Source: Octopus vulgaris (lineage: Eukaryota). From it: a stretch of 64,000 nucleotides of DNA. Both the position numbers and the translations under genes were made by a program. The stretch spans positions 18,972,001-19,036,000 of the forward strand of contig OX597821.1 of the NCBI GenBank assembly GCA_951406725.2. Direction: 5' to 3'. Positions 1 through 64,000 of this stretch are shown here, in pieces. Under the pieces are notes generated by a model that was not told the origin of the DNA, did not search any database, and worked only from the letters and a program-made list of their open reading frames with translations. Each line of letters begins with the position of its first letter. The first letter of the stretch is position 1.

Positions 1-241
1 TATGTATGTTTGTGTATGTATGTATCTATGTATGTATGTATGTATATGTGTATGTATGTGTGTATGTATGTATGTATGTGTGTGTATGTATGTATGTATG
101 TATGTATATGTTTGTGTGTGTGTATGTATGTGTGTATGTGTGTAAGTGTGTGTGTGTATGTGTATGTATGTATGTATATGTACGCGTGTGTATGTATGTA
201 TGTATGTGTGTATGTGTGTGTATGTGTGCATAGTATGTATG

Positions 242-272
<31 letters not shown>

Positions 273-633
273 GTATGATTGTATGTGTGTATGCGTGTAT
301 GTATATATCTATGTATGTAGGTATGTGTGTATGTGTGTGTGTGTCTGTATGTATGTATGTATGTATGTGTATATGCGTGTATGTGTGTATGTGTGCGTGC
401 GCGGATGTATGTGTGTATGTGTGTGTATGTATGTATGTATGTGTGTATATGTATGTATGTATATGTATGTGTGTGTATGAGTGTATGTGTGTGTGTGTGT
501 GTATGTATGTATGCGTATATGTGTGTGTATGTATGTGTGTGTATGTATGTGTGTGTATGTATGTTTGTATGTGTGTGTGTATGTGTGTATGTATGTGTGT
601 ATGTATGTATGTATGTATGTGTGTACGTGTGTG

Positions 634-665
<32 letters not shown>

Positions 666-1310
666 CGTGTGTGTGTATATATGTATGTATGTATGTATAT
701 GTCTGTATGTGTATGTATGTATGTATGTATGTATGTATGTGTGTGTGTGTGTGTGGGTGTGTGTGTATGTGTGTATGTATATGTGCGTGTGTGTATGTAT
801 GTATGTATGTGTTTATGTATGTGTGTGTGTATGTATGTATGTGTGCATATGTATATGTGTGTGTATGTATGTATGTGTGTGTGTATGTATGTATGAATGT
901 ATGTATGTATGTATGCGTGTGTGTGTATGTTTGTATGTATGGATGTATCTATGTATGTATTATGTGTGTGTACGTAACGTATGTATGTGTGTGTGAATGT
1001 ATGCGTGTGTGGGGGGGTTGGAGTTGTGTGGGCGTAAGGTACATGCGCGTGCTTTTGTGCGTGTGTGCGCTTACGTGCGTGTATCTGTGCGTCTCAGCTA
1101 GGTGTTTATAGGTGTGTGCGTATCTGTATGAGTATTGTCCCTTGTGTGTGAGCACGGGCATGTGTGTGTGTGCGCGTGGGTGTGTGTATAGGTGTGTGGG
1201 TGGGTGTATAGGTGTGGAAGTATGTGTGCGTACATGTGCATGTACGTTGTGTGTGTGTGGTGTGTTGGGAGTAGGTGTGTTCGTGGGTACGTGAGTATGT
1301 GTGTGACTGC
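1..1310. repeat. Compound (TATG)n/(TG)n microsatellite
   Basis: Mixed TATG/TG repeats read directly; the overlapping Cys/Val/Met/Tyr ORFs are artefacts. Confidence 0.95.
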
Positions 1311-1399
1311 ATAAGGACAATTATAAAAAATAAAAAATAAAAAATATAAAATAAAAAATAAAAAATATTATATAAAAAATTAAAGATGCTAGTGGGGAG

Positions 1400-4387
1400 A
1401 AGCGGAGCGCAGTCACTAAGAGGAGGAGGCTGTGTTGAGTCCGTGTGGGGTTAGAGTCTGTAGAAGGAATATGAGCCGTTGCTCCAAGTGAAGCCTAGAT
1501 TGTGGAGAGCCGTTGTGTGGGGCAAGACCAAATACCGAGATGTCATCGGGGGAATGGCTGGCCGAGCGGAAGTGACGTGCGACGGGAGAATTGGACCGTA
1601 GACGAACATCCCTCAGATGTTCGGCGAATCGGTCTGACAACCGGCGTCCCGTCTTTCCTATATACAGCATTCAGCAGAGGTTGCATTTAATGCAGACGAG
1701 GTGCACGTAAAAGAATATCTGATACGTACAGTTCGCTGGTTGGAACCGGTGACAGCAGTGGTGTTGGTGATGAAGGGGCCGGTGTTGCAGCGGGATCTGG
1801 AGCACGGGAAGGATCCGAGTGGGGCCGAGGGGAAGAAGGGAGGGTGCTACGGACCAGGAGGTCGCGTAGATTCCGGGCTCGTTTGAAGGAGGACAGGGGT
1901 GGGTTGGGGAAAATGGGGTGGGTCGTGGAATCGAGCTGGATACGACAGAAGGCACGAAGTATCTTCCGACGATGGGGTAGAGTAGAGGGGGTGGAAAAGG
2001 AGGGGAAAAGGGGTGCGTTTGGGGGTGAGTGAGTGGAAGGAGAAAGGGTGAGGCGTTCAAGACCGGGGTAGGTGGGTATCCTCGAAGCCTGAACAGGCGG
2101 GCCAGGTATTGAGACTGGGTTTCGAAATCCTGGTCGCGGCTGCACAAGCGTCGGAGGCAGAGGAACTGGGAGTAGGGGATGGCCCGTTTGGTGTGGAAGG
2201 GATGGGAGGAGGAGAAGTTGAGATAGATGTGGGAATCCGTGGGTTTGAAGAAGGCGGAGGTGGTGAGAGAGTGGGAGGGGTGGTCGATGCTGAGTGAGAT
2301 ATCAAGGAAGTTAACGGAAGTATTGGATATGGTGGAAGTGAATTGTAGAGAGGGGTGGAAGTGAATTGTAGAGAGGGGTGGAAGTTAGAGAGGAAAGAGA
2401 TGAAGTGGCAGAGTTGTTCGCGGGAAAGGCAGGTGGCGCCTATACAGTCGTCTATGTAACGACCGTATTGTTCTGGGGTCGGCCCGGAGAATTGGGAGAA
2501 TACTTGGGCCTCAATGTAGCCAACAAAGAGATTGGCGAAATTGGGGCCCATTCTCGTTCCCATCGCGACCCCAGACCCTTGTTGGTACGTTTCCCCGGCG
2601 GACGTGAAACAGTTTAGGACGAGCTCTGCCAGGCGGAGAAGGGTGGGGGTGCTAGGGGTGGGGTCAGGACAACGGTCGAGGAAGTGTTGGAGAGCTAGGA
2701 GACCGTCGTTGTGGGGAATTACCGTATACAGGGATTGATGTCAAGTGTGAAGAGGAGGTGTGAGGGGCTGGAAGGGAAGGAAAAGGAATTGAAGAGACGG
2801 AAGGCGTGGTTGGTATCATGTATGTGGGAAGGGAGGGCTTTGACTAAGGGGGACAGGATGCGGTCGAGGTATAGTGAAATGTGTTCAGTTGAGCAATTAC
2901 AGGCGGAAACGATGGGGCGGCCAGGGTTATTGGGCTTATGAATTTTGGGAAGGAAATAGATGGTGGAGGTGCGGGGTGTGCAAACGATGAGGTTGGTGGC
3001 GGGGAGGAGAGCAGAAGAGGAGATAAGTTCGCGGATGGTGGAGGACACTCGCTGTTGGTAGGAAGAGGTGGGATCAGAGGGGAGGAGGCGATAGAAGAGG
3101 GGATTTTGAAGCTGGCTGAGCGCTTCCTCCCTGTAGAGATCCACACCACCACTGCTCCGCCTTTGTCCGCCGGTTTGATGACAATGTCATTGAGGCGACG
3201 GAGGTGGCGAAGGGCAACCAATTCAGCCTGTGTGAGGTTGTCTCGGAAAGGTCTTTTTTTAAAGTTAAACCGGTTTACCAACACGTTGCAGACGTTCACA
3301 AACGAATCTAGGCTACTGAATTGGCCCGGTGGCGGCGTCCAGTTGGATGGGCGGCGCCCCAGCTCCAAAAAGCAATCCTGATTGTCGTGACGCTGCGGAG
3401 ACGCGTGGAAGAAGGCGCAAAGTTTGAGGCGGCGCAGGAACTGGTTGACGTCCGTCCGAGTCTCGAATTCGTCACAGTGGCGCGTGAGAGGCGTGAAGCG
3501 GAGTCCCTTACTGAGGAGAGAGCGCTTGGCAGCGGAGAGGGGAAGATTGAGGGGTATAGTGACAACAGTGCGAGGAAGCAGGGTGGTGGGATGAGTGGGG
3601 TCAGGAAGAGGGGGTGCAGAGGTGTGGGGAGGAGATTTGGGGTGGTTGGGTGAAGATGGGGTAGGCGTAGAAAGGTCAGGGTGGGGTGTGTGTTGGTCCG
3701 TGGAGGGGGAAGGGGGACGGGTGGAGAGAGTCGGGGGAGCTGGAGCGGAGGATGTGGAGGAGAGGGGAGGGGAATGAGGTGAAGGGTTGAGAAGGTGGTG
3801 GAGTTTTTTGTTTTTTGTGTGTGTGAGGAAATTGTGAAGCTGGTGGGTGAGATTAAGAATGAAGCGGAGAATAGGTTGGGTGAAGAGTGGAGGGCAGAGG
3901 GAGGAGAGAAGGAGGTAAGCTTGGGGAAGTTGGTGGTCAAAGGAGTGAAGGAGAGAGCGGGTGGAACGGATGGTAGCACGGATGAGGAGGCGGGAAGTGC
4001 GGGCGAGGGTGGTTTCGATGAAGGGGAGGAATAGGGGGTGGCGTGGAACTTCAAGAGGAAGCCACGGGGTGTGACGTGATAGCGGAGGCAACGGCTGAGG
4101 AAGGAGAGATGGCTAGAGTGGCGAGTTTTTTTAAAAAGTGAGAAAGTTTTTTTGCGGGTTGTAAGCATTGGGGGAGGGGGAAGCGAGAAAGCGGCTAAGA
4201 AGGGATTGAAGGTGTTGGACGAACGAGTGCAAGTCAGGCATGTTGGGAATGTGTATGTGAATGTGTATGTGAATGTGTATGTAGGTGTAAGTGGTGGTGA
4301 CACAAGTGGAAGAATGGAGGTGGAAGAAGAAAGGTAAAGAAGGAAAAGTACGGGAAGATAAGTTCAGGAAAAAAGTTCAGGAGAAAG

Positions 4388-4388
<1 letters not shown>
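1400..4388 (-). mobile_element. Penelope-like retroelement, probably Neptune clade; near full-length, frameshifted RT plus GIY-YIG ORF
   Basis: Minus-strand fragments in the expected order: HLSFLSRCLRYHVTPRG, LLSKGLRFTP, DIVIKPADKGGAVVVW, YFLPKIHKPNNPGRPIVS, MGTRMGPNFANLF...RYIDD, a Cys-rich linker (PCSRSRC), then GIY-YIG LYIGKTGRRLSDRFAEH...LIFLLQTLTPHGLN (1416-1670). Several frameshifts and a 21-bp internal duplication near 2331-2383. Confidence 0.9.
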
Positions 4389-4434
<46 letters not shown>

Positions 4435-5023
4435 TATATGAGTGTGTGTGTGTGTGTGTATTTTGTGCGTGTAACTTTGCATGCTAAGCTATGTGTCAGC
4501 TATGTGCGTTTGTATATATGTTCATAATTGATTGAATACCTACATACGTGTACTACCGTGTATGTTATGTTTTATCATAGGCATCTCTGTTTTTAAAAAA
4601 ATCGCAGAAAAATGGTCTGAATTGCGTGCATTTTCCGTTCAACTAAAAACCACTCGAAAAACGGTAACACTAAGATGAATGTATCACATTGATAACGTTG
4701 ATAATGGTGAAGACGGATTTTATAAAATAGATAAGTAACACAATAAAAGAAAGACATAAATTGCAAGTAGAAATAAGAAAACATAATTATACCAAAAATA
4801 TTAAATATCCCATTCCACACACATACATATGAAAAAAATTAAATGGTTTTATAAATTATTTAGAGAATATGAAAGAGATTAATATTTCAAGAGAAATTCA
4901 TGAAAAATGGAATACAAAAATCTTTCAGTGAGTTTTAATTCAGGTTTGTGATTCCCAAGATGATTAACTGAATAGAACAAGATTATTAAACTGATATACA
5001 TACATGGATACATACATGCATAC

Positions 5024-5076
<53 letters not shown>

Positions 5077-5779
5077 CGTACATACATACATACATAAGTA
5101 TACACACACACACACACATATATAGTAAATGAAAGATGGAAGATGGAACATAGGATAATTTCTATTATTAATCACGACAATTGTTTCGACACATCTAGCA
5201 TCGATCCCTCACGAGTGGGATACTTAACAACTGGTTCAGGAGCATCACGCGGTTCAGATGTGCCTCAAATGGTGATAAATAGATACAACGCGTTAAAATA
5301 AAAGTTCTGCAATGTATCTTCTCATTTCGTAGAAAGAAAAGCAGCAAGATTAAGGAAATATCTTCATTTATATAAAAGATCAAATATATATATATATATA
5401 TATATGTGTGTATGCCTGTGTGTATGTGTGTGTGTGTGTCTGTGTGTATGTATCTCTATGTATAAAAGGCAGGATGTGTGTGTGTATGTGTGTGTGTGTA
5501 CGTGAATATAATTTATGCACTTCCTCAAATTAGCTCACATGTCGCTCCAATTTTGGGAGCACATTCATCATGATTCTAACTGTATTTTCGTTAAATATAT
5601 ATATATATACATACATACATACATACATACATACATACACACATAAATACACACACATACATACAATTATACACATGTATACTCATTAATACGCACATAT
5701 ACATATGAGTGTATGTGTGTGATTGTGTGTGAGTAAGTATGCGTATACACTGACCTAGCTATGATACATCTGTAATAGT

Positions 5780-7150
5780 TTAATAAGGAATTGTGAAAAA
5801 TGTTTTCACAAAACTTTAAAAACGAGCACTGGAAGAAAAACTCGACTGGGGGAGGCTGCGTCTTCTCCGTGACTGAGAGATTCGCCTCCCCTCCCTCATC
5901 CCCAAGATCCTTCGGTGAGCACCCATTATTGCTATCCTTCTTCCTTTTGCGGCTCTTCTTTGAGGAGTCCCCCGTCTTTTCGGCCGCATTCATTCCCTCC
6001 TCTACAGAGGCCTCCGTCAACCGCTCCGGAACTTTTGCTTTGCCCTTGAGAACAGTTCTTTTTTATATGGCCAGGCTTCAAGCACCGATGACACTTGGGT
6101 GGGGGCGTCTCTCAAGAATTACTGGATACTTAGACCCGGCCATTTTCAAAAAGTCTGGAAATACCAGACTTTCGGCTGACTGGGTTTATAGGGTCAAAAC
6201 AGCTTTTGACCCCTCCCAGTCAGCCACAGGCAGAATATTTACACTGAGGAGCTTGGTGCTACTGTCACCCCTACCCCGGCGGATAATATCTCCTATACAC
6301 TGGGGCTCAACTCCGGGTTGCAAGCTGCGAACCCAAGCCCTCGTCAAACTCTTCCCACAATAAATGGGAAGAAACAAAATTTCATTGCCCTCCAGGGGTT
6401 GACTTGCAAATTCACAGGCCACTTCTAGGGAGTCAAAACAGCAACCACACGGTTGTGTATTTGAACCCCCGAGTAATAAACTTAATCACTGGCTTAAATT
6501 CTGCCAGCTCTCTTTCGATTATATCCTTTCTGAAAACGGCAATGGCGTCGAAGGTCCTAGGGTAGGTCTTCGAAACCACCGTCTTACTTTCAAGTTCTTT
6601 TAACCATTTTGTGGTGTAATTTCCCACCCCACCAACTTTTTATTGTTATTTGCCATGTTTTTTAAAAGAATCCAAAAATACAGTTCTTAAAATATAAAAT
6701 AATTAAAGAAAAATTAAATAATTAAAGAACGAGGAAAAAAGTCCAAACAAAAGGAAGGAGAGAGAAAAACATTAACAGTTCAATAAATTTTTTTTAATCA
6801 AAGAGAGAAGAAGAGAAAGCAACAGTTCAAAACACAGCAAAGGCCACTTGGTACTCCAGGCCAAAATTTAACACAATTGTAAAACAGTTAAAAAATCATT
6901 CCAATTTTCTTCTAGGTACTCCTTAACAGGAACAGCACTATTTTCAAACAAAAATTTTGGCAGGATACGCCCACCAAACCAATAATTTTCACAATTAAGT
7001 GAATAATATTTTCACTCAGCCTCAGGCAGACTAGAGTCTAGTGAGAACTTCTTGTTTGTAAAAATAATTTGCGACATACAACAGATCTCCACTAGACACC
7101 CAAAATTCTTAACTTACGGCTGAGTTTCAAAAGTCTTCAATTTAAGAAGG
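5780..7150 (-). mobile_element. Degenerate ORF1 region of a Tx1/L1-like LINE
   Basis: ORFs 6433-6627 and 6186-6422 (EFASQPLEGNEILFLPIYCGKSLTRAWV) resemble ORF1 at 59538-60101 (RRFSTLTLHSDELTLTPSCRGQKVTKITL), which is linked to an APE endonuclease. Boundaries approximate. Confidence 0.55.
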
Positions 7151-7429
7151 CTTTCAAAAACATGTCTTAAATCTTCACTGTCAAACACATGCGCAATGAG
7201 GTAAGCAAGCTACTTACCACACAGCCACTCCCGCGCCTATCACAGCCACTGTCTGCGATGAGTAAATTGTCGCCATTTTATATTTTTCTTATTTCATTCA
7301 TGCGCATTTTTCGTTTTTGATTTTGCCGCCCACACAGTATAGTAGGGTTCGTTGGGCGTTGTCTGTGAGAAAAACTGTACCATGACGCAATTCTCTCTGT
7401 CAGAAATTTGGAAACAACAAGCTGTACTT

Positions 7430-7900
7430 CTTGGTATGTAGTACTTCTAGTGATGGCAACCTTATGCCACCATACATCTTCCCACACGGCCTTTGACTCA
7501 AAACAGGCCTACATCAAGTGCCTGAACGAGGTAGTGCTACCCTCGGTTAAGAGGGTGGCAACGAGACTCTGCACAAGGACTCTGTCGCACAACAGGACTC
7601 TGCACCATGCCATAAAAGCAAGAGAACCCAGCCATGGCTGTCAGACAATTTCTGAGACCACATCCCCCCTAACATCTGGTTACCTAACTCCCCAGACTGT
7701 AAAACCCTTGATTATTAAGTATGGGTCGCAGTTGAGTGAGAGACAACAAAACTCCTTGTAACACTAAACTTGAACTGAAGGCGAGGATTATGGCAGCATT
7801 CACCAACTTAAACAAAGAGATTGTCCAGAAGAGTTGGAGCAGATTCCGAAGCCGTCTGGTGATTTTATTGCAAAATTCTAATGTGATATTTGAATAATAG
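7430..7900 (+). mobile_element. Tc1/mariner superfamily (maT-like) transposase relic
   Basis: Degenerate QQDSAPCH and WxPNSPDCxPLDY-VW motifs; homologous to 34546-35045. Confidence 0.75.
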
Positions 7901-8493
7901 CGAAATGAAATCTGGAGTGTGTGTCTGTGTATTACTTATATTAGAGAGACAGTGTGTGTTTATATTAGAGAACCAGTGTGTGTATGAGAGAGAGAACATT
8001 GCAAGCAATGAATGAAATTAACATGAAATGAAAAAAATCGTATAAATAAAAGCTCTTTAAAAACTATCTTCCACCGAATATTTGAATTTGTGAACTTGGA
8101 ATATTCAATATTAAAAGGAAGTTCAGAAAGTAAAATTTGTTGAAAATTTCAATTTATAAAAAAAAATCTTCCTTACTTAGTAAATATTTCTTTCAGTAAT
8201 TTATCATAGTTTGCAAATAGCAAAAAAAAAACTTGAAATGAAAACATTAAGATAGAGAGTGAGAGGCTTCGCAAATGAAAACGGAAAATATCGCCTGCAA
8301 CGAATCATCATTGATGCTACATTAAATCCGGAAGTTGACATCGAGAAGGCTTTTTAAAGAAGTGAATCGTGTACGTAGGGCAATATTATTTGTTTTTAAT
8401 GAAAAAATTCAATGAGGTATCTGAAGTTAAATTATTCATGCATCCTAAGTATGGAACCAATTCGCGCAGCCATTTTCGCGGGAAAAGTGAATA

Positions 8494-8539
<46 letters not shown>

Positions 8540-9573
8540 CACACACACAAACTCTGTCTCTCTATCTCACTTTCTCAGACACCACACCGAAACTGGTTCA
8601 ATTAGACCCTTTCTCCAACACCAATCTAAGCGTCAAATCCTTCGACTGTATTCTATACAATCATCACGAATATGATCCGAATTATCAGAACTTCTATCAT
8701 CATCATCATCATCATCATCTTTTAGCGTTTTTTCCTGAGTTGGTTTGCTTATTGTTTTCTATACCGCTAATTTTACTGAATCCAATTGACGAATATGTCA
8801 GAAACATCTCCATTGAAGACGAAGTACAAGCAGAAAACTAGAAACATTGTTTCCGCCATTACGAAGATGGATGCTACCTTTAGTGCGTTGTCGATGCACG
8901 CTTTTTTCGTTATTATTTTCTTCATTTCGTCACATTTTAGTTGATACTCCTTGGAGAATTTTGTACTCAAGTTTTATATGAATTTTTCGTCAAACAATGT
9001 TGAGGTTTTTCCACGATGAATTCTTGTTTATGAAAACTACAACACAGCAAAATATAGAACATACTAACATATAATCTGAAAGAATATTTTCTTTCCCATT
9101 CTTTCTACAAATAGCTTTTCTATAAATTCGATTCCTGCTGCCCCTTTGAGGATAATCTTTCATGAAAATATCTTAAAGCAACATTTTGTTGCGATGTACT
9201 TACGTACAAATATCAATAGTGTCTTTATACGCATCGATACATATACATATGTATATTACAACATATGCAATATATTGGGGTATAAACTGCGGCAACTAAC
9301 ATAAACACACACATACACACACATAAATGCACACACATACGTACACGCACACACGAGCATACACATATCTCTCTCTATCTCTCTAACTGTCTGCCTGTCT
9401 GCCCGCCTATCAGTCTGCCTGTCTGTCTATTTATCTACACACACACACACACACACATACACACATATATATATACACACATATATATATATATATTTCT
9501 GTATATATATGTATATACGTACGTATATGCGTGTGTATACACTTATGCACTCACGTGTGTGTTTATTTATATG

Positions 9574-9631
<58 letters not shown>

Positions 9632-9794
9632 CATATACATATATTCACGTATAAAGTCGTTCATTGACATTCATATATATGTAGAGAAAGATAGATTTAA
9701 GTAGATAGATGTTTTGTTATCGAAATAAATATGTGTCAATAGAAAATTATAAAAGTATACATGCATGCAGGTATATAATATCTCCATACACACA

Positions 9795-9885
<91 letters not shown>

Positions 9886-10225
9886 CATATATATATATGC
9901 ACACAAACACGCTTGCACGTAAAAATGGAGACTCAGCACACATACACTCATTCACACGCACACATATATGTACATACTCATAAAATAATTCCTCTATGTA
10001 TGTATATGTCTGTGTGCACTGGCATATGTGAATGTGTCAAAATATGAGAGTATTTGTGTTTGTGCGTGCCTTGTGTGTGTGTTTGCTGTATACGTCTAGA
10101 AACAAATCGCAGTATTTCAATATCTATTTAAGTAATAACACGTGCGCAGACATACACTTACACACTCTTGCAGATGCACATTGAGACTCACATGTACACG
10201 TACACACAAGCAGGCACACACAAAC

Positions 10226-10258
<33 letters not shown>

Positions 10259-10870
10259 GATGCAATACACACTTGCACACACAAATACACACAACATGAA
10301 CGGTTTTGAAAAATTCTTTTAAAATTACAAGAAAAACATATAGAGAATGTCAATAGAAAATACAGAATCCAAGAAAAAGGCATTACGTAAATTTATATAA
10401 CGCAATAAGTGTATACAATACACGGAATAGAATGAATAGGATATAATGTCTATACATTGGTATTTTCATAAATTGAAGAACTGTCTGCCTGGGCCATGGA
10501 GATCGAAATATCAACAACTGCAGGATATAGACTTTCAATGACCATTCCTTTTGGAATGGTCCGTGTAAACTTTGTGTTCTGATTGCTAATTTACGATTAT
10601 GTCAATATTCAGAAAAAGATCAAGATTTGGTAATAAATATGTAGTGAATATGATGATATCAGGAAGCAAAGAGATCGACATGTCTCTATGTTCTGAATGA
10701 CTGAGGAGTAAGTTCTAGCAACTCGAACGCCTATGCACAAAACCCCTTCGTCTAGCTGTTTGGTATGTGGGTACGAAACGCCAGTTTGTTTTAGGTGAAG
10801 CTAGCTTTACTAGTATCAACTGGGCTATCAACTCACTCTCTCACACATACATGAATATATATATATATAT

Positions 10871-10937
<67 letters not shown>

Positions 10938-11914
10938 CATATTCATGCATGCGCAACTAGCTTCGAGGACCCATATTATCGTTGAATGCTAGAAATGAGG
11001 TGCAGATAGACAGCCGGCAACTGATCAAGTGTCGTTCTTTGTGCAACTTGTCCTGCTTTCCATTCTTTTCTCTTATTTTTTTGTGTATTTAAATCGTTTG
11101 TTTTTCGTACTCCATGTTGTTTAGAGATGGTGACGTTCTGTGCCCATATATGCACACACACACACACACACACATACATATATATGTTTGTGTGTGTGTG
11201 TGTGTGCATATATGTGTATATATATATATATATAAATACATACACACCCACATACACACACACACACACTCGTACGCACGCGTGTTCGTCGGTGTGTGTA
11301 TGAAAGGATAGACAGACAGGCAGATACATATGTCTATACAAACATGTAAAACCATATGTATGTACATATATGTACATACATATAGGTATATACGTATAGG
11401 TGCGGCTGTGTGGTAAGATGTTTGCTTCTCAAACGCATGGTTCAGTCCCACATAGAACACCAAGCTACACTACACAAAATCATTGCATTGCGCTTTGTTT
11501 CCCCTTGTACAATACCGCAACACTCGTTATACATGGCATTAAACTTGTTCGTATTCATTCAATTTGCTAGAAGTAGAAGCCTATACTCTCTTATTTCACA
11601 GCTAACTGCCTTAGAAACGGGAACAACATTTTAGATAATGTAGTTTATAGGAACACCTAGGAAGTCGGGATGGTTAAGAATGGGATGTCTTCAATCATAG
11701 GTTTGTTCGATCAGGTCTTGTTCAATCAGGAATCAAGTAACTCTGTCGCCACCATATTGCCATCACCAAAACTGCACCCACATTAAAAGCAGCACCAGCA
11801 CAAGAACTGTCACCACCACCAATAATACGACTAGTACTACCACTGCCATGAACACCTGAGACACTGCCATCAACAACAGCAGCAATAATAACACTTCAAC
11901 CATTAAAGTGCTTT

Positions 11915-12185
11915 AAATTTTGGCAGAAGGCTAGAAATTTCGGTGAAGGGTAGTTATTTTATCGATAATAATAATTTCAAATTTTTCCACAAGGGCAGTA
12001 ATTTTTTGGGGTGGGTGGGGTGGGGTGGAGCAAGAGTTGATTACTTCGACCCCAGTGTTCAACTTGTACTTCTTTTATCTATTCTGGAAGGATGAAAGGT
12101 GAAGACGACGATCTCGGCGGAATTTGAACTCAGAACATAAAGACGCGCAAATTGACTCCGGCACGTTAACTATTTTGCCAGCTGT
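11915..12185 (-). mobile_element. SINE with Nin/Deu-like central domain (degenerate)
   Basis: Reverse complement contains gttctgagttcaaattccgccgag...cctttcatccttcc...aagtac, a motif shared by many copies in the window. Confidence 0.7.
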
Positions 12186-14190
12186 CTGTCACACCACAAC
12201 CACCAATATTACCACTACTACCATCACATGACTACCACCACTACCGACAATCATCAACAACAACTACATCAATGCAAAACTACTGCAGCCACACCCCCAC
12301 TCCTCACCACCATTCCCACACCCCTACCACCATCGCCAACAACAGCAACATCGACAATACATCTTTCATGAATACAATATCACCACCGCCATTACCAACA
12401 TCAACACCGCTACTACTCCAGCCAACAAACCACCATCACCACCACCACCACCACCTCCTCCCCCTCTCATCCCTCCTCCTCTCCCTCCTCCTCGTCCTTT
12501 TCCACCCCGACAGTGGCAACAACCTACACATTGCAGCCCTCATAGTCAACATTAGCGACAAGATCAAACTGTATAACAACATCACAGCATAACAATGTAT
12601 GATTGTATGGCCAGCATAAATAATAATGGACTGGGCTACAACAACAACAACAACAACAAGAATAACAACAACAACTATAACAACAACAACAGCAGCTGTA
12701 GCAGCATCGACAACAAGTTCAAGAACAACATCAGTAACGGTAAAAATAAAAAAACCAAGAACAATAACATCAGTCAAAAAAATGCTATTACTTCGACTAC
12801 AAAACTTTTCTGTTCCTTTTAGCATATTTTCACCACTACCGTCGCCGCTATCACCTCCTACATAACAACAACGGCTACCACTACCATAGTTTGTACATTA
12901 ACTTCTAACTACAGCTTCCCTGTTTGTCCAGAGAGCAAGAGACAGAGAAGAGAGACACAGAAAGAAAGGTGAGAGAGATAGAGAGAGTCATGAAGAAAGA
13001 TAGAGGAAGAGAAGGAGAATGAAGAAGAGAGAATGCGAGAGAGGTTGATAGAGTACAATAAACAATAGGTTCTGAATCCATCCTGTGATTATGTTGACAA
13101 GAGAAAATCGCTCTTCCAAATTAGAGATTCATAAAGTTTATAGTCGTTCTTTTGTCACCATCTAATTGCAATTAGCTCCAAATTGTTTCCCTCTATTCAA
13201 GCTATTTGCTTTAACCATGAGTTAGCCCTGTACCGTACATTAAGTCTGCATAGTTTAGCATCTAAAGAAAACCGCTCTCTATCATTCCCTCATCTTCTCT
13301 CGCTCCCTCTCTTTTTTGCTGGCCTTCCTAATGGACATTCTGTAGGGTTTTTAATGCTTTTTATTGGAAGTAGCGATCGTAAATAAATCAAATAAAAAGA
13401 AAATATAAATAAAAACAAAATTTTAAATCAAATAAAGCCAAGCGAAATCAATCGATACTATAGATCAATACCATAAATCGTTTTGTAATCTAACGCTATA
13501 ATTCTTCCTACACCACTCCTTACTGATTACTTGGGTGAGAGGAGATCTGATAAAGACACAGAATAAACAAGGTCCCTGGTTCTAGTTTCAATAACGGCCA
13601 CACAAAACAACTCTCATGAAACCTCAGATAATCTGATAGCAAATGCGTATAACACTGTGAATCCGCAAGCCCTGTCCATTGTCCACTGTCCACTGTCCCT
13701 GTAAGCACTTTCTATTTAAATATTAAGAGGTACCGATAGTTAGTACTGTATATCTATTTGTAAATTTATTACCAGAATAAAGCAAAGTTTGACAAACTAG
13801 CGATTAGTGTACTGATAACGCACACTACATCTAGCATTAAAATGATGTTGGAGATGAGATAAAGAACCGCTATAACTAAATGAAGTAGCCTGGTGCGTTT
13901 AATAGGAATAGTCGTAAATAGGTACCGCATATATGCTCTGTCTAACTATGAGGTATAGAAACACTCCCATTAGTAGGTACTTTACGAATAACTGTAAAGA
14001 TACAGCACAAATAAAAACAGCATGTGATGTTATAAACTATATACTAATGAGTTGGTCAGTCCTAGCAAAGGCACATCCACATCATAGAAACAAGTGAATC
14101 TCGGAAATATTATCGAATAATGGGATCATGACAATCTTGTTTCCTTCAAACGAAAGAACAAGGAGAATAACTCCGCTTGTAGGCGCATAT

Positions 14191-14572
14191 GGAAGCACTC
14201 CGTCGGTTACGACGACGAGGGTTCCGGTTGATCCGATCAACGGAACAGCCTGCTCGTGAAATTAACGTGTAAGTGACTGAGCATTCCACAGACACGTGTA
14301 CCCTTAACGTAGTTCTCGGGGATATTCAGTGTGACACAGAGAGTGACAAGGCCGGCCCTTTGAAATACAGGTACAACAGAAACAGGAAGTAAGAATGAGA
14401 GAAAGTTGTGGTGAAAGAGTACAGCAGGGATCACCACCATCCCTGCCGGAGCCTCATGGAGCTTTAGGTGTTTTCGCTCAATAAACACTCACAACGCCCG
14501 GTCTGGGAATCGAAACCGCGATCCTACGACTGCGAGTCCGCTGCCCTAACCACTGGGCCATTGCGCCTCCAC
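14191..14572 (-). mobile_element. tRNA-derived SINE (octopus OK/OR-like head) with target-site duplication
   Basis: Head ggaggcgcaatggcccagtggttagggcagc...ggtttcgattccc carries A/B boxes; near-identical to 17965-18349; flanked by gtaggcgc(a/t)tat on both sides. Confidence 0.85.
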
Positions 14573-14879
14573 GTAGGCGCTTATATATGTATATGTATAT
14601 GTGGGTTTGCATGCTCGTTTTTCGGGGATTTTTCTACCACCTGACAAGTGATGCTGGTTTGTTAACGTCAGTGTAAGATAGCGGATTGACAAGAGTGACC
14701 GATAGAATATCTGTCAGACTTTAAAAAGATTAAGTAACGCAGCGATTGGATCGAATAAACATTTGAAGGCGGTGCCCCAGTATGACGACTGTCTATGTCG
14801 GAACCAAATAAAAGAATTAAAGAATAAAACAATATGAAGAGAATATTCTACCTGACCCTTTCTTAAAAAGTAAACAACA

Positions 14880-15950
14880 TGTCATCACTATGCTCGCAAT
14901 CGCGCCCAAAACACCAGGTTTTACGCTCACTGACGATCTTTTCTGGAGATCGCACATTTTCAGTAGAAGGAAATTTGCATCACAAAACTAACCTTTTTAG
15001 CGTCAGCAAATACTTCACCTTTTACCCCATTCAACTAATTAACCCTTTCCAAAGTTCTTGTGGTACTCACAATAGTAGTTTTACTGCTCCTTCGTATCGT
15101 ATAGAAGTCCTACACCGCATTTGAAGAAAATCCACTCAGCGGATTTGTATGAAACTGCTCATTAACACAATCCAATCACTGGTTGATATAACTTGCTGTC
15201 TCCTCACTCTGCTTTTCCTACAGCAACAGCTTCTTCTCCTCGGATATGGCCCCTCTCATTTTACTTCTACTTAGGCGCTCTCGAGACACTCGTCTCTCAT
15301 CCTCCTTTTACCAACATTGTGTCAGATTCAGGGACCTCTCCTACATCGCTGCCCACCCATATCCGAAGTGACTTAATGCATGGCTGCAAGATCGAAAATT
15401 TTCGTTTGGTGAACTCATCTTTCGGCGTGTTGCTCTTCGTGGATTGAACGAAAGCAAGGCTTGTACGAGATCGCATGGGTGGCTGTCGACAAAAGAAGCT
15501 GTTCGCTTGCCGTGAGAAATCGTACGCGCTGCGAATTGGTGCCGATCAACGCAGTGTGCTTCTCTTCCGTGGTATTCAGTGGCTAATTGGTCAACATCAT
15601 CGCGGAGAGAGGCAGTTACTACACATCTCAGTTCTTTCTCCTCTACAGAAACTTGGGCTTCTGGAATTCTACTTCTGTAAACATTTTAAACCCTACAACC
15701 ATCTCCTTGTAACTAATCGAGACGAACTTTATCCATGTCGAATTGCTTCATTCCGGAGGCCGTGTGAAGGCTAATAAGCAGAGCCATTTGCTCCAGACCA
15801 AAAGAAGACAAGCACACACAAATGAATAAAGGATACTCTACACATATTTCGAAGTAGTTATGACACTGATTGTTATTTCTGATATTACTTCGTCGCCAGG
15901 ACTATAATTAACTTCAATCTTAGAGACTATGACAGCTTACCGTCAAACGA
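14880..15950 (+). mobile_element. Highly degraded LINE RT remnant (tentative)
   Basis: LQKLGLLEFYFCKHFKPYNHLL resembles the post-RT 'QKLGLL..R.YF...LL' segment of jockey/CR1-group ORF2; otherwise heavily decayed. Confidence 0.3.
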
Positions 15951-16224
15951 CTTGCACATTGATAACCATCTTACTTTCTTCTTTTCTTCTCCTTTTCGTC
16001 ATTTTTCTTTTCCTTTTTCTCTTCTTTTTCTCCTTTTTTACTTTTTTCTGCTGCTTTCTTCTTTTTCTCTTTTTCCCCTCTCCCCATTTCTCCCTTTTCC
16101 AGCATACGTAATTACAAACCCTTCTTCCCCACCTTCGCCACGGCCTAAAATTCCATCATTCGCGATGCTGGACAATTGAATTCTACACGTTTTTTTTTCA
16201 TTCTCTCCCTGTTTATTTCCTCTT

Positions 16225-16355
16225 ATTACTTTCCGTTGAAGAGCGTAGGCTCGAAACATAAAATACTTTTTCATTTTTCCCGAGCGTGAAACTAATACAA
16301 TTGTTTGTTGTTCATACACCTGTCTTCGTCTTTTGTTTTTCTATAAATTTCAGTT
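16225..16355 (+). mobile_element. PLE terminal-repeat remnant with degenerate minimal hammerhead core
   Basis: ttgaagagcgtaggctcgaaac approximates (C)UGANGA-stem II-GAAAC; the first core base and stems I/III are degenerate. Confidence 0.45.
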
Positions 16356-16976
16356 AGAAGAATAAGGCTGATAAAATTTATTATATTGATGATTTGATGT
16401 CGTTTAACATATTGAGATTCTGAAGATTTGATGGCGATGAAGCAAGGAATGAAACTATAATGAACAAATTCCAAGTATATGTCCATCTCTGACCTTTAGC
16501 TATAGATCTTTAGCTTGAAGATTTTCAGTTTTCTGTTCAATGTTTTGAAATTCTGTCATGTTTTCTGTGTAAGATTTTCATAAAATTGGGGGGAAAACGC
16601 AAAATATTTCTAAACAACACGAAAACTGGCAACGTTTCATATTCTTAAATCTACAACTTTAATAATTTTATTGTTTTGTTATTGTTTTGCTTTTGTTTCA
16701 AATTAATAAATTTTGATGGAATATCTAACGGAACATGTTAGCAATAATTGGACAGACTCCAATTCAATATCAGCAGCAACAACAAAAACAGCAACAGCAA
16801 CAATAATAATGATAATAATAACAATAATAAAAACTAATATTAATAAAGGCAAAAACAACTACTACACGCTCAACGATGACAAGTACTACAAAACAAAAGC
16901 AAAAACAAGAGCAACAAAATCTGAATAAATGTGGATTTTCTGAAACATCTCAGCATAAGGCTTGAAATTTCAATTA

Positions 16977-17032
<56 letters not shown>

Positions 17033-17431
17033 ACAACAACAATGGAAACTTCAATTATGTCGATGTTACTTTTCTTGTCGATATTAATAACTAGTAGTAA
17101 TAATAGTACTAATAATAGTGCTACTGGTGGTTAGTTGAAAACAATGCAAGGAAAAACTAATATAATGTATGAATGAAACAAAAGACTACAAATGGGAAGG
17201 GAAAGAAATACAAAACAGCAAAATAGCCACACTATTTACTACACCTACACATACACATACAAAGATATACATATATACACATATATATAAATACTGACAT
17301 ACGCACTTACATGCACTAATGCATACATTCGCCACGTACTGTATATTTACACACACATATACATACATACGTATATATACATACATACATACATGTATAT
17401 ATATATATATATACATATATACATACATACT

Positions 17432-17477
<46 letters not shown>

Positions 17478-17527
17478 CTTTATCTTATCTTTCAGTTGTT
17501 TCAGTTATATATATATACATGTATACA

Positions 17528-17621
<94 letters not shown>

Positions 17622-17964
17622 CTTTCTTTCTCTTATCTTTCAGTTGTTTCAGTTATTTGACTGCGGCTATGCAAGGGACAGCCTTGAAAAATTTATAGTT
17701 GAGTTCTGTTTTTTTTTAGTCTAGTAATTTTTCTATTGGTTATTTTGGCCGAACCGCTAAGTTACAAGGACGTAAACACACAAACATCGCCTATCAAACA
17801 GTAGTGGGGTGCTAGATTGGCAGAGGCGCACTGTCGGATACGGCAAAAACGGTTTCAGTGGAGCCGATGAACGGAACAGCGTACTCGTGAAATTAACGTG
17901 CAAGAAGCTGAACATTCCACAGTCACGCATACCTTTAATAAAGTCCTCAGGAAGATTTAGCATA

Positions 17965-18349
17965 GGGAAGCACTCCGTCGGTTACGACGATGAGGGTTCC
18001 GGTTGATCCGAATCAACGGAACAGCCTGCTCGTGAAATTAACGTGTAAGTGGCTGAGCACTCCACAGACACGTGCACCCTTAACGTAGTTCTCAGGGATA
18101 TTCAGCGTGACACAGAGAGTGACAAGGCCGGCCCCTTGAAATACAGGTACAACAGAAACAGGAAGTAAGAGTGAGAGAAAGTTGTGGGATCACAGCAGGG
18201 ATCACCACGACCCCCTGCCGGAGGCTCGTGGAGCTTTTTTTATGTGTTTTCGCTCAATAAACACTCACAACGCCCGATCTGGGAATCGAAACCGCGATCC
18301 TATGACCGCGAGTCCACTGCCCTAACCACTGGGCCATTGCACCTCCACT
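17965..18349 (-). mobile_element. tRNA-derived SINE nested in an older related SINE
   Basis: Same family as 14191-14572; 11-bp TSD gatttagcata at 17954-17964 and 18350-18360; the flanks (about 17860-18530) are a decayed related SINE. Confidence 0.85.
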
Positions 18350-18603
18350 GATTTAGCATAACAGAGAATGTGACAAGCTTGCCTTTTGAATCATAGATAC
18401 TACTCATTTTTGCTAGCTGAAGGTACTGGATTCACGTAAAAGAAGTGTCTTGCGCAAGGAGAAAACGCATCGCCGTGTACTGAAATCAGGACCATACAAT
18501 CGTAAGTCGAATTCCACTAAACACTAAGTCACTATTCAGCGACGGATAAACACAGAGTCAAAGACACGCATACACACACATAGATAGATAGAAGAGAGAT
18601 AGA

Positions 18604-18635
<32 letters not shown>

Positions 18636-19191
18636 GCAATAATAAGTCTCTGCACGAGATGTAAACAGTAACTGCTCGATAACGTAAAGTATACTAGCCA
18701 TCTCAATATGGCTAACCACTAAAGGTGGGTGTTACTGTAGCTTTTTAGCTACAGGAGATCATCGTCTCCAGCTGGCTTTAGACACACTTTCTGTGCTTTT
18801 ATGGTATTTGAAAAGGGAGGTCATCCCTCTCTCGTAAACCTAAGTGATACGCACGGACTGCAGTTTCTAGGTATTTGCCTGTCTTTGGCGTACGGCAATA
18901 ACCGGTTTTCGATGAAATGAGACCTGTTTGCAAATACTTATTTATTGTTTTTTCAGTAACTTCCGTCACTGATTTTGAAAAACTGTCTGCAAGCAATAAT
19001 AAATCTCTGAACGAGATGTAAACAGTAACTGCTCGACAACGTAAAGTATAATAGCCATCTCAATATGGCTAACCACTAAGGGTGGGTGTTACTGTAGCTT
19101 TATGCCCCAGGAGATCATCGTCTCCAGCTGGCTTTAGGCACACTTTCTGTGCCCTTATGGTATTTGCAAAGGGAGCTCATCCCTCTCTCGT
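18636..19191 (-). mobile_element. Tandem 3' fragments of an unclassified (TA)n-inserted retroelement: ORF C-terminus plus structured 3' UTR
   Basis: ~358-bp unit plus a ~197-bp second copy, with (TA)n on both sides. ORF 18799-18996 is open across the unique part and stops just before a hairpin-rich segment; homologous to 47401-47712. Confidence 0.6.
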
Positions 19192-19234
<43 letters not shown>

Positions 19235-19466
19235 TAGATCATCATCATCATCATCATTGTTCGACCGTGGTGGAGACTTTCATAGTCTTTTCATATGGCT
19301 AATAATGTGTGCGCGCGCCACTACTACACACATTGAAAAGCATTGTACAACCAAGTACTAAAGAAGATCTTTCCTCCTCCATGAAACAAAGCTGTTCCCG
19401 CTGGACGTCAACCCAGTATTTCTAAGCTACGGACCGAGTGATTTACTCTGTAAAGTGGCTGGCATG

Positions 19467-19570
19467 AAGGCGACGAGCTGGCAGAGTCGTTAGCACGCTG
19501 GGCGAAATGCGTAGCCGTATTTCGACTGCCGCTACGTTCTGAGTTCAAATTCCGCCGAGTTCAAATTCCG
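19467..19570 (+). mobile_element. Head of the Nin-domain SINE family
   Basis: aaggcgacgagctggcagagtcgttagcacg...gttctgagttcaaattccgccgag matches the copies at 33126 and 43527. Confidence 0.75.
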
Positions 19571-19609
19571 AACTCGGAACGTAAAGAACCGGAGTGCATG
19601 TATATATAT

Positions 19610-19656
<47 letters not shown>

Positions 19657-19762
19657 CGTATATATATGTGTATATGTGTATATATGCATATGTATGTATT
19701 TATCTATTTATCTATCTTTCCATCTATATATCCGTCCATCCATCCATCCATCCATCCATCTG

Positions 19763-19852
<90 letters not shown>

Positions 19853-20408
19853 AACTCTATCTATTTATCTGTCTGTCTGTAAATATGCATGTGTGTATTT
19901 TGTGTATTGTGTGTATATATCATATTTCTTATGATATATGATATATAGAATCGGAACAGAGTGGAAAACATCTTTTCTGACATTCTCAATTCTAATTACA
20001 CAGCAGTCATTTTGGCTTTCCTCTGTCTGGGATTGTTACTATAAATTATCTCTTCAGGGCAGTGCGTTGATAAAATTATTAAAACTTTGTCTCATTTGAT
20101 TCTACCAATTATATCCTGACTTCGCTTGTGATTACACGGGCGCTAAGCGCTATAAATCCTTATACTTGGAGAACATTGATGTCACGGAAAACATAGACTT
20201 GGTACACAGAGAGAAGTGGCCCGGCCTGCCATGAAAAAGAATCTTGACTAAGCCAGTGCCCTTCCACACACATGTATGAATATGTGTGCCAGTATATATG
20301 TATGTATGCATACATTTATGCATGTATGCATGCATGTATGTATGTATGTATGTATGTATGTATGTATGTATGTATGTATGTATGTATGTATGTATGTGTG
20401 TATGTATG

Positions 20409-20490
<82 letters not shown>

Positions 20491-20551
20491 GTATTTTACT
20501 CTTTTACTTGTTTCAGTCATTTGACTGCGGCCATACTGGAGCAACGCCTAT

Positions 20552-20746
20552 ATACATATAAAAGGGATGACCATTAAGAAAAGATTGTTCTGAAGAAAAT
20601 TCAGCAAACGCCAGAACATAAGCGAGCAAGAAAAATGGCGTTTGCTGAATTTTATTGAGAACTTTTTTTTCTTAGTGGTCAGACCATATGGGGTCTACCT
20701 CTAGCATAATGGGTGTCCACTTAGTAGTCACCCCTCTTATATGTAT
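20552..20746. repeat. Small fold-back (MITE-like) element
   Basis: Terminal inverted repeats atacatataaaagggatgaccattaag / cttagtagtcacccctcttatatgtat, plus an internal hairpin aaaattcagcaaacgcca / tggcgtttgctgaatttt. Confidence 0.65.
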
Positions 20747-20849
20747 GTAATATAATTTTTCTGAATTTTCAGATTTTTCAATGAGCTAGGCCACTGGTTT
20801 TACATTGATATTAATCAAATTAATATCCAATTTTTCACCCTTATTATTT

Positions 20850-22174
<1,325 letters not shown>

Positions 22175-22266
22175 ACTTAGATAAACTTAGATATGTTTCG
22201 AACAAAGATTGGTCCAGGCCATGTCTAACTTAATAGCACCACCTGATGGGATTATTCGAATCCTGT

Positions 22267-25231
22267 TTAAGTCAAGTTTTGTTCAAGTAGTGAGTTCTTG
22301 TTGGGTGAGTTGTATCCAATTATGGGTGGCTTATCTGGTATTCTTTGAAGGAATCTATCCAGACTCTGTTTAAAGTTGATGGGATCCTTTTCCTCTTTAA
22401 TCTCCCTCGGGGCAATGTTAAATAGGGCAGGGCCTGTTGAGGAAAAGAAATTATGTTGCAGTGTACATGTATGTTGTGATCTTGAATTGGGCAGGGGACG
22501 TATAGCCCGTGGTCCAAGTCTTGGATGAACCTTGAAGCTAATGTTTAGGTTGTTTGGGCAAAGTTGGCGGTATATTTTCCACATCGTACAAATGATGTAC
22601 CGCTCACGGCGACGCTGGAGGGAGTAAAGTTTCAAGGCTTTAAGGTGATCCCAATAATCGAGAGCAGCCATGCCTTCAATTTGTTTAGTGAGTGCCCTCT
22701 GGGGTGACTCAATTCTGGAGATGTTTTGTCTTGTGTGAGGAGACCACAGTGGGCAGCAGTATTCAAGGTGTGGCCGTACAAAGGAGGAAAAAAGTGGTAT
22801 GATGACACCTTGTTCTCTGGACCGGAAAGTTCTTAAGATCCAGGAACTCATCCTACGAGCTATATCGACCTTCTTGTTGATGTGTGCACTCCAACTGAGA
22901 TCGTCATCAACAATTACACCCAGGTCTCTGATATTGTTAGAGGCTGTGAGCGGTTCCCCTGAAGGAAGAGTGTATGGTTGTTTTAGTGAGGAATTTCTTC
23001 CAAAATGCATCAGCTCAAATTTTCCCTCGTTCAGTTGCATTTTGTTTCTGTCTGCCCATTGACTCACAGCATATAGATCAGACTGGAGTTGAGTTCGGTC
23101 TGCTTCTTCATTGACGATTTGCTGGAGCTTAGTGTCATCAGCAAATATTTTCACTTTGCAGTAATGTACGACACTGGAAAGGTCGTTTACGTAAATTATG
23201 AAGAGTAGCGGACCCAAAACAGTTCCCTGGGGAACACCGCTGGTGACTTTTGCTGGGTTTGAGTGGACTCCATCAACTACAACATGTTGTGTTCTATTCG
23301 CCAGGAAATACTTAATCCAGTGTAGAACTTTTCCACGGATTCCAACGTTTGCCAATTTTGAGAGTAGGATGTTATGGTCTACCCTGTCGAACGCTTTACT
23401 GAAGTCAAGATATATGACGTCAGAGTTCGAACCTGTTCCCAAGGCTTTGAGTACATCTTCAATGTGGTGTAAGAGCTGTGTTAGACAGTCCCTGCCACAG
23501 CGAAAGCCATGCTGATTTGCATTTAGGAGTTTGTGGGTCTCCAGGAAGTCAGCTATCCTTGATCTTAACACTCTTTCAAACACTTTAATGATGTGGGAGG
23601 TGAGTGAGATTGGGCGATAGTTGACTGCGAGGGGTCTGTTTCCCTGTTTGAAAACCGGGATGACCGACTGGGATAGAAACTGCGTCTAACGAATTTCTCC
23701 AGAGGTTGGTCAGAGGGACTGCAAGTTGGTATCTACATTCCTTCAGGAGACTAGCGGGAAATCTATCAGGGCCTACAGCAGAGTAATGTTTGACCTCATT
23801 TATTGCTGCTACGATGTCGGTGGCAGTGAAGGTTATGTCTGAGATTTTGTGTTGGGAGTCAACTTCGTTCGTTTCCCTTACGTCAATATCAGTGGGAACA
23901 CTAAAGACAGAGCAGTATTGTTTCTGCAGTATTTCTGCCATTTCTTTAGCATCGTGTTGGGGAATGCCGTTATCATCAATCAATGGCCCAATGGGTGAGA
24001 CAGTGGTTCTATGCTTATTTGCATAAGAATAGAACACTTTTGGGTTCTGTTTGATGTTTTTGATTACCCATTGTTCCTCCACAGCTCTTTGATTTTCAAT
24101 GGAGGTTTTCATGTTGGTCTGCAGATGAAGTTTTTCCAGCTCTAGACTTTTCATTGTTGTTGAATGTGGATGTTGTGTGTGGGAATATTTTAATTGGTTG
24201 ATTTTTTTGTTGAGTCTTTTGATGCGCCTGATGAGTGTTTTTTTCTTTTTAGGGAGCCGGTTTCTGTTTGTGTTAGTAGATTTCTTGGGAGCGTGTTTAG
24301 AGCATGTATAGGTGACAATGTTTTCAAAGTGCTGCCACGCGGTCTCAATATGAGAGGAATTGAGAGTAAAAGACCAGTCGATGGAAGACAGATCCTTTCT
24401 GATTGTTCCCCAGTCCGCTTTGTGGAAGTTTATGTTGTCAAATGGGTGCCATGGAGTGGGATTGGCTGGTTTGGTTTTTATATGTCGGGAATTAAGATTG
24501 CAGAGTACCATGTCGTGGTCTGAGAGGAGAGTTTTTTCGACTGAAATACTGTGAACGTAGCTAGAGTGATTGGTCAATACCAGATCCAAGATCGTTTTAT
24601 TCTGTCTCGTTGGTTCAAGCACTAGCTGAGTCAGGAAATACTCATCCATCAGATTAAAAAGCAGTTCTGCTGCTGCTCTATCTGATGTAGATCACTTGCC
24701 GAACTTCAGAGTATTTGTGGGCCAGTTCACATGAGGGAGGTTAAAATCACCCATCACTAGTATGTTTCCGGAGTGGTACTTCCGAAGGAAGGACTTGACT
24801 TTGCTAAGGCACTCTTCAAAGTACTTTAGAGGTGCCTGGGGAGGCCTGTAAAGACCAACAATGGTTATGTCCTTGGCTTTGTTGTATAGTGATACCGATT
24901 CACAGTAGCCATTGGAAAATATGTCCTTGGCATCAAGTGAAAAGGAGTCATGGATAAAGATGGCTGTCCCTCCCTTATTTCGGTCTGTGCGATCCGCACG
25001 AACAATGGTGAAATCTTTTATTTTCACCTCTGCGTCCATATGGGTGTCGTTCAGGTGAGTCTCGGTAAGGATAAAGAAAGGGAAGCAATGTGCCATTTCG
25101 GCAAGCCAACTCTCTATATATGGGATCTTCCATTTTTGGGCAATAATTGATGGGTTGATGCCACGTACATTTAACAGGAATGTCGAGGTAAGGGAAGTTG
25201 GTAATGGGTGAGTGGTCCTTGTGATTTGCAT
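22267..25231 (-). pseudogene. LINE ORF2: APE endonuclease plus reverse transcriptase, with one in-frame TGA and one frameshifting deletion
   Basis: APE motifs LLNVRGI, LTETHL, GGTAIFI, GLYRPP, MGDFNLP, EPTRQNKTILDLVLTN, SDH. RT motifs NQHGFR, LDFSKAFDRVDH, GVPQGTVLGPLLF, FADDTKL, LYSLQRRRERY. ORFs 24692-25231 and 23585-24649 share a frame (TGA at 24692-24694); frameshift near 23665. Confidence 0.92.
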
Positions 25232-26442
25232 AGATGGTTGGTGATAGCTCGCTGGATCTCCTGGCTTAGGTCGGCCTTCATATTTTCTATGTATGTCAGT
25301 AAAAAAGAGTTACTTGTTTGGTTTGCCACTTGGTCAGAGGATACATATTTCATGTTGGCGTTATTTGGTGTTTTTTCATGGTTCTGTCTACGTTGTTTGA
25401 TTGTAGGAGGGGAAACGTGGTTGTATTTTGTTCTTGTTGTTGTCTTGGATTTCCTCTGTTCCTGTTTATATTTATTCTGTGATCGTTTTGTGCCCTTCAG
25501 ATGGTGGTGGTTGCATTCTGGGTTCAAGCACATCCTTTGTGAGACAGAAGTTTGGCACAGTTTAGGATGGAATAAGGTGCATCCATTGCCTTTTATGCAT
25601 CCGTATTTAGGATCAGAACCATAGATTCTGTATTTAGGACAGTATTTGGGGTGGAGGTGGGGGCAATTTTTTCCTGTTATCCCGTATGGACAGGTGCCCA
25701 TAACAAGTCTACGACATAAGGTCGGATGGGAAAAAGCACAGCGTCCATTGTTGTTTGTGCCGCTGGGGCCAAATCTACAATTGCCTTTAGAATAGTAACG
25801 GCAGGGGGTTTTATTTGGTTGTAGTAGTGGTTTTTCTATTCTGGCAGTAGTAACAGTAGTGTTAGAAGCAGTTTGTTGATTTTATGATGGTGGGTTCTGG
25901 CTTGCCAGGATGTGGCCAAATCTGCAGCTGCCTTGAATGTAGTAATGGCAGATAGTTTTACGTGGATGTAGTAGTGATTTTCCTATTGTGGCAGTAGTAG
26001 TAGTGGAGAGTTGTTTTTGTTGTAGCAGCATTGGAACTTGACTAGTGGTAGTATTAGAGTGTTGTTGTTGTTGTTTTTGTTGCTGTAGCGAAGGTGAAAC
26101 TTGACTTGGTTCATCAGGTGCTGTTGTTAATGGAAGTAGGTCAGTTGATTGTTGCTGTTGAAGTGACCCCTGACCTGTTGGAATTTGGTCATTTGGTATA
26201 CTGGATTCGTTGGCAAGAATGGTTCTCAGTGTAGCCATGTGCGCGTGAAAAATAGGGAATATCCTAACAATTTCTTTTATTTTATTTTCTATCTGTTTTA
26301 CAGATCTGTGAAAGGATTTTTTCGTTAAAATCTCTGTTATTTTACTGTAAACATTAGCTTCGTTGTGATGGATGAACCAAGCGTTAATCATTGCAGTAAT
26401 TTCATTTTCAACCCAGCGGCGTTTTTGAAAATTATTGGCCAT
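25171..26442 (-). pseudogene. LINE ORF1 (~423 aa): Myb/SANT-like N-terminus, Gln/Thr-rich linker and tandem CCCH zinc fingers, with one premature TAA
   Basis: ORFs 25882-26511 and 25171-25701 share a frame and are separated only by TAA at 25882-25884. N-terminus RRWVENEITAMINAW...NVYSKITEIL...RSVKQIENKIK. Fingers: CRYYSKGNCRFG...CAFSH, CRRLVMGTCPYG...CPHLH, CPKY...GCIKGNGCTLFH, CQTS...CLNPECNHHH. Confidence 0.8.
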
Positions 26443-26864
26443 ATTCAGTGGGGTAGTGTTGTGTAATATATATATGTATGTATGTGTATGCGTGTATATG
26501 TATATGTACACCGTTTATTGATGGCTTGATGTAAAATAGTGAATACACCGTTGAAAAGTTTGTGTCGATATACTCGGTAAATAGTGAATACACGGAAATA
26601 CTCGGAAATTCGTGGCTTGTGTGTGTGAGAGTTCAGTGTAATTGGTACAATCTAATTAGTACAATCAGGATGAGCGGTGTGTTTAATACAGATCAAGAAA
26701 AAAGAATTGTACTCACGGGACTAGTTTTAGAACTAGTCTTGGGTTTAGTATTTAGTTTTGGGTTGTAATTCTTTCTTTCTTCAGGTTGTATATAGATTTG
26801 TATAAATTTATCCTCCGATGGTAGTAAAAGAGTAGTATAGTAGGATTGTAGAGTTCAAAAGTTT

Positions 26865-26910
<46 letters not shown>

Positions 26911-26912
<2 letters not shown>

Positions 26913-27216
26913 AGGCGCAATGGTCCCATCGTTAGGGCAGCTGACTCGCGGTCGTAGGATTGTGGTATCGATTCCCAGACCGGGAATTGTAAGTGTTTAT
27001 TGAGCGAAAACACCTAACCCTCCACGAGGCTCCGGCATGGGGTGGTGGTGAACTCTGCTGTACTCTTTCGCCACAACTTCCTCTCACTCTTTCTTCTGTT
27101 GGCCTGCTTGCTCAGCCAGTGGGGTGGCGTCATTCGAAGGCTAAAACAATGCGAAGCGCATTGTGATCAGCGATGTGTAGCAACATCTGACAGCCTGGTC
27201 GGTCACGGTGATCACG

Positions 27217-27220
<4 letters not shown>
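26911..27220 (+). mobile_element. tRNA-derived SINE with the same head as 14191-14572 but a different 3' tail, inserted in (TA)n
   Basis: Head ggaggcgcaatgg...cgattcccagaccggg; tail ends ggtcacggtgatcacggtga. Confidence 0.8.
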
Positions 27221-27284
<64 letters not shown>

Positions 27285-28699
27285 CTTTAAGATTAGTTTT
27301 ATATGTATATATTACTGTAAATAGTTTTGTATATTCGAATACGTATATAAAATGTTAATATATACATACTACTATATCCGTATGTATACTATTATAAAAA
27401 CTGTTTAAAAGCACGTATTTAATGGATGGAATATATAATTACTTACAATAATAAGTGCTTTACATTTTTTCTTAAAATAATCGATCGTACAAACATTTAT
27501 TGAAATGAAATTATGCAGTGAGCGACTGCGTCTTGCTTAATTTTCAATGGACAGTCGGTGTGATAAAAGATATTTGATAAGCAAGAGACTGGTAGGCATC
27601 AATAGTTGCAGTCACGCGCAAGTGTTTAGAAGGGATATCTCACATTTTCGAGTCCACCATTATTTAGTTGTTTTCTCTGTACTGTCATAATTATATCTCC
27701 GGAAGAAAAAAAATTTATATGAGGTGAAACATCAAGAAAAGTTAAAATGATGACAGCTATGGTTTACCGAAAAAAAGTAGAAATAAGGGTAGATGTGAAA
27801 GGCTAATATTATATAATAAAAATGAAGGAATAAATGAGACTACAGAGTTGACATGCAATAAGTCAAAGTAACAATCTCCTTCAGCAATTAGTTACCAATT
27901 AGTTTAGTTAGCCAAAGTTCAAAGCGAAAGAGAGTAATTGTCTTCAGGCAATGACTAGGAATAATCACGCAGAAGCTTCGTGTCCAGTAAAAATATTTCG
28001 TTTGGAGATGTTGAGAAAAATACTTAAATGTTCATAGAACAAAAAGAAATGGAAATTGAGTATGATACCTCAATTTTATTAAGAATCCAGATGCTTATAT
28101 GCACTGCGGAATTTATTTCTCAATTTAAGTCTTTTTTTGGAGATGCAAATATTGCAGCTTCTTTTACCGATTATTATTATTTGCTTGACACCAGGATCAC
28201 TCAATGTCAAAATAAGTATTGGGCTTTTAAGCGTCTTATGCAGTTTGATTCTAAGTAGTAGTGTTCTGTTTTTCCTCGTGCCTAAATTGTTATAATTCTT
28301 TTTTTATGATACCTATGTATTTTATGCTCTATCAGTTCAGTACTAGCATATATTATTTCGTATTGTATAGATTTGATATTACCTCATTGGTAACACCATA
28401 TTGATAAAATATGGTGTTACCAATCGTTATAACCCGATGCTGGCAACTAATAAAAATTTCGGGTCTGTGACGTTAGTTTCGAATGGCACTAGTCTTCGAA
28501 AATCTTAACTGTACCATTGACTTTTAAAATAAACCGTCCCCGTTTCGGGTCATTGAAACCCAGGATTTTAAAATTGTTGCTGAGATTGTTACTCCATAAT
28601 GACAGGTATAAATATAGTTATAACCAGGAAGCGTAACCGTATTCACATGTGAAGAGTGGATGTGAAAATATTTAGGATTTCAGTGAAAATCATTCACTG

Positions 28700-28878
28700 A
28701 TTTAAGAAACACACAAAAACCGTTCGATTCACTTCAACATTTAAATTTAATTTGTCAAAATATTTTCGTCGCTTTGAGACTGCGACCTGTTTACTGACAA
28801 AACTTCAGCACGAAAATATTTTGACAAATTAAATTTAAATGTTGAAGTGAAACTAACGGTTTTATGTGTTTCTTAAAT
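28700..28878. repeat. Inverted repeat with ~70-bp arms and a ~40-bp spacer, probably PLE-terminal derived
   Basis: Arms 28700-28769 and 28810-28878. The minus strand has gtcgc...gcgac-GAAA-atat-TT-tgaca hammerhead-like geometry with a non-canonical core. Confidence 0.65.
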
Positions 28879-29789
28879 GGCTTATAAACACCTTCCACGC
28901 TGCAATTGTTTTCGTTCCAGCACACGATCTCAGATCAAGTCACTCGCTATGCAAGTACATCTCCATTCACTGATTAGCCTACTTACAATAGTGATGTCGC
29001 AAAAATTTCCATAGTTGCTTTCTTCACAAAAGCCATATAACTCAGTAAAAGCTAACGTATTTGAGTACTGAGCGAAATGAATACAGTGCCAAAAACAATA
29101 CAATGCTATGTTAGTAAACTTGGTAGACAAAAATTTTATGGACACCCATTACAGCAGATGCGGTTTTCGAATACCGCATGAAATCCTACAGATTTTCCCC
29201 ATCTTCTTCATCTGTACTATCAAATATATAATTCTATATCTTGAACACTGTGTCATATGTCACTGACGTTACTTGATTTAAACAATGCATGTGCCCATGT
29301 ATGTAACAACAGTTAATGAAGAATAAAATTTCTTAAATTTCAAAACGGAAGTCAACTTTATAAGAACGAAAAAGCAATACCACAATTATATATCTGTGAA
29401 TGTGACTATCTGCGTGTATGGCTGAATGTACCGTTGCAAGTGTGTTCATATTTATATCTATCTTTGTATGTATGTGTGTGTATTTGTCAATGTATGTGCA
29501 TGTGTCTTTGAATGTTTGCGCTTATTCATTTCTAGTTCTATGTGTGTAAGGGTGCGTGTGTATGTATATGTGCCCGTCTATCCATATATAGACATGTATA
29601 AACTCCTGAGTCTAAGTGACTTTATGTGTGCCTATTTGTGTTCGCATGCATTCATGTGTGTGTGTAAGCGTGCGTGTATGCGTGTGTGTGTGTGTGTGTG
29701 TGTGTGTATGATTAATAGTTCATTGATTGCAGTGATCATTTCGACACTCTTTCCTATTTAATTATGTAAAAGTGTTTTCTACCACAAGT

Positions 29790-30603
<814 letters not shown>

Positions 30604-31163
30604 ACCTTGTTATATATCATGTCACGTTGATCCAATCTGATAAATATCTCAAGGATGCAATGTCTCTGGAACATACAAATGTAGAAATGAATTTTGACGA
30701 TTAGAAATTCAATTGATCAAAACAACTGTATGTTCATCGTCGTAATCGACGAAGGATCTCTCATTCTCCACAATACATCATTTTCTCGATAGATACACAC
30801 ACATACACACTAACACGCCCCACACACATTCCCATTCACACTTCGCCTTCACGCTTTTTTTCTAACACTCGAGTTCCATCGTTTAAATCTTCCTCTCTCT
30901 CTCTCTCTCTCTCTCATCTCTCTCCCTTTCTCTCTCTTTGTTTCTCTGATTACTCCTCCCGCCTTCTCTTATCTTTTTTCCTCCCACGGCTCTTGCCCTC
31001 CCCCACCGTCACTTAATCTCTCTCTCTCTCTCTCTCTTTCTTTACGTCATCACGTTGACAATGATAATTTCTAAATTAAATTGTCCACATCAATGTAAGG
31101 AAATTGACTCAAATATCGACCCGAGCAATTTGTGTTATTTCAGTTGGAGAATTCGCACAACTC

Positions 31164-31175
31164 TGCCGCCGCCGC

Positions 31176-31207
<32 letters not shown>

Positions 31208-31608
31208 CCACCGCCACCGCCACAATTACCACCACCACCATCACCAAAACCACCACCACCATCGCCACCACAACCACCACCACAACCACCACCACAACCA
31301 CCACCACCACCACCACCACCGCCACCATCGCCTCCACCGCCCCCACCGTTTCCGGAGCTGGCTCCACCACCAACACGGCCACAACCACCACGACGATGAC
31401 AACAAATAACACCACTACCACCACCACCACCACTACCACCACCAACACCACCACCACCACCACCACCACCACCACCACCACCACCACCACCACCACCACC
31501 ACCACCACCACCGCCGCCGCCGCCGTCGCCTCCACCACCCACACCGTTTCCGGAGCTAGCTCCACTACCAACACGGCCACAACCACCACGACGATGACAA
31601 CAAATAAC

Positions 31609-31640
<32 letters not shown>

Positions 31641-32180
31641 CCATCATCTCCGCAACCAGCAGTACCACCGCCGCCACCGTCATCAATAACCATTACTGCC
31701 ACCTACGTCTCACCACCACCACCATCACTATCACCATCACTAACTCTGCAAGAACCAACAGCAGCAACATCAACATCAAATACAATTACAATACCAACAC
31801 TGCCAACACTAGACCTCCATCTGCACTCACCACCATCTCCACCATTACTACCACCATTAATACCAACACTGCCGTCACCATCATCTCCAACACCTCCACA
31901 ACCACCACCACTCACCACATTCAGCACTTTCACCACGACCACCACGGCCACTACGACCACTGCCGTCACCACCTTCAATATTACTACCACTACCATTGTC
32001 ACTATCACCACTACCACCAAAATCACCAATATCAACAACACAATGTCTATCACCGCTGCCACCACCACCACGAAAAAACCACTACCACCACCCGTACCAT
32101 CAAGTTCAACAACAACTCAATCAATGCTGCTGCTGCTACCACCACGTCTCCGACCACCAACTACTATTAACCACCACTGA
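31164..32180. repeat. (ACC/GCC)n low-complexity region with a duplicated ~100-bp unit
   Basis: caccgtttccggagct...acgacgatgacaacaaataacaccac occurs at about 31345 and 31542. Confidence 0.85.
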
Positions 32181-32364
32181 TAACAAGAACAACACTTTCA
32201 TTACATCTACATTTTAGAACTATACACAACACAATTACCAGTCCTCCAAAACTTCTACACTCGGTGGCTACAAATTCACCACTGTAAATTTTGTTGTCAA
32301 GAGGTACTCTGAAAATGGTGGCCAAATCTCCCACTAATCACACTTCAACGTCTTGAATAACGCG

Positions 32365-32620
32365 GTCCTAAAACCTCTGCTTCATGCTGGTTGCAACATA
32401 GGACAACACCACGGACAACTTCTTTACTTCTAACTATGCTAGAGGAAAAAGACCGTGGGAAACCTAGACTTAAATTCAAAGATACTGTAAAAATATGACG
32501 TGGAAAGAAATTGATCATAATGAATGGCGAACAAATGTGAGCAAGCCGACCAGTACGAAGAAAGCTTAGTAAGTCACATCAAAGACTTGAACAGTCATAG
32601 TCGCCACGACTGAGTTGACA
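32365..32620 (+). mobile_element. Degenerate RTE LINE 3' fragment
   Basis: Remnant of QLLY...RGKRP.GKPRLKFKDTVK. Confidence 0.5.
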
Positions 32621-32702
32621 TGAGATTTTCTGCGCGTAGAAAAATACAGGATGTTAGAAATAGCAATCGCATCAATCTGAAATCAAACTGTATATTGTTA
32701 CA

Positions 32703-33020
32703 GTCGATTAGATCGACCCCAGTACACAACTGGTACTTAATTTATCGACCCAGAAAAGGTGAAAGGCAAATTTGAACTTAGAACGTAAATACAGACGAAA
32801 TACCTATTTCTTTACTACTCACAAGGAGCTAAACACAGAGAGGACAAACAAGGACAGACAAATGGATTAAGTCGATTATATCGGCTCCAGTGCGTAACTA
32901 GTACTTAATTTATCGACCCCGAAAGGATAAAAGGCAAAGTCGTCCTCGGAGGAATTTGAACTCAGAACGTAGCGGCAGACGAAATGCCTATTTCTTTATT
33001 ACCCACAAGGGGCTAATCCA
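32703..33020 (-). mobile_element. Nin-domain SINE units (tandem)
   Basis: gtacttaatttatcgacccc...aaaggcaaagtcg...ggaatttgaactcagaacg occurs twice. Confidence 0.8.
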
Positions 33021-33125
33021 GAGAAGTTGGTGTTCTCCAATTTGCCACAAGAACGTAACGTTCTCGGGTTTTTTTTTTTTTTTTCTCGGACACAATATTA
33101 AATACAACAATGTTTGACATGTCCA

Positions 33126-33525
33126 AGGCGAAGAGCTGGCAGAAAAGTTAGCAAGCCGGCAAAATGCTTAGCAGGATTTCATCTGCCGCTACCTTCTGCG
33201 TTCAAATTCCGTCGATGTCGACTTTGCCTTTCATCCTTTCGGGGTCGATTAAATAAGTACGAGTTACGCACTGGGGTCGATATACTCGACTTAATCCGTT
33301 TGTCTGTCCTTGTTTGTCCTCTCTCTGATTAGCCCCATGTGGGAAGTAACGAAATAGGTATTTCTTCTGTCTTTACTTTCTGACTTCAAATTCCGCCGAG
33401 GTCGACTCTGTCTTTCATCCTTTCGGGGTCGATAAATTAAGTACCTGTTTCTTACTGGATTCGATATTACCCACTGGCACCCTCACCCAAAATTTTGGGC
33501 CTTGTGCCTAGTGTAGAAAAGAATA
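33126..33525 (+). mobile_element. Nin-domain SINE (dimeric)
   Basis: Head aaggcgaagagctggcaga; gcctttcatcctttcggggtcgat...aagtac occurs twice. Confidence 0.85.
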
Positions 33526-33897
33526 TATGCGCAAGTCTATGCATATGTATACCTAGCAATATACACAGGCACACATACACACACAAATCGATATATACAC
33601 TCATGTTGTCTGAGTCTCAGTGATAAGTAGCCAGTGTTAAACCGAAGTGAGATGATCAGGCATTACATGTAACGCAGATTTTACATTAGAGTGTCCTTCT
33701 TCTAGACAACAGCTAGGAGTCAGCTCAGTCTCAGTGATTTTACTGTGCGCCCAAACAACAAACAGTCACTGCACCCAGATGGTGTGTCATCATATATACT
33801 ACTGGTTAATTTGCTAGGATCCTGGCAGATGCTATTACCCTGGATCAGAGCAGACAGGGAAACCCAAACTGTACCAACGTATATATACATACATATA

Positions 33898-34545
33898 TAC
33901 GAGGGGCGTTCAATAAGTAATGCCCCTGACCCACTTCCCATAGCAGTAGAGCAACCAAACTTGGCACAGTTATTAGTCTTTTTCTACATAGGAACCACTC
34001 AGAGTTACGCATTTCTCCCATTGTTTGATGCAGCTCTGGAGACCGTTTTTGTAGAAGACCCCAGCTTGGTCCTCCAACCTGAACGTGACTTCAGAAATCA
34101 AGGCTGCATCATCTGGGAAACGCTTTCCTTTCAAAAATAACTTCATGACTGGAAAGAGGTGAAAATCAGAGGGTGCAAGGTCAGGAGAGTAGGGGGATGG
34201 GGAGGAGTTCATAGCCATACGCCTGTGCTTCTGATCTGGCGACAAGCGAGTTGTGGACCGGAGCATTGTCCTGCAGGAGGAGGATGCCTTTGCTGATCTT
34301 GCCCCGCCTCTTGATTTTGATAACTTCTCTTAATTTCCTCAAAAGTGAAGCATATCAGGCTCCTGCAATTGTGGTACCCTTTGCCAAGAAATCTGTCATC
34401 ACTACTCCGTCCTGGTCCCAGAAGACTGTGAGCATGACCTTGCCAGCGGAGGGCTACACCCTTGCCTTCTTTGGAGGAGGTGAGTCACGGTGCTTCCACT
34501 GCATTGACTGGGCTTTGGTCTCTGGATCATCGTGATCAAACATCC
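33898..34545 (-). mobile_element. mariner (DD34D) transposon 3' half with TIR, internally deleted
   Basis: PYSPDLAPSDFHLFP...KGKRF...WEKCVTLSGSYVEK (33973-34266); the terminal TA-cgaggggcgttcaataag is mariner-TIR-like. Confidence 0.85.
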
Positions 34546-35045
34546 AGTCAATCACTAGTAATGGCAGCGTTATACCTCCATTCATCTTCCCAAACGGCCC
34601 CTGACTCAACACGGAGACCTACATCAAGTGTCTAGAGGACGTGCCTGGGCCAAGAGGGTGTCTGCTGGAAGACCCTATGTCTGATAACAGGACTCTGCAC
34701 CATGCCACAAAAGCAGGAGAACCCAGTCATGGTTTTCAGACAATTTCTGCGACCACATCACCTCTAGCATCTGGCCACCTAACTCCCTAGACTGCAACTC
34801 CCTTGATTATTATGCGTGGGGCACAGTTGAACCAGAGCCCAACAAAACTCCTTGTAACACCAAAGAAGGACTCAAGGCAGGAGCTATGACAGCACTCACC
34901 AACTAAAGCAAGGAGACTGTGCAGAAGAGTTGAAGGAGATTCCGAAGTCGCATGGAGGCCATGGTTGAAGCCAATGGCGATTTTATTGAATAAATTTACT
35001 CTTCAGTATTTCAAGATATTTTAATTTAATTTTTGGTAAATATAT
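34546..35045 (+). mobile_element. Tc1/mariner (maT-like) transposase relic
   Basis: QDSAPCH and IWPPNSLDCNSLDYYAWG remnants; homologous to 7430-7900. Confidence 0.75.
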
Positions 35046-35100
35046 CTCTCTCCATCAAATCGCGATCGCTAGATCATGAGTGCCAGACTCTAACCACTAG

Positions 35101-35182
<82 letters not shown>

Positions 35183-35550
35183 CATATACACACACACATA
35201 TAGACATTCACTCACGTATAAGGATATATATGTTCGTATTTGTGTATATATATCTATATATGGGATCCACATATATGTATATATCAGTATATATATATAA
35301 GCGCATATATATATATATACATACACACAAACACCCCCCCACACACATATATATAGTCAATCTAAACATGAACAAGCAAATTTTAACCAACAACGCAAGG
35401 ACATGGAATAAGTACAGCGTTATTGGACACTCAGGAAAGGTAAGAAAAAAAATATATACATATATATACACATGCATACGCAGACAGGCATACACACATA
35501 CAATACACACACGCATACACACACATATGCACACACATGAGCACATACAT

Positions 35551-35583
<33 letters not shown>

Positions 35584-35923
35584 TACACGCACATGTATAT
35601 ATATGTGAGCTTGTCTGCATGTATGTCCAGGTAGCTTTCATAACGAACAGGAGACTAAGCGCTTAATGCATGGTGTAGAATGTAATCAGGTGACCCCGCA
35701 GGACTCTCAATCAAAGCAAGGAATACTCCTTTGATTGTTCGGGCAATTGGGAAACTTAAAGGAACGTCGGATGGCATCAGATGAATATTTAATAACATTA
35801 CTAACCACATCACTGACTAACGAAACCGGACCCATGGCGAAGCTATGAAGTTCCTATTAACCTCATCCCCGCTCAAATTATATTTTATATCCTGCTTAAA
35901 GCTACTGAGAAATCCTTCATTTC

Positions 35924-35998
<75 letters not shown>

Positions 35999-36254
35999 AC
36001 ATACACGCACTCATATATTTACTTATGCAAATGGATATTTGCATATATATATGTATATATACACGTGGGAAATTTGACTGGCGACTGTTGGTGCTCCCAC
36101 CACCGATAGTTTTCGGATTAAGAGACAGAGAGAAGAGAAATAAAAGGGAGAGGGACATTTCCCTTAAGGGTAAATACATGCGCACATATATGTATATACG
36201 ATAGTAGAGTATTTTAAAACTTTATGTATACACACACACACACATACACACACA

Positions 36255-36650
36255 TTTTTTTCTTTTATTCTTTCATTTGTTTCAGTCATCTGAGTGCCGC
36301 CATGCTGGAGCACCGCATTTGTAGTCGAAGAAATCGACCTCAAAACTTATTTTTTGTAAGCTTAGTATTTACACTATCGATCTGTTTTGCCGATCTGCCA
36401 ATTTACGGGGACGTAAACACACCAACATCAGTTATCAAGCGATGGTGGAAAGAGAAACACAGACACACAAACATATACATATATATGAGTGGCTTCTTTC
36501 AGTTTCCGTCTACTAAATCATCTCACAAGGCTATGATCGGCCCGAGGCTATAGTAGAAGCCATTTGCCCAAGGTGCCACGCAGTGGGACTTGACCCGGAA
36601 CCATGTGGTTGGTAAGCAAGCTACTTACCAAACAGCCACTCCTGTGCCTA
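36255..36650 (-). mobile_element. tRNA-derived SINE with CORE-like segment
   Basis: Reverse complement of the family at 56481-56845 (ggttc...cccactgcgtggcaccttgggcaa). Confidence 0.8.
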
Positions 36651-37284
36651 TATATCTGTTTACATACACATATACGTCGCGAGAAGCTAAAAGTTACTTT
36701 CTTCTTTCTCTTACATTTCAGACACCTCAAACGAATTATCTGTTTCAGAAAAAAGTATATTAATAATTTTCTATTTACAGGGACACCTCCAATTTGCCTT
36801 TTATCAATATAAATCTCGTCAACTCCAATCTCAGATCGTCATCGTCAGCCTCAATTTCGCTATCTTCAAACTCAGCTATGATTTCGTCTATCTCCGTCAC
36901 TTCGTCTTCAACTTAAATGTTGTTGCTGTAAGATGGAGTTATTACCTTTTGTGAACAGATATTGACATCAGTGACTGCTTGTTACAAAATTGTAAAAAGA
37001 ATGTAAGCGTTAATATGTTTTGAAAAGGATTACAAATTTTGTAATATGAACATTGTCTCACTTTACATTACGGTAAATATACATACATTAAGTATAAAAG
37101 ATGGATGCAAAACTACCGATGCCGATATATGCATATACAATACGATAAAGACGAAAGTAAATATTTTTAAACTTATTATTTATTATTCCCATTTCTTAAC
37201 TCTTTTAAACAATTCCTACAAAATCCAACACAATCATTGTACGTAAAATCAGTCCGGTATGGATCAATAAATGCAGAACAAAGA

Positions 37285-37625
37285 AACGGGCCAGAGACCC
37301 GTCCCGAGCCATAGGTTCATAAGACCGGTGTCCCGGATTTTGTGGTGTATATATACTCCACTGGATAGGACGCCGGTCCGTCGCAGGGTTACTTATTTTT
37401 GCCAACTGAGTAGATTCGAGCAACGTGAAGTGAAGTGTTTTGTGCAAGAACACAACGCATCGACCCCGAAAGGATGAAAGGCAAAGTCGACCTCGGCGGA
37501 ATTTGAACTCAGAACGTAGCGATAGACGAAATACGGCTACGCATTTCGCCCGACGTGCTAACGTTTCTGCCAGCCCACCGCCCAACTACCGACACCCTAA
37601 CTACTAAGCCATTGGCCTCCAGACA
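37285..37625 (-). mobile_element. Fused SINE fragments (OK/OR-like tail, Nin-SINE segment, tRNA head end)
   Basis: Matches the tail of 56933-57262 and the Nin-SINE motifs. Confidence 0.65.
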
Positions 37626-39051
37626 CACACACACACACACACATACATGTATATATCTTCGATGAGGAATAAAGGAACAAAGGGGATTTTATGTACATCA
37701 AAAACAGAAAACAGACGCAAGCGAAGAGCAATAAGCTTTGAACTCTCTTGAATCTTTTACTCACAACCCGTTCAGAATCGTGAAAAACCTTGTGCAAACA
37801 AAACAAATCAAGTTGCTTACTTTAAACATACTTCGAAAATTATTTGAGTGTCATATACGCTATGCCAAGTGGGATCTCAATTCAAGACTTACTCCTAAAT
37901 CCAAACAGGGTTCAGATATTTCCACTTGAGCCTGAGATCCGCTTCAACGATTAGAATCATGGCTGCAACACCCTAACCACTAAGCCACGCACCTCACAGA
38001 CCTAAATATTTCCAATAACCAACACTGGGTTGGCTTTGATTACCGAAGTTGATATTCCGGAGTGACGACGCTTAGATTGACTATGACCAAATCGAAATAC
38101 ATCACAAAAGTGGTCGAGACTGATGTTAACGAAATGGACGTTGAAGATGTCGAATTTGAGATTGACGAAATTGATATTGATATCGATGAAATTGGAGGAA
38201 AGCCGTAATTTTAAGTGAAAACGTAAATACGTTTTAGAGATTTCAATTAATTATTTGGATAATATATATTTTTCTTAGCTCTCTTTTCGCCAGCTATGTT
38301 ATAGATTTCTATGTATGAAAAATATTATAATTCGACCAACTTGAAGATAAATCCATAGATTTTTAAACTTGCATGCTTAAAAGTTTTGCATTAAAATTTA
38401 ATTAGAAAATAAAATTTACATATGAATATGATTATATGCAAAAACTAATTAACTTCATGATCTTCCTTCCAAAAATATAATCCTTTTCATCATACGAAGT
38501 TCATCAATTAAAGGGCTCATTATTAACTTCCTTCATATATAGCTATCCATTAAATTAAAACACACGAAGGATCATAACTATTGAAGAGAATTTATTCAAT
38601 TTTTTCTCCCCAGGTGTAGATGAAATAAATACCAGTTTACTATTGAGATCGATGGTATCGACTTATCCCTTGTCCTCAAAATTACTGGCATTGTGCCTAA
38701 ATCAAATCATTATCATTATTGGTGAAATTCGCATCACAACTAGATGGTTCTGGACCCGATCACTCTTTGCTATACCACAATGAGGATCTGTCTTCTCCTA
38801 TTGCCAAATGCCTTTTGAGTGAAATTTTATTGAGGTAAACTATGCAAACGCTTGTTTTATGAGTATTTTCTATTCGTCTACTGGAAATTGTTGGATTTTA
38901 CTCCATAAGGGGAGAAAACCTCCTTAACTAAAGCTAATATAATACTACATCAGCTCTTCCTTGAATAAAAACGAATGCCAGTCTGAGAACTAGGTACAAT
39001 ATACTTGATTCAACATGACATAAAATTAGTGAAAATAAAGCATTATTATTA

Positions 39052-39125
<74 letters not shown>

Positions 39126-39137
39126 GTTATTATTATT

Positions 39138-39483
39138 CAGTAGTTTTATTTTTATAGCGTGCTATCACTTCACTACCGAGCGCAGCTCTGTGTGCCTTGG
39201 GTATGTGCTGTGATTTGTTGTTGATGCTCTGATGGTTATTGTATGGAAAGTGTTCTGCGTAGGATCTGTGCAGTGCCTAGTAGTGCAATTTTCTGTATGT
39301 TGTATGTGTTTGTAAGTCCTGGGGTTTTTGCTATGTATTTGTCTGAATATTTTTTTATCATGCCTAATGCACCTACTATGATAGGAATTGTTTCTGTTTT
39401 TAGATTCCACATTCTGGTTACCTCTATTTCCAGGTCTTTGTATTTTAAGAGTTTCCTCCATTTCTTTTAGAGACACGTTGTCA
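39138..39483 (-). mobile_element. R4/Dong-like LINE 3' fragment (restriction-like endonuclease C-terminus)
   Basis: With one frameshift it reads EKLxKYKDLEIEVTRMWNLKTETIPIIVGALG...IQKIALLGTAQILRRTL; embedded in (TAA)n. Confidence 0.85.
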
Positions 39484-39554
<71 letters not shown>

Positions 39555-39570
39555 GTTACTGTTATTGTTA

Positions 39571-39605
<35 letters not shown>

Positions 39606-39621
39606 GTTACTGTTATTGTTA

Positions 39622-39662
<41 letters not shown>

Positions 39663-39675
39663 GTTGTTGTTGTTG

Positions 39676-39716
<41 letters not shown>

Positions 39717-40270
39717 GAGTGAGAGAGCAGTGCATGCCATCAAAGTGACACTGGGGTAAAATATACGAAGCCCAATATACCCATCATGACTACCCGTCTG
39801 ATAAGGGTACACCAGGCACATGCATCACAACCATATGTGCGCGACATGGTGATCTCGTATCAAGATAAACAGCACATGACCTTGCAGGTGGGGCCCGGTT
39901 AGAATTTTCTTCAGGTTGAGTAGCCCATCCCGCTCAAAAGGTCCCTGAATAAGGGTTGTTTAAGGATGTTGAAAGAACCACCCATGTTTCCAGAGGTGAA
40001 TTATTCAAACCCCAAAGAATTCCTCTCAACACATGGCTATGATGCTCCCCCACTACTTCTGCTCGTGATCAGAGATGCACATATCGTCAGCCACTAAGGG
40101 ACATGCTCAACTGGTTAAGGTCAAGCAACTGACAAGCAAATCTGTGGTATTGAGAAGAATATTTGCTGGAGCCCATCTTTTATACCAAGACAAAACAATG
40201 TACATGATAACACTTCCAATCAGTTAAGATCAGAAGCCATGAGAGCCACTGCCTGGTACTGCATCAGGGC

Positions 40271-40272
<2 letters not shown>
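39717..40272 (-). mobile_element. ~555-bp non-coding (TAA)n-inserted element (SINE-like)
   Basis: Near-identical to 55320-55841 and partly to 41065-41403; same termini; TAA runs on both sides. Confidence 0.75.
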
Positions 40273-40333
<61 letters not shown>

Positions 40334-40346
40334 TATTATTATTATT

Positions 40347-40698
40347 CAGTAGTTTTATTTTTATTTTTATAGCGTGCTTTCACTTCACTACCGAGCGCAG
40401 CTCTGTGTGCCTTGGGTATGTGCTGTGATTTGTTGTTGATGCTCTGATGGTTATTGTATGGAAAGTGTTCTGCGTAGGATCTGTGCAGTGCCTAGTAGTG
40501 CAATTTTCTGTATGTTGTATGTGTTTGTAAGTCCTGGGGTTTTTGCTATGTATTTGTCTGAATATTTTTTTATCATGCCTAATGCACCTACTATGATAGG
40601 AATTGTTTCTGTTTTTAGATTCCACATTCTGGTTACCTCTATTTCCAGGTCTTTGTATTTTAAGAGTTTCCTCCATTTCTTTTAGAGACACGTTGTCA
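40347..40698 (-). mobile_element. Second copy of the R4/Dong-like 3' fragment
   Basis: Nearly identical to 39138-39483, including the truncation point and the frameshift. Confidence 0.85.
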
Positions 40699-40757
<59 letters not shown>

Positions 40758-40773
40758 GTTACTGTTATTGTTA

Positions 40774-40808
<35 letters not shown>

Positions 40809-40824
40809 GTTACTGTTATTGTTA

Positions 40825-40859
<35 letters not shown>

Positions 40860-40886
40860 GTTGTTGTTGTTGTTGTTGTTATTAGC

Positions 40887-40921
<35 letters not shown>

Positions 40922-41064
40922 GATTATTATATTATTATTGAGCCAGGACTGGGCAGCTAGAGATAATATGATTTATTGTTTCTTGTCCATCTCCACATAT
41001 TCTGCAGTTACTTGTAATATTTCTTTTCATTACATGTTTTTGGTAATTTCGGGTTGAGGCTTCC

Positions 41065-41584
<520 letters not shown>

Positions 41585-41610
41585 CATTATTATTTTTCTT
41601 ATTATTATTA

Positions 41611-41662
<52 letters not shown>

Positions 41663-41700
41663 CATTATTATTATTATTGTTATTATTATTGTTATTATTA

Positions 41701-41787
<87 letters not shown>

Positions 41788-41954
41788 TATGTTTGACTTT
41801 TGCTTTATGTCTGTACAAGTTGGCTCCAAGTCTCACCCAGAGACCTCAAGAGACAACAGGTTGGAAGTTCTGTGCCATATATTTGGTTTTTTAAAAAATT
41901 TTTTTGGTGTTGTACTAGTGAATGTCTAATACTTAAAAAAAATATGTATATATT

Positions 41955-43430
41955 ATACGAAGCGGTGACAGGGGCGTTCATTAATGCGGAAAAGTCGGTG
42001 GGCTTGCAACTGGGCACAGACGATCCCGTTAAAATACTCGGGGTCTGGTTCGGTCTGGACCTCCAGGTGGAGAAAAATTGGAACGAGGTGACGAGCTGGC
42101 TGGACAATCTTACCCAGAAACAGGCCGAGAGGAAGCTGTCCCTGAAAGGTCGAGCTGAGGTGGTGAATGCATACATCGCATCCATCATCTATTACTGATT
42201 GGCCGTTATCCCTTGTCCCGACCGCTGGTTGGCCTAGCTGATGCACTTGCTCTTCGACTTTCTGTGGAAGGGTCAGGGATCACTGGTCAGGCGCTCCATC
42301 TGCAGTCAACACCCGCTGAACGGAGGCCTTGGCATGTCGTCGTTGCTGATGCGTAGACACTCGCTCAGGCTACAGCATCCCAAGCGTTTCCTAGACGGTG
42401 AGCAGGTGTGGTCATTGTTTGTCAGACTCTCCTTTCCACAGCTCGCCTCTTTGAGGGAACTGCAATCTTGGATCAAACGTAGACCGAGAAAGGACGCTTG
42501 GCACCTCAAGTATCTTCAAGCTCTCACTGCCCTCTTCCAGGCGGCAATGCGATCGGTATTACTTCCACTCTAGCGTTCTATAGAGGGTTAGTACAGAAAA
42601 AGTGCAACAACGTTCGCGGGGAAACTCTAGGCTTCGACGACGACTAACTAAGCAGTCTATTTGGCAGAACTTTCGGACCGGGACACATAGATAACTTCCA
42701 AAAGTCACGCGCCTGGCAGTGCTACTGAGGGGCGCTGTCTGTTCGGGATAAACTCTACCGCCACGGAAGTGCCGTTAGTCGGGCCTGCCCTAGGTGCGCT
42801 CAGAACGAGAAAACCTTTCTGCACGCACTGGTCCAGTGCCCGAGTATTGCTGACCTGTGGATTTATGTCGAACATCTATTGTCGCGTGTAGGACGGATCC
42901 GGCTATCAGCTGAATCCATAGTGAAGATTGCCCCGCCGGGAGGGCAAGGCAGTTTTCATTTGTCTGGTGGCTGTAGCAGAAGAGGTGGTATGGTAGACCC
43001 GTTTAAAAGGGCTAAAGTCTGACACTTTCCACTTTGGCCAATGCCTCATCAACTTTTTCAAGTTCCACTTGAAAAGGAAGGGAAGAGTAGAGAGGGAAGT
43101 ATTGTCTCGTAGCAAATTTGTTGAAAGGTGGGTGAATGTCGGAAGAATGGCCAATATGGACTGACCAATTCTGAGATTACACCTGTAAAAAGGAATATAA
43201 AAGGAGAAGGAGCTCTAGCCCCGTTTCACCAGGCACCCGTGGCTTTTATGGGGTTTTCCATGAGTAACCTTTCAAAGCGCCTTCCCCTATTGGGAGCTTT
43301 TACTTGTTATACTTTTCGTTATTATCTAATATTTACACGGTACTTTTCTTTTATCAAACCCCTTTTTTTTATCCTTCTGTGTTTGTCCTTTCATGTTTTT
43401 GATTCTATATTAGCCCTTGTGGCCAATATA
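41955..43430 (+). mobile_element. Tx1/L1-clade LINE ORF2 3' portion (post-RT region and zinc finger), disrupted
   Basis: YEAVTGAFINAEKS, KILGVWFG, RKLSLKGRAEVVN, FDFLWKG, PLNGGLGM, CPRCAQNEKTFLHALVQCP. Confidence 0.85.
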
Positions 43431-43457
43431 CCATAATTTATTATTATTATTATTACT

Positions 43458-43488
<31 letters not shown>

Positions 43489-43526
43489 CCGTCGTCCTCG
43501 TTGGTATTTTTATTTTTATTTTTATT

Positions 43527-44285
43527 AAGGTGGCGAGCTGGCCGGGCGAAATGCTTAGCGGTATTTCGTCTGCCTCTACGTTCTGAGTTCAAATTCCGCC
43601 GAGGTCGACTTTCCCTTTCATCCTTTCGGGGTCGATTAGATAAGTACCAGTTACGCACTGGGGTCGATATAATCGACTTAATCCGTTTGTCGGTCCTTGT
43701 TTGTCCTCTCTATGATTAGCCCCTTGTGTGTAGTAAACAAATAGGTGTTTCGTCTGTCTTTACATTCTGAGTTCAAATTACGCCGAGCTCGACTTTGCCT
43801 TTCATCCTTTCGTGCTCGATAGAACAAGTACCAGTTGCATAGTAGGGTCGATCTAATCGACTGGTCCCCTCCCTGCAAATTTAAGGCCTTGTGCTTAAAG
43901 TAGAAAAAATCGTTAGCCCTCCAGTCACAATGCTTAGTCGCATTTCTTTTTACGTTCTGAGTCCAAATTCCTGCGAGGTCGACATCACCTTTTACCCTTT
44001 AGTGGTCGATAACTTAAGTACCAGTTGCGTACTGGGGTCAAGCCCCTCCCCTACAATTTCAGGTTTGTGCCTATGATACAAATAATTATAAAGGGGGCGA
44101 TCTAGCAAAATATTTAGCAGCATTTCTTCCGGTTCTTTACGTTCTGAGCTGAAATCCGGCTGTATAAACAACAATATTTTCATTCTTTCGGTGTCGATGA
44201 AATAAGTACCAAAAAAAAAAATACTGGAAATAATGGAATCGAATTACTTCTTCCCAAAATTGCTGGCCTCGTGCTAAATTTGAAA
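43527..44285 (+). mobile_element. Cluster of about four Nin-domain SINE units
   Basis: Repeated ttctgagttcaaatt...tttcatccttt...gtcgat...aagtaccag. Confidence 0.8.
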
Positions 44286-44830
44286 GCTTATTTATTCATA
44301 TTTTTTTTCACTTTTTATTATCTCTATGCTACTTTGATTTGCTAACCATATATTTTATACAAGTTATTCACTTTGAGTAAAATAAGTTCAAATATTTAGT
44401 AATTTAAAATCCCGGTATAGAGGAGTAATATAAAATTCACATGAAAAAAACATGCAAAGAAAAATAATGTCATCACTACAGTGACTACCGATATCAAACA
44501 GATAACATTGATTACTACTCTCCAAAAACCAACACTTTCACAACATCACCACATCATGAAACAAACACGTCACCACCGCTTCTCTATCATTGCCATAACT
44601 TCAAATATTATATAAATACCAGCATTTCTATCACTTGTGTTACCGGTCAAGTTCAGATTTGTTCTCTTTATATCCATTGAATCTTTGCCGACTGCTATTT
44701 AAAGATAGGTTTTGAGTCTCGCTCGTCTCCAACCATTTTATGAAGTGAGTACTCAGATATCCCGGAAGGGAACTGTAAGATTAAAGTATATAAGCACAAA
44801 TGATTTAAATAGGTATGTATTCAAGTTTCA

Positions 44831-45288
44831 TTTATTCCCACTTAAAAGTGGATGTTCAGTTAGAACAAATTTTACTGCGGTAGACGCTTGTTTCTTTATC
44901 TCGCAAGCAGAGAGATAAATCCTCACCAACTCCAAAGCTGAGATCACCAGATCACACCATTTCGATCTTCATCTGTCTCATTTTTTAACAAGCTAACTAG
45001 CTAATCGTGACACCAGTACCTGAGCTGGCACTACTTTCCTATATTTATCCCTAGCAGAGATAAGTCGCCGTTATCTCTAGCGGTCGAATGTCCATCACCA
45101 ATGAGATCAAAGAAGATCGAAATTATGTGATCTGGTGGTCTCGGCACTGGAGTTTGTGGGGATTTATTTCCCCGCTGGCGATATAAATAAACAAGAGTGC
45201 GTTTTCCACGAAAGCTTATATGAGAGTTTCGCTCGTGGTATCTGCGTCACTAAAGTTTGTTCTTACAGAACATCTAAGTTAGAATAAA
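44831..45288. mobile_element. MITE-like element with long imperfect terminal inverted repeats
   Basis: gatgttcagttagaacaaa / tttgttcttacagaacatc and caccagatcaca...ttcgatcttc / gaagatcgaa...tgtgatctggtgg; arms of about 150 bp. Confidence 0.7.
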
Positions 45289-45642
45289 TATTAACTTCCG
45301 GTATTAATATTACCTCTGTCGCAAGTTACATTCTTTCCTTTTATTAATTCGCCATCTGCAATTTTGACTGATTTCACTGGAAATCAGTGAAATAAGGGTA
45401 TAACTGATTTCAAGTTAGTAGCAGAGCACATGCCCAAAGTAAATGTGTGGAAGTTGAATTAAATGTGGCTTTTGAGATTCATGTGTATGTCTCATAATCA
45501 CACGGGCGTACACACGGATAGTCATACACTCACACACTTAAGTATGCATGCGCGAGCTTGTGTATGTGTGTGGATTTTACGAATATACACAAAGAACTGA
45601 TTCTGTGATAATGCCAATATCTGCTGTTGGATAAGAAGTGTG

Positions 45643-45727
<85 letters not shown>

Positions 45728-45728
45728 G

Positions 45729-45797
<69 letters not shown>
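45643..45797. repeat. (TATC)n microsatellite
   Basis: Read directly from sequence. Confidence 0.95.
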
Positions 45798-45798
<1 letters not shown>

Positions 45799-46658
45799 CG
45801 TTTGTACAAGTATCTCTGCTTGTATATTTATGTATTTATGTTTATATATATAGACACACACACATACATACGTACATAAATGCTCACAAACAACAGCAAC
45901 AACAACACACACACATGTAATATACATATAATATATGTGTGCCACTATGTGAGATGTCTGTGCATATGTGTGTCTTTGTTGATGTATGCGTGTTCGTTTA
46001 CAAAAAATATATATACGATATGCATACGTGAGTGTGTGTGTTTGTGTGCGCGCACCTGCGTGCATCTTTATGTATTTAAACGTACATACATTTGCATACA
46101 TGCATGCATACATACATACGTACATACGCACGTACATACATACATATTTGCATGTGTTTGCGTGTGTACACAAGCACATTTTATATGCGCCTTAATACAA
46201 TTACTGCCGTGAAATAAATTTGAGAGAACGTTAAATAATGAAATCAAGTATGAAACGAGAAAAGAATGGCTCCAACATCCTGTAATGTCAACATGTCTGG
46301 CGTCTCAATAGAATTTCTAATTTGCTGAAAATGTAAACGGTAGAGATCTCCTTAGATGATAGTCAGTTCGTCTTGTTGTTTCTTCACCTCCTCCAACACA
46401 CAAAAACATTGCTGATGTTGCCGTTGCTTTGAATGACGTCATATCTGTAAATGTTCAATGACGTATGCGGCACACATTAAAATGGCGTCTGATGTCAATG
46501 ATTAAATTTTGTTTTATACGAAAGCAACTATTATACAATGGAATACAATGGAAGTTAGCATTGGATTTCTTTTTTTTAAATAAATTTAAATGAAGCACAC
46601 AAAATCATATCAACAATCGTGGAAATTAAACACAAAGACGAAGTATGAAAACAAGGGA

Positions 46659-46712
<54 letters not shown>

Positions 46713-47363
46713 GTGTGTGTGTGTGTATGTGTGTGTGTTGTGGAATGAAGAAAATAGAAGTTAGTTATTTATTGTGTTGGCTTTTAATAGTTTCTGATAT
46801 ATGCACAAATTCAGCGGCTTTTCAGGGAAAGATTTCGTCGATGCCACAGGTTTGAGTATGGGGTCGATGATGTTCCTCAACCCCATATTTACAGTTGGTA
46901 TTTACAGGGGTTGAAAGGCAACGTTGACCTTGTATTTGAAGCCAAAACGTAAAAATCCGGAACAAATACCGTTCAGCATTAAGACCGACGTTAAAGCAAT
47001 TTTGCTAGCTCGCCGCTTTACTTTTAGTGGAATATAATGGCAGGATGTTGTAACATTTGATAGTTACTGAAGTTTAGTATATTATATCAGAGTGTAATAC
47101 TGATGGTGTTAACGTTTGGTCATAGATCGACACTACTCGAGATGACTTGTCACGAACGGTATACCATCTGAAGCCATCAAATATTTCTCGGGAAATTTAA
47201 GACTTAGTCCTATAATATAATCGTAATATTTTGTAAGGTGGTGTGGTTGAATTAGACGCGTATTTAGTGACCATTTGTTGCAGGTTGAGAAACGGCATAG
47301 CGGCTCCGGAGTATTATTGTTGCCTTCGATGGACTGACTGGAAAATTATACGCCTAGACAAAC

Positions 47364-47400
<37 letters not shown>

Positions 47401-47403
<3 letters not shown>

Positions 47404-47706
47404 CAATAATAAATCTCTAAGCGAGGTATAAACAGTAACTGCTCTGTAATATAAGCGGGACCAGCCATCTGAATGTGGCTAGGGACAGGGCGGGGTGGTG
47501 GGGGTGTTACTGATGCATTTAGCCCCAGGCGACTATAGACGTCACCAGGAGAGCCGACACCATCACGGTGTCCTTGCTAGCCTGTAAAGGACACCGTGAT
47601 GGTGTCGGCTCTCCTGGTGACGTCTATAGTCGCCTGGGGCTAAATGCATCAGTAACACCCCCACCACCCCGCCCTGTCTCTAGCCACATTCAGATGGCTG
47701 GTCCCG

Positions 47707-47712
<6 letters not shown>
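47401..47712. repeat. Near-perfect palindrome (~125-bp arms, ~12-nt loop) of the structured 3' end also seen at 18636-19191
   Basis: 47449-47575 is the reverse complement of about 47587-47712; (TA)n on both sides. Confidence 0.85.
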
Positions 47713-47747
<35 letters not shown>

Positions 47748-47770
47748 ATACAATATGTTACATTACTCGG

Positions 47771-47844
47771 TAGTCAAGATAAAACTCTGAGTTTCAGATG
47801 CCGAAGTGGAAATCCACAACACCATCTCTTCGGTTATCTGGCTA
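47771..47844 (-). ncRNA. Hammerhead ribozyme motif (variant CCGAAGA core) in the inverted pseudo-LTR
   Basis: Reverse complement of 49996-50069. Confidence 0.65.
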
Positions 47845-49995
47845 TTTGAAAACGTTATGAAAAAATACCGTTAAATAAAGGGAAATTACTCTGTTATAAC
47901 TCTGCTTGCCTGCGTACTTATACATCGCTCGCATTTTTCGTCATAAAAATTATATAAAAATACATAAAATATATATAAAAAATATATAAAAATATATAAA
48001 TTCTTCTTGGGACATAACATAGAAAGCATGTTCTATCTGTTTTCTTTAGGGCCCAAAAACGTAACAGAAATTTAGTCACATGTGGGCATGATCCGAAAAG
48101 CTCTGTCCTTGTATTTAGACATGTAGTAGGGTCTAAGCTGCTTTTCCAGATAAGCCATCTCTCCATGTCGCATAGACCGCACCTTCCGCTGCCGTTAGTA
48201 TAGGGCTTACATCTGGCCAAAATCTTCCATTGTATGTTATAATCGACACCTTTATCTCTTAAAGACCAAATATGATTAGACAATTGTGTCGCTTTTCTTT
48301 TGTTCCAGTGCCTAAAGCTCAAAGTGTGGTTATTGAACCTGGCCTTGAAATTACCCTCTGTAAGGCCCACGTATTTCTTCGTCGAAACGGTGTCTTTAGT
48401 GGTTATAGAGTTTACGGTAGCTTCATATATGATGGTCTTGGACATGCAAGCTCCATTTAGCGGGCACAATTCTTTATTCCTGCATGAACAGCTGTTTTCT
48501 TCTTGTGTTTTTTGTATGTTATGTTTGATTATGTTTTTAAAAATTGGTAGTTGAACTAAAACTAATTTTTAAATTGTGTCTATTGAAGAGTTTCCTATAA
48601 GTATGGTTAACTGGAAAATGTCTATCTATCAGTGCTAGGAAATATTTACCTATATTGACTTTTTCTCCTAGATACCTTAGGTAAGACATTCCCTAACGTA
48701 CATTTCGCCATCTACAAAGATGATGCCCTCGCCTTAACAGCTAATACAAATGGACCAGCACAAGATCGTTTTAGGAAGGATATTATCCAGTTAATGAAAC
48801 ACTTCGGACTTAGTATAACTATAGACACTAACCTGACGGTTGTCAATTTCTTAGACGTTTCCTTAGATCTTAATAAGAATATTTATAAGCCTTATAGGAA
48901 GCCCAATGATAGACTAAGTTATATTAATGTAGGTTCATGCCATCCCCCTATAGTATTCAAAAATTTAGTGAAAAATATTAGTAAGAGGATTTCTAGCGTC
49001 TCATCTGATGAGGACATCTTCAATAGCGTTGCCCCAGTTTATAATAAGGCTTTAAAAGATAGTGGTTTTAGCGATAAAATAAAATATACACCTATCACTA
49101 GCCCAACAGTAAGGAAAAGGAATAATAGAAATAGGAAGGTCATCTGGTTTACGCCCCCTTACTCACCCGAGGTGGCCTTCAATATAGGTAAATATTTCCT
49201 AGCACTGATAGATAGACATTTTCCAGTTAACCATACTTATAGGAAACTCTTCAATAGACACAATTTAAAAATTAGTTTTAGTTCAACTACCAATTTTTAA
49301 AAACATAATCAAACATAACATACAAAAAACACAAGAAGAAAACAGCTGTTCATGCAGGAATAAAGAATTGTGCCCTCTAAATGGAGCTTGCATGTCCAAG
49401 ACCATCATATATGAAGCTACCGTAAATTCTATAACCACTAAAGACACCATTTCGACGAAGAAATACGTGGGCCTTACAGAGGGTAATTTCAAGGCCAGGT
49501 TCAATAACCACACTTTGAGCTTTAGGCACTGGAACAAAAGAAAAGCGACACAGTTGTCTAATCATATTTGGTCTTTAAGAGATAAAGGTGTCGATTATAA
49601 CATACAATGGAAGATTTTGGCCAGATGTAAGCCCTATACTAACGGCAGCGGAAGGTGCGGTCTATGCGACATGGAGAGATGGCTTATCTGGAAAAGCAGC
49701 TTAGACCCTACTACATGTCTAAATACAAGGACAGAGCTTTTCGGATCATGCCCACATGTAACTAAATTTCTGTTACGTTTTTGGTCCCCTAAAGAAAACA
49801 GATAGAACATGCTTTCTATGTTATGTCCCAAGAAGAATTTATACATTTTTATATATTTTTTATATATATTTTTTATGTATTTTTATATAATTTTTATGAC
49901 GAAAAATGCGAGCGATGTATAAGTACGCAGGCAAGCAGAGTTATAACAGAGTAATTTCCCTTTATTTAACGGTATTTTTTCATAACGTTTTCAAA

Positions 49996-50069
49996 TAGCC
50001 AGATAACCGAAGAGATGGTGTTGTGGATTTCCACTTCGGCATCTGAAACTCAGAGTTTTATCTTGACTA
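49996..50069 (+). ncRNA. Hammerhead ribozyme motif (variant CCGAAGA core) in the PLE 3' pseudo-LTR
   Basis: uagcc-agauaa CCGAAGA gaug...cauc u GAAA cucagag U U uuaucu-ugacua; homologous to the canonical copy at 20937-21010. Confidence 0.65.
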
Positions 50070-50159
50070 CCGAGTAATGTAACATATTGTATAGATAAAT
50101 TTCCTCTATTTACATAATATTGAGGTCTCTATCTTTCTTTTGTTATCTTACCGTTTTAT

Positions 50160-50240
<81 letters not shown>

Positions 50241-50743
50241 AATTTATATAAATAAGGATAATATCGTTAATTTAAAATAAAATAACGATTTTATCAAGTG
50301 GTCAGCAGGGAAAAAATAGCCTTCAAAGGTAATAATTATTAAAATTATAAATTTTTTACTAGTTTCATCTTGTCTCTTTGTTTCTCTCCGTGTTGATATA
50401 TGGACTATTAAGGTGGTTTTAGAGTCAGATCATGGCTGCTATTTTCAGCATGGTGGTATCTCGTAGACACCCCAATTTATAATTTTATATATATATACAT
50501 GACCCTCTCTCACTCATTATATATATATGTGTGTGTGTATATATACGTATGTATGAGAGAGGATAAGAGAGAGAAAGGGAGAGAGAGAGGGGGAGAGAAA
50601 GAGAAAGAAAGAGAGAGAGAGAAGGGAGAGAGAGAATGTCTGGCTGAGAGTGTTCTGCTTAATCAACACCAGTGACGTGGAGCCTTATAGTCTAGTGTAA
50701 TGAATTTAAGAACTTCGTTCAACTTAAATTATCAAGTGATTAG

Positions 50744-50968
50744 AATAATAAATGAAATGAGAAATAAAGAGTGCTTCAAGCAATGCATAAAGTTAAAAAA
50801 CTAAAACCGATATAGTCAAAGAAATAAGAGTTTACATAGATTCTTCCCTTTTGGATTTCTTTGACTATATACTTCTGAATAGGGGCCTTTGCGCCCGAAA
50901 TATAATTTTTTTTTTGTTGAAATTCTGCAGTGTTAGCTTTCCTTATTTCTCATTTAATTTATTATTCT
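50744..50968. repeat. Nested inverted repeats with a degenerate hammerhead-like core
   Basis: agaataataaatgaaatgagaaataa / ttatttctcatttaatttattattct; tatagtcaaagaaa / tttctttgactata; ctgaatag-gggc...gccc-gaaa-tata at about 50875-50904. Confidence 0.5.
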
Positions 50969-51180
50969 ACGTCTGCACTACAGTACGTGAAGCGAACTGC
51001 AACGCTCTCCTTTTATCTAAGTGATTAGTTGACAAAAATCTCCCTACAAATGTGTTAAAAACCTATAAATAATAAACAAGTAACGTAACTCTTAAAAGAC
51101 TGGTTGATTGAAATGTTGTAGGGATATCATGGAAAATATAACTTGCCTTGAATTTTTGATTACAAACAATCTTCTGCATA

Positions 51181-51220
51181 GTACATGTTTCGGTATTATT
51201 ACATCTCCTCAGTGAAGTAT
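51181..51220 (-). ncRNA. Minimal hammerhead-like motif (degenerate)
   Basis: Minus strand CUGAGGA gaugu-aaua-auacc GAAA caug U A, with palindromic stem III; stem I is not maintained. Confidence 0.4.
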
Positions 51221-51249
51221 TTTCTACTCCGTGGGCAAAATATATAATT

Positions 51250-52060
51250 ATATAGAAACAGTGAGTTTTGTAGTATTTTTGTTATTTTCGTTTACTTTTT
51301 GTGTTGACCCTCTTGTGTTTTGTACTGTTGGCTGTGTATGTGGCGTTGGTTGTGATGGTGTTGGTGAAAATATTGGAAGTGTGCGTGTTGGTGTTGTTGT
51401 TGTTGTTGTTGTTGTTGTTTTCAGGTGATTTTGATTGCTTTTTGGGGGTACAGCTTGTTTATTTGTTGGTGCAATGTAGTGCCTTTTCTTGGTCTTTTAC
51501 GTGTCATTTCCTTCCATTCAATTCTGGGGGCCTCTCCGCACAGCACATCTGTCGTGTTTGTGGTCAGCACCTCTGTTGTTGGCATTTTTGTCTCTCGTGT
51601 AGTTGTTGTTGTTGGTGGGGGTGTGTTTGCGGGAACCCACTCTGCTTTGGGGTTGCTTCAGTTGTTGTAGTGAGGGTGGTGCTTGTACCAAGGTGGTTAT
51701 TCTGTCCGCATTGATAACATCTTGGCCTCCTGCCCTCAACTGTAACTTTCAGTATAGTGCCATATGGAAGGCTGAGTTGGCCAGGAATTTGTTCCAAGAC
51801 GTCCTTGTTTATTTGGACCATTAATTGCAATTCCTGTCCAGTCCAGTTGCTTTTTTCCTTGTTTCTCGACTTCGATGATTTCGATCTTATCTTCCAAGTC
51901 GAGGAGGACAGCTGCAACAATCCAGTAAGCGTTCATTTCTGGTGGTATCCCCAGTATTTCTTATCTGGGCGACACACCGTCCCAAGTATGTTGGAACTAG
52001 GACAAGTTCGCTGTTTCTCAGCTGGACTGTTGAGTGCTGTTTTGCTACGTCTTTTGTAGC
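51250..52060 (-). mobile_element. Tx1/L1-like ORF1 fragment with zinc knuckle
   Basis: LKVTVEGRRPRCYQCGQNNHL is homologous to VVVDGRRPRCYICGSEQHLKKDC at 60038. Confidence 0.7.
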
Positions 52061-52085
52061 AAATCTGATTTCTCTCTCTCTCTCT

Positions 52086-52432
52086 CTATCCGCTCAGTCG
52101 AAATCGACTCTCGGTCACTCGCTGGATCAGTGTTCTCCAGTCAGTTCTATCATGGGCTGCTTCTTTCAGATTGGCTATGTCCATTCCGGTATCCCCCTTG
52201 ATGGTGTCAAGCCAGCGGGTTCTTGGTCGGCCTCTTCCTCTCTTGCCACTGACCATTCCGAGCATGATGTCCTTCTCCAGGGGTTTTCTCCGCATAATAT
52301 GACCAAAATATGCCAATCTATGCTTGGTGATCCTAGCTTCTAGCGACATGTTCGGCCTTATCTGCTTAAGAACTTCTCCATTGGTGAGCCTCGCTCTCCA
52401 TGGAATCCGAAAAGTCTTCTCCAACACCAAAG
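52086..52432 (-). mobile_element. RTE-clade LINE 3' end
   Basis: RIPWRARLTNGEVL...RLAYFGHIMRR..LEKDIMLGMVSGKRGRGRPRTRWLD. Confidence 0.88.
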
Positions 52433-52659
52433 CTCGATTTCACATGTGCCATATTTCTTACCCCCTTGACAGATATGTTACGTCTTTTCAAATGGGTTGC
52501 AAGTATTTTTCAACTGCTTGCTTTGAGGCAGTTTTTAAACGTCTACATTTTAAAGATATAGCTTCGTACACTTACAGTGCGTTTGTTTGTATGTCTGTAT
52601 CTGGAGGTTTGTTTATCGAAACACATCTTTCGCTTTTACTTTTTAACATGTTTCTGTAG

Positions 52660-55115
52660 AAACATAAAGAACCATACTGGACTAGACGAATTTATGAGAA
52701 ACAAACAAAGTTAAAAAGACATTTAGGACAAGTTGATAGATTGAGAAGAGAGGAATTCCAGAACAAAGGCATAAGAATAATGCTAAGAAGAACATATAGA
52801 ATAAGAGATAAAGGTTATGATCTGATATTGGAAGAACTGAAACAAAGAGTAGGAGCAATCAAAGCAAAACTAGAAAGATATAACAAGAGAACAAAACAAT
52901 TCAGGAAAAAAAAGATTGTTTGAAGCAAATCAGAAGAGACTGTTTCAGGAACTAGATGGGCAAATACACGTAACAATGAAAGCAGATGCAGAGGAAAGGA
53001 AGGCATTGTGGAGAGGGATCTCAGAGCAGCCTATAGAGCATAATGATGACAAGCGGAGTTGCTGCATGAAATCCAAGATAGATTAAGAAATATAGAAGTC
53101 CAAGAAGACATAAAGACAACTACAGAAATGATAAAAACGCAGTTAAGAAAATTCCCAAATTGGAAGAGTCCAGAATGGGATAGGGTCTAAGCTGAGAGGG
53201 CTCCATGAAAGGATAGCACAACAACTAGATGAGTGCTTGTAGGAAGGCGCAGTATCCTGTTGGATGACAAAGGGAATGACACCCTTTCGCTGGATGACAA
53301 AGGGAATGACACCATTTCCCTGGATGACAAAGGGAAATACATTGATACCCAGAAAAAAGTGGGCTGCTACCCATTGAACACAAAGAGTGCTGAAAAAGGA
53401 GCCGGAGAACGAAAGATCAGCTCTTAATCGATAATCTAATTATCAGAAACTGCAAGAGAAGACATGCAAATCTGAGTATGGTATGGGTTGACTATCGCAA
53501 AGCATACGATATGATACCATACTCCTGGATGATAAGAACAATGGAAATATATGAAGTAGCAGAGAATATGAGTAGCCTTATATGGAATAAAATGAAATGC
53601 TGGAGAACGGAAGAGGTGAAAATCAAGAGAGGAATCTTCCAGGAGGACAGTTTGTCCCCACCTATACTCGTGCTGCGAATGATTCCCTTGAGTGAAATAC
53701 TACAGAAAGCAATGTTGGGGTATGATCTGGGAAGAAGTAAGGGAAAACAGAACAACTTGCTATTCACAAAAACTGAGGCAGAACTGGACAGCCTAGTACA
53801 GTCTGTGCGGATTTTCTCCAATGATATGAAGATGGAGTTCAGACTCTCAAACTGTGCTACGATGGTAATGAGACGAGGAGCGCTTGCCAGAACAGAAGGC
53901 ATATGGTTGCTAAGTGGGGAAATGATAAAGGCAATACAACCTCAATCCAGTTGCAATAGTTTTGTATGGTGCTGGAATCCTGAAGTGGACAGAGGAGCAG
54001 AAAAAGGAGATAAACAGGAAGTCAAGAAAGCTCCTAACGATGCATGGAACCTATCATCCACGTGCAGAATACTGATCGCCTATACACGAAGAGAACAAAT
54101 AGAGGAAGGGGACTGATAAGTGTGGAAGACTGCATGCATATCGAACTCGAGAGCCTAACGAGATACGTAGTCTACAGGAAGAAAACCTTGCTGGGGACAG
54201 ATAGGAACGAGGGAGTATTGAGAACAGAGAAAAAAGGGAAAACAAAGGAAGAAATACAAAACGGACATGGAAAATAATTACGCAAGAAGGGACACTCAAT
54301 GAGTTCCGTGTAGCCACAACAGAAGTTGCTACAAAAAATAGGTGGGACTAGGTGATGAAAGGAGCTCTAAAAGAAGAGACCGAGAGCACTATATTGGCAG
54401 CGCCAGGCCAAGCTTTGGCAAGGAACTGGAGGGTCAACATTAGGAATGAGTAAGTGTCTCTGCTGTGCCGCATCTTCAATAGAGTGGATGAAACCATTGG
54501 CCATATCAGGAACGAATGTCCTAGACTTGCCCAAAACCACTACAAGGTGTGGCAACCGACCAGGTTAGCGAAAGTGCTACATTGGAAACTGCGAAAAGTG
54601 GGGCTAGAGACAGGTAAGACGTGGTATGGACACAAACCGCAGAGCGCGGCGGAGTCGGAGACTAGCAAAACCTTCTGGGATTTTCCAGTACAAACAAATC
54701 AGGTGCAAGACTGGACCTATTGGCGGTACGGTAGAAAAGGTGCACCACATATGCTATATAGTTGATGTTGCATGCCCTTTTGACTCACGAATAATCAACA
54801 AGACAAGCGAAAAGATAAATAGACACAGCCCTCTTAAGTACCAAATAGCCCGGCTATGGAAAATATAGAAGGTGAAGATAGTGCCAATTATTGCTGGGTC
54901 GTTGGAAACAGTATCAGAAGGCATCAAGAGGAATATCAAGGAAATTGGAATAGAGTGCTCAGTATAACTGTTATAAAAGTTTTGCTTCTTTGGCACGGTC
55001 AGAATAATCAGGAAAGTATTAGACAGCTAAAAAGAACGAATAGAATGGTACCGTAGGCGGCAGGTAGCAATCCCTCTACGTATGCAAGACTCCAGAAGCT
55101 CCAACAAAACCTGTG
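52660..55115 (+). mobile_element. Degenerate R4/Dong-like LINE (RT, zinc finger, restriction-like endonuclease) followed by (TAA)n
   Basis: NWKSPEWD, MVWVDYRKAYDMIPYSW, IKRGIFQEDSLSP, DRLYTKRTNRGRGL, CRIFNRVDETIGHIRNECPRLAQ, IVDVACPFD; a 30-bp unit repeated about 3 times at 53260-53340; many stops. Confidence 0.85.
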
Positions 55116-55147
55116 ATAAAGAGATGATGATGATGCTGATGCTGACG

Positions 55148-55214
<67 letters not shown>

Positions 55215-55240
55215 TGATGATGATGATAATGATGATGATG

Positions 55241-55319
<79 letters not shown>

Positions 55320-55320
<1 letters not shown>

Positions 55321-55841
55321 TGATGCAGTACCAGGCAGTGGCTCTCATGGCTTCTGATCTTAACTGATTGGAAGTGTTATCATGTACATTGTTTTGTCTT
55401 GGTATAAAAGATGGGCTACAGCAAATATTCTGCTCAATACCACAGATTTGCTTGTCAGTTGTTTGACCTTAACCAGTTGAGCATGTCCCTTAGTGGCTGA
55501 CGATATGTGCATCTCTGATCACGAGCAGAAGTAGTGGGGGAGCATCATAGCCATGTGTTGAGAGGGATTCTTTGGGATTTGAATAATTCACCTCTGGAAA
55601 CATGGGTGGTTTTTTCAACATCCTTAAACAACCCTTATTCAGGGACCTTTTGAGTGGGATGGGCTACTCAACCTGAAGAAAATTCTAACTGGGCCCCACC
55701 TGCAAGGTCATGTGCTGTTTATCATGGTTGTGATGCATGTGCCTGGTGTACCCTTATCAGACGGGTAGTCATGATGGGTATATTGGGCTTCGTATATTTT
55801 ACCCCAGTGTCACTTTGATGGCATGCACTGCTCTCTCACTC
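55320..55841 (+). mobile_element. (TAA)n-inserted non-coding element, same family as 39717-40272
   Basis: ctgatgcagtaccaggcagtgg ... gcactgctctctcactc-(AAT)n. Confidence 0.78.
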
Positions 55842-55876
<35 letters not shown>

Positions 55877-56114
55877 ATCACACGTATTGAGAAGAGCATT
55901 GTCGATGTGAGAACTATTACTACCCATGTATTTTAATTTAACTTTATTTCTATAAAAAAAAAAAAAAGAACGAACTAGTGAGTTTAGTTTAATGGCCTAC
56001 CAATGTGTACTATGAGTTTCTTTGCCCTAGGAGTCGGGAAAGCACTCGGCAAGAAATGGAAGCAAATTTGAAAGAAAAAAAATAATAATAATGATGATTA
56101 TTATTATTATTATG

Positions 56115-56480
56115 GTTTCAAATTTTGATATTATGGCCTACAAGTTTGAGGGATAGGGTAAATCGATTATATCGGCTCCATTGCTTGACTGGTACTTATT
56201 TTATCGACCCCGAAAAGATGGATGGAAAAGCCAGCCTCAGTGACTTTTGAACTGAATTTAACCGTAATAAACACTGCTTAGCATTTTGTCCAGTATGATA
56301 ACGATTCTGCCAGTATGCCACCTTAAATGAGTCTTTCTAACTGTGGCGTAAGAGCAGCAATTTTGAGGGAAGGGGCAGGTTAGTTACATCGTACTTAGTC
56401 TTTGATCGCTGCCTTAATTTATCGTCACTGAAAGGATGAAAAGCAAAAGCAAACCTCGGCTGAATTTGAAATCAGAACAT
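56115..56480 (-). mobile_element. Degenerate Nin-domain SINE units
   Basis: ggtacttattttatcgaccccgaaa motifs. Confidence 0.6.
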
Positions 56481-56653
56481 TAGGCGCAGGAGTGACTGTG
56501 TGGTAAGTAGCTTGCTAACCAACCACATGGTTCCAGGTTCAGTCCCACTGCGTGGCATCTTGGGCAAGTGTCTTCTGCTATAGCCCCGGGCCGACCAATG
56601 CTTTGTGAGTGGATTTGGTAGACGGAAACTGAAAGAAGCCTGTCGTATATATG

Positions 56654-56686
<33 letters not shown>

Positions 56687-56845
56687 TTGTGTGTCTGTGT
56701 TTGTCCCCCCAACATCGCTTGACAACCGATGCTGGTGTGTTTATGTTCCCGTTACTTAGCGGTTCGGCAAAAGAGACCGATAGAATAAGTACTGAGCTTA
56801 CAAAAGAATAAGTCCCGGGGTCGATTTGCTCGACTAAAGGTGGTG
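56481..56845 (+). mobile_element. tRNA-derived SINE with CORE-like segment and internal (TG)n
   Basis: aggcgcaggagtgactgtgtggtaag...ggttcagtccc...cttgggcaagtgtctt. Confidence 0.8.
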
Positions 56846-56851
56846 CTAGTA

Positions 56852-56902
<51 letters not shown>

Positions 56903-56932
56903 ATAGTAGTAGTAGTGATGGAGGTGGTAGTG

Positions 56933-57262
56933 TGGAGGCGCAATGGCCTAGTGGTTAGGGCAGCGAACTCGCGGTCGGGGGATCGCGGTTTCGATTCCCA
57001 GACCGGGCGTTGTGTGTGTTTATTGAGCGAAAACACCTAAAAAGCTCCACGAGACTCCGGAAATGGGTGGGGGGTGGCGACCCCTGTTGTACTCTTTCGC
57101 CCCAACTTTCTCTCACCCTCTCTTCCTGTTTCTTGAATAACGCTGCGATGGACTGGCGTTCCGTCCAGCTGGAGGGGGGGAACACATACGCCACAGAAAC
57201 CGGAAAACCGGGCCCATGAACCTGCTTAGGCTTGAAAAGGGCACATAAATAAAAATAAATAA
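56933..57262 (+). mobile_element. tRNA-derived SINE (OK/OR-like head) with a third type of 3' tail
   Basis: Head shared with 14191, 17965 and 26911; tail ccgggcccatgaacc...aagggcacataaataaaaataaa. Confidence 0.82.
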
Positions 57263-57330
57263 ATGCGAAGGGTGATGGATGATGCAAGAGGGGTAGATGA
57301 AAGCTGGATGAAGTAGTAGCAGTAGTAGTG

Positions 57331-57378
<48 letters not shown>

Positions 57379-57709
57379 GTTGTAGTTGTAGTAGTAGTAA
57401 TGCAAGTGAGACAAGAGGAGATGGATGAAAGCTGACAGGTGACGTGCATTAAAAGGACAAAGTATGATTAAAAACATAATGGACGAAAATGGTTCTACCA
57501 TTACGAGTATTAGTATTAAAACCACCATCGCTATCACCACCATTATCATCCTCATCAGAACCTCTACCTATCGCCATTACAGGGATGCAACCACCAAGAC
57601 AATATATTCAACTACTACATATTCGCAGCGAAAATTACTACCACGTATTATTAACAAGAAAAACAAAAAAAAACGAAAAGTAACAGCAAAAACTACTACT
57701 GCTACTAAT

Positions 57710-57719
57710 GTTACGACTG

Positions 57720-57768
<49 letters not shown>

Positions 57769-57772
57769 CACC

Positions 57773-57810
<38 letters not shown>

Positions 57811-57889
57811 AACTACTACTACTACTACCACCACCACCACCACTACTACTACTACCACCACCACCACCACCACCACCACCACCACCACC

Positions 57890-57965
<76 letters not shown>

Positions 57966-57966
57966 T
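57710..57966. repeat. (ACT)n/(ACC)n microsatellite
   Basis: Read directly from sequence. Confidence 0.95.
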
Positions 57967-58265
57967 AGCCTGAAATAATTCTTCGCTTATTCGCAAATGT
58001 TTCCATCGTGTCTGATGATACTAATAGTGTGTTTGAAGTCATAAGTCGTTAATTAAAGACCCAAATGTTAATTACCATTGCAACTAGTTCAATCTAAATT
58101 TCTGTTATGATCAACTGCAGTGTCAGTCGAATAATCTTATCTAAAGTTTGTTGCCATGGAGACAATGACGATTACGTTTGCTGTTATGAAGTCGATAACG
58201 TTAACTTCATTGTTACGGAGACTATAAAGTGTTGGGCTGTTTCCACGGAGAAGATAAGGTTAATT

Positions 58266-58330
<65 letters not shown>

Positions 58331-58488
58331 ACAGAAGGTTAAGCTTGTTACCATGGAAGCAATTATATATTTCATGTCGTGGATTGTATAAAGATGAAGT
58401 TACGTAGGACGATCAAGATTTTTCAGTGTCTAAAAGATGTTGTTTCTGTGTGCCTGCGCGCGCGTGTGTGTGTGTGAGTGTGTTAAGA

Positions 58489-58605
<117 letters not shown>

Positions 58606-58699
58606 CTCTGTCTATGGACGTGCTGTCACTTCGACTCCGAAGGTAATCGTTTATTTTGACTATTCATAGCTCAATTTTTGTGTACATTTTTGTAAATAA

Positions 58700-61368
58700 G
58701 TTGTGTAAGGCACCCAACTTTCGTTTGAGTGCTTTTCCAAGGGAGGAATTCGCCCCTAGGGGCAGTTTCAACCCTATTTAATTTTTGTAATTTCTTTCTA
58801 GACATTTTCAAAATGTCAAGAAATTGTATTGTAGAACGATGGTCGCGTTCCTTTATCGACCAGCTTTCTCCTAGACTGGAAACGCTAGGAGAAAAAAAGA
58901 ATTTTTGCGCGCAAAGTAAAATCATCAATGACTTTGCAATGAACGCTACAACTACGTGTAGTAACAGACCTGTCACCAACACCGCCACTAGCAAGAACAA
59001 CATAGAGACTACTACTGTTACCACCACCGCCTTCACCACCACCACCACCACCACCGCCGCCACCTCATCCACTACCTCAACTACCAACAACAACAACAAT
59101 AACAATGACAACAAAAATAAAAATTGCGCCCCCATTTCGACATCTGCTGCCTCGGCTGTCTCTTCTGCCACTGACACCACCACCAACAACAAAAACAACA
59201 ATAACAACAACAACAATTCCGTTCAGACCTGTTTTACTTCAACAACAAGAACTGAAGTGAATAAACAAAAAACTGTAACCACCAAACAAATTGACAAAAG
59301 CTGCTCGAATACAGGGATAAATTATGAAAATAATTTTCCACCCCTTCCTACTTGCACAATCGAACCAAACACACCAATTTTACAAACTGCAGCCAACAAC
59401 AACATCACCACCAGCAACAACAATAACAAAACAACAACAAATTTCGCTGAGGCGATTAAAGAAAAAAAACAACAGTATATTTTACTGCTCAACAAATACA
59501 AGACACGAACATTACAATAACAGAATTAGATGGTATAGTGAAGATAAACATACCAGAAGAAATATTAGAAGATGAAAAAAAAAGAACAATTATTTATAAA
59601 ATAATTAATAAGAAAACAAAAAGTCCAGAGAAGGCTAACACAAGCAAAATAGAAAAATGCCTGAAACCCATCTGGAACTACAAAGACTATGTGACCTGGT
59701 GGAACAAGTTCGCACACATAAAAGTGGTTTTCCACACTGAAGAGTTAGCAAGACGTTTCTCAACGCTAACTCTTCATTCAGATGAACTTACATTAACACC
59801 AAGCTGTCGGGGACAGAAAGTGACTAAGATCACTTTAAACAATGTCCCAAAAATAGCTAATAATCTATGGCTAGTAAAGGCCTTATGTGTAAAAATGAAA
59901 AAAATTCACTATTTTGGAAACCACGGTCACGGAGCACAAAAACTGGGTGGGAAAAAAAGTAGAATTTCTACTACACATAAATCAAGAAGACATAAAAAAA
60001 AATACCCACCCAGATATGTGTATCAGAAGACCACAAGTTGTATGTGGTCGTCGATGGCAGAAGACCACGTTGCTACATATGCGGCAGTGAGCAACACCTA
60101 AAAAAAGACTGCAAATCTGCCGCAAGAAAACAACAGCAACAACAACAGCAGCCGGAAAAAACAAATAAACCAGGTTTACTACCCACACCACGTTTTGCAC
60201 GAACAAACCTCACCAACCAAACAACCACACCAACTGCAGCACCAAGAACAGAAGCAACATCACCAACAACAACAACCAAGAATAAACCAACTCCCAAACC
60301 AAGGACATCTGCCAAAAAGACACTCAGCGAAAATGAAGAAACAATTACAACTCCAAATCCCCACAAAATTGACACCCCAAACAACACAATACCTACAATC
60401 ACTCAAACACAAAATACCCACACCCCACCTCCAAAACCGCATACACCACAACCAAACGCTCACCAACCAACACCAACAACAAAATCAACACAGTCTACAA
60501 TAGACCCCAATATTTTCCCTCTTCCAAGCTCTGATTCTTCTGATTTGTTATTAGACGAAGAAGACACAGAAGATTGGCAAATAGCCACAGGGGGGAGAAG
60601 AAAAAGGGGAAAAAAAGAAAAGAAAAGATAACAAACAAAGCAGGAAGATACACCACTCCCGAAACAAAAAACATCCACAGAAAACAAACACATCAACACA
60701 AACACACCATCATCAAACCCCCCAACAATGTTGACAGCCATAAACACAAACAACCACGACTTAATGGAACACATTAGGTCAAACACCAACATAACTGAAA
60801 ACGACATAAAAACAAGTAACCACCCACGCACAACACCACCACAACACATTAAAATAATACACGTAACACAGAACACATACAGCACCCTGAAATCTCTTTA
60901 CCCTGATGCAGTAGGGAGATTTCAAAAGTATTCATCAAAAAAACTATACAAAAGCCTCATAGAAGAAGACCGTGAGGTGAAAGACAAAGGACTTTCGAAC
61001 AACAAGTAACCTTTTCTCTCTCTCTTTCCTTTTTTGCACTTTCTTTTCGTGTGTAAAACACAATTTTATCGGAACATGCTCAGAATAGGCAGTATAAATG
61101 TACGTGGCTTGGGGTCGCCTTGGAAACAAGGCAACCTGTTAAATGACATCAATCACTAAATCTGAATATCATAGCCATCAGTGAGACCAGACTCCACAGC
61201 TTGCGGGCACTCCAGCACATTTTCGGTACACATTTCAACATTTATTTTTCTCCGTGTCTACCGAGAATGGGCGGAGGTGGCACCGCGGTGCTTATCCGGA
61301 AGAGTCTGGATCTCAAAGTAAGAGCAAATTTCCTAGACCCGGAGGGTAGGCTGGTCGTTTTGGATGTT
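58700..61368 (+). mobile_element. 5' part of a Tx1/L1-like LINE: frameshifted ORF1 with CCHC knuckle, then the start of the APE endonuclease, truncated
   Basis: ORF1 pieces 58729-59520, 59538-60101 and 60038-60631 (CYICGSEQHLKKDC; WQIATGGRRK). From 61076: MLRIGSINVRGLG...IIAISETRL...GGGGTAVLIRK...DPEGRLVVLDV. Confidence 0.78.
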
Positions 61369-61941
61369 TTGGATCTTGAGATCGTTCCGATCCGGCCAGC
61401 CCCAAGGAAAAACTAAGCTACGAGCATTAGATTTCTTGGAAAAAGGTTCGAATGTATACGAAACAAGGACAAAAAAAAAAACGGATGACGCCACACGAAT
61501 ATAAATACAAAAAACAATAATAGTAATAACAGAACAAAAACAGCGGGTGTCTTACGACTTTAGACAGTTCAACTTAACTTAGCTGGCGTATTTGGAAAAA
61601 ATGCCTTTGCGGCAAACGAAGAAAATGATGTTGTCGTGGCAGTGGTCAGAAGCCGAAAAGCTAGTTGACCGGCGGTCAAGTGAGAGGAGAAGAGAGAGAA
61701 TAAAAGGGGGCAAAGGAATCAAAGAGAGAGAGAAAAAGAGGGACAAAGGCACCAAAGGGGGGAGAAGAGAGAGGAAGAAGGAATTAAAGAGGGGAGAAGA
61801 AAGAGAGCGTGCCAAGGATTGGCTTGGCGACAGAATCAGTGAGGTGCAAAGTGAGACAGACAGAGAAATATATATATATATACGTTTATATATTAGTTTT
61901 GCAAGATTTTTGATGTGAAATCGTGTGTTGAAACAGATATT

Positions 61942-62138
61942 GTTGTATTTAGGAATGGTCATTTTGCCAGTTTAGCCAATAAAAACACACGCACTATATA
62001 TTTGGTGTTAGTTTTGGTGGCCGAAATAAGATTACGATTAATGTAAAAAATAAATAACGCTGAAGATAAGTAACACCAAATATATAGTGCGTGTGTTTTA
62101 TTGGCTAAACTGGCCAAATGACCATTCCTAAATACAAC
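61942..62138. repeat. Inverted repeat with ~68-bp arms and a 60-bp spacer, abutting (TA)n
   Basis: 61942-62010 versus 62071-62138, nearly perfect. Confidence 0.8.
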
Positions 62139-62139
62139 G

Positions 62140-62206
<67 letters not shown>

Positions 62207-62936
62207 CAAATGTTGCAACTTCACGATCTTAACTATTCTACTGTTATACTGGCTATACGAACACAGCATTTCGTAGGGTCACATGCATTTTCAGCATGGT
62301 GAAATTGCAATACAATACAATTATCGGACATAAAATGGAGGTAGATAAAAAAAAAACATTAACAGATGCTCAATGTATGAAGTTTCTCACAAGAACGGAT
62401 GCTTAATTGTGGAGTTAAATTAAACTAAGGGCGTATAAAATGTACGAACTGTGTAAAAACGTGACTGATGACGTTTACACCAAGGTACCTGATTTCTTGA
62501 AACTCTAACGAGTAACGTATGGCGCCATAAAGTCTCCATAAACTCCATATTATCATGAATTGATTTCCCTCCTGTCTTTAAGGAGATAATTATATATTGA
62601 ACCAAGGTATTTTTTCAACAAGCGTCAAAATAATATATTTGCTAGAGCGAGCACGTTTAATGTGGTAAATGCAAAATGTAACTTACATACATACGAGTGT
62701 ATTCTGCTACATACATCACTTGATACACACGCATACACATCAGGCATCTACGTCTACGCACTGATGCCTGTGTTACACACACACACACACACCCAAGCGG
62801 GTCCATGTATCTGATGGTCCGCAAGTGCCTTAAAAAAACTGGCCAGATAGCAAGAAGCCACCGGTTTCCTGTCCAGAAATGCGGTCTAGAAAATCTAATT
62901 CTCAATGCATCCGTTGAGCCGAATCAAACTGTCTTA

Positions 62937-62981
<45 letters not shown>

Positions 62982-63033
62982 GCTACCAGTACTACTACTA
63001 CTACTACTACTACTGCTGCTGCTTCTGGTGCTG

Positions 63034-63093
<60 letters not shown>

Positions 63094-63129
63094 TACACAG
63101 AAACACACACACCGTCATCGTCGTCGGCA

Positions 63130-63590
63130 CCTACACATGTCAGAGCTTACTTCATCTGGTGCCGCTATGATGCTTAAACCTGACATGGCTCAGAAAACCA
63201 AGTTGGGAATGGAACAGACTCAGGCGTTAATCGCATGGCAGGGCGGGAGGTGGTTTTGGCTGGAGTTGCCGGGCCTTCTTTTTGCTTCATCTTCAGTTTT
63301 TCTCCTCTCCTCAAAAGTGGAACAACCAAACTGAATCGCTCTTCGCAAAGATGGATGGTTGGCGGCTTCTGTTTCCTTGGTGTCATAGCTGATGCTGGCT
63401 TCAAGGAGGGAAAACTTCAGTTAGTTTCTGAATCTACGTTTTGGAGCTTCTTGATGTTGTTTAACGTTATCGAGCCCGCTGTAAAGGATAGTCCGTGCGA
63501 GTCTTGAAGGAGCCGTTCGCACGACATATCCGGACCATGTGGAAGACTTCCTTGTTGATGTATCATCGCTCCTCCTATTTACTGTTAAAG
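63130..63590 (-). mobile_element. Degenerate RTE LINE 3' fragment
   Basis: WSGYVVRTAPSRLARTILYSGL...APKRRFRN. Confidence 0.6.
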
Positions 63591-63824
63591 ATCTGTATGT
63601 ATGTATTATATATTGACAGATACATTTATAGATACTTAGATAGATATATTTAGATATGAATACGTAATTACATATATACATGTATGTATATATACCCATA
63701 CACCAATTTATACATATGCATATATGTGTGCGCATGTGTGTGTATGCATACATGAATATGCATACACCTATATATGTGTAAGAATATATATGTTTATATA
63801 TACGCATATATATATGAATGTCTT

Positions 63825-64000
63825 CCGGGTACCACTCGACAACTGCGTGCGTCCACCGATTATCGGTGAGCCGGGCGACGTATCCAGCCCATCTATACTT
63901 GCTCCGTGTATACTCTGCGATGACATCTCTCACGCTGGACTTCTTTCAGATGATCTCGCTACTTATGAGATACCAAGCATTGACCTATCCATGGCTCTTT
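63825..64000 (-). mobile_element. RTE LINE fragment running off the window edge
   Basis: RDVIAEYTRSKYRWAGYVARLTDNRWTHAVVEWYP. Confidence 0.75.

Follow-up and report, generated by a model that had tools for sequence, protein, structure and literature searches.

Among the closest described systems are LINEs of the CR1 lineage with a PHD-bearing ORF1 of types III and V (Metcalfe and Casane 2014, PMC4120745), which have two ORFs, an APE endonuclease with a reverse transcriptase (RT), and a modular ORF1. The ORF1 table in the available part of that paper includes PHD, RRM, CCHC, Tnp22, esterase, zf/lz and coiled-coil types, and holds neither a CCCH cassette nor a Myb/SANT domain; the role of the PHD fingers in CR1 ORF1 is untested there. 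Myb domains are known from two other settings. In R2, as far as the available text of PMC12503042 goes, an N-terminal Myb domain and zinc fingers sit on the RT polypeptide itself, within a single ORF that has a restriction-like endonuclease and strict specificity for rDNA. The Harbinger Myb-like proteins and MSANTD genes (PF13837), in the accessible sections of PMC9392472, are encoded by a gene of their own, in a DNA transposon or in the host. An N-terminal dimerisation module is found in ZfL2-1 ORF1p, which the available part of PMC3905857 describes with a coiled coil and an esterase, without CCCH fingers and without Myb. The role of ORF1p beyond RNA binding is still described as open even for L1 (PMC12503042, available text). 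In Octopus vulgaris, 13 recently active CR1 families have been reported, and the accessible portion of that report mentions neither their ORFs nor their domains (PMC13282606).

Here we describe a CR1-like LINE in a 64,000-nucleotide stretch of the Octopus vulgaris genome (contig OX597821.1, positions 18,972,001 to 19,036,000; hereafter the window), in which ORF1 combines a Myb/SANT-like head with tandem CCCH fingers (Table 1). It shares the two-ORF layout of the PHD-bearing CR1 elements, the dimerisation at the N-terminus (here predicted) of ZfL2-1 ORF1p, and the Pfam family and three-helix pattern of the Harbinger and MSANTD proteins. In contrast to the latter, the domain is part of a LINE ORF1 and has a long helix that is predicted to dimerise. 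The element would also resemble R2 in domain order if the frameshift considered below occurs; unlike R2, it has an APE enzyme, CCCH fingers, a Myb domain of the trihelix type and dispersed insertions. Two (TA)n runs bracket the element, and this copy is dead, with a stop in ORF1 and one further stop and one frameshift in ORF2.

Table 1. Positions of the element and its parts within the window
Feature	Position	Strand	Remark
CR1-like LINE copy, family A	22175..26870	-	5'-truncated by ~120 bp; 95-98% identical to other copies
(TA)n at the 5' junction	26871..26910
ORF1	25171..26442	-	423 codons; private stop at codon 187
Myb/SANT-like three-helix domain	26206..26421	-	ORF1 residues 8-79; long third helix; predicted homodimer
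Half finger	25912..25950	-	subfamily-specific duplicate of finger 1
Premature stop	25882..25884	-	this copy only
Four tandem Cys3His fingers	25501..25803	-	last three are a cassette common to >1,600 protein clusters
C-terminal stretch of ORF1	25231..25311	-	conserved, amphipathic, likely helix; overlaps the ORF2 frame
U_UUU_UUA heptamer	25300..25306	-	start of open -1 frame; candidate programmed frameshift site
ORF2	22267..25309	-	APE endonuclease and reverse transcriptase; broken near 24692 and 23680
3' UTR	22175..22266	-	short; ends in a short tandem-repeat tail without poly(A)
(TA)n at the 3' junction	21947..22174

A preliminary description, made from the window alone, had proposed a read-through ORF1 of ~423 aa split by a single stop, with a Myb/SANT-like N-terminus, one partial and four complete Cys3His fingers, and an internal duplication. 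Translation of 26442..25174 on the minus strand (X at the stop) gave exactly 423 aa interrupted at codon 187, and the domains follow one another as Myb-like N-terminus, Q/T-rich linker, half finger, four Cys3His fingers and probable helix. Among the 20 loci of L001-L030 that were readable at codon 187, the stop was found in the window copy alone, which rules out programmed read-through. In three other copies (L064, L065 and L066), ORF1 and ORF2 are both open. The many genomic copies, some of them intact, also rule out an artefact of one copy: the 2.8-Gb genome holds at least 150 matches to the head and at least 150 to the fingers (150 of 150 scored candidates in each case), including weak ones to other families. 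The duplication proved real; it recurs in intact copies of the same subfamily and is absent from L073, a copy of the sister subfamily. The nearest named proteins are Octopus vulgaris hypotheticals.

The assignment of the N-terminus held up in Pfam, where PF13837 was returned for all ten members tested from a first alignment. The 60 N-terminal residues of the window copy matched Myb_DNA-bind_4 just under the cut-off of 27 bits (26.3 bits, E 1e-5), and the matching 80 aa of an intact copy scored 28.5 bits against PF13837, above the curated cut-off; genome-wide, 37 of the 43 matches above cut-off lie at family A places. The AF2 model of the head has three helices (pLDDT 89). Its best structural neighbours were the GT-1 trihelix domain, SANT, TEAD and Zeste, with weak fold scores throughout the PDB, as expected at 80 residues: Foldseek placed the GT-1 DNA-binding domain on top (probability 0.93, E 0.63), and VIA the SANT domain of DNAJC2 (Z 7.0, rmsd 4.0, 69 residues aligned). 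An Atlas match was borderline (0.90, 166 shared features), hhalign paired the head with a genomic Myb/SANT-like ORF at 93.6%, and a PDB sequence search with the head profile returned no Myb relative. Aligned with a canonical member, the head is shorter by about nine residues behind helix 1, and its helix 2 Trp is replaced; the two Trp of helix 1 are invariant in the aromatic core. Eight residues (W10, E14, W22, R46, Q50, I51, H68 and L72) are identical in all 17 heads, and the net charge of +1 to +5 is only mildly basic.

The domain is present family-wide and, judging from substitution rates, is under purifying selection. Between subfamilies of A (two pairs, each of single genomic copies), dN/dS was 0.15-0.20 for the head, close to the endonuclease (0.17) and RT (0.13), and reached 0.45-0.81 in the linker and 0.45-0.49 in the fingers. 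Synonymous distance was 0.53-0.59 in the head versus 0.16-0.25 in the fingers and ORF2. Structure prediction with two copies of the head supports a dimer: the score was 0.52 against 0.02 for the best control, contacts agreed by at least 93% between runs, and pLDDT was at least 80. This passes the mark used for a dimer, which in microbes is reached by 21/30 solved pairs and 0/23 single chains and in animals by 7/16 pairs; a pass may reflect memory of solved structures. In the predicted dimer, the far half of helix 3 packs against the partner's helix 1, and the listed interface does not include residues 46-57. A search beyond the genome assembly scored 7,984 candidates and found the head in no more than five proteins, all from Octopus vulgaris; as evidence that it is absent elsewhere, this is weak.

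The fingers were likewise as first described, namely C165-x7-C-x3-H for the partial one, followed by C214-x7-C-x12-C-x3-H, C243-x7-C-x8-C-x3-H, C268-x13-C-x5-C-x3-H and C296-x8-C-x4-C-x3-H. Pfam CCCH matches in ORF1 were all below cut-off, and in the Atlas zf-CCCH headed the rows (0.88, a lead only), with weak CPSF30 rows. The Cys3His pattern is invariant across 92 aligned proteins, and the last three fingers were modelled with pLDDT 85-98 and the first with ~50-59. In a search of 1.84 billion representatives, 1,635 clusters matched the fingers at E 0.001. In each of the 150 relatives listed, it is the fingers and the C-terminal stretch that match, and the head profile matched none of them. 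Among the listed relatives, 75 of 100 proteins of at least 340 residues (the window protein being one of the 100) carry a PHD-like pattern, a label that rests on Cys/His spacing and weak PDB matches, since Pfam returned a PHD family for only 1 of 40 PHD-type relatives (at E 0.001). In all three metagenome loci, a PHD-like/CCCH ORF1 directly precedes an endonuclease 34-45% identical to family A ORF2. The usual form of this ORF1, as its sequence patterns suggest, is thus a helical domain, a PHD-like finger and the CCCH cassette, and the position of the cassette behind a PHD-like finger in most relatives suggests that the Myb head replaced a PHD-like module. The fusion highlighted in the preliminary description is therefore peculiar in its head, and not in its CCCH cassette, which is a widespread ORF1 module. 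Homology of the head to the helical N-terminus of PHD-type ORF1s was considered and rejected (hhalign 2.3%).

ORF2 fits the CR1 group in encoding an APE endonuclease followed by RT; neither RNase H nor a C-terminal CCHC was found in it (at E 0.01, Pfam returned RT and endonuclease families only, and there is no C-terminal Cys motif). The 3' tail is a short tandem repeat, 5' truncation is frequent and copy depth climbs steeply toward the 3' end. The RT is 37-41% identical to stork RT proteins, which we take to be CR1, versus 28% to RTE, in a comparison that leaves L2, Crack, Daphne and Kiri references outside.

Five families of the genome, A to E, carry the head and fall into two distant ORF2 lineages. 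Their fingers differ: A has four and a half, and the last type occurs twice in C and D and once in B and E. In trees of 26-27 rows, 20 of them hand-picked from 120 homologues, A, C and D formed a group with marine elements of the PHD type (98/95), outside which B and E fell. A sixth family, F, has a PHD-type ORF1, and its 5' UTR holds a decayed Myb-type reading frame without a start codon, reached in 6 of 16 loci. The remnant shares 41-53% identity with the C and D heads, and 29% with the A head. The ORF2 of F is 38-39% identical to those of C and D and 37% to that of A, and a grouping of F with C and D was rejected (AU p 1e-16). A single clade of all Myb families was not rejected without F (p 0.47) and was rejected with it (p 0.0015); as this group was named after earlier trees had been seen, we treat non-monophyly as likely, not proven. 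The decayed Myb frame in the 5' UTR of F is evidence for movement of the 5' module between LINE lineages. The pattern in F and in the tree fits the exchange of ORF1 between lineages by 5' capture that is proposed in the available part of PMC4120745.

The Phe-Leu pair that opens the C-terminal stretch of ORF1 is encoded by U_UUU_UUA (window 25306-25300). In the -1 frame, a stop lies one to five codons before this heptamer, after which the frame is open to the endonuclease; in B and in one A subfamily copy, it was read to a point short of the endonuclease motif. Every copy that could be read in A, B, C, D and F carries the heptamer: 27 copies from 30 loci in A, 8 from 12 in B, all 4 in C, 7 from 8 in D and 15 from 16 in F. 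In the unread loci, the motif was missing or not reached. Among the five loci of E, two carry U_UUU_UUG and one C_UUU_UUG; L191 carries U_UUU_UUA and L193 G_GAU_UUU. The chance of such a heptamer under each family's own codon usage is ~1% per lineage, and the product of these chances would overstate the case because the lineages share ancestry. In D, F, L191 and L193, no Met precedes the endonuclease; A, B, C and E have one, so reinitiation would be possible there. According to the available text of PMC5009743, U_UUU_UUA (HIV) and G_GAU_UUU (an umbravirus) are known -1 shift sites. The octopus heptamers are identical to these, in phase, and at the start of the overlapping -1 frame; they differ from the viral sites described there in that no downstream hairpin or pseudoknot was found. 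A stimulatory RNA structure was sought 3' of the heptamer among local, pseudoknot-free folds and none was found, the folds ranging from -3.5 to -14.4 kcal/mol and being unlike one another. Pairing over a long range between the slip site and the 3' end was rejected, as it ranked 13 of 85 windows in A and 45-73 of 84-92 in the other five families, no better than other windows. The conserved heptamer opening the -1 frame, together with an ORF2 that lacks an AUG in several families, makes it likely that the Myb domain and CCCH fingers are fused to the endonuclease-RT by a -1 slip. As regards non-LTR elements, the accessible sections of PMC5009743 name HeT-A, TART and L1 only.

It had been proposed that ORF1 selects (TA)n targets; the insertion sites do not show this. 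TA-type repeats were scored beside the 3' ends, with 30 loci per 3'-end search, and beside the 5' ends of truncated copies; the counts leave out the query copies, nine near-identical RTE2 loci (query included) and one short contig. Against a background rate of 6-9%, they flanked family A at 17/29 3' ends and 12/22 truncated 5' ends, and family B at 22/28 and 9/18. The (TA)n is not part of the element's tail, as it also occurs at the 5' side of truncated copies, and other repeat types occur. Two RTE families, in which the head profile had no match in 15 loci, were found in TA-type repeats as often (RTE1 17/29 and 9/16; RTE2 18/21 and 9/16; RTE versus A at 5' ends, p 1.0). This shows that the TA bias does not need the head. 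Only F was lower, with 6/29 at the 3' end (p 0.007 versus A) and 4/17 at the 5' end (p 0.10), a comparison confounded by differences in endonuclease, tail and age; in addition, repeats may expand in 3' flanks once a copy has inserted. In family A, 10 of 22 truncated copies had no TA-type repeat at the 5' junction, so insertion does not occur at one defined sequence.

Our best explanation, to which we give an even chance, is that this ORF1 belongs to a CR1-like LINE of octopus type whose Myb/SANT-like domain has taken the PHD-like position. Both on ORF1p and on the predicted ORF1-ORF2 fusion, the domain would probably pair with itself and hold DNA or chromatin with loose specificity. The CCCH fingers would bind and coat the element's RNA as ORF1p, which would assemble through the head and perhaps also the C-terminal stretch. 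Most ribosomes would finish ORF1, and a minority would slip by -1 at U_UUU_UUA to yield Myb-CCCH-APE-RT. Since the head would dimerise through its long third helix, we infer that the fusion co-assembles with ORF1p, the shared head bringing endonuclease and RT into the particle. The free helix-turn-helix may then keep the complex on DNA or chromatin with little sequence preference, a job that has been suggested for PHD fingers (PMC4120745, available part), and the exact site would for the most part be set by the endonuclease, together with pairing between the 3' tail and AT-rich repeats. Every functional step of this mechanism is one that we infer.

How much DNA binding the head retains separates this explanation from two others. 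The head could be purely structural, dimerising ORF1p and binding ORF2 or import factors, with DNA binding lost. Three invariant residues (W22, H68 and L72) are part of the interface predicted for the dimer, a SANT domain heads the VIA rows, and there are precedents in the N-terminal dimers of ZfL2-1 ORF1p (PMC3905857, available text) and in the Harbinger Myb-like proteins that bind and import their transposase (PMC9392472, accessible sections). However, the presumed recognition helix has residues with little or no variation (R46, Q50, I51 and K54) that do not belong to the listed interface, and the replacement of a PHD-like finger suggests a chromatin role, which leaves the purely structural reading rather doubtful. 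Conversely, the head might read (TA)n or related repeats sequence-specifically and select the target, much as the Myb domain and zinc fingers of R2 do for rDNA. The Myb-bearing A and B are indeed far above background in TA repeats, the PHD-type F with its decayed Myb ORF is lower, and a palindromic repeat would be a fitting target for a fused head that acts as a dimer. Yet the headless RTE families are equally often in such repeats, the repeat type tracks the 3' tail (RTE2 inserts into TATG), the preference is the same with heads only 30% alike, F differs from A in tail, age and endonuclease as well (the two ORF2s share 37% identity), and many A copies lie outside repeats. We therefore regard sequence-specific targeting as unlikely. 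The same doubt applies to a broader version, which we consider improbable as a whole: an R2-like head on an APE enzyme, in which a captured Myb/SANT domain, joined to the endonuclease-RT by the -1 frameshift and dimerising with ORF1p, would steer insertions to TA microsatellites, the 5' module being traded between distant lineages as an alternative to PHD.

Alternatively, the head may bind the 5' end of the element itself, in the way that Harbinger Myb-like proteins bind their terminal repeats, and so regulate transcription or second-strand joining. A short 5'-terminal motif, recognised by eye, is common to A, C, D and F. The head also appears to travel with the 5' UTR, given the higher synonymous distance of the head and the captured remnant in F. 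But F keeps the motif with the reading frame lost, and the 5' regions of B and E look different, so that binding of the 5' end seems very improbable. The loosely specific DNA or chromatin grip remains our preferred explanation for the head.

These elements apparently represent an undescribed, selected variant of ORF1 in CR1-like LINEs. Neither a CCCH or Myb ORF1 nor this frameshift was found described in the open literature, with Repbase, Dfam and subscription journals outside this scope, and Repbase and Dfam may hold these families; term searches found neither 'Myb' nor 'CCCH' in the available text of PMC13343379 and PMC5203782. The CCCH-cassette type of ORF1 is common in sequence collections and missing from the ORF1 classifications in the literature compared here. 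In the octopus families, capture of a 5' module across lineages also becomes visible, and their heptamer is a candidate for a Gag-Pol-like frameshift in CR1-like LINEs of invertebrates. With young, intact families that share the same CCCH cassette behind either a Myb or a PHD-like head, the role of ORF1 in choosing the landing site becomes testable by domain swap.

The ORF1/ORF2 overlap carries a -1 slippery heptamer, conserved in the LINE of the window and in all related families. The D/S/H/T-F-L residues are conserved in marine relatives, and the same slip signal may be the cause. ORF1 and ORF2 share one frame of 1,364-1,468 codons at loci L061 and L258 and at four places in the genome; two bases were lost at the slip site in L061, and the frame changes earlier than this site in L258.

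Family D, one of the LINE families with a Myb/SANT-like head, is represented by many copies that are 97-99% alike with both ORFs open (L252-L257, L266 and L267), and it is probably still active. Its endonuclease has no preceding AUG.

Within family A, to which the window LINE belongs, L064 was compared with L073, L075 and L076. At synonymous sites, the 5' portion of ORF1 has diverged two to three times more than the fingers and ORF2 have. This suggests that the 5' portion was replaced between subfamilies. Family F is a hybrid of two lineages, and its 5' UTR contains a decayed Myb-type ORF1 together with a partial duplicate of that ORF1. The family (L295-L310) is young and has PHD and CCCH modules.

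The 5' part of family A also occurs in a composite unit, together with an RTE element and another RT element (L080, L092-L094 and L161-L169), which forms near-identical repeats across several contigs. Furthermore, three truncated family A copies (L071-L073) lie inside a local duplication, each adjoining a 742-codon ORF whose predicted product looks like a multi-membrane-spanning protein.

Families A, C and D have a common 3' UTR core, and one (TA)n run lies between family A and family C copies at three loci. A short repeat, probably a SINE, sits within the (TA)n run that also borders the 5' end of the window LINE. At their 3' ends, families B and E (L085, L258, L260 and L262) have a tail that resembles, by eye, that of an abundant short repeat, a SINE. 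Given this likeness, both families may be partner LINEs of this SINE.

Positions of the candidate slip site, repeats and (TA)n arrangement
Feature	Location	Positions	Strand
Slippery heptamer, U_UUU_UUA	Window	25300-25306	minus
Tail of abundant short repeat	Window	about 20510-20545	
Short repeat within (TA)n run	Window	26911-27219	
Family A and family C copies, tail to tail	L074	2130-9371	
Same arrangement	L099		
Same arrangement	L129
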